Positions 1-64,000 of a stretch of 64,000 bases of DNA are shown in pieces (the first letter of the stretch is position 1; each line of letters starts with the position of its first letter). Position numbers and translations under genes: made by a program. The notes under the pieces are model-generated. The model worked only from the letters and a program-made list of their open reading frames with translations. It was not told the origin of the DNA and did not search any database. The stretch covers positions 992,001 through 1,056,000 of the forward strand of contig CAWEJX010000020.1 of NCBI GenBank assembly GCA_963809485.1. Direction: 5' to 3'. The stretch comes from an uncultured Acidobacteriota bacterium. Its GTDB lineage: Bacteria; Acidobacteriota; UBA6911.

Positions 1-661
1 TTGTCCCCGCCAATACAACCATGGCAATCATAAGCAGGTAGGGAGCGCGTCGGAATAATTTTACGCGCGCCAACGGCATATCGGGCTGCGGGAGCGGGAG
101 CCGGGGCGATACGCGGCGGAAGGATATCAGGACAAAGAAGCAGAGCAGGTGAAATGCCGACAGGAGCAGCAACTCCTCGGCGGCCCATGATCGCGCTGCC
201 ATGCGCTCGGCGATGATGCCGCCCATGATCCCCCCCAGAGTGCCTACCCCCGTGATCCGTCCGAAGGCTTGCCTTGCGGCGCGTGGGTCAAAAGCCTCCG
301 TCATTAGCGACCAGAAGCCTGATAGGAGTATCGCGCTCAGGGCGACAATGTGGAAATAAACGACCAGCGACCATTTCGCCGGCGAATCCGGCCCGAAATA
401 ATACTCGGTGAAGTGCAATAAAGAACTGAGGAAAAATCCCGCAGGGACCATGGTGGCGGGACCGAAACGGCTCATCAGGCGGGAAAAGACAAGCACCATG
501 ACTACGGAAATGAAAGCCGCAGCGATAACCACTTTCGGCAGATCCGAGGCAGGGTAGTTGGACAAAAAGTACGAATCCCGGACAGCTTTTCCCGCCACCT
601 GGTGCGCCAGCATCAGGGCTGCCCCGATCATGGCAATCAACGTGGTCCGGCTGGTAGTCAA
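1..661 (-). CDS. Npt1/Npt2 (TLC/AAA)-like nucleotide transporter-family membrane protein, runs off window edge
   Basis: Manual translation from TTG at 661: MTTSRTTLIAMIGAALMLAHQVAGKAVRDSYFLSNYP...GFWSLMTEAFDPRAARQAFGRITGVGTLGG; the K-x-x-RD-x-x-FL and FDPR-x-A-x-x-x-FG motifs are typical of this family. Confidence 0.7.
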   Translation of the reverse strand, partial: MTTSRTTLIAMIGAALMLAHQVAGKAVRDSYFLSNYPASDLPKVVIAAAFISVVMVLVFSRLMSRFGPATMVPAGFFLSSLLHFTEYYFGPDSPAKWSLVVYFHIVALSAILLSGFWSLMTEAFDPRAARQAFGRITGVGTLGGIMGGIIAERMAARSWAAEELLLLSAFHLLCFFVLISFRRVSPRLPLPQPDMPLARVKLFRRAPYLLMIAMVVLAGT

Positions 662-676
662 GGTTTCAGCTCCGGA

Positions 677-2287
677 TTATGCCTTTGGCAATGAAATCGG
701 CGCTGCGACTCGGGACTGGCGCGCCGCCCGATAGGAAGACGTTGCCGGCAGATAGGTTTGCCACCATTCAGAAGCACGGTCCTGGGCCCAGACGGGAACG
801 CCGCAGTCTGCCAAAAGGTCGCTTAGTTCCCGGGCCGATGCCGGCCGGTCCTGAGGCTTCTTGGCAAGACAGCGGAGGATAATTTCCTCAAGCCGGGCAG
901 GCACCGGCAGTTCGCCTCGCTGCGAGGGCGGAACCGGCTGCTTTTGAACCTGCGCCAGTGCCGTTGCGGTTGCGGTCTTTTCTTCAAACACCGGCGCCCC
1001 GGTCAGCAGGAAATACCCGACGCAACCGAGCCCGTAAATGTCGACGCGGCCGTCTATTTCTACCTCGCCCATAGCGACCTCGGGAGCCATGTAGGCAGGC
1101 GTGCCGGCCGACATTCCTTCGATGGTCAGGTGCCGCGCCTCCGCCGAGGAAAGGTTCTTGACCAATCCAAAGTCGAGCACCTTGATGAAATCGTACTCAA
1201 TCCCGAGATTGCAGGCAAAGATGTTGCTCGGCTTGATGTCGCGGTGGATCAGCGCCCTCCTGTGCGCCTCCTCGAGTGATTCACAGACCTGGCGCAGGAC
1301 ATGAACCACGCGCGCCGCGGGCTGAGCGCCAAACTGGTCCACAAGCATTTGCAGGCTGATACCGTCGAGCAACTCCATGACATAATAAAAAGAACCGTCC
1401 ATCGAAATCCCGAAATCGAAAAGGTAGACCGTGTGCGGACACTGGAGGGAAGCTATCGCCTGGGCTTCGCGTTCGAAGCGCTTGCGCGTGACATCCGATT
1501 GATATACAGGCTGCCCCATCATCAGGTCGTTCCGGACCAGCTTTATGGCTGCGTCGCGCGCCAGCATGTGATGCCGCGCTCTCCACACTTCCCCCATGCC
1601 GCCGGAACCTATGAGCGACACCAGCTTGTAGGAACCCAGATCGCGCGCTTTCTGCGCGGCCGTTTCCATCCCGTAAATCCGCTTCGAGATCGCATAGGTC
1701 ATAAAAGCCATGATGTAGGGCACGTGAATCCAGACCATGAGACGGTTCAGGGGCAGCGCGGTGTTGCCAAACAAATGGATATTCAGATAATAGGCAAGCG
1801 GCCACATGCTTGCCGAGGCCAGCGCGGTCACTAACTTGATTCCGGGCTTGTTCGGGATCAGCAGTCCAACCACGGCAATCCAGAGCGCCACTTTGGAAAT
1901 TCCCAGGACGGGGTGATCCGGGGACATCGGCAGCCCGGTTTCGGTAAAACAAATAGCAAAGGAGACGGCCAACTCGAATGCCAGGCCGAGGTTCAATATG
2001 GCCAAAGGGGACACCAGGCGGAAATGACGGGCTGCGCTGATGCTCAGCGCAAATAAAACAACGGCTACCCATGTCCACAGGATCGGCGGCGTCTTGAGCA
2101 ATCCTGCCATTTCCGGCTGCATCGCGCGATGCACAAACGCCGAAAAGATAATCAAGCCGGAACAGATCACCAGAACCCAGCAAAGCCTCTGGACGGCGCT
2201 TTCGACCATTTGGGGCGCGAGAGTAGGCTTCGCAGACGCATCGGACCGCATCGCTGACGGCGTATACGCGCGCTCAATCTGGTGCAT
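677..2287 (-). CDS. Hanks-type Ser/Thr protein kinase with N-terminal multi-TM region
   Basis: GSGGMGEV, AIK, HRDIKPSN, DFG and GTPAYMAPE motifs; about 6 hydrophobic segments upstream. Confidence 0.95.
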   Translation of the reverse strand: MHQIERAYTPSAMRSDASAKPTLAPQMVESAVQRLCWVLVICSGLIIFSAFVHRAMQPEMAGLLKTPPILWTWVAVVLFALSISAARHFRLVSPLAILNLGLAFELAVSFAICFTETGLPMSPDHPVLGISKVALWIAVVGLLIPNKPGIKLVTALASASMWPLAYYLNIHLFGNTALPLNRLMVWIHVPYIMAFMTYAISKRIYGMETAAQKARDLGSYKLVSLIGSGGMGEVWRARHHMLARDAAIKLVRNDLMMGQPVYQSDVTRKRFEREAQAIASLQCPHTVYLFDFGISMDGSFYYVMELLDGISLQMLVDQFGAQPAARVVHVLRQVCESLEEAHRRALIHRDIKPSNIFACNLGIEYDFIKVLDFGLVKNLSSAEARHLTIEGMSAGTPAYMAPEVAMGEVEIDGRVDIYGLGCVGYFLLTGAPVFEEKTATATALAQVQKQPVPPSQRGELPVPARLEEIILRCLAKKPQDRPASARELSDLLADCGVPVWAQDRASEWWQTYLPATSSYRAARQSRVAAPISLPKA

Positions 2288-2458
2288 TCAAATCTCCTTT
2301 TGGATTCGAGTGTAGCACCACCGCAGGATCCGGCAAAAGCATTCGTTTGATTGAAGGTTACGGCTCACACGTTGCAGGATGCGGTCAGCTCAGATCTATA
2401 ACCTCTATGGACATGCTCCGCTGCACGCATCGCCGGGGAATCCTACGCGAAATATGGA

Positions 2459-3286
2459 CTAGAGACTCTGGCATTTTCCGCAGAAGTAAATGCTTCCGCC
2501 CAAGTAACTTTCTTTTTTGATCCTGGTTCCGCAGATAGGGCAGGGTTTGCCCGCCGTATTCCTGGACAGAATTGTCCGGTATCCGCCGCGGCAGCCGTAG
2601 AGATCCGTCTCGGTATCCCTGCCGCCGCCTTTCTTCATGTCCGCCAGTGTGGCTTTGACGGCCGTAAAAAGCTTCTCCCGGTCATTATCCGAAAATGCGC
2701 TTACCTTTTTCTTCGGATGCATCCCCGCGTGGAAAAGGATGTCCTGCAAAACTCCGTTGCCCAGACCCGGGATGCGCTGCTCGGTAGCCAGAAAAGCTTT
2801 GGCGCTGAGCTTCCGGACTTCAGGCGACGATACCATCCGGGAAAAGTAAGTTTTGCTGAATGCGGCTGAGAAAGGTGAAGGCTTTTCTTTGGCGACCTTA
2901 TAGTAGGGATTGTCCAATCCTCCTTCGACGAAGCAACCCATCCCCCCGTACATCTGCACGGATCCGCTCACTGCCGTCCCGTCCTCAAATTCGATCAGCA
3001 GCTGGTGTCTTGCAGGGCGGGGCTGATTCCGCTCATGGAAACGGATACCGACGCCTTCGGAGAATAAAATAATTGCTTCTCCCGCCTGAACCTCAACCAT
3101 GCCGCCGCTGGCGAAGGCCTTGCTGACGGTTTTTCCAGCCAGCAGATCGGAATATTTTCCACGGTCACCATAAAACCAGGCCAACTTGTGGGGAGTGAAG
3201 CCAGCCGTGATTCTGCTGATTTTCCGCTTCGCGAGAGCTTTATTCAATTGCCCTGCAATGACCTGAGCTTCCGGTAGTTCAATCAT
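2459..3286 (-). CDS. Fpg/Nei family DNA glycosylase-like protein
   Basis: Likely start MIELPEA; H2TH motif (IPGLGNG..QDILF); C-terminal zinc finger CPICG...FCGKCQ. Confidence 0.85.
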   Translation of the reverse strand: MIELPEAQVIAGQLNKALAKRKISRITAGFTPHKLAWFYGDRGKYSDLLAGKTVSKAFASGGMVEVQAGEAIILFSEGVGIRFHERNQPRPARHQLLIEFEDGTAVSGSVQMYGGMGCFVEGGLDNPYYKVAKEKPSPFSAAFSKTYFSRMVSSPEVRKLSAKAFLATEQRIPGLGNGVLQDILFHAGMHPKKKVSAFSDNDREKLFTAVKATLADMKKGGGRDTETDLYGCRGGYRTILSRNTAGKPCPICGTRIKKESYLGGSIYFCGKCQSL

Positions 3287-3363
3287 GGTTTTCCCCCTGT
3301 ATTTTTGGAGCACGTTTTCCCCGGTAGAGCCGGGGTAACTCCCAATGGAGTAAGGGCTCCACA

Positions 3364-3813
3364 TCACTCCATGATCTCAAGCAAAGCCATATTGGCGGTC
3401 TTGTGAACCATTCTTCGGGCATCCGCTTCGCAAAGGATTTCCCCGATTACGGCTTCCCCGACCAGCCAGACTGTGACTCCCTTCTGGAAACAGCCGGCCA
3501 TCGTCTGTCCAGCCCGGCCCACCGCCCCATGCATGTGGAGCACCGGACGGCCGTTTTCAGCCGGCGCGATAATTCCGCTGGCGAATGCATCCCCCGCCCC
3601 TTCGACCGGCAAAACAATCGGGTCCGGCCGGGCGTCTTCGGTTTTGCGGGGTCCGGCAACGAGATTGCCCTGGAAAATTCCCCCGATGAAAACAACCTGT
3701 GCCAGCCGGATTTGCTTTTCCGCCGCAAAGTCCTCGATGCATTTCGGAAGCGGATCACCATGCTCGAGACGCAAAACAAACGTCCTTCCTGCCTTGCCTT
3801 CCATTGCCTTCAT
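3364..3813 (-). CDS. PPC/DUF296 domain protein
   Basis: GRTFVLRLEHG..., LHMHGAVGR, G-x-L/F and GEAVIGE motifs; likely start MKAMEGK. Confidence 0.85.
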   Translation of the reverse strand: MKAMEGKAGRTFVLRLEHGDPLPKCIEDFAAEKQIRLAQVVFIGGIFQGNLVAGPRKTEDARPDPIVLPVEGAGDAFASGIIAPAENGRPVLHMHGAVGRAGQTMAGCFQKGVTVWLVGEAVIGEILCEADARRMVHKTANMALLEIME

Positions 3814-3942
3814 CGCCAAGCTCCTGCCGCAATATGTTTCACCCGCGAACTCATTGTGTGGTATGCCGGAAGAAAGGGGCCGAGGCGCAGCATAGCACAG
3901 CCGCTGCCGAAAGGAGCCTGGATAAAAATTCTTGAATATAGT

Positions 3943-4156
3943 CAGGTACCTCCGGCAAGGCCGGAGGCTTGAAAGATTTGAACCGCTCAAAGCGGTTGGA
4001 CTAGTTACGCCGGTCTTGAACGCTGACTTACGCGGGCAAAAGCCGACCCTCGCCGAACAAATCGACGTTTGTCAGCGCTTTTGTCAGCGTTTCTCAGCGT
4101 TTCAAAATACGGAGCTGTCAAACTCTTTGAGTCTCCCGGCAGAGCCGGGTTTACCA
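3943..4156. mobile_element. Non-autonomous IS200/IS605- or RAYT-like miniature element bounded by GC hairpins
   Basis: Hairpins CCTCCGGC-AAG-GCCGGAGG (~3948-3966) and CCCGGC-AGA-GCCGGG followed by TTTACC (~4135-4155); interior has no credible gene. Confidence 0.45.
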
Positions 4157-4382
4157 ATTTAATTAACTGTTTTGCGCGAAGACGCATACCCACATGAAAT
4201 ATCTCGTGGTCGATTGTGCAATCAGCTTTCAATTAAAGAATGACTGGTGCCGATAATAATTTTTGCGAACTCATTATGGATTTTTCTGATACGATCGATT
4301 GGATTGAAGCTCAATTCCATTTGTTCCATACTCCTTGTATTGGAACAAACCTGAACCGGGAACCGTAATTCAGTCTTGAGCA

Positions 4383-5339
4383 ATGCTTATGAAGCCGTCA
4401 TTCAATGTGTGCAAAGAACCAGGATCGAAAGTCCGGCTTCTGCTGATTATGTTTCTGTTTATCACGGCCGGCTCCGCCTGCTCGGTACGGAAGATCGCGA
4501 TCAAGAAGCTGGGAGATGCCCTGGCTCAAAGCGGGACAACTTTCGCTTCCGATAACGATCCTGAGCTTGTAAGGGATGCGCTTCCTTTCAGCCTGAAACT
4601 GATTGAGAGCCTGCTGTCGGAAAGCCCGAGGCACCGCGGACTGCTTTTTGCTGCCTCAAGCGGCTTCACTCAGTATGCCTATGGTTTCATCCGTCAGGAT
4701 GCGGATGAGATGGAACCCGAGGACCTGGCCCGTGCCCTGGAGATGAGAGCGCGGGCACGCGCCCTGTTTCTGCGGGCGCGCGATTACGGAATACGCGGCC
4801 TGGAAATCACCCACCCGGGTTTCTCCGACGCACTGAACAAGGATCCCGCGCTGACCGTAAAGGCCGCAAAGCCCGCCGACGTGCCGCTGCTCTACTGGAC
4901 GGCCGCGTCCTGGGGCCTTGCCATAACTCTATCGAAGAACGAGCCCGCCTTGATCGCTGACCAGCCCGTTGTGGAGGCACTGGTCGATCGAGCGCTCGAG
5001 CTGAATGAAGCCTTCGATCAAGGCGCCATACATTCCTTTCTAATCAGCTATGAACCCGTGCGGCAAGGCGCGCCGGGAGATCCGCTCGAGCGCGCCCGAA
5101 AGCATTTTGACCGCGCCCTGGCGCTCTCGGGCGGACACCAGGCCGGCCCGTTCGTTTCGCTTGCAGAATCGGTATCCGTGGCCCGGCAGGACCGGCGCGA
5201 GTTCCGGTCCATGCTCGAAAAGGCACTTGCCGTGGATGTGAACGCGAAGCCCGAATATAGGCTGGCAAACCTTATAATGCAGCGGAGAGCCCGATGGCTT
5301 CTGTTACGCATCGACGAGCTGTTCTTGAGCGCGGAGTAG
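4383..5339 (+). CDS. TRAP transporter TatT component (TPAT lipoprotein)
   Basis: Lipobox-like SAC; DPELVRDALPFSLKLIESLL; TPR-like helices; directly upstream of dctP/dctQM. Confidence 0.88.
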   Translation: MLMKPSFNVCKEPGSKVRLLLIMFLFITAGSACSVRKIAIKKLGDALAQSGTTFASDNDPELVRDALPFSLKLIESLLSESPRHRGLLFAASSGFTQYAYGFIRQDADEMEPEDLARALEMRARARALFLRARDYGIRGLEITHPGFSDALNKDPALTVKAAKPADVPLLYWTAASWGLAITLSKNEPALIADQPVVEALVDRALELNEAFDQGAIHSFLISYEPVRQGAPGDPLERARKHFDRALALSGGHQAGPFVSLAESVSVARQDRREFRSMLEKALAVDVNAKPEYRLANLIMQRRARWLLLRIDELFLSAE

Positions 5340-5576
5340 TTATTAGTTATTAGCTATAGGCTAATAGGGATTAGGGATTAGGTAGAATTGGGTAATGCGG
5401 CGATGGGGCGCAAGAAAACAGCGCAACAAAATGGCCGGGATTGGGAGCAGGTATAGAAGAAGCCGAAGGGCGACGCTTCCGGTCTTTGGATGGGATTGAC
5501 AAAATCCCCGATCAGCAAAAATGCCAGGGATTCAAATCACGGATCTGCTGAAACAAAGGCATTTGGGAGAGATTGA

Positions 5577-6617
5577 ATGAAAAGGAAGAGGGGCTTAACC
5601 GCGACCATCGGCTTTGCAGTGCTCGGAGTGTTCCTGATCGCCTTCGTACACGATGATACCAAAGCCATGGATCCGGTTCCCATACGGCTGGGCACTTTGG
5701 CGCCCACCGGCAGTTCATTCCATACGGCCCTCATCGAAATGGGTCAGAAATGGCGCAACGCAAGCGGCGGCGCCGTTAAATTAACCATATATCCGGATGG
5801 AACGCAGGGCGGCGAGGCCGATATGGTGCGCATGATGCGCGCCGGCATCCTGACCGCGGGCCTGTTCACGGTCGTCGGCCTTAGCGAAATCGACTCATCC
5901 GTCGGATGCCTGTCCTTTCTTCCCCTGACATTCCGTTCCTGGGAGGAATATGACTACGTTCGGGAGAAGATGGCCCCGAAGCTCGAAAGGCTGCTTCTGG
6001 AGAAAGGCTTCGTCGTCCTTTTCTGGGGTGACGCCGGATGGGTGCGGTTTTTCTCCAAAACGCCGGCCATACGCCCAGACGACTTCAAGCAGCTGAAGAT
6101 TTTCACCTGGGCGGGAGATGCCTATCAGGTGGACCTTATGAAAGCATTGGGCTATCACCCGGTGCCTCTGGAAACAGCCAATATTCTGCCGGGACTGCGA
6201 ACGAACCTGATCAACGCTATTCCGCTTCCGCCAAGCCAGGCTCTGCTGGGCCAGTGCTACACGGCAGCGCCCAACATGCTGGCGCTGAAATGGACTGTTC
6301 TCTCGGGCGGAGCCATAATCCGTAAGGAAACCTGGGACAAAATCCCTGCCGATGTACAGAAACAGTTGCGCGAAGCAGCCGCCATGGCAGGCAGTAGAAT
6401 CCGCGCCAGCGATCGGAAAGAAGACGATGAATCCATAGCCGCCATGCAGAAAAAGGGATTGGCCGTGCATCCGGTTACGCCCCAGGTCGAGGAGGAATGG
6501 CGGAAATTGACCGGGATCATCTACCCCCAGCTGCGCGGGAAAAAGGTGCCGGCGGATATCTTCGATGAAGTGCAGCGCCTGGTTTCCGAGTACCGGGCAA
6601 AAGGAACAGGTAAATGA
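5577..6617 (+). CDS. dctP: TRAP substrate-binding protein DctP (TatP-type)
   Basis: IRLGTLAP.GS, LTIYPDGTQGGEADMV and GWVRFFSK.P motifs. Confidence 0.9.
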   Translation: MKRKRGLTATIGFAVLGVFLIAFVHDDTKAMDPVPIRLGTLAPTGSSFHTALIEMGQKWRNASGGAVKLTIYPDGTQGGEADMVRMMRAGILTAGLFTVVGLSEIDSSVGCLSFLPLTFRSWEEYDYVREKMAPKLERLLLEKGFVVLFWGDAGWVRFFSKTPAIRPDDFKQLKIFTWAGDAYQVDLMKALGYHPVPLETANILPGLRTNLINAIPLPPSQALLGQCYTAAPNMLALKWTVLSGGAIIRKETWDKIPADVQKQLREAAAMAGSRIRASDRKEDDESIAAMQKKGLAVHPVTPQVEEEWRKLTGIIYPQLRGKKVPADIFDEVQRLVSEYRAKGTGK

Positions 6618-8473
6618 GCGTTGGAACGGTGGAAGTTGCGGGCGCTTCCGATCTGGACAGGTGGATTCGGCCATTCCGGGGAGGCGGCGCTCGAAATCTG
6701 GAAAACCTCCTGATGACGTTTTGCCTGGCCGCGATGGTCCTGCTGCCCCTGGCCGATATCGCCCTGCGCTCCAGCACAATTGTCCTGTCCGGTTCGAGCG
6801 CTATCCAGTGCCATTTGACGCTGTTTGTCTGCATGATCGGGGGCGCCCTCGCCGCGCGCGAGGCGCGGCATCTTTCGCTTTCAACGGTAACGGTTTTTCT
6901 GAAGGGTCGCGCCAAAGATTATGCGCGCCTTTTCAGCGGAGCTTTTGCAGCCGCAACGACTTTTTTCCTTTTTATCGCCAGTCTCCGCTTTGTGCTCCAG
7001 CAGCGTGAGGCAGGCAACATCCTGGTTTACGGAATTCCAATTTGGGTAGCGCAGACCATTCTCCCGTTGGGATTCGCCGTCATAACGGTACGCCTCCTGA
7101 AGCACGCCGCCGACAGTTGGGCCGGACGGGGCGTCGCAACACTCATCGCCTGTGCGCTGACGGCAACGATAGCCTATCTGCCGGCGGATCCATCCCGGTG
7201 GGTCCTCCCTACCCTGCTGATACTTCTGGTTGCGACCATTCTCGGCGCTCCCATTTTCGTAACGCTCGGGGGCGCCGCGCTCATACTTCTCTGGGGCGAT
7301 GCCGTCCCCATCGAAATGATGCCCATCCGGCATTACCAGCAGGTCACCAATGCATCGCTGCCGGCGATTCCGATGTTTACGCTGGCCGGCTACCTGCTGG
7401 CGGAAGGCGGCGCCGCCAGAAGGCTGATTCGGGTTTTTCAAGCCCTGGTGGGTCATATCCGGGGCGGTCCGGCCATCGCGGCAGTCCTTGCCTGCGCCTT
7501 TTTCACCAGTTTCACCGGCGCATCCGGAATTACTATCCTTGCCCTGGGCGCCCTCCTTATGCCGGTTCTGCTGTCGGCGCGCTACGCCGAAAGAGATGCT
7601 CTAGGCCTGCTGACGGGTTCGGGATCCATTGGGCTTCTCTTCCCGCCCTGTCTGCCCGTAATTCTCTACGCGATCATCGCCAACACTGATATCAACCAGA
7701 TGTTCCTGGGCGGCATCTTCCCCGGAATCCTCATGGTCGTGGCCGCATGTATCTGGGGGGTCTCCAGGAGTCCCAAAATCATCGCATCCGAGGGCAAAGG
7801 ATTCCAATGGGCCGAAGCCCGAAGCGCTTTATGGGATGCAAAATGGGAACTCCTGCTGCCGGTTGTCGCCTGCGCAGCTCTTTTCAGCGGTTATGCGACT
7901 GCCGTGGAGGCTTCCGCCATCACGGCCCTCTATGCCTTTGTCGCAGAATGCCTGGTTTACAGGGATCTGAAAATTACCCGCGATCTCCCCCGCGTGATAG
8001 CGGAATGCGGTCTGCTGGTGGGCGCCATCCTGCTGATCCTGGGTGTTGCGCTGGGCTTCACAGGGTACCTTGTCCAGGCTCAGGTCCCCGAACAGCTGAT
8101 TGCCTGGGTTCAGAATACCGTGCATTCGCCCCTGCTCTTCCTGCTTGCCCTCAACTGCTTTTTGCTCATCGTCGGCTGCCTGATGGATATTTTTTCCGCA
8201 ATTATTGTCGTGGTGCCGCTACTGAAGCCGCTGGGGGCGGCGTTCGGGATCGACCCGGTCCACCTTGGAATCATTTTCCTGGCCAACCTGGAGTTGGGCT
8301 ATCTGACCCCGCCCGTCGGATTGAATCTGTTCCTGTCATCTTATCGCTTCAACAAGCCGATGCCCCAGGTATGGAACTCGATCATTCCGATCCTTCTCGT
8401 GCTGCTGTGCGGCGTCCTGCTGATCACATACGTGCCTGCGCTGTCGACGATTCTGCCGCAGCACTTCAGGTGA
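6614..8473 (+). CDS. Fused TRAP permease DctQM
   Basis: N-terminal small-subunit motif (REARHLSL); C-terminal DctM motifs AIPMFTLAG, FTGASG, GIDPVHLGIIFLANLELGYLTPPVG. Confidence 0.92.
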   Translation: MSVGTVEVAGASDLDRWIRPFRGGGARNLENLLMTFCLAAMVLLPLADIALRSSTIVLSGSSAIQCHLTLFVCMIGGALAAREARHLSLSTVTVFLKGRAKDYARLFSGAFAAATTFFLFIASLRFVLQQREAGNILVYGIPIWVAQTILPLGFAVITVRLLKHAADSWAGRGVATLIACALTATIAYLPADPSRWVLPTLLILLVATILGAPIFVTLGGAALILLWGDAVPIEMMPIRHYQQVTNASLPAIPMFTLAGYLLAEGGAARRLIRVFQALVGHIRGGPAIAAVLACAFFTSFTGASGITILALGALLMPVLLSARYAERDALGLLTGSGSIGLLFPPCLPVILYAIIANTDINQMFLGGIFPGILMVVAACIWGVSRSPKIIASEGKGFQWAEARSALWDAKWELLLPVVACAALFSGYATAVEASAITALYAFVAECLVYRDLKITRDLPRVIAECGLLVGAILLILGVALGFTGYLVQAQVPEQLIAWVQNTVHSPLLFLLALNCFLLIVGCLMDIFSAIIVVVPLLKPLGAAFGIDPVHLGIIFLANLELGYLTPPVGLNLFLSSYRFNKPMPQVWNSIIPILLVLLCGVLLITYVPALSTILPQHFR

Positions 8474-8551
8474 TCCTGTAAGGACGGTTCTCAGGAACCG
8501 TCCCCGGACCGCGGCGATAGAGTGCCGCATTTGCAGAGAAAGGAATTGTTC

Positions 8552-10045
8552 ATGAACGTCGCTGATTTGTTTGCGAACGCTGCAGTCTGTTATCCGGGAA
8601 AAAATGCGCTGATCTTCGGAGACCGGGCCTATACCTATAACGAGATGAACCGGATCATTGCAGGGGTGGCAGCTTATTTGAAGACACTGGGCATCGTCCG
8701 AGGGGACCGCATCTCGCTTTACATGCTGAACCGGCCCGAATGGATCATGGCTTACTATGGCGCGGCCAGAATCGGCGCAATAACCGTTTGCGTGCCGGGA
8801 GCATACAAGACGGATGAAGTCAAAAATGTGGTGAATGACTCGAAATCCTCAATCCTGATAACCTCCGAATCCCATCAGTCGCTGCTCCCTGCACCTGAGG
8901 CGATACCCGGAATAAGGGAAGTCATTGTGGTCGAGCGGGACGAGGTTCTGCAATCCATCCTGAAGGGAGAAAACGCAAACTTCTGCGACACGGACACCGA
9001 TATCACCGGCGACGATGCCTGCGCGATACTGTACACGGGGGGAACGACAGGCACGCCCAAGGGCGCCATGCTGACGCACCGGAACCTTATCTACAGCGCA
9101 CAAAATGTCATTTATCACGAACGGATGGTTCCCGAAGACATAGGATCATGCTTCCTTCCTCTCAACCATGTCTTCGCCCAATGCCATATTATGCATACGG
9201 TCTTTTGCGCCTGCGCCACACTGGTGCTTTTCCCCGGCTTCGATATGGACAGGGTAACCGCAGCCGTTACGGAACATAACGTGACCCGTTTCTACGCCGT
9301 TCCCACCGTCTTCATCCGCTATCTGAACAATCCGGAAACAAGGAAACAGCTGAAAAGCGTCCGTTACGTATTTTCGGGAGGAACCAGCATGCCCGCCGAA
9401 ATAGTACGGCAATGGGAGGACGCTTACGGCACCCGCATTCACGAAGCCTACGGGATGACGGAGGCCGCTTCCCTGGTGACTTTTAATCACATCTTCCGGC
9501 ACAAGATCGGGTCCATCGGAATGCCCGGAGGCATCATCGAGGTAAAGGTTGTGGATGAAAACGACAGGGAAGTCAGGCAGGGGCAGCAGGGCGAAATTAT
9601 TATACGGGGCCCCAATATCATGAAGGGCTATTTCCAGCAGCCCGAGGAGACGGCCATGTCCCTCCGCAACGGATGGTTTCACTCCGGGGACGTGGGCGTC
9701 TTCGACGAAGAGGGGTATCTTTTTATTGTGGACCGCATCAAGGACATCATCATTACCGGCGGCGAGAATGTCTATCCCAAGGAAGTCGAGGACACGCTCC
9801 ATCAGCACAGGGCCGTCAACGAATGCGGGGTTGTGGGTTTGCCCGATCGTGAATATGGAGAAGCCGTTACCGCTTTCGTGACATTGAAACCGGGCATCTC
9901 CGCGGATGAACGCACTCTCATTGCATTCTGCAAGGAAAAGATGGCCGGCTACAAAGTACCCAAGAAAATCCGCTTTGTTGCCGACCTGCCGAAAACGCCG
10001 CAGGGCAAAATTCTCCGCCGGGAATTGCGGAAAGTTACGAACTGA
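8552..10045 (+). CDS. Long-chain fatty-acid--CoA ligase family (AMP-binding)
   Basis: YTGGTTGTPKG, YGMTE, GWFHSGD, DRIKDIIITGGEN and PKTPQGK motifs. Confidence 0.93.
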   Translation: MNVADLFANAAVCYPGKNALIFGDRAYTYNEMNRIIAGVAAYLKTLGIVRGDRISLYMLNRPEWIMAYYGAARIGAITVCVPGAYKTDEVKNVVNDSKSSILITSESHQSLLPAPEAIPGIREVIVVERDEVLQSILKGENANFCDTDTDITGDDACAILYTGGTTGTPKGAMLTHRNLIYSAQNVIYHERMVPEDIGSCFLPLNHVFAQCHIMHTVFCACATLVLFPGFDMDRVTAAVTEHNVTRFYAVPTVFIRYLNNPETRKQLKSVRYVFSGGTSMPAEIVRQWEDAYGTRIHEAYGMTEAASLVTFNHIFRHKIGSIGMPGGIIEVKVVDENDREVRQGQQGEIIIRGPNIMKGYFQQPEETAMSLRNGWFHSGDVGVFDEEGYLFIVDRIKDIIITGGENVYPKEVEDTLHQHRAVNECGVVGLPDREYGEAVTAFVTLKPGISADERTLIAFCKEKMAGYKVPKKIRFVADLPKTPQGKILRRELRKVTN

Positions 10046-10069
10046 ATCAAAGCTCCAAGGAGAATTGCA

Positions 10070-11683
10070 ATGACTCGAGAATTCCGGATCGGGGAGTGGC
10101 GAGTCGAGCCTGAACTGAACTGTATCACGAAGGGGAGCCATCGGATATCCATTGAGCCTCGAGTTATAGAGGTCCTTGCCTACATGGCGGATTACCCGGG
10201 GGAAGTGCTCTCGAAGAAGCAGATCATGAAGGCCGTCTGGCCGGACACCTATGTCAGCGACGAGGTGATCCGCTACTCGATTTCCGAGCTGCGCAAAGCC
10301 TTCAAAGACGACGCGAAAAACCCGCGCATTATTCAAACGATCGCACGCAGGGGCTACCGTTTGATCGCCCCGGTAACCAGGCAGGGGCCCGCAGCCGAAT
10401 CCAGGGGATCCATCGCCGTCCTGCCTTTTTCCGACTTGAGTCTGGCCGGAGACCAGGGATACCTGTGCGACGGGATCTCCGAGGAAATCATAAACAGCCT
10501 GAGCCGCATAAATGGCTTGCGGGTTTCCTCCCGCACATCTTCTTTCACTTACAAGGGAAAGTTGGAGGACATACGCTCGATCGGAAGGAGCCTTGGAGTT
10601 ACGACAGTGCTGGAAGGTAGCGTCCGGAAGGATGGAAATCAATTGCGCATTACGGTCCAGCTGACCAATGTGGAGGATGGATGCCTTCTCTGGTCGGAAA
10701 GCTACGACCGTGAACTGAAGCACGTTTTTGCCATCCAGGACGAAATAGCCCGGACCATCGCCTCCACCTTGAAGATTGCGCTGACTCCCAGGGAGCGCGT
10801 GGCCATAGGGAGGGCCCCGACGACCGACCTGCAGGCCTATGATTTCTACCTTCGCGGCCGTCAGTTTTTTTATCAGTACAAGCGCAAGGGCATCGAATTT
10901 GCCTTGAAGATGTTTTCCCATGCGATTGAACTTGATCCGGCTTTTGTGCGAGCTTTCGCCGGAATGGCGGATTGCTGCTCGTTTTTATACATGTACGCGG
11001 GAAGCCACGATCAGCACCGCCGGCAGGCCGACGAAATGAGCCGCAAAGCGCTCGAACTGGATCCGGAGTCGGCCGAAGCGCACGCTTCACGAGGCCTGGC
11101 CTGCACTTTGATGAAAAGCTATGCGGATGCGGAACAGGAATTTGAGAGGGCCATCCGGCTGGGCCCCAATCTCTTTGAAGCCTATTACCTGTATGGCAGG
11201 GCCTGTTTCGCACAGGGCAAACTGGAAAAAACCATTCAACTATACGAAAAAGCAATAGAAGTGAATCCTCAGGATTACCAGGTCCCCCTCCTGGTCGCCC
11301 AGATTTATGCGGATCTGGATGATGCTCCTAAGGCTGAAGCCTCCCGCCGTCGCGGCATCCGGGCCGCCGAAACGAAACTCAGGCTGAACCCGGACGATTC
11401 GAGGGCTCTGTATATGGGCGCCAACGGCCTGGTTGCGCTGGGCGAATATGAGAAGGGCCTGGAATGGGCACGTCAGGCCCTTGAAATCGACCCGGATGAG
11501 CCGATGGTCCTGTATAACGTCGGGTGTATCCAGTCGCTGGCCCACCAATACGACGACGCCCTCGATTCGCTCGAAAGAGCCTTCAAGAACGGTCTGACCG
11601 AGAAGGGCTGGTACGAGCACGACAGCAACCTGGATCCGTTGCGACCTCATCCCCGGTTCAAGCGTCTCCTCAAACAGCTGTAA
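10070..11683 (+). CDS. CadC-like winged-HTH + TolB-like N-domain + TPR regulator
   Basis: Trans_reg_C (IQTIARRGYRL), SIAVLPF..LS and multiple TPRs. Confidence 0.9.
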   Translation: MTREFRIGEWRVEPELNCITKGSHRISIEPRVIEVLAYMADYPGEVLSKKQIMKAVWPDTYVSDEVIRYSISELRKAFKDDAKNPRIIQTIARRGYRLIAPVTRQGPAAESRGSIAVLPFSDLSLAGDQGYLCDGISEEIINSLSRINGLRVSSRTSSFTYKGKLEDIRSIGRSLGVTTVLEGSVRKDGNQLRITVQLTNVEDGCLLWSESYDRELKHVFAIQDEIARTIASTLKIALTPRERVAIGRAPTTDLQAYDFYLRGRQFFYQYKRKGIEFALKMFSHAIELDPAFVRAFAGMADCCSFLYMYAGSHDQHRRQADEMSRKALELDPESAEAHASRGLACTLMKSYADAEQEFERAIRLGPNLFEAYYLYGRACFAQGKLEKTIQLYEKAIEVNPQDYQVPLLVAQIYADLDDAPKAEASRRRGIRAAETKLRLNPDDSRALYMGANGLVALGEYEKGLEWARQALEIDPDEPMVLYNVGCIQSLAHQYDDALDSLERAFKNGLTEKGWYEHDSNLDPLRPHPRFKRLLKQL

Positions 11684-11814
11684 TCCGGAATCACCCGAAT
11701 CCTCACAAAACCCTCACAAGAACCTGCGGTCGCAGGCCGTAATAATTAATCAGAAAGGGCGAGATACCCAAACCTAAACAGGGATGAGCGCCGCAAAACC
11801 ACAAAGGAGGATTT

Positions 11815-12237
11815 ATGAAAAAGCACCTGGTTGTTCTGAGTCTGATTTCGATGTTTGCCGTAACGATGAGCCTGGCATACGCAGCCGGAGGGGCTGCCAT
11901 GCGTGTGGATATTCCCTTTGATTTTTACATGGGAGACCAGTTGATGCCTGCAGGCATGTATCACTTTCAGATAGGCTCCGGCATCGCTGCGACCTCAGCG
12001 CTGCTCAAGGTTCGCGAACTGAATGGCGCCGGATACTTTGTTCTGACCACGCCGGCTACGACTGCGGGGAATTCCGACCAGAAGTTTTTACAGTTCCACA
12101 AATATGGCGAAAAGTATTTCCTGGCCAGCGTTGCGATTCACAATTACAGAGGGAATCTTAGTGAGCGCAAACTCGAGAGAGAATTGAAGGCACAGGATCA
12201 GGATGCGCAGGCCACGATACTGCTGGCCAGCAAGTAG
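11815..12237 (+). CDS. Secreted hypothetical protein (VDIPFDF...LPAG.Y type)
   Basis: Signal peptide; strong RBS AGGAGG; motif IPFDF-x-x-GD-x-x-MPAG-x-Y. Confidence 0.75.
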   Translation: MKKHLVVLSLISMFAVTMSLAYAAGGAAMRVDIPFDFYMGDQLMPAGMYHFQIGSGIAATSALLKVRELNGAGYFVLTTPATTAGNSDQKFLQFHKYGEKYFLASVAIHNYRGNLSERKLERELKAQDQDAQATILLASK

Positions 12238-12667
12238 GGCAAGGAGGCTTGCCTTTCGGTGAAACACCGCCTCTGCTTCTCCCCTTAAAAAGCTGGTCAG
12301 AGAAGCACAGAGGCGCTTATGAGACCCATTGCGACATGCGTAGCTGCTGCTGTGATCCTTTCCCCGGTGGCTCCGGTACCCGGCCCTGACGCAGGGACGA
12401 TGGAACGATTGAGGCGCGTATGGCCGCATCGGCAACAAAGATGCGGCCTACCGCGCCGGAAAAAAGCGATGTTTCCTCGATGTGAAGGGATCCTTCAGCG
12501 CACTCGGTGAAATCCGCAGCCCGTTATCCTCTGGCAAACCTTCGCCCGCCAATAAAACCTTCCCGCCGGCAATCCGGCCGGCATAAAATCCGGCGCTACG
12601 GATATTCCCGGCATGGGATAAAATCGGGCTGCAGATATCCCATTGGATTTTGCGGAAAGGAATAAAA

Positions 12668-13432
12668 ATGAATCGCGTTAAAGGCAAAGTAGCGATCGTT
12701 ACCGGCGCCGCCGGCGGGCTGGGCGGGGCCGAGGCTACCCTTCTGGCAGATGAAGGAGCCAAAGTTGTTGTGACGGATATCGACGAAGGCGCCATTGAAA
12801 AGCTTGCGGAATCCATTCGCAGCCGCGGCGGCGAGGCTCTCTCCATCAAACACGATGTAGCCAGTGAAGCCGAATGGATCGAGGTTATGGGCAAGACTCT
12901 GGACGCTTTCGGCAGGCTGGACGTCCTCGTCAACAACGCGGGAGTCATCATTTATAAAAAAATCGAGGATATTTCCCTGGACGAGTGGCGATGGCTCATG
13001 AGCGTGAATCTGGACGGCGTTTTTCTGGGTACCAAACACGCCATCGGCGCCATGAAGAAGAGCGGAGGCGGATCCATCATTAATATCGCCTCCACAGCGG
13101 CCTTGATCGGCAACCCGGATGCGTCGGCATATCACGCGAGCAAAGGAGGCGTCCGGCTGTTCAGCAAGGCTGCAGCCATCGAATGCTCGAAGGCAGGCTA
13201 CGGATACAATATCCGTGTGAACTCCATTTATCCGGGAGTCATCAACACCGCCATGGCGGATCCTCTGAAAAAGGATGAGAACAAGTACAACACGGCCGTA
13301 AGCTGGCATCCGATGGGGCATTTTGGCGAGCCGGAGGACATTGCCTATGGCGTGCTGTATCTTGCATCCGATGAGTCCAAATTCCTCACGGGTTCGGAGC
13401 TTGTGATCGACGGCGGCTGGACTTCCCGCTGA
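12668..13432 (+). CDS. SDR family oxidoreductase
   Basis: TGAAGGLG, NNAG and YHASK motifs. Confidence 0.93.
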   Translation: MNRVKGKVAIVTGAAGGLGGAEATLLADEGAKVVVTDIDEGAIEKLAESIRSRGGEALSIKHDVASEAEWIEVMGKTLDAFGRLDVLVNNAGVIIYKKIEDISLDEWRWLMSVNLDGVFLGTKHAIGAMKKSGGGSIINIASTAALIGNPDASAYHASKGGVRLFSKAAAIECSKAGYGYNIRVNSIYPGVINTAMADPLKKDENKYNTAVSWHPMGHFGEPEDIAYGVLYLASDESKFLTGSELVIDGGWTSR

Positions 13433-13507
13433 CGCAAACCGGCAACAGCCGATCTATCAATCCTCTGCGAAGGTGGGGATTATCGATGCATTGAGCGGTT
13501 GGACCGA

Positions 13508-14140
13508 CTAACGCACGCGAAAATTTCCGACTCCGAGGGAGTGCGCCAGAGCCCTGCACTGTTCGATTTCCTCGTCCGTCAGGGCAAAGCCGACAACACT
13601 CGCCTGAATCCTCTCGAAAAAAGCCGGGGCACGCTTAAGGAAATCCAGCGTCGCTTCCCAAAAGTCTTCCGGGGTCAGCCCGGCGCGGCCGGAATCCGGA
13701 ATCGACCGAAGATCCGGGAGGCACAGCTCCAGATACTTTCCCAGGTTCGGAGCGTTCAACGAGACCGAGACCTCATCCACGGCCCGCGAAAGCTCCTCGA
13801 GCACATCCCGGCCATGAATGAGACAGGCATGGCCGTTGGTATTGAGCCGGATTTTTGCGCCATGTCTGCGCAGCCATGGCGACGCCGCGGTAATCAGATC
13901 CAGGCGGTAGGTCGGCTCCCCGAATCCGCACCAGATGAATTCGACGATCTTCTCGAGGGGTCCACGCTGAAGCACGGCTTTTTGGAGCTGACTCAGGTCA
14001 GGCTCTGTACCACCCCACAGGACCGCGCCTCCCAAGCCACGGCTGTAATTCCGGACACAAAATGAACACCGGTTGGTACAGCGGTTGGTCCCATTGAGGT
14101 AAAGGCGGCCCGGATCTCCATAGATGTATGCGTATTCCAT
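13508..14140 (-). CDS. Radical SAM protein, TatD-associated family
   Basis: LYLNGTNRCTNRCSFCVR (CX3CX2C), CGFGEPT and RLNTNGH motifs. Confidence 0.88.
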   Translation of the reverse strand: MEYAYIYGDPGRLYLNGTNRCTNRCSFCVRNYSRGLGGAVLWGGTEPDLSQLQKAVLQRGPLEKIVEFIWCGFGEPTYRLDLITAASPWLRRHGAKIRLNTNGHACLIHGRDVLEELSRAVDEVSVSLNAPNLGKYLELCLPDLRSIPDSGRAGLTPEDFWEATLDFLKRAPAFFERIQASVVGFALTDEEIEQCRALAHSLGVGNFRVR

Positions 14141-14326
14141 AGCGTATGCAGCTGCGCGGCGGCTGCAGCCGATGGCCTCCCGGGGGGAAGTCGGGCGCCG
14201 CTTTTCGTGGCTACCCACCCTGGCAATAGGAAACCCCGGAATCCTGACGTTCCAAATTAACAGAAATCAAAGAAACGCAGGCATTCCGAGGTCTTAACAG
14301 GTTACTGTACCCGGAGATCGCCGGGA

Positions 14327-15157
14327 TTATGGTTTTTCCAGCGTTGCGTTCCAGTTGCTCTGGTCCGTGCCGTATTTCAGACGCGCCGAAATTGTTTCAC
14401 CGTTCACATTCCCGATGTACTCCGCTTCGCCTGCGGTTAAACTGATCTCGTTGCCCGTCAATTTACCGATTACGGGCGTGCTTTTACCATTCAGATCGAG
14501 CGTTCCGGAAAGCATCTGATATTTCTGCTGGAGGGTGAGTTCGCCCTGAGGCAGCTTCCACTTCCCTTCCGCCTTTGCGGGCACTATCCAGAGATAGGCC
14601 GTACACCATGTGGCGCAGCCGTTTTCCAGGCTTACGGTCCCATCCGCCTCCCAATCCTCCATGGTGAAGGAGTTTGAGACGATCCGTGTCCCCGGCTTCA
14701 GGTTCAGCAGCTTGGGGCGAAGCCGGATGTTGATATCCGGGAGCAGAAACATCGTAATCACGGTAGCGCCCGAAAAGTCACTCTCGAACAGGTCTGCCTT
14801 GGCGAAGGCGGCCTTGTCCGTTACACCCTGCTCAAGGGCATTTTTTTTCGAAAGCTCGACCATATCGGGGTTGTATTCGATACCCAGCGCCCGGGTGCCT
14901 CGCTTTGCGGCGGTTATGACGGTGCGTCCATCGCCGGAGCCCAGGTCGATCAGGTAATCCTGGGGCGTAACCTTCGCAAGCTCGAGCATTTTATCGACCA
15001 GTTCCTGCTGCGTCGGCACCCAGACCACATCCTTGCCGGGTTGTCCCACGACCGGTTCGTAACCGCTCAGCTGCGGCTCCTGGGCCAGAATGAACGAAGT
15101 ACTTGAGATAAGAGTGAATACCAAAATCATGCAAAATAGGGGATGCCCTCGTTTCAT
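14327..15157 (-). CDS. Secreted class I SAM-dependent methyltransferase
   Basis: Signal peptide; DVVWVPT and DLGSGDGR motifs. Confidence 0.88.
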   Translation of the reverse strand: MKRGHPLFCMILVFTLISSTSFILAQEPQLSGYEPVVGQPGKDVVWVPTQQELVDKMLELAKVTPQDYLIDLGSGDGRTVITAAKRGTRALGIEYNPDMVELSKKNALEQGVTDKAAFAKADLFESDFSGATVITMFLLPDINIRLRPKLLNLKPGTRIVSNSFTMEDWEADGTVSLENGCATWCTAYLWIVPAKAEGKWKLPQGELTLQQKYQMLSGTLDLNGKSTPVIGKLTGNEISLTAGEAEYIGNVNGETISARLKYGTDQSNWNATLEKP

Positions 15158-15411
15158 ATTTCAGCTCCTGTCCGGATTAAGTGCTACCAAAAAGCGAGTG
15201 ATTATAACTCCGGGCAAATACTTATGGCACATGGAAATTCATCAGCGAATATTTATGGAGCAGGCCGGCAATTGGACGCGCGAGCAGCCGGGAGCGGCAG
15301 CCGGCTCAATCCGGCGTCCTGTATAGCCAATCGCTGCGCCATCTGCTAAGCTCGACCCGGCCGGATGCCTGATCCGGAAAAACCTTTGGACATATAACGG
15401 GAGAAACCCGT

Positions 15412-16185
15412 ATGAAGGATCACTCTTTGAACGGCAAAGTTGCGATCGTTACCGGAGGCAGAAGAGGCATAGGCAGGGCTATTGCGCTTGCATTCGCCGC
15501 AGATGGAGCCGATGTCGCAGTTTCCGACCGGGTCGCCGACGATGGCAGGCTTCAGGAAACGGCGGCGAATATCATGGAACTGGGCCGGCGGTCACTGGCG
15601 CTGCGGGTCGACGTCTCGCGGCGTCGAGACGTGGAGGAAATGGTCCAGCTCGTGATGGAAGGTTTCGGGAGGATCGATGTTCTGGTGAACTGCGCAGGCA
15701 TATGGATACCCGGACAAACCCTGACCGAATGCAGTGAGGAAAATTGGGACAATGTCATCGATACGAATCTAAAGGGGACCTACCTCTGCTGCCAGACAGC
15801 GGGAAAAATTATGGCCGGGCAGAACAGCGGCTGCATCGTCAACCTCTCTTCCCAGGTGGGAATCACTCCCGGCACCGGCGTCGGCGCCTATTCTGTTTCA
15901 AAAGCCGGAATCATCATGCTCACTCGGCAACTCGCTCTGGAACTGGCTTCCTTCCACGTCAGGGTGAATGCGCTGGCGCCCGGGATCGTTAAAACGGATT
16001 TCAACTCCGCTTTCTGGCAGGATCCCAAAGTTGAAAAGCGGACCTCCGGCATGGTGCCTCTGGGCCGTTTGGCAGAACCCGAGGACATCGCGGAGGCGGC
16101 TCTTTTCCTTGCATCGGAAAGATCGGGCTATGTAACCGGCGAGGTCCTTTGCGTAAACGGCGGATGGACGCCTGCCAGTGGTTAG
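15412..16185 (+). CDS. SDR family oxidoreductase
   Basis: TGGRRGIG and YSVSK motifs. Confidence 0.93.
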   Translation: MKDHSLNGKVAIVTGGRRGIGRAIALAFAADGADVAVSDRVADDGRLQETAANIMELGRRSLALRVDVSRRRDVEEMVQLVMEGFGRIDVLVNCAGIWIPGQTLTECSEENWDNVIDTNLKGTYLCCQTAGKIMAGQNSGCIVNLSSQVGITPGTGVGAYSVSKAGIIMLTRQLALELASFHVRVNALAPGIVKTDFNSAFWQDPKVEKRTSGMVPLGRLAEPEDIAEAALFLASERSGYVTGEVLCVNGGWTPASG

Positions 16186-16273
16186 CGGTTAGTGGTTAGT
16201 GATTAGTGATTAGAACATTCTTGATTAATCACAATTTTAATGATCCAGGAAATAATCGTTCCACGTTCCGCTG

Positions 16274-16840
16274 CTATTTCAGACGTCTGGCCAATTGGCA
16301 GACGCTGGTGCCGAGGAGTCGGGCTTCCTGCATGGCCGACATGTCGATGCCGCCGCCTACTCCCGTCAGGACATCTCCGACTTCCCTTCCGTAGCCGATG
16401 GCTCCGCCGGCCACAATCATGCCCTGTGCGATACAAAACGAGTAGAGCAGCGACCGCGCCTGAATCGCTCCGACTCTTCTTGTGACAACCAGGGCGCCCG
16501 CCACCTTGTCTTTCAGCGCCCGGCGCCCGAGAAGGGCGAACATTCGATCCATGACCGCCTTCATCTGTGCGCTGACCGTGCCGAAATAGACCGGGCTGCC
16601 GAAAATCACAGCGTCCGCGCGCTCGAGCATGGCATATAGCTCCTGCATTTCGTCCTGAACGATACAGGCGCCGGCCTCGAAGCAGATCCCGCATGCATCA
16701 CAAGGTGCCACGCTTTTTTCCGACATGCGGAACATTTCAGTCTCGAAGCCTGCTTCGCGGCACACTTTCAAAACTTCATTCATCAGGATCTCGGTGTTGC
16801 CGTTTTTGCGGGGACTGCCCACAATTCCCAGAATTTTCAT
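16274..16840 (-). CDS. Flavodoxin family / iron-sulfur flavoprotein
   Basis: GSPRKNGNT, CDACGIC..C and GSPVYFG motifs. Confidence 0.9.
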   Translation of the reverse strand: MKILGIVGSPRKNGNTEILMNEVLKVCREAGFETEMFRMSEKSVAPCDACGICFEAGACIVQDEMQELYAMLERADAVIFGSPVYFGTVSAQMKAVMDRMFALLGRRALKDKVAGALVVTRRVGAIQARSLLYSFCIAQGMIVAGGAIGYGREVGDVLTGVGGGIDMSAMQEARLLGTSVCQLARRLK

Positions 16841-16918
16841 CCACACCTCCCTGCTTTGTAAGTCCGGGGATTATTAACACGGGACTGGACGACAGAATCC
16901 GCCCGGATGCCCGTCCCG

Positions 16919-18160
16919 TCAATCTTTGAATAGAGACAGCTGTTTCTTTTTCGCGGAAGCGTCCGCGGATGGCCTTTTCATGTCGTCAAAAACGCTCCGG
17001 CCGCCCAGATCCCGGGATATGGCCTTATCGTGCGCGATGGCGGCGCCGAAATCGGCACGCGGTTCATACCGGTCTTCGACCGTCCGGGTGAATTGTTCGA
17101 GACGCCGGAAGCCGTCCAGCTTATCGCTGCGGCCCAGTTTCGCGGCATCCAGGGAAGCCCGAAGCACCGAAACCGATTCGTCGTACGTCTTGAGCGGCAC
17201 AGGAAAGGGATGCCGGTCCTTGCCGCCCAGGGCGAAGGAAAAACGCGCCGGATCGGAAAAGCGTGTGGGCGCGCCGTGGACCACTTCGGCGATGAGCGCA
17301 AGCGAATGCAGCGTTCGGGGCCCCAGATTCTCGAGCAAGAGAAGCGAGGCAAAATCGCGGAGCTCGCGTTCGTAGGCTACGGCCAGCACAGCGCCCAGCC
17401 GCTCAAGGTTAAGGTCGCCAGGCAGAAGATTGTGTCTCCCGGGCATAATCAGCTTTCTGGCCGTGCGCAGGGTTGTGTCGGGATTTTCGCCGGCAATCTG
17501 CAGGAGTGCTTTCTGTGCCGTTTTGGCCTTGGCATCCACCAGGTTCATTATGATTCCCTGATGCTCCCCCGCAATCCCGGTGTGAGGCTCCGATGTGAAA
17601 TCGCTTACTGAAGCGGAGTGCCAGTGATAGCGGCGGGCCATCGCAAGTGCCTCGTTCATGCCCTGCTGTACGACCGTCCATTCGCCCAGCGCGCTCAGAA
17701 TCAGGGTATGCAGGTAGATCTGGAAGCCGTCGCCGATGGCATTATTGTCTATGCGGGCCGTCAGCCGGCTGGTTCTTACAAGCGCCTCCCCATCCAGCGA
17801 CTTTTTTTCCGCGATGGCCCGCAGCTCGTTCGGCGTCTGTAACGAATGCTTCCCGCGCCCACCGCAGATATAGATTCCCAACTCGTCGGCGCGCGGAGCA
17901 AGGCCTCTTTTGAGGGCTCCCATAACCGAGGTGGTGATGCCGGAGGAATGCCAATCCATGCCCATCACCGCGCCCAGAGCCTGGAACCAGAACGGGTCGG
18001 CCAGCCTGGAGAGCAGCTCGGAATGCCCGTAATGATAGAGCACCGACTCAACGATCGCCGTGCCGAGCCTGGTCATTCGTTCGGCAAGCCAGGATGGCAC
18101 CCGGCCGCTGTGCAGCGGCAGGTCTGCGGTTCCCGAGCGTTTCATGGATGGATTATACAT
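16919..18160 (-). CDS. DUF763 domain protein
   Basis: ADLPLH.G.VP.WL, GMDWHSSGITT, VVQQGMN and FSFALGGKD motifs. Confidence 0.92.
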   Translation of the reverse strand: MYNPSMKRSGTADLPLHSGRVPSWLAERMTRLGTAIVESVLYHYGHSELLSRLADPFWFQALGAVMGMDWHSSGITTSVMGALKRGLAPRADELGIYICGGRGKHSLQTPNELRAIAEKKSLDGEALVRTSRLTARIDNNAIGDGFQIYLHTLILSALGEWTVVQQGMNEALAMARRYHWHSASVSDFTSEPHTGIAGEHQGIIMNLVDAKAKTAQKALLQIAGENPDTTLRTARKLIMPGRHNLLPGDLNLERLGAVLAVAYERELRDFASLLLLENLGPRTLHSLALIAEVVHGAPTRFSDPARFSFALGGKDRHPFPVPLKTYDESVSVLRASLDAAKLGRSDKLDGFRRLEQFTRTVEDRYEPRADFGAAIAHDKAISRDLGGRSVFDDMKRPSADASAKKKQLSLFKD

Positions 18161-18251
18161 CCGCCAGCCGCTGGAAATTAGCCATTGCGGAGACAGGGAT
18201 TGGCTGTAGCCGGAAATTTGCGCAATTCCGGGGTCAATTGTGGCGATTGCG

Positions 18252-19016
18252 CTACAGGAACCGAAGGACCAGGGTAAGCGCTGCGATCATGAGAACACCG
18301 GTGGAAAAGCTGACGAGCACGCCGGCGCGGCTGTGTTTGATCAACTCGCCGAAGACTGCGTGAAGGGCCAGGAAAATGAATCCGCCGCCCACATGCGCCA
18401 GAAGTATCTCCAGCCAAAGGCCCGATATCTGAGGCGCCGCCCATAATCCAATCGCGCCGCCTAACAGCGTTGCCGCTTCGATCGCAGCCACCCAAACCAG
18501 GGCGGTTGTGCGCCGGAAACCGGCAGCCAACAGCAGAGCGCCCAGCGCAAGCCCCTCGGGGACCTTGTGCACGCAGATTGCGAGAAGCAGTGCGGCGCTG
18601 AGGCTGCCGGCCATATCCGGATCTTCGCCCAGGGCAAGCGCCAGCCCGTCCATGGTGCTGTGCAGACCCAAGGCGATAACCATGGCCGATGCTATCTCAC
18701 TGAACCTGTGTGTCGTGGCTTCATCGAAATGGCTCGCAGCGCATGCCGGGCAAACATGAAACACGTAGCGGCTGATGAGCCAGAAAACCAGATATCCCGA
18801 AGCAAGCGCACCGGCAAGCTGCACCCAGGGCATTTTGTCAAAACACTCGGGGATGATTGAAAAGACGGTGACGCCCAGAAGGGTTCCAGCCGCCAGACTG
18901 ATCAGGCGGCAGAGGCGCTTGTGCGAAACAGCCGTCATGGAGCTTATAGCCCCTCCGGCCACGGCCAAAAGGAAGGCCAGCGAAACCCTGAATATTACAT
19001 CCCACGAATCCTGCAA
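18252..19016 (-). CDS. ZIP family metal (zinc) transporter
   Basis: LHSTMDG and VHKVPEG motifs with multiple TMs; start position uncertain. Confidence 0.88.
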   Translation of the reverse strand: MQDSWDVIFRVSLAFLLAVAGGAISSMTAVSHKRLCRLISLAAGTLLGVTVFSIIPECFDKMPWVQLAGALASGYLVFWLISRYVFHVCPACAASHFDEATTHRFSEIASAMVIALGLHSTMDGLALALGEDPDMAGSLSAALLLAICVHKVPEGLALGALLLAAGFRRTTALVWVAAIEAATLLGGAIGLWAAPQISGLWLEILLAHVGGGFIFLALHAVFGELIKHSRAGVLVSFSTGVLMIAALTLVLRFL

Positions 19017-19103
19017 GGGGCCTCCGTACGCTCCCGGCAATAATGTTGGGAGAGTTATTGCGAATGCATTTGCATTGTCCACATTCTGTGCAGGTTGTCA
19101 AGT

Positions 19104-19127
19104 TTATTGCAGTCGCGCTTGCAATAA
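19104..19127. promoter_or_regulatory. Candidate Zur/Fur operator
   Basis: TTATTGCA-N8-TGCAATAA palindrome between the divergent ZIP and Fur-family genes; a weaker copy lies near 19055-19078. Confidence 0.6.
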
Positions 19128-19133
19128 CAAAAA

Positions 19134-19538
19134 ATGCAGGCTAGGATGGGCCTGGAGTCAGTCAGCATGAAGCGGAAAACAAATCAAAGGAATGCCATCC
19201 AGGAGGTTTTTCAGAAAATCGACCGGCCTTTAGGCGTAGACGAAATTCTTGAGGCTGGACGCCAGACGGTAGGATCTCTCAACCAGGCAACTGTTTATCG
19301 CAACCTGAAGATTCTCGTCCAGTCCGGCTGGCTGAAAAAGATCCACACACCCGAACTGGGATCGCTTTATGAAAAGGCCGGCAAGGAGCATCACCATCAT
19401 TTTCAATGCAGGTCCTGCGACCGGCTGTTCGAGATATCCGGCTGCGCATTCAACGAGCGCAGCCTGACTCCGCCGGGATTCGTCACCGAAAGCCATGAGG
19501 TTTACCTGTTCGGCCTCTGTCCGGCGTGCAAAGGTTAA
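19134..19538 (+). CDS. Fur family regulator (probably Zur)
   Basis: [17 protein letters not shown] and CPAC motifs; divergent from the ZIP gene. Confidence 0.9.
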
Positions 19539-19697
19539 AAACGAGTGTTTGTCTGCATCCATTCCCTGAAGTTTCCTGTTTTTTGCGCCACAGTCTGTCG
19601 AATATTCTGATTTCTGCAGTCCATCCTTTTGAATAGCCGAAAATGCCCTGTCTGATAAAAGCTTTTCACGCGGAGACGCGGAGTCCGCGGAGAAAGA

Positions 19698-19952
19698 AAT
19701 CCCTGGAAATTCCTGGGAATTCCTGAATTCCTGGTTCCTGAATTACAATTCCTGGACAATTCCTGGACAATCCCTGGACACCCATTTATTCCACCCATTT
19801 ATTCCACCCATTTATTCCAAATCCCTGGGAAATCCCTGGGGAGGAAATCCCTGGACACACACTTATCTGGAATCCGCTTATCTGGGGAAATCCCGAAATC
19901 CCGGACACCCACTTATCTGGAATCCCTGAATCCCTGGACACACACTTATTTG
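19698..19952. repeat. Tandem degenerate repeats (AAT(C/T)CCTGGA; GGACAC(C/A)CA(T/C)TTAT) at the left end of the RAYT-like element
   Basis: Repeated units are directly visible; one inverted copy AAATAGTGGGTGTCC at ~21354-21368. Confidence 0.8.
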
Positions 19953-20020
19953 CCGATTTGTGTGTTTTCTTTTAGCACATACCATGGATTCATCATTAGA
20001 CGTATCGAAAGGAGTGAACC

Positions 20021-21136
20021 ATGACTATGCCACGAAGCAAATATGTCCAGGAAGGACAAGATGGCGTCTATCACTGCTTCAGCCGCTGCGTCCGCAGGGC
20101 GTTTCTATACGGATTCGATCCACACTCCGGCCGCGACTTCTCCCACCGCAAAGCTTGGCTGGTCGACAGGTTACGGTTTCTCTCCGCCATTTTTGCCATC
20201 GATGTCTGTGCTTTCGCCGTCATGCAAAACCACTTCCACGTCATTCTTCGTATCTGCCTCGAAATCGCCGCCGCCTGGTCCGATCGCGAGGTGGCCATCC
20301 GATGGCTTACCCTCTTCCCTATACGGCACGCACCCCCTTCTGAAGCCCAGATCTGCGCCCTGGCCGATTGCCCCGATCGTATTGCCGTATTGCGCCAAAG
20401 ACTCTGCAGCCTCAGCTGGTTTATGGGCCGACTCAACGAATTTATCGCCCGAGCCGCTAATAAAGAAGATAACGTCAAGGGCAGATTCTGGGAATCCCGA
20501 TTCAAATGTCAGGCCCTGCTCGACGAGGCTGCCATTGCCGCCTGTATGGTTTATGTGGATCTGAATCCCATCCGTGCCGGCCTGGCCCCAACTCCCGAAG
20601 AAAGCGACTTCACCAGCATTCAGGAACGGATTCGCGCCTGGCAGAACGAAATGACCAGCAAAGCTCTGATAACCAGCGAGTTAACTCAGCACAACCCGGA
20701 CGATTCTTCCGCGGAGAACATGCCAATGTCGGAAGACAAAAGGGGTATTCCCGGCTGCAATCCCGAGGCTATCCCTGTCGGTTCTGTCAACTCCTCATCC
20801 CTTTGGCTGTGTCCCATTCAATCAGATACCCACCGTCGCGGCATCCTGCAGATGACTGAAGCCGATTACTTCAATCTGGTAGACCAGTCGGGGCGCCTAT
20901 TGCGGGCTGACAAACGCGGAGCCATTGATCCCCAGCTCGCACCCATTCTGCTGCGCATTGGAGCCAATCCCCAAGCCTGGATAGATACCATTTCCCATTT
21001 CGGTCCGAAATTCCGTCTCGCTGCTGGCCTAATTTCCAGCCTGCGCGATTTTGCAGATCAGCTCGGCCGAAGGTGGCTTGTTGGCTTATCCGCAGCTCGA
21101 AATGCTTTTGCAGCTCCTTCGGCGCAATCAAGCTGA
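20021..21136 (+). CDS. REP-associated-type (Y1 HUH) tyrosine transposase
   Basis: YHCFSRCVRRAFL, MQNHFHV (HUH), GRFWESRFK and YVDLNPIRAG motifs. Confidence 0.9.
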   Translation: MTMPRSKYVQEGQDGVYHCFSRCVRRAFLYGFDPHSGRDFSHRKAWLVDRLRFLSAIFAIDVCAFAVMQNHFHVILRICLEIAAAWSDREVAIRWLTLFPIRHAPPSEAQICALADCPDRIAVLRQRLCSLSWFMGRLNEFIARAANKEDNVKGRFWESRFKCQALLDEAAIAACMVYVDLNPIRAGLAPTPEESDFTSIQERIRAWQNEMTSKALITSELTQHNPDDSSAENMPMSEDKRGIPGCNPEAIPVGSVNSSSLWLCPIQSDTHRRGILQMTEADYFNLVDQSGRLLRADKRGAIDPQLAPILLRIGANPQAWIDTISHFGPKFRLAAGLISSLRDFADQLGRRWLVGLSAARNAFAAPSAQSS

Positions 21137-21392
21137 GACATGCTCCTTTGCCAGATTCCATCCGCCTATCCTGCAGTCCATAATTAGTCCCGCAGATTGC
21201 TTCCAGCAATCCCTGATCTTCAGCTCGCCAGATGCGGCAAGGCTGCCCTTATCGAATCCCCCATCGAATTGCTGTATACCCCGGTGACTATTGATAACAG
21301 GTAGAACCAAAAACAAATGATGTGAGCGGCGATCTGCTATATCTGCTCCCTTCAAATAGTGGGTGTCCACCTTTTATTTTATGTCCACGTTT

Positions 21393-21741
21393 TATGCGAT
21401 CCCGGGTCGGGTACGGCGCCTCGTCTTTACGCCGCCGTACCTGTTGCCTGCGTCCATGGCTAAGGCTTCGGCCTCTCCCAGCGAAACTCTATTTCGGGGC
21501 TAACTTCCGGTCGTACGCTTCACCTCGCAGCTATTCCTCATATCCGCTTCCACCCTTCCGCCTTAGGAGTGGAGTTTCCGTTCCTCACCCTTTCGGTTGT
21601 GAGGCAGGTTCCTAGTCACTCCATCGCTTCCAGACTCTGCTTCTACGAGGATACAGAGTGGTTGACTATTCCTTCCCTGGCGGGCCTTTCACCCGCTTGA
21701 CAACGGACCATTTCCAGGTCCCCAGCCTTTTCGAGTCGCGC
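21393..21741 (-). mobile_element. Group II intron 5' (domain I) fragment with no RT ORF
   Basis: Minus strand begins GCGCGACTCGAAA (canonical GTGCG), followed by GGGTGAAAGGCCC, TTAGCCCCGAAA, GCCGAAGCC, GGCAAC and CCCGGGATCG, which resemble domain I motifs. Confidence 0.65.
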
Positions 21742-21959
21742 CGCCAGAGGCGGCGGTTTACCCTAATGCCAATTATGATTGCCGAAAGCATAGCGCGATG
21801 CATTGGGCGCTACTTATATATCCCTTCTCTTAGCTGTCCATAGAAGGGAAGGGATCTCAGTCTGAGCGGGAGCATTATTGAGATGCTGGAGAGAAAGGCG
21901 AAGACTCGGAAGGCAGGGTGGGATCTTCCCTGCTCCCGATGGAACGCCGTGCTAGCAGC

Positions 21960-22089
21960 CGCCCTTGATCATCTTCACAAGGCGGTTAGAGAAACCTTGA
22001 AGCTCAGCTCAGAGTTTGCTATACACTCACTGCGGCAGACGTTTCTGACCCGCTTAGGGGAAGCCGGAGCGGGAAAGGGAGCGTCTTGA
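21960..22089 (+). pseudogene. Tyrosine integrase C-terminal remnant
   Basis: EFAIHSLRQTFLTRLGEAGA is a degenerate HxLRH box, next to the tRNA. Confidence 0.65.
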
Positions 22090-22168
22090 TTCTATGAATC
22101 AGGAAGACCTGCAAAAAAGGCTTCCGCCCGCTGCAATATCCGCATCGAAAAATGATGTGCCCGTTGAT

Positions 22169-22244
<76 letters not shown>

Positions 22245-23281
22245 TGAAAACAAAAGACTTACGGTTTTTCACTTCTCTCCTTTTTCTCCCAAAACAGCCC
22301 GTAGGGTGAAAAAACTCAGCCGTGCCGTAAATGCCTGCAAATAGAACCGCTTGCCGAGCAAGCCAGTTGCGTCCACTACGAGGCTTGACAGGCAGTCGGT
22401 GTTGCCGGATGCTGCAGATTCTCACTGCAATTCCGGAGGAGAATGTGAAGGTACTATTGCACCCCTGGCAGTTATTGCTTTTGGTTCTCGCTGGCTGGGT
22501 CAATCGTCGGCGGCAGGATGTGATCGAATACCTTCTGGTTGAAAATCGTGTGTTGCGGCAGAAACTGGGGAAAAGACGAATCCTGCTGAATGAAGAACAG
22601 CGGCGCCGCCTTGCCGTCAAAGGCAAGATCCTCGGTCGGAAGATGATCGAGCAGGTCGCTGGGATTGTAACTCCGGAAGCGATTCTTCGCTGGCATCGTG
22701 AGTTGGTCGCACGACATTGGGATACCAGCAAGCGACGACAGAGGGCCGGACGGCCGGCGATTCCTCAGGAAACCGTGGATCTCATTCTGAAATTGGCAAA
22801 GGAAAATCCTCGCTGGGGCTACAAGCGCATCCAGGGCGCAGTCGCGAATCTCGGAAGCGTGATTTCGGATACGGCAGTTGCAAACATTCTGAGGGCCCCA
22901 TGCGATAGACCCGGCCCCGGATCGAAAGAGACAGGGCAGCTGGAAGGAATTCCTCAACACACACTGGGATATGCTTGCCTCGGTTGATTTCACAGCGATC
23001 GGGATTTGGACGAAGAAGGGATTGGTTACATACTATCTGCTGTTCTTCATGGAGATTGCAACCCGACGGATTCATTTTGCTGGTCTCACCACCAATCCAG
23101 ATGAAGCCTGGCTGCTTCAGGTTGCCAGGAATGTGACTGACGCCGATGACGGATTCCTTCGTGGCAATCGATACTTGCTGATGGACCGAGACACGAAATT
23201 CTCGGAAGCGTTCCGGGGCACGTTTGAGGATGTCGGAGTGAAGCCGCTCCGCCTGCCGGCACGATCCCCGAATTTGAGTGC

Positions 23282-25363
23282 TTATGCTTCATACTGCACC
23301 TCATGCGTAATTTGGGTCGCTCTTTCTGCCTTTGATCGATAGCATCCCGGTTTTCTCTTGTGCTTAAGCGGCCTATTGTTTCCAGGACGTTCGATGAGAT
23401 AAGAATGGTCATTGTACCAGTGGGCGTGTAGATAACCTCCACGTTTCCACTTCTTGACCGTTCCGGGATTGATATCGAGTCTGGCTGCTGTCTCATTAAC
23501 TGTCATCATCCCAAGATCGCGGAGTCGTTGATATCGTGTTTTCATTGCATACTCGCGGCAAAGACGGTAGACCATTGCGTGATTAATGGACTTTCCCTCG
23601 CCTGAGCGATATCCGCGTTCGGTGAGAATCACGGAAATCTCCGAGTCCGTATGGTTGTCGAGCAGCCGGTCGATCTCGGCGAGCACTTCAGGACTGGTCT
23701 GCCGGATCTTCCATGCCGGAGGCGGAAGAGGCAGTGTCAGTATCCTGGTGGCTCCCCCTCGGAAGCGGACACTGGCGCTGATTTCTTTGTTCCTAATAAG
23801 AGTCACATCTTCGATCAAGAGCCGCAACATTCGCTTTCGATCGCGGTCCTCTGTCCGCTGATCTTGCCAGAGTTTGGGAAAATCACTTGCAAGAGTAAGA
23901 ACCTGCGTGCTTGTCTTTTCATCAAGGAGCTTCCGATCCCTTTCGCATTCCCGCTGATACTCTTGCTGTCGCTCATCGAGCACTCGGAGTTTCTCGTTCC
24001 ACTCAGCCTCAAGTGAGGCAGCTACAAGCCGGTTCTCTGGATCTACACGGAGAAAACGCCGCCGGGCAAGATCCGCCTCATACTGAGCTCGCTCGACGTG
24101 TTTTTTTCGCAGTGCGTCTGCTTCACTCAGACGTGTCTGCAATTCCTGCTGCACTGCCAGCGTCACTTCTAGAGCCATGGGACTCACAGCCTCAACCAGA
24201 AGAGCTCCTACAGCCTCGTCGATATTCGCTCCCGGGATATGCTGGCAAATCCTCTCTCCGCGTTCTATCCCTTCGCGCTGGCACACATAGTCAGGCTGAA
24301 GTCCTTGTCTCCTACCATGATAACGAACCGTCATACGCCGGCCGCATACTCCACAGATCACCAACCCCTGTAACAAAGCAGGACCTTCTCTTGGCGGGCT
24401 CTTGCGGCGGTCGGTGCCGTGGGCCGCCGAGTTTTCGGTCAGGCATTTCTGGTTCTGTTCGAATTCGTCCCAAGAAATGTAGCCCGGATGCGCATTGGGA
24501 ATAAACGCAATCCATTCCTCCCGCGGTAATTTCCTACTGCTAACATTAGAGCCATACTTGCGCTGTCGAGTACGCCCAAAGAAAAATGCTCCCGCAAAGC
24601 GTGGATTGTGCAGCAGCCATAAGGCGCGATGGAGTAAAAGGGGGCCCCACGCCAAGTCTCCCTTCTGATGATTATCGGCTCGTCGTGGAAAGAGCAGGCC
24701 CTTGTTTCGAAACGCTTTCACTGTTGCTGTTGCAGACCCCGTACGACGAAAAGTCCGGAAGAACATGCGGATGCTCTCCTGAACCTGCCGGTCGGGATCA
24801 ATCACGACTTTGCCTGTTGCATCGTAGATGAAACCAATGGGAAGTGGGCACTCTAGTTCACCTCGCCGTGCCTTATTCACGATACCGCCCAAAAGCCGAG
24901 CCCGAAGCATGTGCAGTTCGGCTTCACTCATCGTACCTTTGAGACCGAGCAGCAGGCGGTCATTAAAGTGCGCCGGATCGTAAATACCATCCTCGTCCAG
25001 TATGAGTGTATCGCTCAGTGCACACATTTCGAGCAGCCGATGCCAGTCGGCCGAATTTCGTGCAAGGCGAGAAACCTCTAAACCCATCACCAAGCCTGCA
25101 TGCCCTAACCCAACTTCGGTCACCAATTTTTGGAAACCCTCGCGGTCTGCAGCGGCTGCGCCTGATTGGCCCAGATCCGTATCCAGCACAATGATACGCT
25201 CCTGGGGCCATCCCAACGCAACTGCGCGCTGCTTCAAGGCATACTGGCGTTTTGTACTTTCAGTATTTTCCAAAACCTGTCGGAGCGTCGATTGCCGTAT
25301 GTACAAATAGGCATTCCGTTGAACGTGGATCGGCCGGATCTTCTGATTCCCCTCACTCGCCAT
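23282..25363 (-). CDS. Large serine recombinase (resolvase + recombinase + Zn ribbon)
   Basis: AYLYIRQS (catalytic Ser), SRLARN, LLQGLVICGVCGRRM; ends HEVQYEA with its stop abutting the att core. Confidence 0.95.
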   Translation of the reverse strand: MASEGNQKIRPIHVQRNAYLYIRQSTLRQVLENTESTKRQYALKQRAVALGWPQERIIVLDTDLGQSGAAAADREGFQKLVTEVGLGHAGLVMGLEVSRLARNSADWHRLLEMCALSDTLILDEDGIYDPAHFNDRLLLGLKGTMSEAELHMLRARLLGGIVNKARRGELECPLPIGFIYDATGKVVIDPDRQVQESIRMFFRTFRRTGSATATVKAFRNKGLLFPRRADNHQKGDLAWGPLLLHRALWLLHNPRFAGAFFFGRTRQRKYGSNVSSRKLPREEWIAFIPNAHPGYISWDEFEQNQKCLTENSAAHGTDRRKSPPREGPALLQGLVICGVCGRRMTVRYHGRRQGLQPDYVCQREGIERGERICQHIPGANIDEAVGALLVEAVSPMALEVTLAVQQELQTRLSEADALRKKHVERAQYEADLARRRFLRVDPENRLVAASLEAEWNEKLRVLDERQQEYQRECERDRKLLDEKTSTQVLTLASDFPKLWQDQRTEDRDRKRMLRLLIEDVTLIRNKEISASVRFRGGATRILTLPLPPPAWKIRQTSPEVLAEIDRLLDNHTDSEISVILTERGYRSGEGKSINHAMVYRLCREYAMKTRYQRLRDLGMMTVNETAARLDINPGTVKKWKRGGYLHAHWYNDHSYLIERPGNNRPLKHKRKPGCYRSKAERATQITHEVQYEA

Positions 25364-25670
25364 AGCTCACCTCTGTGGATGCCGCATGGAAAACCATACT
25401 CGACAGTACCATTACGATGTCGCCCTGTAATCCCGCAGGAAGGAAGTCGTCAGCCATTTTGCTGTCGGCGCCTTCAGGGACAACCGGGCTCGCATAGGTC
25501 CACCACGCATCGATCCATGCCGCCAATCCTTGATACTTCAAGACGGCAAGTCCAAGTTCTCCTTGAGTGCAAGAACTTTGATCGATTGCCTGTTTGCGCA
25601 GTTTTTCGTATGCCGTTTTGATCCGCATCAGTGCATCAGGTCCCTGATCAACTTGCCTTCTGGCTTTCAT
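25353..25670 (-). CDS. Small hypothetical protein of the recombinase element
   Basis: Overlaps both neighbours; YEKLR...GLAVL..QGLAAWI. Confidence 0.7.
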   Translation of the reverse strand: MKARRQVDQGPDALMRIKTAYEKLRKQAIDQSSCTQGELGLAVLKYQGLAAWIDAWWTYASPVVPEGADSKMADDFLPAGLQGDIVMVLSSMVFHAASTEVSYGE

Positions 25671-26137
25671 AGCTGTTTTTTTTCCCGCCGGCGCAGGGCG
25701 CGCTCAACGGTGCGACGGTGAACTTTAATGCCAAAGCGCTCGGTGACCAGGGAAATCAACTCCGAAACAGTTGGTGATTGGCTTGCAGCCCGGGCCGCCT
25801 CAATGTAATCGACGACTTCTTCGCTAAGCTTATGACCACTTCGGGGACCCCGTTTTTTGGGGATGAGCCCGGGAAGGCCATCTTGCCGCAGGATTGACTG
25901 AGCTTGGTAAAATGCTGGCCGTGAGAGGCCGAAGGCGGCAGCAGCGGCAGTCACCGACTTCCCCTCGGCTTCGACCCGCCGCAGCATCTCGTACTTGACC
26001 TGAACTACGTCACGTGCATTGAAGAATTCGCTTTCGAGGAAGAGTGAATCGGTTACCCGTTCAGGATGAGGATTCAGGGTTCCTTGCTGTTTCAGTGCTT
26101 TTATCTTTGGGTCGGCTGTGCGCAATTGTTTTTTCAT
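25667..26137 (-). CDS. HTH domain protein of the recombinase element
   Basis: FFNARDVVQVKYEMLRRV, FGLSRPAFYQ and HRRTVERAL motifs. Confidence 0.82.
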   Translation of the reverse strand: MKKQLRTADPKIKALKQQGTLNPHPERVTDSLFLESEFFNARDVVQVKYEMLRRVEAEGKSVTAAAAAFGLSRPAFYQAQSILRQDGLPGLIPKKRGPRSGHKLSEEVVDYIEAARAASQSPTVSELISLVTERFGIKVHRRTVERALRRREKKQL

Positions 26138-26285
26138 TGTAATAATATATACGCCTTATTCCTCTCCGCATGTCAAGGATAATCGTGTTGACATCAACCG
26201 TACGCTAGCCGTTATCAAGCATATCATGCGCATACCATCAATAATGTTTGCAGATGCGCACAACGGATATGCGGCGATATTACTC

Positions 26286-26639
26286 TTACACATGCGGCGT
26301 CTTTTCCTTTACAGATGTTGCGCGGACTCTTTTCTTGGGCATTTTGCTTTTACAGAACGTCACCAGCTCTGCGAGCTGAATGAGATCTTCCGTGCGGAAG
26401 CAGGCCCTGCCCGCTGCAATGGCTACGAACGGATCCGGCGCTGCCGCATCGGTCCATGCAGTTGGTATCGCTATAAGGCAATTCTCTTCGTTGTAGAAGT
26501 ACACTCTGGACTCACCCCAGGCTGGCCTACAAGCAACCAGCTCGAACCGGCGGTTATGAAGAGGATGGAAGGGATGCGTTACTGTGAAAAATCGTTGCGG
26601 TTCTGTCGAATACTTCGCAGTTGATGGCTTTTTCCAGTG
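26286..26639 (-). CDS. DUF5372 (Y4bD/Y4pK-like) protein lacking its own full-length start in the integrated state
   Basis: Frame is open up to the att core: ..FTVTHPFHPL..RFELV..WGESRVYFY..IPTAWTD. Confidence 0.75.
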   Translation of the reverse strand, partial: HWKKPSTAKYSTEPQRFFTVTHPFHPLHNRRFELVACRPAWGESRVYFYNEENCLIAIPTAWTDAAAPDPFVAIAAGRACFRTEDLIQLAELVTFCKSKMPKKRVRATSVKEKTPHV

Positions 26640-27164
26640 CGCACATTGAGCGGTTCATGCGAAGCCTGAAGGAGGAGTGCCTGGAGCGCATGATCTTCTT
26701 CGGAGAGAAATCGCTCCATGCCGCCACAGTAAGCTATGTGGATCATTTTCTTACGGAGCGCAACCATCAGGGGGTGGGCAACCGGCTGCTGATTCCTGGG
26801 AGGGAAGTCGGCGAGAGGGCCGGTGAGGTCGTGTGCCGGCAACGGCTCGGTGGACTGCTGCGTTACTATTTCCGCGAAGCTGCATGACCTCGGTCGATTC
26901 ATCACGGAAGCCGTTCGGGAGCAGCCTGATCGTGTGCACAGCCGTCCGTGCATGGCCGAGGAACCAAATGGTTAATCCGGTCCTTTTCCTCCCCAGTATC
27001 CAGAATTCGTCCGTCAGTCTATTGAGATCGGCCGGACATGTTCCGCCACTATCTACCCTTCCTGACTATGTCGAGTAGCACCTACTGCAATCGATCTCAA
27101 CCCGAAGATTCCAAGTCATGGCACCACTGCGGTGAGCGTGTTACTCGACATAGTCTTTTCGATC

Positions 27165-27381
27165 CTACAGGCTGTTAAGGAAGCCCAATAGCTGATCACC
27201 TGGTTGATAACGGGTTGCCTTGCCATTGGGCGGTGCTGTTTTGGCGAGAGCTTGCTCCTTCATCGCCAACGTCGCCTCCAGATAGATCTGGGTCGTCTCA
27301 ACTGACTCATGGCCCAACCACAATGCAATCACGGAACGATCGACGCCCGCCTGTAGAAGGTCCATGGCCATTGTGTGTCTC
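27165..27381 (-). pseudogene. Outer RitC, C-terminal part
   Basis: (RH)TMAMDLLQAGVDRSVIALWLGHESVETTQIY continues the ORF broken at 30830. Confidence 0.9.
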
Positions 27382-27554
27382 CTATGCCGGTACCGGCATA
27401 GGAGACACTATGCCGGGTTCCGGACTATGCCGGGTAAAGCGATCTTTGCCGTATCAAACCTCTGGTTGATGTAATTTCATCCGGCATAGTTTTACGCCTC
27501 GATTTCTAGGTTTGTGCGATCTTTCCTGGATGCTAACCCAAAGGAGAAGATCGT

Positions 27555-28793
27555 ATGAACCAACTGTTGGAAGACCTCAGAATATCTGCCCGGGTAGAGG
27601 AAGGCCCCCTCGGACCGTATATCGGCTCCTATGCTGCACAGCTGCTTTCGGAGGGGTATGCAAGACACTCAAGCTGCGTGAAGATCCGGCTCGTTGGTGC
27701 GTTTAGCCGATGGCTGAGTCGCAAGCACATAGCTGCCAATAAGCTGGTAGATCAGCACCCAGTCGATTTTTTACGCTATCGCAATCGATGCGGCCATCGC
27801 CTTGGTCTAGGTGATCCAGCGACCATAATGCGCGTGTTGAAGTTGCTTCGCGAGCAAGACGTGATCGTGCAGGGACCGGCCCAGGCGCCAACAACGCCGA
27901 GCGAGCGTCTGGTGGAAGAGTACGATATTTATTTGCAGAGGGAGCGAGTGCTCTCTCTGGCAACACGGATCAATTATCGGCCCTTTATTCAGAAGTTTCT
28001 GACCGTTCGGTTTGGGAAAGGTCCGGCCAAACTCTCTCGCCTGCGTACCACAGACATCATTGGATTTGTACGGTGTCATGCCCGACAAATACACAGCAAA
28101 CGCGTTCAGCTGATGACCACCGCGCTTCGCTCTTTCCTGCGATTTGCCCGTTATCGTGGCGACATCACCCTTGATCTGGCCGCCTGTGTCCCCGCAGTGG
28201 CGAGTTGGTCCTTATCCACGCTACCGCGAGCTCTTCCCCCGGCACATGTAAAGCTGGTTTTGGAACACTGCAACAGACAAACAGCCGTAGGCCGCCGCGA
28301 CTACGCAATCCTGTTGTTACTCGCCCGCCTTGGCCTGCGAAGCGGAGAAGTTGCCGGTCTCGGTTTGGAGGACATTGATTGGAAGAACGGGTTATTCTCG
28401 GTTGTGGGCAAAGGGGGCTCCTCGTCTCCGTTACCTCTTCCTGCAGATGTAGGCAACGCAATCGCTGCCTACCTGAAGGACGGCCGGCCGCGACTATCCG
28501 GCAACCGGCGAGTATTTCTCCGGGCCAGAGCACCGATGGTCGGGTTCACGAGTATGGCGGTGCGCGATGTCGTCAAACGCGCTCTTGCCCGAGCCGGAAT
28601 TGATTCACCGCGAAAAGGTGCGCACCAGTTTCGTCACGCGCTGGCTACAGGCATGCTGAACCGAGGAGCCTCTTTGAGCGAGATCGGAGAACTCCTGCGG
28701 CACCAAAACCCGGATACAACCAGAATCTATGCGAAAGTCGATCTGGCTTCGCTGCGTACTGTAGCAATGCCATGGCCAGGAGGTGGGCGATGA
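27555..28793 (+). CDS. Inner RitA tyrosine recombinase
   Basis: RLGLRSGEV, HQFRH and LRHQNPDTTRIY motifs. Confidence 0.92.
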   Translation: MNQLLEDLRISARVEEGPLGPYIGSYAAQLLSEGYARHSSCVKIRLVGAFSRWLSRKHIAANKLVDQHPVDFLRYRNRCGHRLGLGDPATIMRVLKLLREQDVIVQGPAQAPTTPSERLVEEYDIYLQRERVLSLATRINYRPFIQKFLTVRFGKGPAKLSRLRTTDIIGFVRCHARQIHSKRVQLMTTALRSFLRFARYRGDITLDLAACVPAVASWSLSTLPRALPPAHVKLVLEHCNRQTAVGRRDYAILLLLARLGLRSGEVAGLGLEDIDWKNGLFSVVGKGGSSSPLPLPADVGNAIAAYLKDGRPRLSGNRRVFLRARAPMVGFTSMAVRDVVKRALARAGIDSPRKGAHQFRHALATGMLNRGASLSEIGELLRHQNPDTTRIYAKVDLASLRTVAMPWPGGGR

Positions 28794-29710
28794 ACAGCCT
28801 CCGCAAAGCGGTCAAGGACTACATTGAGATGCGCCGCGCCTTAGGATACAAGATGAGGAAGGCGAGAGTTCTATTGCCGCAGTTTATCAACTTCTTGCAC
28901 CAGCAAGGTTCATCGGTTATCACGATCCCGCTGGCCCTTCAATGGGCACAAAGCAACAGAGGGGTGCAACCTACCGAGTGGGCCCAGCGATTGACCACCG
29001 TCCGTTGTTTTGCTCGTCACTGGAGTGCCACCGACCCTCGAACTCAAATTCCGCCATGGGGCTTACTGCCGCATCGCCCCAAGCGAGCACGACCGTACTT
29101 GTATAGCGACGAAGAAGTTCAGCAACTCCTGCAATCCGCACGTCGGTTAGGTGGTTTGCGCGGTCTGACCTACTACTGTTTGTTCGGATTGTTATGCGTC
29201 GCTGGCCTGAGAATCAGCGAGGCGTTGAACCTGCGATCGGTGGATGTCGATTTGGTAACCGGCGTTCTGACCGTCCGTGGAGCGAAGTTCGGCAAGTCCC
29301 GATTGGTGCCGATTCATGCCACGACACAAAAGGTTCTCTCTGAGTACGTGAAGTATCGTGACCGTACTTTTGCTCGAGAACTCTCCTTTTTCTTTGTCTC
29401 TAAACGTGGCAATCGCCTTGATGGAGGCGAAGTACGGCGTACCTTTTACGCCCTGTCACGCGAAATCGGGCTGCGTGGCCCGACCGCCAGTCACGGACCA
29501 CGCTTGCACGACTTCCGTCATCGACTGGCTGTCCGAACCCTGGTGCAGTGGTACCGCTGGGGACAAGATGTCGAGCGACGCCTACCCGTATTGTCGACTT
29601 ACCTCGGTCATGTTCACGTCAGCGATACGTACTGGTATCTCACCGCTTGCCCCGAACTAATGGGAATGGCGGTGAAGCGCCTGGAAAAGCACTGGGAGGG
29701 GCAATCATGA
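28790..29710 (+). CDS. Inner RitB tyrosine recombinase
   Basis: GLRISEA, KFGKSRLVP, HDFRH and LGHVHVSDTYWY motifs. Confidence 0.92.
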   Translation: MNSLRKAVKDYIEMRRALGYKMRKARVLLPQFINFLHQQGSSVITIPLALQWAQSNRGVQPTEWAQRLTTVRCFARHWSATDPRTQIPPWGLLPHRPKRARPYLYSDEEVQQLLQSARRLGGLRGLTYYCLFGLLCVAGLRISEALNLRSVDVDLVTGVLTVRGAKFGKSRLVPIHATTQKVLSEYVKYRDRTFARELSFFFVSKRGNRLDGGEVRRTFYALSREIGLRGPTASHGPRLHDFRHRLAVRTLVQWYRWGQDVERRLPVLSTYLGHVHVSDTYWYLTACPELMGMAVKRLEKHWEGQS

Positions 29711-30702
29711 AGACCGCCACCTTCTCTGCATTGCTGGAAAGCTTTTTCAGTGAGCGCCTGATCCGTCAGCGCCAGGTGAGCCCTCATACCATCAGTTCCT
29801 ATCGCGATACATTCCGGCTGCTTCTTCAGTTCGCGCAGCGGAGTCTGCACAAGCCGCCATCCCGTTTCGCACTTGAGGACATCGATGCCCCAATGGTTAG
29901 CGCGTTCCTCAATGACATGGAGAACAGTCGCAAGATCACTGCGCGCAGTCGAAATCTTCGTTTGACCGCTATTCGCTCTTTCTTTAACTATACGGCCTAC
30001 GAGGAACCTGCTCACGCACAGCAGATCCAGCGTATCCTGGCAATTCCCGGCAAGAGATACTCCCGAACTTTGGTTCAGTTTCTGAACCGGCCCGAGATTG
30101 ACGCGCTCCTGGCGGCCCCAGATCAACGAACCTGGCTCGGTCGTCGCGATCACGCACTACTGCTTGTGGCGGTTCAGACCGGGTTGCGCTTGTCCGAGCT
30201 GACAGGACTGCAAACTCAAGACGTGCATTTGGCAACAGGAGCCCACGTTCGCTGTTCGGGCAAAGGCCGAAAAGAGCGCTGCACTCCGTTGACCAAGCAC
30301 ACAGTAGCAGCCTTGAAAGCTTGGTTATATGAATCGGCCAAAGGTGCTGCCGAGTGGCTGTTTCCCAGTGCACGCGGCGGTCGGCTGAGTGCCGACGCCG
30401 TGCAGGATTTGTTGGCAAAACACGTGGCAGTCGCGGCCCGGGACTGTCCCTCATTGCGGAAAAAGCGGGTGACCCCGCATGTGCTTAGACACGCCGCCGC
30501 AATGGAATTGCTTCAGTCTGGTGTGGATCGTTCAGTCATTGCCCTCTGGCTGGGACATGAATCTATCGAAACCACCCAAATTTATATAAACGCAGATCTG
30601 GCTCTCAAGGAAAAGGCCCTGGCTAAGACGACGCCTGCCAGCAGTAATCAACGACGTTTTCGGGCCAAAGACTCATTGCTGGAATTTCTCAAAGCCTTGT
30701 GA
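29707..30702 (+). CDS. Inner RitC tyrosine recombinase
   Basis: TGLRLSEL, GKGRKER, PHVLRH and LGHESIETTQIY motifs. Confidence 0.92.
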   Translation: MKTATFSALLESFFSERLIRQRQVSPHTISSYRDTFRLLLQFAQRSLHKPPSRFALEDIDAPMVSAFLNDMENSRKITARSRNLRLTAIRSFFNYTAYEEPAHAQQIQRILAIPGKRYSRTLVQFLNRPEIDALLAAPDQRTWLGRRDHALLLVAVQTGLRLSELTGLQTQDVHLATGAHVRCSGKGRKERCTPLTKHTVAALKAWLYESAKGAAEWLFPSARGGRLSADAVQDLLAKHVAVAARDCPSLRKKRVTPHVLRHAAAMELLQSGVDRSVIALWLGHESIETTQIYINADLALKEKALAKTTPASSNQRRFRAKDSLLEFLKAL

Positions 30703-30829
30703 ACTTCAATAACACTATGCGGGACTATGCCGGATGATGGTCAGGGACACGAAGGACCGGAGTCTTTATCAAAGCGGGTTTTCGAATCATCGGTCTCGCT
30801 TTACCCGGCATAGTCCGGAACCCGGCATA

Positions 30830-31618
30830 GTGTCTCAAACGGTGAACGGTGACGCGTTTGTTCTTCAACGACGGGCACTTCCTGGAGGCCATCATACGGT
30901 GTTTTTTCAGCAGGTACTGCACGCCATGGACGCTGAGGCGTTTTCCCATTGCGCTGGGAAACAGCACGTTACCTGCACCGCGTTGCGGCTCACGGAGCCA
31001 GGCCTTCAATATGGCGAGCGTGGATCGGGCAATAGGTGTGCACCGTTCTTTGCGGCCCTTGCCGATTACGCGTACGTGGGCCCCTGCGCCAAGGATAAGA
31101 TCTTCGCGTGTGAGGCCGGTCATCTCCGACAGGCGCAGACCCGTCTGTACGGCAACCAGAAGAAAGGCGTGATCGCGCCGGCCAGACCAGGTGCGCAGAT
31201 CCGGAGCGGCCAGCAAGGCATCGACTTCCGCACGTGTGAGGAACTGGACCAAGGTGCGCGTAAAACGTTTACTGGGAATGGCGAGCACCCGCTGGATCTG
31301 TGCAGAGTGAGCTGGTGCCTCAAACGCTGCATACCGAAAGAAGGAATGAAGCGCGGTGAGCCGTAGATTCCGGCTGCGAATGCTCAAGCCGTGATGTTTC
31401 TCGATGTCATCAAGAAACATCACAATTAAAGGGGCCTCGATCTCCTCGAAGTTTAGACGCGATGGTGGTTTGTGTATCCGCTGCTGGGCGAACTTCAGAA
31501 ACTGGCGGAAGGTATCGCGGTAGGAGCTGATGGTGTGGGGGCTCGCCTGGCGCTGCTGCATCAGGCGCTGTGTGAAGAAGCGTTCCAACAGCGGAGCGAG
31601 GTTAGTGCTGGTCGTCAT
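30830..31618 (-). pseudogene. Outer RitC, N-terminal part
   Basis: MTTSTNLAPLLERFF...VTVHRLRH, then interrupted by the inner RIT IR. Confidence 0.9.
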
Positions 31619-32562
31619 GGCTGATGATCCTCCCAACGGTGCTCGAGCCGACGCATCGCCTCGCGCATCAGCTCCGGTGTGCCGCTCAAATACCACTGCG
31701 TATCAGCCACGTGCACATGGCCGAGGAAAGCGGACAAGAGAGGTAGTTTTCGCTCGGGGTCCTGATTGGATCGATACCAGTGCACGAGTGTGCGGGTCGC
31801 GAATCGATGCCTGAAGTCGTGCAGACGAGGGCCATGACTGTCGGATGGGCCGCGCAGACCGATCTGCCGGGACAGCGCATAAAACGTTCGATGAATGTCT
31901 CCGCTATCCAACCGATTGCCCCAGCTTGAGACGAACAAGTAGGAGGACACCGGCCGCTGCGCCCAATGGCGTTTGCGTCTGCCGATGTAGTCTGCGAGCA
32001 CTTCGCAGGTCGACGCATGCAAAGGCACCAGACGGCTTTTACCAAACTTGGCGCCGCGGATGGTCAACACCGCTGCCTGGAGATCGACATCTCGTATCTC
32101 GAGGTTCCGCGCTTCGCCGAGGCGCAGGCCCGAAACACTGAGGAGCCCGAACAGACAGTAGTAGACCCAAGGGCGCAACTTGCTGCGTTCATAGCAGCAT
32201 TGCATGTTGAGCGCCGCGCGCAGCAGGCCACGAATCTCGGCATCGGAGTACAGATAGGGTCGCGCCCGCTTCGGCTGGAAGGGCAATAGGCCCTGCGCCG
32301 GGATCTGCGTTCGTGGATCGATCGCGCTGTAATAATGCGCAAATCCTCTTACGAAGCTCAGTCGACGAGCCCAGTGTGACGGTTGAACGTTCAACGGCTG
32401 TTGAGCCCAGGAAAGCGCCAGCGCCTGGGTGATGTAAGAAGCGCGGTGCTGCTCCATGAACATGACGAAATCAAGCAATCCCTTGTCGGCCTCATGCAGC
32501 TTGAAACCAAGATCTCGCCGCATGCGCACATATTCCTGCACGGCTTGCCGCAGCGTGGTCAT
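31615..32562 (-). CDS. Outer RitB tyrosine recombinase
   Basis: HDFRH and LGHVHVADTQWY motifs. Confidence 0.92.
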   Translation of the reverse strand: MTTLRQAVQEYVRMRRDLGFKLHEADKGLLDFVMFMEQHRASYITQALALSWAQQPLNVQPSHWARRLSFVRGFAHYYSAIDPRTQIPAQGLLPFQPKRARPYLYSDAEIRGLLRAALNMQCCYERSKLRPWVYYCLFGLLSVSGLRLGEARNLEIRDVDLQAAVLTIRGAKFGKSRLVPLHASTCEVLADYIGRRKRHWAQRPVSSYLFVSSWGNRLDSGDIHRTFYALSRQIGLRGPSDSHGPRLHDFRHRFATRTLVHWYRSNQDPERKLPLLSAFLGHVHVADTQWYLSGTPELMREAMRRLEHRWEDHQP

Positions 32563-33797
32563 CGCGCACCTCCCGGCCACGGCAATGCGAGTGTCCGTAA
32601 CGCCTTGAGGTCCACTTTGGTATAGATCATCGTGGTCTGGGGACTGCGATGCCTAAGCACTTCGCCGATTTCCGTCAGCGATGCACCGTGGCGCAACATC
32701 TGGGTTGCCAGGGCGTGGCGAAACTGATGAGCGCCCGTCGTCGGGGCCTGAATGCCGGCGCGCCGGAGCGCATGACGAACGATCGAACTAATAGCACACT
32801 GGCTCAGAAATCCGCGCATGGGAGCTTTGCCGCGCAAGAACATGCGGCGACTGTTGCTATGCGGGCGTCCGTGGCGCAGGTACCCCGCAATTGCCTCGCC
32901 GACATCCACTGGAAGAGGAAGTGCGGTCCGTTGGCCACCTTTCCCTCGAATGCTTACTTGGCCGGCGTCCCAATCAATATCGTCCAGGTCGAGAAAGGCT
33001 ACTTCACCTGAACGCAATCCCAGTCGTGCGAGCAGGAGCAATATGGCGTAATCGCGACGTCCGATCGCGGTGCGTCGATTGATGCTGGACAGTAGCTGAC
33101 GCACCTGGTCCATCCCAATCGCCCGGGGAATCGATGGCATCGACCAGTTGGCTACGATGGGAACGGCAGCAGCCAAATCCAGCGTCACTTCCCCGCAATA
33201 GCGCGTGTAACGCAGGAAGGAACGCAACGCGCTGGTGAGAAGCTTCGCGCGCTTCAAATGCAGATGAGACGCTTGGTGCTGGACGAATCTCACGACATCG
33301 CCGGCGCTCAGTCGTGAGAGCATCACAGGCCCGTTACCGAAACGATTCGTGAGAAACCCACGAATAAACGGCACGTAGTTGATGATGGTTGGTTTGGCCA
33401 GGGCGCGCACTCCGTGCAAGTACTGCTCGTACGCTTGCGCGCACTGCTCCGCCGGGGTCAATGGGCGGGGCGATATCTCCTCGGCGGGAATCACGCCTTC
33501 ACGGCGCAGAAAATCAATGAGGTGCCTGAGTGCGCCGCTATCGCCTGCGATAGGCCGTAACCGCCGAGCACGATAGCGCAGATACCGCGAGGGATGATCG
33601 GAACTAATGTGGCGCAGCGGAACTCCTGTTTTGTTTAGCCAGTGGCTGAAGCACGCAGCGAGCAGAACTTGCCGGTAAATCGAATATGGAGCATATCCCT
33701 GTGCGCTTTGCGATTTTGCAAACGCGCCGATGTATGGCGCAAGCGGACCATCCGGTGCCCGCGACAGAACCAGTTGGTCATTTATGACAAATCTCAT
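32559..33797 (-). CDS. Outer RitA tyrosine recombinase
   Basis: HQFRH and LRHRSPQTTMIY motifs. Confidence 0.92.
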   Translation of the reverse strand: MRFVINDQLVLSRAPDGPLAPYIGAFAKSQSAQGYAPYSIYRQVLLAACFSHWLNKTGVPLRHISSDHPSRYLRYRARRLRPIAGDSGALRHLIDFLRREGVIPAEEISPRPLTPAEQCAQAYEQYLHGVRALAKPTIINYVPFIRGFLTNRFGNGPVMLSRLSAGDVVRFVQHQASHLHLKRAKLLTSALRSFLRYTRYCGEVTLDLAAAVPIVANWSMPSIPRAIGMDQVRQLLSSINRRTAIGRRDYAILLLLARLGLRSGEVAFLDLDDIDWDAGQVSIRGKGGQRTALPLPVDVGEAIAGYLRHGRPHSNSRRMFLRGKAPMRGFLSQCAISSIVRHALRRAGIQAPTTGAHQFRHALATQMLRHGASLTEIGEVLRHRSPQTTMIYTKVDLKALRTLALPWPGGAR

Positions 33798-33924
33798 GGT
33801 GGACTCCTTTCCCCCCTGCATGGGGATGACAAGGAGTCAATACTATGTCGCTATAGCATCAGGCGGATTCCAGCAAAAACGAGGTCGGCGCGGCAGAACG
33901 AGACATAGTCAGGAAGGGTAGATA

Positions 33925-34611
33925 GTGCCGTAAAACATGCGGGTGGACCTTCTTTACAAGCCCGCATCGTTTCGCGGCTCGCAGACACGCCTGCCATGGG
34001 ACTTTAGTCGTGATCGGGGTTGAGGATGTATGATGTCTTCCTCCCGGAAACAGCCACTCTTTTGGTCGGTGTTGTTTCCAATGTTCGCGCAGCGCTTCGT
34101 ACAACACCTGGCTGAGCATCACCTCGCGATCTTTCAGTCCTTTGCCGCGGACTCTAATGACCATTCTTTTGCTGTCAATGTCGCTAATTCGCATATTTGC
34201 CAGCTCAGCACGCCGCACTCCGGTGGCATACAACGTCATCAGTATTACACGGTGAAACGGGAGATCAGCGGATTCGATCAGAAGACCGACTTCTTCAGGG
34301 CTCAATATGTGCGGCAAACTGATCACTCTTTTTGGATAAGGAGTTTCTGCCGTGTTCCATGGCCGATGCAGGGTCTTTACGAAGAAGAAACGCAGGGCAG
34401 CAAGGCGCTGGTTGACCGTGTTAGGAGATAGTTTCTTGTCAGTGAACAGGTGTGCTTGGTAGTGCCGGATGTGTTCCAGGCCTAATTTGTCTGGAGGGCA
34501 GTTGAAATATAATGCAAAATCTTCGATGCCTCGGATGTAGCATTCACGCGTGGCGTCCGAATAGTTCCGTCGCACGAGTTCCTCGATCGTAATTGTTCTT
34601 AAATGAGTCAT
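33925..34611 (-). pseudogene. Tyrosine integrase of the type usually paired with IS91-like transposases, truncated at HVLRH by the RIT
   Basis: N-terminal SAM-like domain (RRNYSDATRECY), YATGVRRAE and VHPHVLRH; the catalytic Tyr region is missing. Confidence 0.85.
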
Positions 34612-34867
34612 GGTTTTCTCCTTGTATGACTCACGATATCGTCATTCTTCACCTCCATGTTCGTGTAAAGACGCGAAGCGTCCGCCGCGCAGCGGCTACG
34701 TTCAAGTCCCGATCTGGGAAACTATGCCCGCGATGATTCCTGGCAGCCGGCGGACCTGCGTCATAGTGCGAGCGGGAATTCGGCACCGGCGCAAGGCTGT
34801 AGATCAAATCCTGGCCGGTGCCTTTGAGGCAGAACCGTAATACATCCGGAGACCTTCCAAGCCGCCG

Positions 34868-35254
34868 CTACTTCTTCGTAATCTTAAAATCGCCGTTTCG
34901 ATTATCGTGTTTCCAAGTGCCCGTCATCGTGCCGCCCTCAACCTTCCCGTCGATCACGTAGTGGATCTGATTTCCTCTGCGGTTTGTTGCATCAGCCTCA
35001 AAGTGAATGGCATCTGTTTTGGGATCAAAGGTGGCTTTTTTGAGCTCGACTGCATTCGCACCGGGATTAACGGTTCCGGTTAGGTTCTTTCCATCCCATT
35101 TCAGCTCAACAGTGACCTGATTGCGGTCAGTCACACTCGGTCCCCAATCGCCCGCCCAGGTGCCGTTTAAGGGGTCATCTGCAGCATTCAAAGAGACAAC
35201 AGAAACGCCGGCTACCAGAAATACTGCCAGAAGTGCCAATTGTAGAGTTTTCAT
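34868..35254 (-). CDS. Secreted beta-rich hypothetical protein
   Basis: Signal peptide; RBS GGAGG; GTWAGDWG...GDFKITKK. Confidence 0.78.
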   Translation of the reverse strand: MKTLQLALLAVFLVAGVSVVSLNAADDPLNGTWAGDWGPSVTDRNQVTVELKWDGKNLTGTVNPGANAVELKKATFDPKTDAIHFEADATNRRGNQIHYVIDGKVEGGTMTGTWKHDNRNGDFKITKK

Positions 35255-35829
35255 CGTCTAAGTCCTCCATGAGTGAGTTGGTGTAAAGAATAGGCGACCG
35301 CCGGAGGGGTCGGCGGCCAGCCTCTCGGTACCTCCCCTACCGCCGCAAGCCGTGAGCAACTGGATATTCCAAAAGCACGGCACGTTATCGGGACCGATCC
35401 TGTTCGCAAATACATTCGGTTTCCTTTGGCGAAGAGACATGCCTAAATCTGTACCGCGGCGTCCCCGGTCAATTCTACCACGAAGCTATTTCCTCGGGAG
35501 TGTCCGGATTGGTGATCCGCCAACCAAGCGTCCAAGGAAACGTGGCCGTAGGATTGATGTTTTGGCGGCCTGCGGACGGTTCGCGAGAAATGCTCTCGCG
35601 CCATATAAAGAGCGGCGGAAAGTGGTACCTCGTGGATCCTGCAACCTGCACCACACTCAAGCTGCTTTAACAGGACGATACGCCCAGAAATGGATGCCGG
35701 ACAGACAGATCCCGCCGATCGGCCCTTAACATTGCTGCAGTCCCAACCACTGGCCGGTATGTCAGCGCTGACCGTCCCAAGGTTGTCATTGCCCCGAAGT
35801 CCCGTCCTATGAAAGCGGATGTCAAGGAC

Positions 35830-36205
35830 AAATTTCTCCGTTCCAGGCGCGAGGGAAAATTTTTATTCCGCGATATCCAGCCGCTGCTCGTAATCGTACC
35901 CCGCTGATCCTGCAGTTCAGCCCTATTGAACGACGGACATTTGCTGCACGTGAATGGTTGCAACACAACCAGGGGCATTTCAGATCCTCCGAGACTTTAA
36001 AAGCGCTTGCGGCAGTTTGCCGACCATGGTCCTATCTGAGGCTCGAGCCTATTGCTTTATTCGGTCATGCGAGGGGGCCTAGGATTCGAGTGGAACCTGG
36101 CTTTTGCCGGCTACGGGACTTCTTGAGGCTCACCCCCGACCTCGCGTCTCGTGTGGAAATCATCTTGATTTGCCACAGCTGCTTACAACCTATTCCCGAG
36201 ACGCT
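35830..36205 (-). ncRNA. Candidate bridge/seek RNA region of the IS110 element
   Basis: Long noncoding segment between the transposase stop and the right end, where IS1111-type guide RNAs are encoded. Confidence 0.5.
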
Positions 36206-37267
36206 TTATGCCGCGTGCGACGAAATAGTCAATTTTTTGGGATCGTAGCGTTCTCCTCTTTTCCAAAGTGCTAATGTGATAGCGGCGATCTTCCTGGCCA
36301 GAGTCAGACGTGCTAATGATTCTGGAGTGCCGTTTTCGATCATGGCACTGAAACGAGATTTCCATTGACCCACCGCGGCGGTTTTAGCGGCACCTTTGAA
36401 TACTGATTTCAGCACCCGGTTGTAGTTGCGATTCAGGCCGCGAACGAGAGGTCGTTTTTTGGATTTGGAAATGTTTCCATTAATCAGCTCGTACTCCGAA
36501 CTTGCTTTGGTGATCACCGACAACCCGCAGTAGGTCCAGAATTGTTTTCTGGTGCGAAAGCGGTGGGGAGTGCCGGCAATTCCGAGAATCACCGCTGCAC
36601 GCAAAGGACCGATCCCCGGAGCGCTTCGAAGAACTTTAGTGTCTGCATGTTTGCGTGCTTCGGCCAGTAGTTCCTTTTCTGCCTCATCTCGTAAAGTGTC
36701 CAAAGACGCAAGTTGTTCCAATAGCCTTTTGGCTCGCGCACGTACCGCCTGATTCTCCAGCTTGTCAAGCCAACTTTCTCGTTCCTCTGATTTGTAAACG
36801 CCTTCGCCGCTGCAGTCGATTCCCCTGCCTCGAAATATCGCTTTTAGCCGATTTTTTATCCTGGTTACGTCTTGAACAATTCCGTTATAGCTTCGGACAA
36901 GTTCCTTCACAGCCGTTGTGCTATGTTCTCCATGATAAACTGGCGTCAGACTATTTGTGCGTAGAAGTTCTGCCAGTAGTTTTGCATCAATTTTGTCGTT
37001 CTTAATTCCACGGTTAACAATCTTCCTTGGATCGCACACCACAACATTGGCTACGTGGGGTCGGATTAGATCGTACAGCCAGGCTGCATAGGTCCCTTCT
37101 TCAAAAGCCACATGCAATGTGCCCCGCTGACCATGCATAAAGTCAAGTATGGCCTCTGATGTTGTTTTGACCAAAGCTTCAGTCAATTTTTCACCCTGGC
37201 TGTTCAAAACAACAATAACTGTGATTGCCTTATGCACATCCATCCCGATATACTTGAGTGCATTCAT
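36206..37267 (-). CDS. IS110 family DEDD transposase/recombinase
   Basis: YIGMDVHK, VAFEEG, KNDKIDA, PGIGPLRA and YCGL....SS motifs. Confidence 0.93.
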   Translation of the reverse strand: MNALKYIGMDVHKAITVIVVLNSQGEKLTEALVKTTSEAILDFMHGQRGTLHVAFEEGTYAAWLYDLIRPHVANVVVCDPRKIVNRGIKNDKIDAKLLAELLRTNSLTPVYHGEHSTTAVKELVRSYNGIVQDVTRIKNRLKAIFRGRGIDCSGEGVYKSEERESWLDKLENQAVRARAKRLLEQLASLDTLRDEAEKELLAEARKHADTKVLRSAPGIGPLRAAVILGIAGTPHRFRTRKQFWTYCGLSVITKASSEYELINGNISKSKKRPLVRGLNRNYNRVLKSVFKGAAKTAAVGQWKSRFSAMIENGTPESLARLTLARKIAAITLALWKRGERYDPKKLTISSHAA

Positions 37268-37352
37268 AGGACGCTCCTTTGGTGATTTGGAATTTGAAGC
37301 CACATTGACCTTATCACTATTGGAGCGTCTTTTTTTCATATTTCTTATTCCG

Positions 37353-37361
37353 TGATATAAT
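37353..37361 (+). promoter_or_regulatory. Extended -10 promoter (TGaTATAAT)
   Basis: Consensus TGnTATAAT immediately before the structured noncoding region. Confidence 0.6.
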
Positions 37362-37365
37362 TGTT

Positions 37366-37490
37366 CCCGCCTGGTGAAACGGAGTCAGGCTCTGCGGGGA
37401 CGCAACCTTACAAGGGATAGCCAGGCCGACGGTGCGTCGACCAAGCACCTGAGGCCTCTGACAATCGAAACGTCAGAGGCTTTTTCTTTT
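37366..37490 (+). ncRNA. Candidate ~120-nt structured small RNA of unknown family
   Basis: Promoter upstream, internal stems, possible GGTGC/GCACC pseudoknot, intrinsic terminator at its end. Confidence 0.55.
37453..37490 (+). terminator. Rho-independent terminator
   Basis: GCCTCTGAC-N9-GTCAGAGGC followed by TTTTTTCTTT. Confidence 0.8.
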
Positions 37491-37857
37491 ATGGCTCGAA
37501 CACCGGAGCTATGCCTTATAAAATCCCGGGGATTGTGGCAGAGCTCCGACGGCTGTCGTTTTGTGACAGCCGCTTTCCCTCGCATTCCACCCCTGATCAT
37601 TACTCGGGGGCGTGCTTTCATAATGCGTTCGAGGAAGTTATTGCTCAACAATCGAATCCGTCGTTTGGCAGGGCTGTCTGGTCACTTTATTCGAACCCTA
37701 ACGCAGGAGTTTGCGGTCTCCACCAAGAGTCTTTTTTGAACATCTTCCTTTTCGGCGCTGCTGAATTTGATCTGGATCTGATACTCGATACCATTTTGTA
37801 CCCACCATAAATTCAGAACTCCTGACATGGTCCAGCAATAAATTGTCCGCCTTTTGA

Positions 37858-40125
37858 TCAGGTCGCAGGTTCGCCAACAGCGAATTGGATCCGGAGCTTT
37901 GTGCCTGGAAATCTTGTCGATGTCTTGTTCAACTCCTGGCACACTGCGGCGATTGCCCGCGAGCGGTGAGGCGAACTCAGGGGGGCTAATGTCACCCGAA
38001 GCTCCTTGTCAGTCGGTTCGATCGTGGCAGCGCTCCTGAGCGCAGTCTGGATTAGAGTGCGTCCCTCGTCCTCGGTGCGCGGATAGACAGGCCGCAAGAT
38101 CTCCACAAGGCTTCCCTCGATTTGATAGGCTACCATCTTCAGGATATCGCTCAGATGTTTCCTTTCAACCGACAGCTTCATTGCCTGTTCAGCCTGTGGG
38201 GATTCGGACAGGAGAATTCGAGCCGGCATGGATTTCTGCCGTTTGACCAGTCGGGCGATTTCGGCGGCCGCTTCGAAGAGCTCCCGCTGAATTTCCCTTT
38301 CGGCCGCGGTAAAAGCACGCATGGTTGGGGTGCGTCCTTCGAGGTAGTCCAATGCTGCAGAACCATACCGCTCTTGCAGTTTCGCGAGATGGCTGCGAGC
38401 CTTTCGGAGTTCTTTATCAACCACTTTTCGTGCCGGATTGGGAATGGAACGGTTCGGGTCGTCTGGTTCAGCTTCGTAATCTACGAGGGCATCAATCAGG
38501 AACTCCTGCCGCATGTACTTAAAGAAATTCTCCCGCCGCCATCGATCAAACATGCGATACGCCACGACGATATCACGTAATTTCCAGCGACTCGTCAGAA
38601 CCGCGGTTTGATGGCCGGTTTCCGTTAGTCTGGTGACTTGACGGAGCCGGAGCTTGCCTTTCAGGAACCGGACCGCTTGATCATGAAGCAAGTATTGCAG
38701 GCGGCGGCCGTTGAATTTTGCCTTTCGAAGCATAAATCTCTTCTCGGAGATTTTGTGGAAACCAGCCTTGCGGTAAGTAAGGATGTCAAATCCCATATCG
38801 AGAATGGTCAGGAATAGCCGTGGGGAAAAGCCGCCTCGGTCGAACACGACCGTCAATCGCCGTTGCGGACCGACAAGATTGCGGACCTGCTCGAGGATCG
38901 GCACAAGTATGCGCGTCATGGCCGCATTGGCTTCTGCGGTGACCAAGAACAGTGGATCTCCCTTCTGGTCGTTGATCCAGTAATCGGTGGTGCCGGGGGC
39001 AGCGATTCGTCTACGGGTCACGTAGGCTTTCGGAATCATGCGCTTACCGTGATAGGCGCGAACGTGCCCGTCAACATAGAGAAATCCTAGCGTTCGTCCC
39101 CGCTCGGCAACGCGGCGACGAGCCAGTTCAATTCCAAATTCCCGGCTTTTTTTCATAGAGGCAAGACGGGCGAACTTGCGTCTCAGGGTTTTTACCTCGA
39201 GCATTCGATCCAGTCCGATAATGCGGCCGAGGTCTCCGGGAGAATGTTCCTTGAGTGTTTCCGGGCGTGGGATACGCAGCAATGCAAGCAGTACCAGGGT
39301 GACGATTGTTGTACGCAATCCGTAGAATGCCGGCCCGATGGAGGAGTAGATCTTGTGTGCCGCGGTTAGCACGCCGCTATTGACCAGGGACGGTATTGCG
39401 AGCAGAACGCCGGCTCCGGGAAGGTTCTCCGTCCGCGCAAATAAGGGAGCGGCATCCTCAAGCTTTCCCATCGCGGCCAGTAGCCGATCCAAGGAACGGT
39501 CGAGCGGGTTACGGTCGAAGCTGACTGGGAGATGCTCATTTGCACTATTATCATTGGCGGTTGTCACGACCACGGAAGGCTCATTTAGGCCTGACGGTGA
39601 TTTTATCGGTCCTATAACATCGTCCTTCATTGTCTCAAACGGCGGGCAGATTACCGTTTGAGACTTCCATCCAAGGCGGCGCAACCGTTTCCGGATCGCC
39701 TTCTCGGAAAATCCCAGCTTTACAGCAATCGAACGATTGCTGAGGCCTCGTTCTTTGAGCTGGAGGATCGTCCGATCCCGCCCCTGCATTTGCGGAGGGC
39801 CATTCTGAAAGGGACGTCCGCGAGGTCGTCCAAGAGCTGCGATCCCGCCGGACTCGATCCGTTCCTGGTATCGTCGGAGGGTTCGCGGCGTGCAGCCGAA
39901 TACCCGGGCGATGTCGTTTTGATCCGCATATCCCGCCTCGAACAACGTAACCATCGCACATTCCTGCGCTGCATGGTCCGCCACGTCATAGTGCATCAGA
40001 ACGAGTCCTTGCAGGAATACTGCTCGCCGGGATCCTTCGGTCCGGATGCTGACCCTATCATTGAGAACAACCGTCCCGCTTGGCGGGCTCGAAAACTCAA
40101 GAAGTTTGCGCTGTTGGGCTGTCAT
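37858..40125 (-). CDS. Large DDE-type transposase with N-terminal HTH domains (family not assigned)
   Basis: LYVDGH, VVFDRGG and RWRRENFFK DDE triad; two HTH regions. Confidence 0.82.
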   Translation of the reverse strand: MTAQQRKLLEFSSPPSGTVVLNDRVSIRTEGSRRAVFLQGLVLMHYDVADHAAQECAMVTLFEAGYADQNDIARVFGCTPRTLRRYQERIESGGIAALGRPRGRPFQNGPPQMQGRDRTILQLKERGLSNRSIAVKLGFSEKAIRKRLRRLGWKSQTVICPPFETMKDDVIGPIKSPSGLNEPSVVVTTANDNSANEHLPVSFDRNPLDRSLDRLLAAMGKLEDAAPLFARTENLPGAGVLLAIPSLVNSGVLTAAHKIYSSIGPAFYGLRTTIVTLVLLALLRIPRPETLKEHSPGDLGRIIGLDRMLEVKTLRRKFARLASMKKSREFGIELARRRVAERGRTLGFLYVDGHVRAYHGKRMIPKAYVTRRRIAAPGTTDYWINDQKGDPLFLVTAEANAAMTRILVPILEQVRNLVGPQRRLTVVFDRGGFSPRLFLTILDMGFDILTYRKAGFHKISEKRFMLRKAKFNGRRLQYLLHDQAVRFLKGKLRLRQVTRLTETGHQTAVLTSRWKLRDIVVAYRMFDRWRRENFFKYMRQEFLIDALVDYEAEPDDPNRSIPNPARKVVDKELRKARSHLAKLQERYGSAALDYLEGRTPTMRAFTAAEREIQRELFEAAAEIARLVKRQKSMPARILLSESPQAEQAMKLSVERKHLSDILKMVAYQIEGSLVEILRPVYPRTEDEGRTLIQTALRSAATIEPTDKELRVTLAPLSSPHRSRAIAAVCQELNKTSTRFPGTKLRIQFAVGEPAT

Positions 40126-40168
40126 GGTCGATCAGCATGACCGACCATGGGATCCAGGCCAAATATTG

Positions 40169-40458
40169 AAAAAGCGGACAGTTTTCGGTCCGCACCAAAA
40201 TCTAAACAGTCATGCCAAATTATGTTCTTTTTGGAATACCTCTGATTGACCTATAAGCCACATCTGGCGTGGGTTTGCGGCGATCCGAGCATACCTGCTT
40301 ACGCAAAAAGCGGACAGTTTTTGGTCCGCACTTGAGCCACGATAAGATGCTGGCGTATTGACGATTTTATACAGAGGGCGTCAGAGTGGATTGTAGTGAT
40401 ACGCCTACCTTTTCACATCTTCGCCAGATGAAAAAAGCGGACAGTTTTTGGTCCGCAC
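40169..40458. repeat. Three 27-bp subterminal repeats AAAAAGCGGACAGTTTTYGGTCCGCAC
   Basis: Copies at 40169-40195, 40305-40331 and 40432-40458; a degenerate inverted copy at ~37829-37855. Confidence 0.9.
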
Positions 40459-40907
40459 CCATGTCAGAAATACTGCTCAAATTCCTAGGATTTTCAAGGG
40501 CATGTCAGGAGTTCTGAAATTAGCAGGGGCACAAGAACCGCCGCATGAGACAGGGCTGAAATGTGCGACCATACCGTTTGCCAATCGAACCCCTTTTTCA
40601 TCAAGATCCCGGTAGATTTTCGTAGATGCCCCAAACCCTGCAGCATAGGTCGCATTGTTTGTCTCTTTGTCATAATAGAGAGAGATGAAGTAGCCGTGAT
40701 CCCTGATCTCGCCCCAAGCAAATTCAATTGCTTTCGGATCGTCCAACCAAGGCAATTTCGAAGGAAGAAGGATCGGGATTTGTATCTTGCCGACGATTTG
40801 AGCAAGCGCAGGCCTAAAAACCTGGGCTGGTTCATTCGTCTCTGCAATTGCCCAATTCAGCACTGAAGCGTTCCAAAAGATCAATGTCAAACCGATTTTG
40901 AGTGCTA

Positions 40908-42064
40908 TATAGGTGCGCATAAATAATTCGACATTATCGCCGCAATAGGCAATAATGTCGATATGCGCCCAATATTCGCCCAAGGAAACAAAAGCACCAT
41001 CTCTAAGTTGCTTAAACTTCGGCTCCAAGCACAGAAGGATAAAGTGCCGCGAGTAGTTCTCCGCATCCAGGGCATTCTGATGAGCCTGGCAGGACACACG
41101 ACAGGGATAATAGCCGATACACTAAAGGTGCATCGCAGTATCGTTCCGCTGTGGATCGATCACTGGAATCGTCATCGCTCCGAGGGATTGTGGGAAGGGC
41201 AGCGAAGCGGTCGGCCCAGCGGCCTGAGCCCGAAAGAGCGAGAGAAACTGTGCGACATTCTTGATAGCGGACCCGTAGCATATGGTTTGGAAACCGGGAT
41301 CTGGACCAGCCCGCTGGTCTGCCAAGTCATCGAAGAGGAATTCGGCCGGCAATATCACCCAGGGCATGTACGCAAACTACTCCGGGACTTGGGGTACTCA
41401 GTGCAACGTCCCACGACGCGGCTGGTACAGGCTGATTTGAAGCAAAAGCATAAATGGGTGCGCTACACGTACCCGAATCTAAAAAAAACGCCCAAAGTGA
41501 AGGGGCGGTGATCGTTTTCGAAGACGAGGCTTCATTTCGGCAGATGCCAACGCTGCATGCCACGTGGGCCAAACGGGGCAGCCAGCCGCAGATTCCTACG
41601 CGGGGAGAGCGCAATACGCAAAAGATCTTCGGCGCCGTCCGCCTGGACAACGCCAGCTTTATTTATCTGCACCAGCAAGATTATTTTCAGTGGGAAACTT
41701 ATTTAGCTTTCCTGGAGCAAGTCCTGGTACCCGCCTTTTACCGCCGGCGCCACCGGATCTACTTGGTGCAAGACAATGCGTCGTATCACAAAAAGGAGGA
41801 AACCTATAACTGGTTTGCTGCGAACCGCCGATACGTCGAGGTCTTCCAACTTCCCCCCTATTGGCCGGAACTGAATGCGACGGAACGGGTCTGGAACTAT
41901 ACGCGCAAGCACGTCACGCACAATCGGTTCTTTGAGAGACCGGAGGATCTTTGCAGCTGCCTCTTCGACAGATTCGATCATATTCAACATTATCCGCAAG
42001 AGATCGCAGGTCTACTTTGTCCCTTTTTTTGAATTTGATGTCGAATTATTTATGCGCACCTATA
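40908..42064 (+). mobile_element. IS630 family element; two ORFs (40963-41511, ~41480-42032) joined by a -1 frameshift
   Basis: Perfect IR TATAGGTGCGCATAAATAATTCGACAT; TA duplication; A8 slippery site at ~41481; DEA, DNASYH and PELNATE motifs. Confidence 0.93.
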
Positions 42065-42558
42065 TAGATGTATAAATACATCTAGACAGATTCAAAAGTC
42101 AATCTGAAAAATGAGTGCGAAAATAGAAAAATCAGACAAAGCGAGCGGGAAGAACGGGAATTCGAGGATCAGGCCGGGGTCAAGGCGGCAATCTCCATAG
42201 ATGTTCCGAGATGGCTGTTCAGAGGAGTCAACGGAATAGGCATTCAGTTCCGCAGGCCTGGAGCTCAAGCCAACCGCGCCGTTGCCAAATTGGCGTCTGC
42301 ATCGTAGAAACAAAAGAACGCGAGACGGCCAAGACGCCCCGGGCATAACGGTCGAGAGCTAGTCAAGCGGTTTTTAAATCACTGTTTTGGGGAGGGATTT
42401 TGCCCGTGAAGATTAATGGATTTTGAGAAAAGCTCTATCCATGAGTTGTGTTCGGGTGTAGAAATGTTTTGTGAGATTAGGGTCTCTGGGTCTGCGGCAT
42501 GACTGGTACTGGACGTAATCTGGTCCCAAATTGATTCGACAGGGAAAGAGGGAGTTTC

Positions 42559-43461
42559 ATGATTAGCCTCAGGTTTCTGTATCTGTTTGTTCTTATATAT
42601 TTTGTGACTCCGTTTGTCTCCTCGGCAAGGGAAATCGCTCCCTTTGTTTCAACTGACTGGCTTGAGCAAAATTTGAACTCCCCTGGCTTGTTGATCTTCG
42701 ATGTCAGGAACGCTGCGGATTACAACAGGAGGCATATCCCCGGCTCCGTAAATTCCAACACGAGTTCATGGGCTGTCAACAAAAACGGGCTTCTGCGTGA
42801 ACTTCCGAGCGATCGTGACCTGCTGGAACTGCTGAGTTCGTTAGGAATTAGGGAAGACTCAAAAGTTGTGGCCGTTGGCAGTGGAACAGGCGATTTCGAT
42901 CGAGCCGATACCGTCAGGGTCGCGTGGACCATTCTCATCTCCGGAGTTAAGAACGTAGCTGTACTCGATGGCGGGTTTTCGAAATGGCTCAAGGAAAAAA
43001 AAGCTGTGACTGAAGAACAATCTATGCCACAACCAGCAGAGTACAAAGGCAAAGTGAATGGCTCAGCGGAAGTGACAAGAAAGTACGTTCTAAGCAAAAT
43101 TGGGAAGTCCATTATTGTGGATACTAGGCCCCCCGAGGTTTACTTCGGTATCGAGACAGAATCGTGGGCTCAAAAGCCAGGTCATATCAAAAGTGCGGTC
43201 AATCTGCCAACTCCATGGATATTTACCAAAGAAGGAATTCTGAGAAACCAGAGCGAACTGGAAAGCATGGCAACTGCAGTTATGGGCTCGAACAAGTCAG
43301 AGGAATACATCCTCTACTGCGGGGTCGGGGCTTACGCTACGGTTTGGTCTTATATAATGACTGAATTGCTGGGTTACAAAGACGTAAAGGTCTATGACGG
43401 CGCGATGCAAGAGTGGATTACAGATCCGTCAGGACCGATTAGTCTATACGGCTGGCATTAG
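42559..43461 (+). CDS. Secreted tandem rhodanese/sulfurtransferase
   Basis: VSTDWL, HIPG, LDGG, GHIKSAVN, YCGVG and YDGAMQEW motifs; signal peptide. Confidence 0.9.
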   Translation: MISLRFLYLFVLIYFVTPFVSSAREIAPFVSTDWLEQNLNSPGLLIFDVRNAADYNRRHIPGSVNSNTSSWAVNKNGLLRELPSDRDLLELLSSLGIREDSKVVAVGSGTGDFDRADTVRVAWTILISGVKNVAVLDGGFSKWLKEKKAVTEEQSMPQPAEYKGKVNGSAEVTRKYVLSKIGKSIIVDTRPPEVYFGIETESWAQKPGHIKSAVNLPTPWIFTKEGILRNQSELESMATAVMGSNKSEEYILYCGVGAYATVWSYIMTELLGYKDVKVYDGAMQEWITDPSGPISLYGWH

Positions 43462-43837
43462 TGAATCACTCTGCAAGAACACTCTGGACAGAATAACCAT
43501 CACTTCGGCAACGCCCATGTCTTTGACCCTTACCCCCTTTTGCAGAACTTCAGAAACATAACCGAGAGGAGATAACGAGACAAACGCAACTCACCGGCAG
43601 AGACGAAGCAGGGAGGGGTGGTTCCTCGACCATGATCAGAGGTGTGGAGATGTTGGCGGATAACCCAAGATAGAAGCTGGTCAGTCGAGAAAAAACCTCG
43701 CTCATTTAGGGATCAGTATTTATTGAGATTGCAGCGCCCCCATGAGCATTCTCGCTTCAACGTGTATATTGGGACTGGCAAATAGCCTACAAAATCGCCG
43801 GGCTTTGAATAATCTTGAACGTACTAAAATCCAGCCG

Positions 43838-44959
43838 CTACGTACACAGCTGGTTCTCTAACGGCAACCTCAGCATGCTTACGGCGTTCCGAGTGAATAT
43901 CTTCATTTTCTCAGTCTCGGGAATACTCATTTGCGCAACCGAGGATATCATTTGTTCATTCATCGGACTCAAGGGATCGCCCGTTCCAAAAAGCATTCGA
44001 TCCGCGCCGAAGAAGTCATATCTACGCATCAGTTCATCCGAATTCCCATGACAGGCAGTGTCGTTATAGAACCTGCGGAAATGCTCCTCCAGCGTGCAAA
44101 GGAGGGGCTTTGTTCCGCTTTCATGCCCGCCAGTCGTCCCCTTCAACTGTTTCTCGAAGTAGGGCAGTATCGCAGCACAGTGGCGGGTTATGAACTTGAT
44201 GTTAGGATAATCGTTGAAAATACCCGCCTTCACCAGGCGGTACGTGGCAACGGAAGTTTCAATTGCCCAGGTGAGAATTCCTTCCTCCTGGTCGAGGCCG
44301 TCATAGACACTAGGATGAAGCCAGATCGGAAGGTCATATCCTGTCATTTTCTTCCATAACGGTTTGAATTGCAGCTGGTCCAATGACCCTCCCGCTACGC
44401 GAGTGCATATTTGCACCCCCTTAAATCCTAGCTGGGTAATTGTGCGGTCTGCCTCCTGTAAGGCGGCGTCCATGTTGTTCGTGGGCAGGCATGCCACGGC
44501 GGCAGCGAATTTATGCGGATATTTTGCCAGCAATTCGGCTAGCTCGTCATTGGCTAGTGCGGCTAATTCAGCCGCCTGGTTCGGCGTGACATAAATGTCC
44601 TGAGGTGGGCTGGCAATCGTCAGGACCTGTAACACGTCAGGGAATCTGTCCATGAGCCTCATTCGGTAATCGATGTCGGAAATCGCCCTGCTTCTAGCCT
44701 CGACATGGGCGATGGCATTATTTTTCTTTGCATAAGCCGCCAGATACTTGCGGGGCAAAACCTGCGCAAAAACATCGATTTTTAACGCGTCCTTGGCCGC
44801 GGCATAGACGACCTCCGCTTTTGCCTTCAGAGTCGGAGCAGCGACAGCTGTGCTACTGCCCAATGCGCCTGCGACAGTTACTCCAGCCGCACCTGCGGCT
44901 ACATTCCTCACGAAATCCCTGCGCGTCGTGCATCTTTGGTTTTTTTTGGCGGAGCTCAT
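43838..44959 (-). CDS. Tat-signal amidohydrolase_2 family protein with degenerate metal ligands
   Basis: TRRDFV Tat motif; NDELAEL, GFKGVQI and PIWLHP motifs; FGTG in place of FGTD. Confidence 0.8.
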   Translation of the reverse strand: MSSAKKNQRCTTRRDFVRNVAAGAAGVTVAGALGSSTAVAAPTLKAKAEVVYAAAKDALKIDVFAQVLPRKYLAAYAKKNNAIAHVEARSRAISDIDYRMRLMDRFPDVLQVLTIASPPQDIYVTPNQAAELAALANDELAELLAKYPHKFAAAVACLPTNNMDAALQEADRTITQLGFKGVQICTRVAGGSLDQLQFKPLWKKMTGYDLPIWLHPSVYDGLDQEEGILTWAIETSVATYRLVKAGIFNDYPNIKFITRHCAAILPYFEKQLKGTTGGHESGTKPLLCTLEEHFRRFYNDTACHGNSDELMRRYDFFGADRMLFGTGDPLSPMNEQMISSVAQMSIPETEKMKIFTRNAVSMLRLPLENQLCT

Positions 44960-45216
44960 TGCTACCTCCGTTCTCTGATGAAGTAAAGCCTTATTCTACG
45001 ACTATTCGGGAAAACTTGGAACCACAATGGCACCCCAATTTCCTATCCCGGATCAGGCAATCAGTCTTTGCGCTCAAAAAAACATCGCGGGCAACGGGCT
45101 CATTCTGCTAGCTGCAGATTACCGGCCCGTTGCGTGCGCGTCGCATATGTTGACATACATCAGAACCACGGACTATAGTATTGGGAACTGCTTGACCTTT
45201 TTGGGGGGATTAAATC

Positions 45217-45471
45217 TTGGCTATTGAGATCCAAATCAGCAAGCAAGCGCAGATCGCGATGTCGCAGCGTCGCATCCTGGAGGAAGACATCAGGCCGGTC
45301 ATCGAAGAGGCAGAGACGAGCGGGACAAAGCTCTATCAACCGGGTACGGACCTATATCTGGCCAAAAAAACCACCGACTATGCGACATTCTACGCAAAAT
45401 ATTCCTATACTCCCCCAGTTTACACGATTCATACTGTGTACATGCACCGGTCGAAAATTATTGAGGGTTAG
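45217..45471 (+). CDS. Small protein resembling the C-terminal domain of DVU_1558-like oxidoreductases
   Basis: RRILEEDIRPVIEEAETSGTKL...YLAKK...TFYAKY; recognised from recall and gene context. Confidence 0.55.
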   Translation: MAIEIQISKQAQIAMSQRRILEEDIRPVIEEAETSGTKLYQPGTDLYLAKKTTDYATFYAKYSYTPPVYTIHTVYMHRSKIIEG

Positions 45472-45474
45472 GCG

Positions 45475-45657
45475 GTGGAAAAGTGGAGCTGCTACAAGGA
45501 CAAAGTAGAAATGGAGGAAGTCAAGGTAGCAGCAAGTTACCTTGACGCTACACAATACGTACAGGGATTTAGGTGTCCTAAATGCGGTGTCGCTTATCTC
45601 ATGGAACAAGTTTCCCAGCAGCTGTGCGACGGCGAAGAGCTGGTGGAGCCCAAGTGA
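45475..45657 (+). CDS. DVU_1557-like small redox/zinc-ribbon protein
   Basis: W-x-C-x-K-D...SYL...RCPKCGVAYL-x-E...E..VE-x-K pattern. Confidence 0.68.
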   Translation: MEKWSCYKDKVEMEEVKVAASYLDATQYVQGFRCPKCGVAYLMEQVSQQLCDGEELVEPK

Positions 45658-45852
45658 GATTTCGATGCTGGGGGAAGGGCATAAGCACAGGACTTTGCCC
45701 CTTAAGGTTGGATCCTATTCTGAAAGTTGGCTAAGCAAAAGTCTGTTTGGATCGAAGGGGCTTCTTTGCTCAGGTAGCCTGACAGCCCGGCGGCGAGTGT
45801 TGCTTTACAGCTGGGAAGAGATGGAGAGTTCGCGCTTGCTGCAGGAGCAGAA

Positions 45853-47223
45853 ATGGAATGCGCTCAACTTGAAGTCTACCTAGCCGGTAAGATCGAAGAA
45901 GCCCAAGATTCGGATTCAGCGCAGGCGCATCTGCTCACCAGCAGGGTCAGGCGGCTGAACAGGGAGGATATCGAACGTTACCAGCTCCTGCGGCTTAAAA
46001 GTGCTCTCACCTATGCCTACACCCGCAGTTCATTTTATCGTACTGCCTTTGATTCGCAGCGCATTAGGCCCGAGGATCTGAAATCGCCAACGGACCTGAC
46101 CTTGTTTCCGTTCACTGAGCCAAGCGAAATGGCGCGAGATCCTTACGCTTTTGCCTGCGTATCCCAAGCGCTTATCGCGCGGGCCATCACCTTTTTTTCC
46201 TCAGGCACCACCGGCCCAAAGAAACGAGTCTTCTTCACGGAAGGAGATTTGGAGCGAATAACGGACTTTATGGCGGCTGGCATGCGCACGGTGGCCTCGG
46301 CTGGAGACGCCGTTCAGATCATGCTGCCGGCTGGGCCGGCCAACAGCCAGGCCGATCTTCTATCCAAGGGAGTCAGAAAAATGGGCGGCGTGTCCATCGT
46401 CACCGGAACGGCAGCAACAGACGTGCAGATAGACTCCATAAAGCGGCACCATCCCAAGGTGTTGTTCGGTTACACATCAAACGTCTATCGGTTAACCCTT
46501 GAAGCGCAGAGACAGTTTGACCTTTCCGGGCTCGGAGTGCATACCGTGTTCCTCAGTTCAGAGTATCTGTCTTCAACTATGAGGAGGAATATGAGGCGGA
46601 TCTGGCAGGCCGAGATAGTTACCCACTACGGGCTGACAGAGATGGGGCTCGGGGTAGCCGTGGAATGCAGCGGCGGCGATGGCTATCACTTCAATGAAGC
46701 GGATCTTTTTCTGGAGGTCATCGATCCGGAAACCGGCAGGGTTCTGCCCTTGGGCCAAGAAGGGGAGCTGGTCTTTACTACGCTGACACGCGAGGCGATG
46801 CCGCTTCTTAGGTACAGGACTCACGACATTGCTGGGATAGTCGGGCGGCCCTGCATGTGCGGCGCCGGAAGTTTGCTCAAGTTCGGCACTGTCGCCCGCC
46901 GACGCGAGGATCTTGCCAAAATCGGCAACCAAATCATAAGCTCAGCGCTTCTGGACGAGGCACTTTTTGGCTTGACGGCAGTTTTGGACTGGCGCGCCAA
47001 GCTTCTCCGGGATGCTTCCGGGGAAAGGCTTTGCATTCGTGCTGAAAAAGCGCCGGACGGACGCCTGGAGGAAGAAGACGTCCGAAGGGTACTGCTGTCA
47101 GTCGACGCCATTCGCCAATGCTTTCAAGAAGGCAGCCTCGATGCAATTGATGTGGAAGTGCTGCCGGCGGGAAGCCTAGTGTGTAAGACCAGCGCGAAAA
47201 AGCTGATCGTCGACAACCGCTAG
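45853..47223 (+). CDS. Phenylacetate-CoA-ligase-like AMP-dependent ligase (DVU_1553-like)
   Basis: SSGTTGPKKRVFFTEGDLE, HYGLTEMG and GELVFTTLTREAMPLLRYRTHD motifs. Confidence 0.88.
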   Translation: MECAQLEVYLAGKIEEAQDSDSAQAHLLTSRVRRLNREDIERYQLLRLKSALTYAYTRSSFYRTAFDSQRIRPEDLKSPTDLTLFPFTEPSEMARDPYAFACVSQALIARAITFFSSGTTGPKKRVFFTEGDLERITDFMAAGMRTVASAGDAVQIMLPAGPANSQADLLSKGVRKMGGVSIVTGTAATDVQIDSIKRHHPKVLFGYTSNVYRLTLEAQRQFDLSGLGVHTVFLSSEYLSSTMRRNMRRIWQAEIVTHYGLTEMGLGVAVECSGGDGYHFNEADLFLEVIDPETGRVLPLGQEGELVFTTLTREAMPLLRYRTHDIAGIVGRPCMCGAGSLLKFGTVARRREDLAKIGNQIISSALLDEALFGLTAVLDWRAKLLRDASGERLCIRAEKAPDGRLEEEDVRRVLLSVDAIRQCFQEGSLDAIDVEVLPAGSLVCKTSAKKLIVDNR

Positions 47224-47769
47224 CAAAACACTTTCTTGGTTGTCTTCCGCAAAAAATTCTGGAGGCACCAATTACCGTTGCACTTGATTTTCATGCAGCG
47301 ATTTCCATGAAGGCATAGGAAGGATTAGCTGCCTCCTTGGTTCCAGGTTCCTCAGGGGCCTCTCCCTGTTTGATCCCGTAGGAATGCTGATAAGGTGTGA
47401 TAGGTAACCTTCAGAGATCCGATCTCACCAATTGATCGAAATCGGCATTATCTTACATGCGGACTGTGTATGTTCCGAGGCTAAACGCTGAGAGCTGAAA
47501 GCTGATAGCGCGCGGCCTCCAAGAATCTCGACTACTTGGTTGCGGCCTTGGGCCGCGCCAGGGAGTGATAGGGCCTGTTTTTCGACAAACACGAAGGAAT
47601 AATTGACGCATTCGATCCTGAGTGTATATGCCTCTGCACTTGATGGTCATGTTTTTCCCGTCTTTGAGAATCGTTCGTGTACCCCTTCCAGTGGAGAGGG
47701 AAAATCCGTCTGGCATCGTACCTGGTTTAAGACCTGTTTGCACCGCCGCAATCTGTGGCCCAAGAGCAG

Positions 47770-47910
47770 AACTGTCTCCTGCCAAAGGACTCCAGCTCGT
47801 CCGGTATTATGGGGACTATAGCAACAAGTCCCGAGGACCACGGCGGCGCCTAAACCTGCCGCCGAGACTGGGCGCGCCTTATTCGCAAAGTGTATCGTGC
47901 CGATCACCGG
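47770..47910 (+). pseudogene. IS91-family transposase C-terminal remnant
   Basis: KGLQLVRYYGDYSNKSRG, then WARLIRKVY in another frame. Confidence 0.65.
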
Positions 47911-47965
47911 ATTCAATACATTTTCACCGCATATTGAGCATGAGCATGGTAGTTGATGGTTTTTG

Positions 47966-48545
47966 GGTCCTTCCGTCATCTACGGTTGTTACGCTGCCAT
48001 TTTCTGTTCTCTGACTCTACTTAAAACTGCCTTTACGTAAATAAAAATGATCACAAAAAGAATTCGCCGCTGATCAGCCATGAATACCTCCCTGAAGCTG
48101 AGTCGTTTGGAGACCAATCCGGCCTGTGACAAGAGGCGGCTGCTTTTTCGAGCCAGCGATCGACGGTATTCCAAGCAATTCGCTTTAACCGAGCAATCGC
48201 GGACTTGTTCAGTCCCTCAACGCTGAGATTGAAAACATCATCGAAAGTTGTGCGTCGGTGTTGGATTCGATGGTAGGGTGTTCCGGAATTGGAGCAGAAG
48301 GTTTTGCCGCAAGTGCCGCAACGATATCGACGACGATGCCCCCACTTGGTTTTGTAGAATCCGTGGCCGATGATGTTTCCGAAAACGGCTTTTCCCGCCA
48401 GTGGACATTCCCTGTTTGGGCAGCTGAGACTCTTCATTGTTTTTGAACCGTGTCAATGATGGAACTGATTGCATGGAATTGAGTTTCAAACTATATCATG
48501 TGTGGGAGTTACGGTCGCCCTGCCAACAGTCGACGGCGGAAGCAC
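47966..48545 (-). mobile_element. Internally deleted IS1-family derivative of the 51399-54940 element
   Basis: Near-identical ends; transposase 5' and 3' parts fused at ~48126; IRs GGTGCTTCCGCCGTCGAC and GGTCCTTCCGTCATCTAC. Confidence 0.88.
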
Positions 48546-48651
48546 CACTTGGGGCGGATACCTGCTCAGTTGACAGAAAAGCCCTTGTGGGAAGTAGCGA
48601 ATCAACTGACCATGTAACGTGCAAACCAAAAACAGCGAGCATCATTCCACT

Positions 48652-48873
48652 TCAATTTTGCTGATTATTGATTTCCTGGCAGCCAATCAAATTATCGGGA
48701 TCCACATTCACTGTTTTCTCTTGTGCACCCAATAGAACGCTGATCTTTATTCGGCGAGGGCAGACTCGGACCACGATTGCCGGGATTTGAGCTACTCTCC
48801 AGCCAGTAACAAAAGACCGTCCTGGTGAACGGAGCCAGATTACGTGATCTCCCGGTCGCATGTCGTACCCCAT
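48652..48873 (-). CDS. Small SH3/KOW-like hypothetical protein in the replication operon
   Basis: MRPGDHVIW...AIVVRV...VDPDNL; directly downstream of the DnaC-like gene. Confidence 0.55.
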   Translation of the reverse strand: MGYDMRPGDHVIWLRSPGRSFVTGWRVAQIPAIVVRVCPRRIKISVLLGAQEKTVNVDPDNLIGCQEINNQQN

Positions 48874-48877
48874 CATC

Positions 48878-49600
48878 TCAAACCTCAATGACTCTGCACA
48901 TGTCGTCAAGGCGGCGGACGATGGCAGGATGCATGCGCTCGTGTTCGACAAGGTTACGCATCGAGTAATTTCCGGTTACGGTCAGGCCGTGTTTCTGACG
49001 GTAGAGGCTGTCGACCAGATCGAAGAGGACCTCGGTTTTGAAGTCTGTCAGCTTCAACTTGTCAATGTCGTCCCAGAACAAGTGATACGCTTCGCGTCGG
49101 GATGCGGCGGCGAGCACAGGTGACACGAAAGCTTCGTCGAATTCAGCGCGTCGCAGTTCCTCAACGAGTTCCCGGGTCGTGCGCACGTGACAACGCACGT
49201 TTCCGAAAACCACGATTTTCCGATACTGGGCGTAGAGCAGATGAGTTTTGCCGTTCCCATAGGCACCGGTGAGATACCAGCTGCCGCTGGGATCTTTCCG
49301 CATCAGAGAAAGGGCACGTTGCTGCTTCGGATCACGCGGCTTGAAAGATTCGAAAGAGCAGTCCTTGAACCGTTCCGGAATGCGTTCCAGATAGCGAGCC
49401 CGTGCCTTCTCTGCCACACACTCACATTGCTTCATTCCGGCACTTTCCGGCAGATCAATCCATCGCCAGCCGCTGTCCCTGCAATGCGGACATTCATATT
49501 CACGTTCATTGACGGGGCCGATATATGAGATCTCCGCGGCTCGTTCTTCGGCTCGAAGTGCCGCCGGGCTCGCAGTCAAAATTCGTGCCACTGATTGCAT
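48878..49600 (-). CDS. DnaC/IstB-like AAA+ helicase loader
   Basis: Zn motif CPHC..CEC, IPERF, Walker A GAYGNGKT, Walker B LFWDD. Confidence 0.88.
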   Translation of the reverse strand: MQSVARILTASPAALRAEERAAEISYIGPVNEREYECPHCRDSGWRWIDLPESAGMKQCECVAEKARARYLERIPERFKDCSFESFKPRDPKQQRALSLMRKDPSGSWYLTGAYGNGKTHLLYAQYRKIVVFGNVRCHVRTTRELVEELRRAEFDEAFVSPVLAAASRREAYHLFWDDIDKLKLTDFKTEVLFDLVDSLYRQKHGLTVTGNYSMRNLVEHERMHPAIVRRLDDMCRVIEV

Positions 49601-49613
49601 TGTGCCCTCCGTT

Positions 49614-50390
49614 TCAGTTGGTTGGCGCCGCCGCTGGACCGTCGTATTTCCCCTCCAGCACCGCGTAGACGTTCACGTGATTCGCAACAAACCAGTCGAA
49701 GCTCGCCCGCCATCCGCGCGCACCCTCCCCGCGAAGGAAGGGGGTCTGCTGAGCCTTCTTGACTGCCTCCGAAAAATCTGCGAGGTATTGTTCAAGGCAT
49801 CCGTCGCGGACGGCCTGGTCAATCCTTGACCGGCACTTTTTCAGCCTTTCGGCTGTAAGCGCCTTCACCTCGGGCAGCGATTGGTTTTGTTGCTTGTAGA
49901 TTTCAAAAAGGATTTTGGAAGATACGCGGTCGCCGTCGCCAGACGGCATGTGTGTGTCTTTCTTTTCTACTTCTTTAAAACCTTCTTTTACTACTTCTTT
50001 TATTTTGTATCGCTCGGCGTACCGCTTCCCGTATCGCTCGCCGTACCGCGTCTGGTTGTAAGTCTCGTAATTGCAGACAATAAAGTGTCCCGCTTCCTGT
50101 ACCGGTTGCCGTACCGCTTCGCGTACCACCCGCGAAATCATTGAGTGTTCGAGCAACTGGTCGATGAAACGCTGGGTTTTGCCGTGGCTCCAGTTGAAGC
50201 ACTCGGATAGGTAACGGATGCTGGCCACGAACTCTCCTCTCTTGAGTCCGGTCTTCTCGTCATCCTTGCCGGCGGCCAGAACATTAATAATGTAGAGCCA
50301 AGCTTCAAGCCGGGAGAACTTCTTCCCGGGCTCGCAGAGAAGGGGATTTGCCCAGATCTTCCTCCAGAGGAGCGTGTAGCCTCGGTTCAT
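49614..50390 (-). CDS. Phage-type replication initiator
   Basis: GY..LWRKI N-terminal wHTH; C-terminal FLRG...GWRASFDW..VLEGKY; internal 12-bp repeats. Confidence 0.82.
   Translation of the reverse strand: MNRGYTLLWRKIWANPLLCEPGKKFSRLEAWLYIINVLAAGKDDEKTGLKRGEFVASIRYLSECFNWSHGKTQRFIDQLLEHSMISRVVREAVRQPVQEAGHFIVCNYETYNQTRYGERYGKRYAERYKIKEVVKEGFKEVEKKDTHMPSGDGDRVSSKILFEIYKQQNQSLPEVKALTAERLKKCRSRIDQAVRDGCLEQYLADFSEAVKKAQQTPFLRGEGARGWRASFDWFVANHVNVYAVLEGKYDGPAAAPTN
50008..50130. repeat. Iteron-like 12-bp repeats (consensus ~CGTAYCGCTYSS) within the rep gene
   Basis: Two clusters with 12-nt period, encoding RYGERYGKRYAERY and VREAVRQPVQEA. Confidence 0.65.
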
Positions 50391-50510
50391 GATGATCCCC
50401 GATCAAGCGTGATCGCGGTCAAAATCGTCCGCGGTCACGCTTGCGTTTTGTTTGCATCTGGAGGTTGCACAGGTTGGAATAAGTATGAATATTTGGCAGG
50501 AAAACGCGTA

Positions 50511-50665
50511 AATCTTTTGTTTTCAATGGGCCAAACGCAGTTCGTAATCAGTAGGTCCCCGGTTCAAGTCCGGGCGCTGGCTTCATGAAAACAAAAGAAT
50601 TATAACAATTCCAAGCATCCCAACAAAAGTCAAAATAGCAAATTTGGTTCCAATTTGGTTCCAAA
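50511..50665 (+). other. att junction: displaced tRNA-Thr 3' half with flanking inverted and direct repeats
   Basis: AATCTTTTGTTTTCAATG, core, CATGAAAACAAAAGAATT; AATTTGGTTCC twice at 50641-50662. Confidence 0.8.
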
Positions 50666-50759
50666 ATGCGCGAGCTCAGTTTGAGCCAACTGAACGTCCT
50701 GGCTAAAGCTCATAATAGAGGCTTTCCCTTCTTCCTGGATAAATCCGGCACCCTCTTGG

Positions 50760-50940
50760 AAGTAATCTTGTGGCGGAAACGCCCGCTGGCTGGCTTGGGC
50801 CGCAATCTCCTTACCGGTTCGAGGATCCAGTCCCTGGCGGAGAGATTCAAAGTGCTCCCGCATTTTTTCCCATGAAAGCCCAAGAAGCGCTGCTCCTCGC
50901 CATCTCCACATCCTTCTTGTTCAAGCCAGCTTACCGTTAC
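50760..50940 (-). pseudogene. HU/IHF-like DNA-binding protein remnant
   Basis: RQGLDPRTGKEI resembles the HU arm motif R-x-GRNP-x-TG-x-x-I; reading frames broken. Confidence 0.5.
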
Positions 50941-51129
50941 TTGATAGCCGCAAAACAGGAAACTGAAGAACCACGGGTTTCCTGTTTCGTGACGATGGGA
51001 CGACAGGGACGCTCCCCCTGGAATACCGGAGGCCGACACACAGATTACTTCTGCCTTACGGGACCCAAAGGGACGTTTGCGGCACAGGCGGCGGGAGGGG
51101 AATGCAAAAGGCGCTCCGACGGCTTGAAA

Positions 51130-51398
51130 CATGGAAGGGCCATGAAGATGGCGCAATGCACTCAATGCCGGCAAAACAGGTGAACTGGGCCAGGTCTTCC
51201 GTCCAGTCGCCGTAAACGATGACGAGGTGGTGCTCCAAGCCTTGATCCAGCATGCATTCCAGGAAGCGCAATGCAGAAGGTTCCACCCGCACCGTTGCGA
51301 CGGTCCCGCGGGCAGGGGAATCCGTCGGGATGGTTTCGCCGCGGCCCATAAATAATCGAACGCGGTCCCCATCGGGTCGAAGGAGCTTTTCGATTGTG
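51130..51398 (-). pseudogene. L-fucose/L-arabinose isomerase-like C-terminal remnant truncated by IS1
   Basis: RGTVATVR...GLEHHLVIVYGDW..DL....GIE. Confidence 0.6.
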
Positions 51399-51418
51399 GG
51401 TGCTTCCGCCGTCGACTC

Positions 51419-53762
51419 CAGGGCTCCGTCATAGTTACTCTAACTGATCTAAGATCAATAATTTGTTGAACCCTCTGGGAATTTTGTTTCGATTCTGATA
51501 CTGTGATGCCATGGTCCGGCTCGCACATGGTAAGAATCCTGTCCCAAGCACAGTCATTTTTCACTGTGCCTCTCGCAAGATCACGAAAGAGGATGTGCTG
51601 CAGATTCGACAGCTGATCGCCAGTCATCGCGATTGGAACCGGCAAAAACTTTCGGTGCAACTATGCAAATTGTGGAACTGGCGAAGGTCCGACGGAGCTC
51701 TGAACCATCGAACCTGCCGCGACCTGCTTGCGCGCCTGGAACGACAAGGACAGATCGAGCTGCCCGGCCGGAGGCGGAAGTACACGCGTAAGAAACTGCC
51801 GGACGTCATCCCGGAGCCTGCGCTGGAAATTCCTGCCGATGTCCATTTGGATCGGCTGCAGGTGCGTCCGATCACGCTCCAGGAACGACAGCGATGGTGC
51901 CAGTTGATGCGCCAGCACTACCTGGGATTTAAGAGCGTCGTTGGCGAATCGATCTGCTATGTAGCCACGATCGACGACCAATGGGTGGCGCTGCTGGCTT
52001 GGGGCATGGCGGCAATGAAGAACCGTCATCGTGAAGCTTGGATTGGCTGGGACGAGGCTTTGAAGTGGCGTCGGCTTCACTTGGTTGCCAACAACGTTCG
52101 TTTTTGGGTTCTTCCTGGAGCCCACATCAAAAACTTGGCTTCCAAGGTTCTGTCGCTCAACCTACGCCGCCTCAGTTCTGACTGGCAAGAGCGTTACGGG
52201 CATCCGATTTTGCTTGCTGAGACCTTTGTGGATCTCTCGCGGTTCAAGGCGACCTGCTACCGCGCGGCTGGCTGGATTCCATTGGGAGAGACTCGAGGAT
52301 TTGCCAGATCCGGCAACGGGTATTCTTCCCATGGGCAGCCAAAGATGTTGTTCGTGCGTCCGCTGCATCCCGATACGCAGAGAATGCTGGCAGCAGCATT
52401 CTCCCCTCCGGTGGTAGCAAATCGAAAGGAGAAGATTCCAGTGTTCGACGTCCATCGGCTTCCTATTGAAGGGGAGGATGGCCTCCTGGATGTGTTGAGA
52501 ACGGTTGTGGATCCCCGCAAGCGCCGGGGCATACGGCATCCGCTGATTAGTATCCTGGCCATTGCAGTATGTGCTTGCCTTTCTGGGGCGCGGAGTTTCG
52601 AGGCCATCGCCGAGTGGGCGAGCGAACTATCTCGGGACGCGCTCAAACGTCTGGGAGGCAAGCGCAGCAAGGCTCCCTCGGAAAAATGCTTTCGCATAAC
52701 CTTGCAGCGCCTGGATGCTGCTGGATTCGACGCCGCGATCTGCAGTTGGCTGGCGCGGCAGAAGGTTTTCGCAGGCGAAGGCATCGCATTGGACGGCAAG
52801 ACGCTCCGTGGCGCCCATGATGGAGACAAGCCGGCTCCCCACCTGCTCAGTGCCGTGCTTCATCGGGAGGGAGTCATCGTGGCCCAGGTAGCCGTCGGGG
52901 AGAAGACCAACGAAATTCCCCGCGTTAAGCCGTTGCTGGCAGAGTTGAACATCGAAGGTGCCGTGGTTACGGCGGATGCAATGCATACTCAGAAAGAAAC
53001 CGCCCGCTTCTTGGTGGAAGACAAAAAGGCCGATTATGTATTTACGGTCAAAGACAACCAACCCACTCTCCTGCAGGACATCGTAGACCTCGGACTCGAG
53101 GCTCTCCCCCCCTCAGCACATTGATGTGACCAAAGGGCATGGCCGTATTGAGACCCGCAGTATTCGGACCAGCACGGAACTGAACGGCTACATCGATTTC
53201 CCTTATGCCGGACAAGTTTTTTTCCTGCATCGGTTCACGACCGACCTCAAAGGGAACGAACTCCGGTCGGAATTATCCTATGGAATCAGTAGCCTCTCCC
53301 CTGAAGAGGCTGGGCCTGCACGGCTGCTTGAACTCAACCGTATGCACTGGTCGATCGAAAATGGCATTCACTGGGTCCGTGATGTGACTTTCGATGAAGA
53401 CCGCTCGCGAGTTCGCAAGAATGGAGGCCCTCAAGTGATGGCAACCTTACGCAACCTGGTAATCAGCGTGCTGCGCATGGCAGGAACGAGGTACATCGCG
53501 AAAGGACTCCGGCGCTGCTCGTGGGATAGAAACCGAACCTTTCGGCTTATCGGCCTTACCAGCGCCTAACCACGTTTCTTCCCAGTCCACCCCGAATAAC
53601 TCGATTATCCGGTATGCGGAAGTGTGTGCACGAAGTGCCTATGAAATGGCGTTTTGGCGATTTTGTCGGCCCGATGTGAGCTGATCAGGAGAAATCAATG
53701 CTCGAAATCGACCAAGGTTGCCCAGGGGGGGCCAGCCTCCCCGCGACTTTGCCGTAGCCTTG
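51419..53762 (+). mobile_element. ISAs1 family element encoding a DUF4338-transposase fusion
   Basis: IRs CAGGGCTCCGTCATAGT and CAAGGCTACGGCAAAGT; target duplication CCGTCGACT(C/G). Confidence 0.88.
51511..53569 (+). CDS. DUF4338 (DruA-like)-ISAs1 transposase fusion, frameshift at C-run ~53105
   Basis: NNVRF, LAETFVD and CYRAAGW (DUF4338); DPRKRRGIRH, LDGKTLRG, KTNEIP, TADAMHTQ; second ORF has GHGRIETR and HWSIEN. Confidence 0.88.
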
Positions 53763-53861
53763 CCGTCGACTGTTGGCAGCGCGACCGTAACTCCCACACA
53801 TGATATAGTTTGAGACTCAATTCCATGCAATCAGTTCCATCATTGACACGGTTCAAAAACA

Positions 53862-54917
53862 ATGAAGAGTCTCAGCTGCCCAAACAGGGAATGTCCACTG
53901 GCGGGAAAAGCCGCTTTCGGAAACATCATCGGCCACGGATTCTACAAAACCAAGTGGGGGCGTCGTCGTCGATATCGTTGCGGCACTTGCGGCAAAACTT
54001 TCTGCTCCAATTCCGGAACACCCTACCATCGAATCCAACACCGACGTACAACTTTCGATGATGTTGTCAATCTCAGCGTTGAGGGACTGAACAAGTCCGC
54101 GATTGCTCGGGTAAAGCGCATTGCTTGGAATACCGTCAATCGCTGGCTCGAAAAAGCAGCCGCTTCTTGTCACCGTTTCAACGATCAAAAGATAGATAGG
54201 GTCGCCATCTCAGAGCTTCAGGCAGATGAGATTCGTACTTTCATCCGCGGCAAGGAACAGCCGATTTGGATCTTTGCCGCGATTGAGGTCTGGTCCCGGC
54301 TTTGGCCTTCAACAGTCGTTGGAAGACGAAGCTATCGAAACACACTTACCCTCTTTCGAGATATCTCCAGTCGATCCAATCTGGTGCGTGTCCCTCTAAT
54401 TGCCACGGACGGATTTGCTTTTTATGCGAAAGTTGTCCGCCGTGTCTTTGGGCAAGCGTGTTTGTATGGCCAGGTCATTAAAACCCGCAGGAACGATTGT
54501 GTTATCAAAGTTGAGCGAAGAGCCGTGATCGGCGCTGCCTGGCGATTCGAACAGGCATTGCGCGACTCCGAGGATTCCTCGAAGCTGAACACCTCCTTTA
54601 TCGAACGGCTGAATCTGACGATCCGACAGGGCTCGGCGTATCTTTGTCGGCGGACGATATGTCAGGCACGATGGAAGGAACGTCTCGAAGATCATCTCGA
54701 GTTGCTTCGCTGCTATTACAATTTCGTCAGGCCTCACAGGGCGCTGAAATTCGGACGCGAGGTCCGGACACCGGCCATGCAGGCCGGATTGGTCTCCAAA
54801 CGACTCAGCTTCAGGGAGGTATTCATGGCTGATCAGCGGCGAATTCTTTTTGTGATCATTTTTATTTACGTAAAGGCAGCTTTAAGTAGAGTCAGAGAAC
54901 AGAAAATGGCAGCGTAA
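53862..54917 (+). CDS. IS1 family transposase (single ORF, Zn ribbon-HTH-DDE)
   Basis: CPNREC/CGTC, QADEIRTF, ATDG and NTSFIERLNLTIRQ motifs. Confidence 0.88.
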   Translation: MKSLSCPNRECPLAGKAAFGNIIGHGFYKTKWGRRRRYRCGTCGKTFCSNSGTPYHRIQHRRTTFDDVVNLSVEGLNKSAIARVKRIAWNTVNRWLEKAAASCHRFNDQKIDRVAISELQADEIRTFIRGKEQPIWIFAAIEVWSRLWPSTVVGRRSYRNTLTLFRDISSRSNLVRVPLIATDGFAFYAKVVRRVFGQACLYGQVIKTRRNDCVIKVERRAVIGAAWRFEQALRDSEDSSKLNTSFIERLNLTIRQGSAYLCRRTICQARWKERLEDHLELLRCYYNFVRPHRALKFGREVRTPAMQAGLVSKRLSFREVFMADQRRILFVIIFIYVKAALSRVREQKMAA

Positions 54918-55084
54918 CAACAGTAGATGACGGAAGGACCAGATGTTTTGGAATCTTCCAACAAGTTCGAGTTTTCTTTCACAACAGTAATTCCAGGATT
55001 TTATCCAATGGTTGACCGGGTTCAAGCACACATTTCCCTAAGGATGCTGACTTTTGCGCATCCAGCAAAGCTGTGTATCTATCA

Positions 55085-55215
55085 GAAACCGTCGGCATCA
55101 CGATGGCTGACATCTCCATCTTGAAAAACGGCAAAGCGATCCGGCTGTCAATCCTCGAATCGATATGCAAAGCATTGTAGTGCCAGCCTGAAGATATTTT
55201 GGAATATAATTCTAT
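55085..55215 (+). pseudogene. Cro/C1-type (YozG-like) HTH regulator remnant
   Basis: GITMADISILKNGKAIRLSILESICKAL*CQPEDILEY, with an internal stop. Confidence 0.7.
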
Positions 55216-55556
55216 CGACCGAGGATAAGTGTTGCTTGAGCGCCTATAGCCAGAAAACAAATATCCAACAGGGTAAATCATTGGATGTCAAAGCGGATAA
55301 TTTGAATTGGTGTTACAATAGCTGAGATCATGGAAGGAATTTTCTGCCTTGCACAAACTGGTCATTGATATGGATCCATGCGATTCGCCTGATGCACATA
55401 GTGTCTTTGTTCCCTGCGGTTGTGGCAGACCGAATGGGAGGACCAGCTCATTACGGCATCATGGGTGACCTGAAGGTTAACCTTTACTGGATAATGTAAA
55501 TCAAAAAACGATTGGACAGCCGATGTTTCGATCATGTTCTCAAAGGAGAGACAGTA

Positions 55557-56623
55557 TGAGGCCAAAAGAAAACAACACGACGCGAAGAGAGTTTGTGAGG
55601 AATGCAACGATCGGCGCAACGGGAATAAGCATCATGGGTACGCTTGCAGCAGCTGGCCAGGAACCTAAAGCTCGTAAGCCTGCACCTACCCAAGGACCTA
55701 GAGGTGTTTTGCCCCATGTTCCGGATGGCACAAAATACGGACACTTGATCAAGAGAATGAATCTCCCGGATAAGCCGAATTACGACCATCCCAAAATGCC
55801 GGGAAATAATGATGCCATGGCATGGCCGAGAGGTGATGAACTGGAGGGAATCAATATCAATCTCTCGTGGGGGCACTATAGCCAGGTCGGGCTCTGGCAG
55901 CCCTGGGAACCGGGAGGGCATTACCATCCATCGGGCGATGAATGCCTCATTTTTGTGGGGCTGGACGCCAGCCGTCCGGAATACTTGGGAGCAGAATGCG
56001 AGTTTGATGCGGGGACGGAATATGAAAGATATATATTTCGTGTCCCCACCATATGCTGTTGGCCCAAAAACGTTGTTCACCTCCCCCAGTGGACCTTGAA
56101 GAACGAAAAACCTTTTGCATTCATCGTATGCAGCCTGGAAGGCGGACATGATACCGTAGAATTGCCCAAAAGAAGCGTACTGGAAACGACGGAGGGGACC
56201 AAATACAGGCACCTATATAAGACAATGGTTTTCCGGAAGGACATAAAGGCTAAGACCGGGCCCGGCAATGCAGATGCGCTCGCCTGGCTCATGGGCAAAG
56301 ATCTGGAGAATTTCAATGCTAATTTTGCCTTCGGATACTATAGTGCAACAGGCGATTGGGGAGCCAAGACCCACAAACACGCCAGCGATCAAGTTCTGGC
56401 TTTTGTGGGTCTTGACGATAAAAGGCCAAACTATTTGGGGGCGGAAATCGAGATATCGCTCGGCGAAGAACAGGAAAAGCATATAATCAGTGTCCCGTCA
56501 TTCGTCATATGTAAAGCGGGATTCTCCCATGGCCCGATAGTCACAAAGAAAGTCGACAGACCCTTCGGACTTTATTCGGTTCGTCAGGATAAGGGGGATG
56601 CCTCGGAAACAAATCCGGCGTAG
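55557..56623 (+). CDS. Tat-exported protein with two tandem cupin-like repeats
   Basis: TRKEF/TRREF-type Tat motif; duplicated H-x-H-x-x-D...FVGLD..RP.YLGAE.E...G.E.E...H.P unit. Confidence 0.75.
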
Positions 56624-57306
56624 GGCATTGTCGTTTTAATTATCGACGGAATGCGGATGGGGCATTTGGGGAGGGAGCGCCGGACCTGGGAACAGAAGTC
56701 CGGCTACCTCCCCGGAATAGGCGGGAGATCACTCAACGATATTAATAGAATGCGCGATCTCCCGCGGACCGCCGGAGCCGAAACTCCGTGATATCTCACC
56801 AACTCCCACTAAAAACCAAAATGGCAGACCGGGCAGCAGGTTGGTTCCAATACGCGTGAACCCATCACAGGTGCGGATCCCATATTGCCACTCCTTAACC
56901 TCGCCCTCGCATCTTCCATTCGGCGCCAATCCGGGTCCAACTCCTGAACCTCTGCTCCTAAAGCTCAGGTGCTTTTCAACCGATCTCCTCGAGTCTGAAC
57001 ACAGCCTCAGAACCAGATTGTCAATTTTTGTTCCATGTTTCAGAATATTGTCGGTTTGTTTATCGGGATTTTTTCCCTGAATACCGGGCCGGCCCGGAAC
57101 AAGGAACCGTGTGAGACGTTCGCCTATTTCCATTTTACATCGTGCGCTCTATTCCGTGAAAGCGCGCGCGTCAGGAATCGGTAGTGCCGACAGGGCTTCC
57201 CCTGGAGTGTCCGCGAGTGCGCATTTGCGCACCCGGAACCAGTGTCGATGGCTGACGCGGATGAAGTGTTCTTGATTCCGTCAAGGTAATGTATCAATAA
57301 TCGGTT

Positions 57307-57615
57307 ATGCATACAGGATTAAGGTGGGGATTTGTCTTCCTGTCGGGGAAGTCAGACCTGTCCGATGACGAAAGGCTCAAACTCGTCGGCGTTGCCGCGG
57401 ATATGTATTTTGGCGGGGCTAAGGAGCGGCAGGTCTCCATGGATGGATACCGAGGACTGGTCTCCACCAAAAGCGAATGGTCGGTTCTCGGATGCTTTTC
57501 CGGCCAGGTGTTCTATGCCGAGATTTGGCCTGAAGACGGCAAAGAAAAAACGAAGCTGAGCTTTCTCATCAGCGAACAAACCTATGGGCTAGGAAGGTCC
57601 TATTCCATGAACTAA
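57307..57615 (+). CDS. Hypothetical protein
   Basis: Compact protein-like ORF; no family recognised. Confidence 0.5.
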   Translation: MHTGLRWGFVFLSGKSDLSDDERLKLVGVAADMYFGGAKERQVSMDGYRGLVSTKSEWSVLGCFSGQVFYAEIWPEDGKEKTKLSFLISEQTYGLGRSYSMN

Positions 57616-57996
57616 GCTCTCCGGATAGAGCCAGATTTCAAAATAGCCGACCTGGTTTGCATCCAATGCTGCGCTTGTCCATAAGGATCCGGGCAATTGC
57701 TCGATACGTCCAACCGTGGCTGCACCGTTCTCTGATAAGCCCGCCGTATGGATCCGGCAGGGAGCGTGCCGGCTTTTCATGGACTTCCGGCATGCGCGCT
57801 GACAATACCCACATTCCTTCGCGAAGCCGTGCATCCGACGGTTCGCGGCGAAGCCGATGAAGGAACCGCAGCCCGCTCTCAGGGTTCAACCTCACAAGTC
57901 TGTCCCTGAAGCCTTCGCCTCGGATTGGGGGCCTCCGCTCTGTGGGGGACGCGGCCGAATTTCGAGTTTTAAGCGAAGAAGCGCGGTGCCAGTTTC

Positions 57997-58170
57997 CTAT
58001 TCGTTCTTGCTCTCCGCAATTTCGATCGCTTCAAGGATTAGCTCTCCGCCGTTCCCAGGAAGCGGTTTCGCTCGCTTGCGGGCTTCCCGCGCATCGCGTT
58101 TCTCGAGAGCATGCGCGTTTCGTTTCTGTTCCTTCAATCTCTTGAGATAAGACGGCCTCTTGGCAGCCAT
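57997..58170 (-). CDS. Small basic protein
   Basis: RBS GAGGAG; MAAKRPSYLKRLKEQKR...; follows the DEAD-box gene. Confidence 0.65.
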   Translation of the reverse strand: MAAKRPSYLKRLKEQKRNAHALEKRDAREARKRAKPLPGNGGELILEAIEIAESKNE

Positions 58171-58187
58171 GGTGTTCTCCTCTCTGT

Positions 58188-59420
58188 TTAGTGCCGTACT
58201 CGCGAGCGCCGCCTGAACGGACCCGCACTGATCCTGAAATTCCTGCAGCGGCTCGCGGGCGGGGAATTGGATGGGTGATATGTTTCGAAGCCGTCCGCTG
58301 ACGCGGGAGCAAAACCGGGCAAACATCTCCGTTGAATGGATCTTCCCAGAGTTCTCTCGATTTGCCGCACAATCGGTTCGTCCGCCTGAATCGTGAATGT
58401 GAACGCTTCTCCAGTGCTTTCCGCTCTTCCGGTGCGCCCGATTCTATGAGTGTAGGCATCCACAGTGTCGGGCATATCAAAGTTGATGACATGGGAAATC
58501 TCCGATATGTCGATTCCTCGAGCCGCAATGTCGGTGGCGACCAATATGTCGTATTTCCCTGCCCTGAATCCGTCAATTGCCGATTGCCTGCGGTTCTGCG
58601 CCATATCCCCCTGAAGTTCGGACACCCGATAACCGTTCTTTGACAGGTTGCAGGCGAGCCTGGATGCTCGCCGCTTAGTTCTGGTGAATACTAAAACCCT
58701 TCCGGTAGGGGTTTCCTTCAAGACTGATAAGAGCAGCTGCGGCTTCAGCGCTTCCGAAACCGGATACAGCGCATGCGAAACCGTATTCACCGGCGCGATG
58801 GTTCCGACCTGTACATGAACGGGATCCTTGAGAATACTGTTTGCCAGCCGGCGGATATCGGGCGGCATCGTTGCCGAAAACAGGAGTGTCTGACGCTTGA
58901 CCGGGAGATAAAGGAGTATCCGGCGAATATCCGGAAGAAATCCCATATCACATAGGCGATCGGCCTCATCCATGACGAAAATCTCAATGGAGGAAAGGTC
59001 CACGTCTCCTTGCTCGGCCAAATCGAGAAGACGGCCGGGGCATGCAACAACAATTTCGACGCCACGCTGCAGGTTGCGGATCTGCGCATTCCTGCTCATT
59101 CCGCCATAAATTGTGGCACTGGAAATTCTGCTCTCTCCACAAAGGTCCGCTATGGACTGATGCACCTGCTCGGCCAGCTCCCGGGTGGGTTCTATAATCA
59201 AAACTCGCGGCTTTCGTGACCGTTTGTCATTTAGATGCTGCAGAATGGGGAGGACGAAAGCGGCAGTTTTCCCGGTTCCGGTCTGTGCAAGTCCTAAAAC
59301 GTCCCGGCCCTGCAGCACCAGCGGTATGGCCTCCTTTTGTATTGGGGTGGGGCGGCAGAATCCCGCAGCCCGAATGGCGTCCCTTATATTTGAGGCAAAA
59401 GCAAATTGATCAAAATTCAA
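58188..59420 (-). CDS. DEAD-box RNA helicase (RhlE-like)
   Basis: PTPIQ, AQTGTGKT, PTRELA, DEAD, SAT, ARGID and HRIGRTGR motifs. Confidence 0.95.
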   Translation of the reverse strand: MNFDQFAFASNIRDAIRAAGFCRPTPIQKEAIPLVLQGRDVLGLAQTGTGKTAAFVLPILQHLNDKRSRKPRVLIIEPTRELAEQVHQSIADLCGESRISSATIYGGMSRNAQIRNLQRGVEIVVACPGRLLDLAEQGDVDLSSIEIFVMDEADRLCDMGFLPDIRRILLYLPVKRQTLLFSATMPPDIRRLANSILKDPVHVQVGTIAPVNTVSHALYPVSEALKPQLLLSVLKETPTGRVLVFTRTKRRASRLACNLSKNGYRVSELQGDMAQNRRQSAIDGFRAGKYDILVATDIAARGIDISEISHVINFDMPDTVDAYTHRIGRTGRAESTGEAFTFTIQADEPIVRQIERTLGRSIQRRCLPGFAPASADGFETYHPSNSPPASRCRNFRISAGPFRRRSRVRH

Positions 59421-59583
59421 CAAACAGATACTCCCTGATGAATGAGCCAAGCCGCACTCTCGACCCAAATTGGATTGCATATTCACTTCACCGGATGCGG
59501 CACGGAATGCGAAGCATGAAAACTACGGCAGGCAGAGAAGAGAAAATAAAAATTCCATTTCTTAACCAAGCAGGTGCAAGCAA

Positions 59584-59904
59584 CTAGAGCGGCCGATTTG
59601 TTTTTCCATGCATCTTCACATTCGGGTGAAAAGCACGATAGTTTGCGATGTCCGACTCGCCGATGGGGATGTCATCCTCAGACTGCCCGGCAGTTGCGTC
59701 CCGGAGATATGCCAATACCTTTTGATAGCATAGATCCGGCGCTTCCTGGACCATCAGCTTCCTGGTTAGAAAAACGGAGTTCTCGATAGTCACGACGAGC
59801 AGCCGCACGGTCTTGTCTGGATTTTCTATCCGGAAGCCATACTCCGAATGCTCCGGTTTGGGAATCGTCCCAAGATATCTCAACTGCGGATAAAGAATCG
59901 CCAT
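59584..59904 (-). CDS. Hypothetical protein of the cold-shock cassette
   Basis: Protein-like ORF (..QEAPDLCYQK..) co-oriented in the cassette. Confidence 0.65.
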   Translation of the reverse strand: MAILYPQLRYLGTIPKPEHSEYGFRIENPDKTVRLLVVTIENSVFLTRKLMVQEAPDLCYQKVLAYLRDATAGQSEDDIPIGESDIANYRAFHPNVKMHGKTNRPL

Positions 59905-60010
59905 TGGGCTTATGTCCTTTCAAGGCTGTGGACACCCCGAGCCTTTGAACCCTCGAGGCTACTGCTGAAACCGCTATCTAACGGCCGGCTCCCCCGGCAA
60001 TCGGCGTCTG

Positions 60011-60220
60011 TTAGCGGCGTTTTCGCTTCTGAAACTGACTTTTCGATCTGCTGCGATAGGGCGGCTGATTTTGATTGTCTCCCGGCACACTGACATTCGC
60101 CAGCGGGATCCGGTTGCCGCACCGGGAGCAGTGATAGTTGTTGCGTTGCAGAGCCATGACGGGAACGCGTGATTGGGAACCGCACTTGGGGCAGGTTACA
60201 AATGCTTCACCTCGTGCCAT
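60011..60220 (-). CDS. Small zinc-ribbon protein with basic tail
   Basis: CPKC...CSRC; RBS GAAGG. Confidence 0.7.
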   Translation of the reverse strand: MARGEAFVTCPKCGSQSRVPVMALQRNNYHCSRCGNRIPLANVSVPGDNQNQPPYRSRSKSQFQKRKRR

Positions 60221-60425
60221 ACTTTTATACCTTCTCTCTCACGAGCTTACAGCCGGTCCGAGGAAGCTTCCGTTGCGCTCGGGATAACGGTTGGACTTCA
60301 AAACAACCTTGGTATGACCTTTGGGTGGAGCCTGCACCGCCTGGCACACTTCCCGGGAGGGATCTCCTGATTTGAGAAGTCAGAGGCTCCGGTCATCCGG
60401 AGCCCCATGATAGGATTCAGCCAAT

Positions 60426-60629
60426 CTACAGCTTCATTACATTTTGAGCTTGCAGTCCCTTGGGGCCTTTTGCCGTCTCAAATTCAACGCTGTCGCCTTC
60501 AGCAAGGGACTTGAAGCCGCTACCCTGGATGGCGGAGTGATGGACAAAGACGTCATCACCGGAATTACGGCTGATAAAACCATAGCCTTTTTCGTTGTTA
60601 AACCACTTAACTGTTCCTTGTTCTTTCAT
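60426..60629 (-). CDS. cspA: Cold-shock protein
   Basis: [24 protein letters not shown] and GPKGLQA motifs. Confidence 0.97.
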
Positions 60630-60925
60630 CTGTTTTCCTAAATCTAATGTCCCTCAATTGGGACTTTTTTGTAATTTTGATTTCCGTAATCCTTCGCAGG
60701 TTTATCGAGCATAAAAAAAGCTGCTTTCCCCTTCAGGAGTCTGCAGCGTCCTCAATCAACGAAGTCTTACAAAAACCCTACCGAGCTTTCAAGTATACCC
60801 CATTCCAGTCAGAAACTCTAGGAATTGTTTTGGCAGCCGGTTTCCCAGTGCAGCGGCATCCGCGCCCCAAGCTCAACCGAGGCATCGGCCGGAGGGAGGC
60901 CCGCGGATTCCGAAAGGCTCTCGAT

Positions 60926-62606
60926 TTATCGTTCCTTCATGAAATCCCTCAATATGCGGTTGTGCGATGTATGCCTCAGCTTACTCAGGGCCTTGGCCTC
61001 TATTTGGCGGATTCGTTCGCGAGTGACGGAAAAACGCTGACCGACTTCTTCCAGCGTATGCTCGCTGTCGTCCTCCAAACCGAAGCGCATTTTGAGCACT
61101 TGTTCCTCGCGAGGCGTCAGGGATTTGAGAACCGATTCCGTCTTTTCCTTCAAATTGAATCTTGAGCACGGCTTCCACCGGGGAAACCACGCCACAGTCC
61201 TCAATGAAGTCACCCAGACGGCTATCCCCTTCTTCTCCTATAGGAGTATCCAGACTGATGGGTGCCCGGGCAATCTCCAGAATCTTGCGAATTTTGCTGA
61301 CGGGGACATCCATGTTCCTGGCAATTTCCTCGCTGGTAGGCTCGCGGCCATACTCCTGAACCAGGCTTCGTGAGGTGCGGATCAGCTTATTGATAGCCTC
61401 ATTCATGTGAACAGGGATACGGATGGTTCGCGACTGGTCGGCGATTGCACGGGTGATGGCCTGGCGGATCCACCAGGTGGCATACGTCCCGAATTTGTAG
61501 CCCCGGCGGTACTCAAACTTGTCCACCGCCTTCATGAGCCCGATATTCCCCTCCTGGATTAAATCCAGAAATTGCACCCCTCGATTGTTGTACTTTTTGG
61601 CTATGGAAACTACCAGCCGCAGGTTTGCTTCGACCATCTCTCTTCTTGGCAATATCCGATTCCAACTCTCCCGACTTGATGGTTGCCAGGGTGTGCTTCA
61701 ACTCGGGAAGCGAAGCAAAAGCCTCGTTTTCCAACTGCTTCATCTCACTTTTGAGTTGCCTGATTGCTCCTTTTGATCACCTTGGCATCTTCCAGCCGGC
61801 GCACGGTCTTCAGTCTGCTTTTGAGGTTGCGGATCTCACGTTCATACGCCACAACTTTGCATACAATATCTTTGATAATTCCGACGAATCTCTCATGGTG
61901 AGCATTTCTGAGTTCCAGGTCGCGGACTTTCCATGCAACCGGAATCCGATAGCGGGCCAGCATGGAGAGATGCTTTTTATAAAGCCGGGAACGCTTGCGG
62001 CAGCGGCTGATTTTCAGGCCGATCTTATGGGCTGCCCGTTCATGTTTGCGAATGCTATCAATGATACGAAGCACCGCGGTTCGTCTTTTCTTCCAGGAGA
62101 TCGTCGGTCAACTCGTCGTCGTCAAAGGAGACGACATCGCGAATGGAAATCTGCTTGTTCCTGAGCTGGTCCCCGATGTTGAGAATTTCCCGAAGGACCA
62201 GGGGAGAGCGCGAGAGCGCTTTCAGGATCACATTCTGTCCATGCTCTATTCGCTTGGCGATCACAACTTCGCTTTCTCGGTTGAGTAAGGGGACGGTTGC
62301 CATTTCGCGGAAGTAAAGGCGTGCCGGATCAACTACTTTGTCCAGGGTAAGAGGACTAAACTCAATATTCCCGCCTTTTCCTTTCCTCATCCCTGTCATC
62401 TTTGGTTCCTCATCTGGAACTCCTGCTCGCTATCGATCACCTCGATGCCGGAAGAGCCAAAAAGAGAAAAGATGCTGTCCAGCTCATCGGCGGAGTAAAT
62501 CCCTTCGGGCAACGAGTCGTTAATTTCGTCATAGAGAGAGATAGCCTCTCTCTTTCCCCAAAATCATCAACTCTCTGACTTCGTCGTACCTGTCTTCAAT
62601 CGACAA
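60926..62606 (-). pseudogene. rpoD: RpoD-like (group 1 sigma70) pseudogene with several frameshifts
   Basis: Region 1.1 (LMILGKERGYL), 1.2 (DPARLYFREM), 2 ([22 protein letters not shown]) and 4 ([16 protein letters not shown]) lie in different frames. Confidence 0.9.
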
Positions 62607-62789
62607 GACCAAGAACTCCTTCCATGCAATTTCCTGGAGGCAAGCCATTTCCTCTGTTTGATCATTTAAGAGCTGTTACGTTGTGGCCTTATCCACTGTA
62701 ACAGCAACATCCTGATTCTTTAAGCCCAATCTACAGTATGCACCACCGATGGAATCCATGGGGGCCAGCCTCGTATGCGATAGTTTCGT

Positions 62790-62880
62790 TGACCTGCCGC
62801 CGAGCTCTTTTCTCATCCAAGCTAGCGCTCGCTGCTGCTTTGGACCGCGCGGCTTGTAATCAGTTACGATCCGCATATTG
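62790..62880 (-). pseudogene. Remnant of a DnaC-like loader homologous to 48878-49600
   Basis: YKPRGPKQQRALAWMRKELGG versus FKPRDPKQQRALSLMRKDPSG. Confidence 0.7.
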
Positions 62881-63070
62881 TTGGGAAAAATATCGTCAAA
62901 AATCCATGGCTCCGATTGCCTGAATGAAGAGCACGCCCGCAGACTCCCTCCCTTTGATTGCGCCTTCTCAGATCATCCATCCTTGATGTCTTTTCCCCGG
63001 GGATCCGGCTATTTGTGGAGAAACGGCACCGTTTCGCCCTATAATCGCCGGAACTTCGGGAGGAAACACG

Positions 63071-63607
63071 ATGCTGACTCGAATGATGATCGCCCTGTTT
63101 TTGATATTTGCTTCCACCGCATCCGCACAGAAGACCGCGCCTGCGGAGCTTACGGCACTCGATTATTTTCAGATCCAGCAGCTGGTTGCAAAGTATGCGC
63201 GCGCCATCGATACATGCTCCAACAACGGATACGACTACGCCGATCTCTTCACGGCCGACGGATACTTCGCTCCTTCAATGGACGGCAAGGTCGCAATGAA
63301 ATTTCAGGGACGCGAAAAGCTGGCGGAGGTCTCCGGCGGCGGCGTGCAGGGATGCAAGAACGTGCCCTGGATCAAGGAGGGCGTCCATCACATCTACGTC
63401 AATCACATCATCAGCCCCACTGCGGAAGGAGCCAAGGGAACTGTCGACATGCTGATGATTGGACTGGGCGGCGATCCCAACCGGATTGAGTACGACGGCT
63501 ACTATGAAGACGTTTACGCCAGGACGCCGCAGGGATGGCGCTTCAAATCGCGCACTCACCATGCCCTGCTCAATCAGGGGAAACGAGTGGCGCCTGCGAC
63601 ACGCTGA
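63071..63607 (+). CDS. Secreted SnoaL/NTF2-like protein
   Basis: LTALDYFQIQQL.AKY..AID, ADLFTADG and G.YED.Y.RTP.GWRFKSR motifs. Confidence 0.85.
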   Translation: MLTRMMIALFLIFASTASAQKTAPAELTALDYFQIQQLVAKYARAIDTCSNNGYDYADLFTADGYFAPSMDGKVAMKFQGREKLAEVSGGGVQGCKNVPWIKEGVHHIYVNHIISPTAEGAKGTVDMLMIGLGGDPNRIEYDGYYEDVYARTPQGWRFKSRTHHALLNQGKRVAPATR

Positions 63608-64000
63608 GAAAGTCGAAACACATGCTCCGTGGCCTTGCATTCCCGGACCGTTCGCGAAACGGGACCCTGTCTCCACTGCTGAAAATTTGAGCCAAATCGA
63701 TCATTCACGATCCAGGGATTCCTGCCGGAAGAGACCGAACTGGAAAAGCACTTCGGAATGAGAGTCGGGCCAGGTTTTGGTCTCCGCGGAAATTGAATAT
63801 CGGCGATGCCGCCGAGCGATAAACCGCAGCAGCACAGGCAGCTTTGTATTTAAGGGTCCCGGCATATGAAGTAATGTTTTCCCCTCTGAATTGCCTTTCG
63901 ACTGGGTCCTATAGACCCAAAAAGTCGCCCGGAGAATCAAGCATACTTGCCAAAGGGACAACCTGGATATTTTTCGCCAGAGCGTAGGAATGGAGCCCTG

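Follow-up and report, generated by a model that had tools for sequence, protein, structure and literature searches.

In the integrated state of a 3359-bp large serine recombinase (LSR) element, the gene for a protein of the uncharacterised Pfam family DUF5372 is divided between the two ends of the element. A presumed ribosome-binding site and the first five codons lie at the recombinase end, and the other 116 codons lie 3.3 kb away and have no start. We consider it likely that attP is located inside the 5' end of this gene, and that DUF5372 is a circle-only, LSR-binding sensor of topology that sets the direction of recombination. If so, this would be a hard-wired sensor of the topological state of a mobile element that acts on translation.

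An LSR element interrupts a transposase gene

The element occupies positions 23282-26640 (minus strand) of the window, that is, the whole 64,000-nucleotide stretch of DNA that was analysed. Read on the minus strand, it comprises the DUF5372 body, an HTH gene, a small ORF and the LSR gene. The sequence AGTGC (plus strand) is found at 23277-23281, the recombinase end (attR in element orientation), and at 26636-26640, the DUF5372 end (attL). Because this 5-bp core is common to both ends, the span can also be written as 23277-26635. The ends were independently confirmed by metagenome (Logan) contigs that contain the same insertion sequence without exactly 3359 bp: 23276 is joined to 26636, with five letters that fit either side (two of four runs, X1 and X3, from two studies). 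The extent is also supported by a second copy in the same genome, with two differences within the element. Two marks expected of an LSR element are thus present: either end bears the same short core, and the empty site is exact. The crossover dinucleotide is probably CT (minus strand, 23278-23277); this putative position is that of the TT core of relatives, 14 nt past the ATG described below.

The LSR gene (23282-25363, minus strand) encodes 693 amino acids with Resolvase, Recombinase and Zn_ribbon_recom domains and a C-terminal HTH_17. PF00239, PF07508 and PF13408 all match within this single ORF, which identifies it as an LSR. It ends at 23282, inside the element, with GAG GTG CAG TAT GAA GCA TAA. 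The 156-aa HTH protein (25667-26137, minus strand; HTH_28/HTH_23/HTH_32) resembles the N-terminal DNA-binding region of IS481/IS630 transposases and is found at the same place in all 66 complete relatives. A 105-aa ORF without a family match (25353-25670, minus strand) overlaps the stop of the HTH gene and the start of the LSR gene and is detectable in 34 of these 66. No replication or transfer genes were recognised in the 3.4-kb element with Pfam, NCBIfam and PHROGs.

The target is an insertion sequence on the plus strand. Its 5' part (22300-23276; HTH_32 and rve transposase) ends in ..PNLSA, and its 3' part (26641-27048; rve_3) begins with HIERFMRSLKEE; with the element removed, the rve transposase reading frame is uninterrupted across the insertion site. 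DDE transposase genes of IS3, IS21, IS481 and IS66 types are hosts of these elements, which are inserted in antisense orientation directly before the codon for the catalytic Glu. Transposase genes are inactivated by them at the catalytic motif.

The DUF5372 gene is split between the ends of the element

The DUF5372 body (26289-26636, minus strand) consists of 116 codons starting from TGG, with the stop codon at 26288-26286. It matches PF17342 with 90.8 bits (cut-off 25; E 5.7e-26; profile positions 1-74 of 78). The domain covers residues 25-98 of the stop-to-stop frame and begins at the Val directly before the THPFHP motif, which is encoded at 26579-26562 (minus strand). In the integrated state, this frame runs open from 26654, with a TGA at 26655-26657 (minus strand) in flanking DNA closing it upstream. 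Between this TGA and the T of THPFHP (26579), the window contains no ATG, GTG or TTG, nor any CTG, ATT, ATC or ATA. The sole internal start belongs to a GTG ORF (26504-26286) of 72 aa that lacks the motif. The claim of a sequence-only reading that the DUF5372 frame meets a TGA without an ATG in the integrated state was therefore borne out, and we infer that without a start no full-length, domain-bearing protein can be made from the integrated body.

At the opposite end of the element, a Shine-Dalgarno-like GAGGTG (23297-23302, minus strand) lies 4 nt upstream of an ATG (23290-23292, minus strand), which itself is 8 nt before the LSR stop codon and 14 nt from the crossover core. On re-reading the sequence, the positions given earlier for the cores, GAGGTG, ATG and LSR tail all proved correct. 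The predicted in-frame join was also reproduced: joining the cores in silico yields 5 + 116 = 121 codons, with the crossover core inside the element's own coding sequence, at codons 5/6 of the joined ORF. The inferred attP has its P arm at 23282-23306 (minus strand), with TGCAGT at 23298-23293, and its P' arm at 26611-26635 (minus strand), with TCAACTGC at 26624-26617. TGCAGT and ACTGCA are equidistant from the core and form an inverted repeat, outside of which GAGGTG is located. The inferred P' arm also supplies the codons for a conserved W..PST(A/T) leader.

Excision would join the two cores. The Shine-Dalgarno sequence and the ATG, both overlapping the last part of the LSR gene, would then stand in frame with the DUF5372 body. 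The gene order on the circle would be HTH, small ORF, LSR, DUF5372, and the 121-aa protein could come only from the circle or from a tandem copy. Circle-only translation is an inference, as we have no circle, RNA, protein or activity data. None of the 72 metagenome loci with enough upstream sequence contained a circular junction, and all of them showed target-like left flanks; no P arm was seen in the left flank among the genome loci inspected, and Logan contigs at the target site comprised integrated and empty forms only. A scan of 23100-26800 for sigma-70-like promoters returned 0 sites, but it is blind to other promoter types.

The split layout is conserved among relatives

To define junctions in relatives, 166 loci were examined, of which 94 had the C-terminal region of the LSR; both ends were found in 83, giving 75 distinct junctions. 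The final end finder was start-agnostic, using a motif derived from the window with the start triplet left out. All 75 have the same layout, so that the in-frame join, which might have been a coincidence in a single element, exceeds chance. The triplet at the start position is ATG in 59, GTG in 12, TTG in 1 and another triplet in 3, and the DUF5372 frame is open in every one of these elements. In two relatives with a non-start triplet (L127 and L096), the in-frame codon that follows is TTG, and a third locus (L085) was a spurious match of the finder, the true end reading CTG and then ATG, in frame. A Shine-Dalgarno-like word was present at -14 to -4 in 71 of 74 distinct junctions; this count stems from an earlier end search whose motif included the start triplet. 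The right end was not found in 11 of the 94 loci, where the contig ended, the LSR was truncated or interrupted, or the motif varied; three of these (L098, L047, L135), resolved by eye, are in frame.

The same in-frame join was obtained when ends were defined without any motif from genomes carrying several copies. One genome (G279), with 11 matches in total, holds a family of eight identical copies at different sites and a second family of three, and another (G353) holds two copies. In all three families the join is in frame and the start and the T of THPFHP are 24 codons apart; the cores in multi-copy relatives are TT or AA. Among more distant members of the DUF5372 family, 9 of 10 lack starts. 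The elements of G332 and G290 join in frame at TT and AA cores, respectively. Since the elements are related by descent, the survey counts are not independent.

Part of the conservation, namely TGCAGT, the fixed distances and the W..PST leader, is accounted for by attP being a palindrome bound by the recombinase, and the constancy of the frame could therefore be inherited from this geometry and not reflect coding selection. The in-frame ATG would then be a by-product of the conserved attP, and integrated elements would make DUF5372 in some other way, starting at a near-cognate codon, at a GTG for the Val that precedes THPFHP, or at a start present by chance in the flank. TGCAGT and its spacing do belong to the inverted repeat around the core; GTG encodes this Val in 20 of 75 relatives, the commonest internal start candidate; a chance in-frame start is present in the flank of about 17 of 80 genome loci, so that some sites could leak expression; and the RefSeq table has the DUF5372 gene of pNGR234a start at ATA. 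We nevertheless regard this explanation as improbable. The asymmetric spacer contains the ATG, GAGG is outside the palindrome, and start codons occupy the position in 72 of 75 elements. Stops are absent from frame 0 of the in-silico circles (0/75), compared with 64/75 and 60/75 in the other two frames. No internal start is conserved among the 75, and the window itself encodes the Val as GTA. Either random junction frames or an internal start of the gene's own would have refuted the original proposal; the relatives showed neither random frames nor a conserved internal start, and the comparison thus lends the proposal strong support. Moreover, in a distant relative (L052) the DUF5372 gene is contiguous, and its own, ordinary ATG, 190 bp after the LSR gene, carries the same GGTGCA.TATG word.

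The LSR tail had been explained as dual-coding sequence, which needs a correction, since the conserved tail does not mainly code twice. The DNA motif at the start end persists whether the LSR gene ends ahead of it, overlaps it in a different frame or, as happens in some relatives only, continues across the core. Coding for the LSR is therefore no explanation for it.

DUF5372 is predicted to contact the recombinase

DUF5372 was modelled as an SH3-like barrel plus two helices forming a hairpin (pLDDT 86.8). No solved homologue was found (best E 0.8). The predicted complex of DUF5372 with the LSR scored 0.73, compared with 0.00 for the best of three controls; in the calibration of this score, 58 of 80 solved complexes came up to this mark, as did 2 of 110 mismatched pairs. 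Runs agreed in at least 69% of contacts, and the pLDDT of the partners was at least 67. The predicted interface comprises LSR residues 336-341, 392-411, 484-516 and 521-539, which, according to the model, places DUF5372 at the junction of zinc ribbon and coiled coil, the site used by directionality factors (RDFs).

These predictions also bear on the idea that startless frames are decaying remnants of a nonfunctional gene. Many copies do belong to degenerate elements, in which the LSR gene is truncated or interrupted, but we give this idea hardly any credence: conservation of the domain extends across phyla, the THP.HP and W-T residues being invariant, its frame is open in all 75 complete elements, and both the fold and the interface with the co-conserved LSR are predicted with confidence.

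DUF5372 had been proposed as a possible directionality factor, an idea supported in part, by a contact that exists only as a model, and opposed by the absence of the protein before excision. In its strictest form, DUF5372 would be a canonical RDF that stimulates attL x attR and inhibits attP x attB, with the split-gene layout accepted. Supply from the circle alone would hold the element in the excised state, since re-insertion into the vacated site would be blocked, and sister copies would be excised in trans. The predicted contact lies exactly at the DBD2/coiled-coil junction that known RDFs use (in the part of PMC12286644 available), the many copies per genome, as in G279, make action in trans possible, and in L052 DUF5372 follows the LSR as an ordinary accessory gene. 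We still find this version rather unlikely. A protein absent before excision cannot start it. If a canonical RDF were co-translated from the circle along with the LSR, the circle itself would be kept from integrating, a fatal outcome for an element without recognised replication or transfer genes. An RDF should be available in the integrated state, and neither a start in the window nor a conserved one in the 75 relatives meets this need.

A canonical RDF made only after excision is a paradox, so that the direction of the effect remains a guess. In the reading we prefer, DUF5372 would sense the topological state of the element and set the direction of recombination by binding the LSR, and we infer that, in the free element, it tips the LSR toward integration or prevents renewed excision. 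Competition with an excision factor whose gene lies entirely within the element might be the means. In a tentative reading that we hold to be less likely than not, these elements could be a widespread family of 3.3-kb LSR elements that parasitise insertion sequences, home to the transposase codons ahead of the catalytic Glu, and use a circle-assembled, LSR-binding protein as an anti-RDF or integration-licensing switch from excision to integration mode, a new kind of directionality control. If this is true, each topological state would express exactly the set of factors for leaving that state.

Comparison with known systems

In lambda sib retroregulation, a cis element beyond attP can control a recombination gene only in DNA whose ends are joined. 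Sib is an RNA-processing site on the int mRNA and not a split ORF as found here. Expression signals formed on circularisation are also known from the junction promoters of IS circles, and Lyras and Rood reportedly described a junction-dependent promoter for TnpX of Tn4451/Tn4453 in 2000. In such systems, circularisation joins a signal at one end to a gene at the other, so that expression reports the excised state. Passages of PMC13023037 list junction-dependent promoters of circular intermediates for ICEclc (Pcir), ICEKp1 (P3'end) and Tn4451/Tn4453 (TnpX). These act on transcription of the recombinase, whereas here a start codon and ribosome-binding site are parted from a non-recombinase ORF, and no promoter was identified by the sigma-70-like scan.

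SSV1-type ('suicidal') archaeal tyrosine integrases carry attP in the element's own gene, which is whole only when the element is free, and are exclusively archaeal according to the portion of the review available (PMC8371274). The DUF5372 gene is likewise split by the element's own attP. In SSV1-type elements, however, the recombinase gene is cut mid-gene, whereas this bacterial serine-recombinase element leaves the LSR intact and splits an accessory gene after codon 5, parting translation signals from the body. In the integration-dependent immunity of mycobacteriophage BPs, attP lies inside a regulatory gene, so that integrated and free forms encode different products (PMC4557955, in the part consulted). 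Unlike the DUF5372 element, BPs and its relatives swap the 3' end of a repressor, both forms are translated, and the integrase is a tyrosine recombinase. Known junction-dependent systems thus control recombinase transcription, and known genes split by attP encode an archaeal integrase or a phage repressor tail.

The LSR RDFs phiC31 gp3, Bxb1 gp47 and SPbeta SprB are small accessory proteins with the DBD2/coiled-coil junction as their site (from the same portion of PMC12286644). DUF5372 is predicted to bind DBD2 there as well, without any sequence or fold relation to them, and its absence before excision rules out a classical RDF-type trigger. The multi-targeting LSRs of Durrant et al. 2022 are transposon-like, use many attB sites and share a conserved TT core, and their clade commonly carries DUF4368 (PMC10083194, main-text passages). 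The TT core recurs in our relatives; DUF4368 was not found in the window LSR (Pfam, E up to 0.01), which leaves this mark of the clade unmet. Those passages, supplements excluded, make no mention of transposase-gene targets or a split accessory gene, and no paper naming DUF5372 was found in the literature searched.

The proposal offers a testable role for DUF5372, and a possible new LSR partner protein would be useful for integrase-based genome engineering and recombinase logic. Relatives numbered at least 520 and at least 498 in two scans and span at least seven bacterial phyla. Plasmids from cultured Sinorhizobium, Paraburkholderia, Burkholderia and Streptomyces carry copies, which makes experiments feasible.

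Layout of the element and of the DUF5372 frame

The 3359-bp large-serine-recombinase (LSR) element (window 23282-26640) carries four genes on the minus strand between 26640 and 23282. At the left end of the element is the DUF5372 frame, which scores 90.8 bits with PF17342 (cut-off 25) and is followed, all on the minus strand, by a helix-turn-helix (HTH) protein of 156 aa (26137-25667), a 105-aa ORF without a family match (25670-25353) and the LSR of 693 aa (25363-23282), which contains Resolvase, Recombinase, Zn_ribbon_recom and a C-terminal HTH_17. The core, AGTGC on the plus strand, is found at 23277-23281 and again at 26636-26640. When the sequence was re-read, every position named in the sequence-only reading was borne out: on the minus strand, GAGGTG lies at 23302-23297 and is followed by the ATG at the recombinase end (23292-23290) and by the stop codon of the LSR (23284-23282), while at the other end a TGA (26657-26655, minus) closes the DUF5372 frame upstream of the left core. 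From this TGA to the T of THPFHP (26579), the frame is devoid of ATG, GTG, TTG, CTG, ATT, ATC and ATA. Joining the two ends in silico at the core gave the expected in-frame ORF of 121 codons (5 + 116). The Pfam domain starts at the Val immediately 5' of THPFHP, so that the 72-aa ORF from the internal GTG lacks about a third of it.

A scan of the element for promoters and terminators returned no promoter-like site of the sigma-70 type and no informative terminator. Neither the DUF5372 protein nor the 105-aa ORF had a match in NCBIfam or PHROGs, and in an Atlas search no score for the 105-aa ORF exceeded 0.81. The HTH protein was present in all 66 complete relatives. It matches the N-terminal DNA-binding part of IS481 and IS630 transposase models (E 3.7e-12 and 2.2e-11), with scores far under the full-length cut-offs. 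Transposases are also the kind of protein that the element targets.

Boundaries of the element

The element interrupts an rve-type transposase gene of the plus strand (rve, rve_3), whose halves read ..PNLSA up to the insertion and HIERFMRSLKEE.. beyond it. This gene is part of an insertion sequence (22300-27048) that, without the insert, measures about 1.39 kb. Logan contigs from two of four sequencing runs, belonging to different studies (X1 and X3), join 23276 to 26636 with exactly 3359 bp absent and five letters that fit either side. This join is the empty site, and it fixes the element ends without any reading-frame argument. A contig of a further run (X2) contains the integrated right junction. 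A circular junction was seen neither in the Logan contigs of the four runs nor in any of 72 assessable metagenome loci. Among the runs listed, no RNA run contained the element, and 150 pattern matches in viral contigs included no relative.

A second copy of the element was found on another contig of the same genome (C7), also within a copy of the same insertion sequence; no empty copy exists in this genome, as both hold the element. The two copies differ at 2 positions in the element, compared to about 31 in the outer parts of the insertion sequence. Directly beside the element, both insertion-sequence copies are identical over 380 bp (22897-23276) and 218 bp (26641-26858) (window versus G000:C7). 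To judge from this pattern of identity, gene conversion or joint movement may have produced the two copies, rather than two independent insertions.

Insertion into transposase genes

In 8 of 10 tested loci, the ORF abutting the right end encodes an rve domain whose match to the profile (102 positions) stops at 101-102, precisely where the junction lies; of the other two, one showed DDE_Tnp_IS66 and one an HTH only. Reading across the in-silico empty sites (..PYD/NA.ES.., ..PQT/KGKVER.., ..PFD/NNQAER.. and similar, with the slash at the insertion point) places the insertion antisense, four codons before the catalytic Glu; the TT core is there the AA within a codon for Asn or Lys. This position and orientation hold for the whole element family (window 22300-27048, flanks of loci L061-L220), whose targets are DDE transposase genes of rve types and IS66. 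Every such insertion inactivates an insertion sequence, and the elements look like parasites of parasites.

The surroundings contain further mobile genes. A tRNA-Thr (CGT) gene lies just upstream of the insertion sequence (22169-22244, plus), and from there to about 30700 mobile-element genes are densely packed. Beside the insertion sequence, three consecutive genes of the Phage_integrase family (412, 312 and 384 aa) form a tyrosine-recombinase trio (27555-30702, plus). In two surveyed loci (L085 and L086), the LSR gene is interrupted by a comparable trio with 82-bp inverted repeats on its flanks.

Conservation of the joined frame among relatives

PF17342 was detected in 16 of 401 sampled genomes of the phylum (14 above the cut-off), and one genome, G279, alone accounted for 11 matches. 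Eight G279 copies are identical across about 3349 bp, each at a different site, and their common sequence begins and stops sharply with TT on both sides. A second G279 family (three copies) and a family in genome G353 (two copies) have the same layout. When these three families and the window element were circularized in silico, the start at the recombinase end was in frame with DUF5372 in every case (ATG; GTG in G353). In all four, the T of THPFHP is preceded by exactly 24 codons, and codons 5/6 of the joined ORF contain the crossover dinucleotide.

We extended the comparison to species-representative genomes (at least 520 relatives) and metagenomes (at least 498), and kept 80 loci from each scan. 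By record titles, the matches listed belong to Acidobacteriota, Chloroflexota, Gemmatimonadota, Planctomycetota, Actinomycetota, Pseudomonadota and Myxococcota. Ends were located by a finder blind to the start triplet, which searched near the LSR C-terminus for a 9-base motif derived from the window (at most 2 mismatches) and demanded equal dinucleotides at both predicted cores. From 166 loci, 94 had the LSR C-terminal region and 83 both ends, yielding 75 distinct junctions. The start position was occupied by ATG in 59, GTG in 12, TTG in 1 and another triplet in 3. Frame 0 was never interrupted by a stop across the junction (0/75), compared to 64 and 60 of 75 junctions in the other two frames. 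The sequence-only reading, which predicted that circularized homologues would join in frame, thus held, with one of the three start codons at the fixed position in 72 of 75. In two of the three exceptions (L127 and L096), the in-frame codon that follows is TTG; the third is a spurious match in L085, whose true right end, as defined against L086, shows CTG followed by an in-frame ATG. The core dinucleotide was TT in 69 junctions and AA in 4; CT occurs only in the window element, and the one leftover, CG, comes from the spurious L085 match. A Shine-Dalgarno-like word was found 4-14 nt 5' of the start in 71 of 74 junctions, a count taken from an earlier finder whose motif contained ATG.

A start of its own inside the element would have refuted the split gene. 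No conserved internal start was found: in-frame candidates are scattered, and the most frequent, a GTG at the Val preceding THPFHP, was rejected as the true start since only 20 of 75 have it.

The 11 loci without both ends comprise contig ends (L101, L106, L147, L208), truncated or degenerate copies (L091, L072) and variant motifs. Inspection by eye showed L098, L047, L135 and L157 to be in frame. In a separate tally of loci with at least 3700 nt downstream, misses mostly coincided with truncated, interrupted or absent LSR genes. L199 has an in-frame join with an AA core. Motif matches of the earlier finder in L064, L148, L201 and L208 were discarded as false right ends (4 mismatches, unequal geometry).

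Constraints on the motif at the recombinase end

The HEVQYEA tail of the LSR had been explained as dual-coding sequence. In the window and many other loci (..EVQYEA tails) the LSR stop overlaps the motif in one frame; in others (..GAV tails) it does so in another frame, via ATGA. It lies 20-27 nt upstream of the motif in L067/68 and L139, and in the second G279 family the LSR has no stop before the core. Since the stop shifts relative to a motif that is kept, LSR coding does not explain the motif, and we rejected dual coding as the main constraint. As read from the sequences, the two attP arms are inverted repeats of each other: TGCAGT and ACTGCA lie at equal distances from the core, next to which the bases are GC-rich. 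This repeat accounts for the fixed distances and for the conservation of the W..PST(A/T) leader. The ATG, however, lies within the asymmetric spacer, and GAGG is outside the repeat on one side only.

At the right end of the second G279 family (L044-L046), the recombinase ORF runs into the core without a stop, so its C-terminus differs between the integrated copies and the circle, much like that of Mx8 intP.

Predicted structure and possible role of DUF5372

The AlphaFold model of DUF5372 (86 sequences; pLDDT 86.8) consists of five strands forming an SH3-like barrel and two subsequent helices, with low confidence for the first 10 residues. In Foldseek, no PDB match reached E 0.001; there were only weak hits to SH3/KOW-like barrels, the lowest E being 0.018. 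By sequence, no solved homologue was found in the PDB (best E 0.8). Co-folding with the LSR scored 0.73, compared to 0.00 for the best control, with contacts agreeing to at least 69% across runs and a partner pLDDT of at least 67. In the calibration, 58 of 80 solved complexes reached the mark, as did 2 of 110 mismatched pairs; these counts are only rough because our own alignments were used. The predicted contacts involve LSR residues 336-341 (zinc ribbon), 392-411 and 484-516 (two coiled-coil feet) and 521-539, and THPFHP and the helices of DUF5372. The model supports a directionality-type partner of the LSR, without demonstrating binding.

The split layout, its conservation and the element boundaries are observed; translation only from the joined form is inferred, with probable coupling to the LSR gene, whose end overlaps the start. 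A serious rival is that DUF5372 is a canonical recombination directionality factor. However, a classical factor of this kind has to be present before excision, and it would prevent the circle from integrating. We therefore favour a protein that would bias the reaction towards integration or oppose excision, possibly by competing with an excision factor that the element itself encodes; the 105-aa ORF overlapping the LSR start is a candidate for this factor.

Splitting of a functional unit at attP by integration is an established idea. It applies to lambda sib and Mx8 intP. It also applies to SSV-type integrases (PMC8371274), integration-dependent immunity (PMC4557955) and the junction promoters of Tn4451, ICEclc and ICEKp1 (PMC13023037). 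Our literature searches, which did not cover supplements, found no paper naming DUF5372 and no description of serine recombinases targeting transposase genes; further searches returned analogues only. Two features of these bacterial serine-recombinase elements are new in combination: the translation start of an accessory protein, predicted to bind the LSR, is kept apart from the rest of its gene, and the elements target transposase genes.

Distant members and annotation

The start is also absent in 9 of 10 distant members (in genomes G230, G250, G205, G106, G144, G332, G258 and G290, and in a third own-genome element on contig C8); the tenth has an internal TGA. The DUF5372-like frame of the third own-genome element (L059, G000:C8:595978-596127; 23.7 bits, under the cut-off; no start codon) is directly followed by an LSR fragment (residues 8-302).

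In L052, the most distant case examined, the DUF5372 gene is contiguous and lies 190 bp 3' of the LSR gene. It has its own ATG after GGTGCA.TATG, again 24 codons before THP, and, on sequence grounds, shows the form that an unsplit gene would take. The order in L052 (5483-9760) is LSR, contiguous DUF5372, an HTH_17-like protein and a tyrosine integrase, which may represent an unsplit or free configuration within a larger element.

On pNGR234a (L221, 4540-4803), where the LSR is spread over three frames, the element ends join in frame from a GTG, and the RefSeq gene table puts the start of the DUF5372 CDS at an ATA. Annotation pipelines evidently have trouble finding the start of DUF5372.
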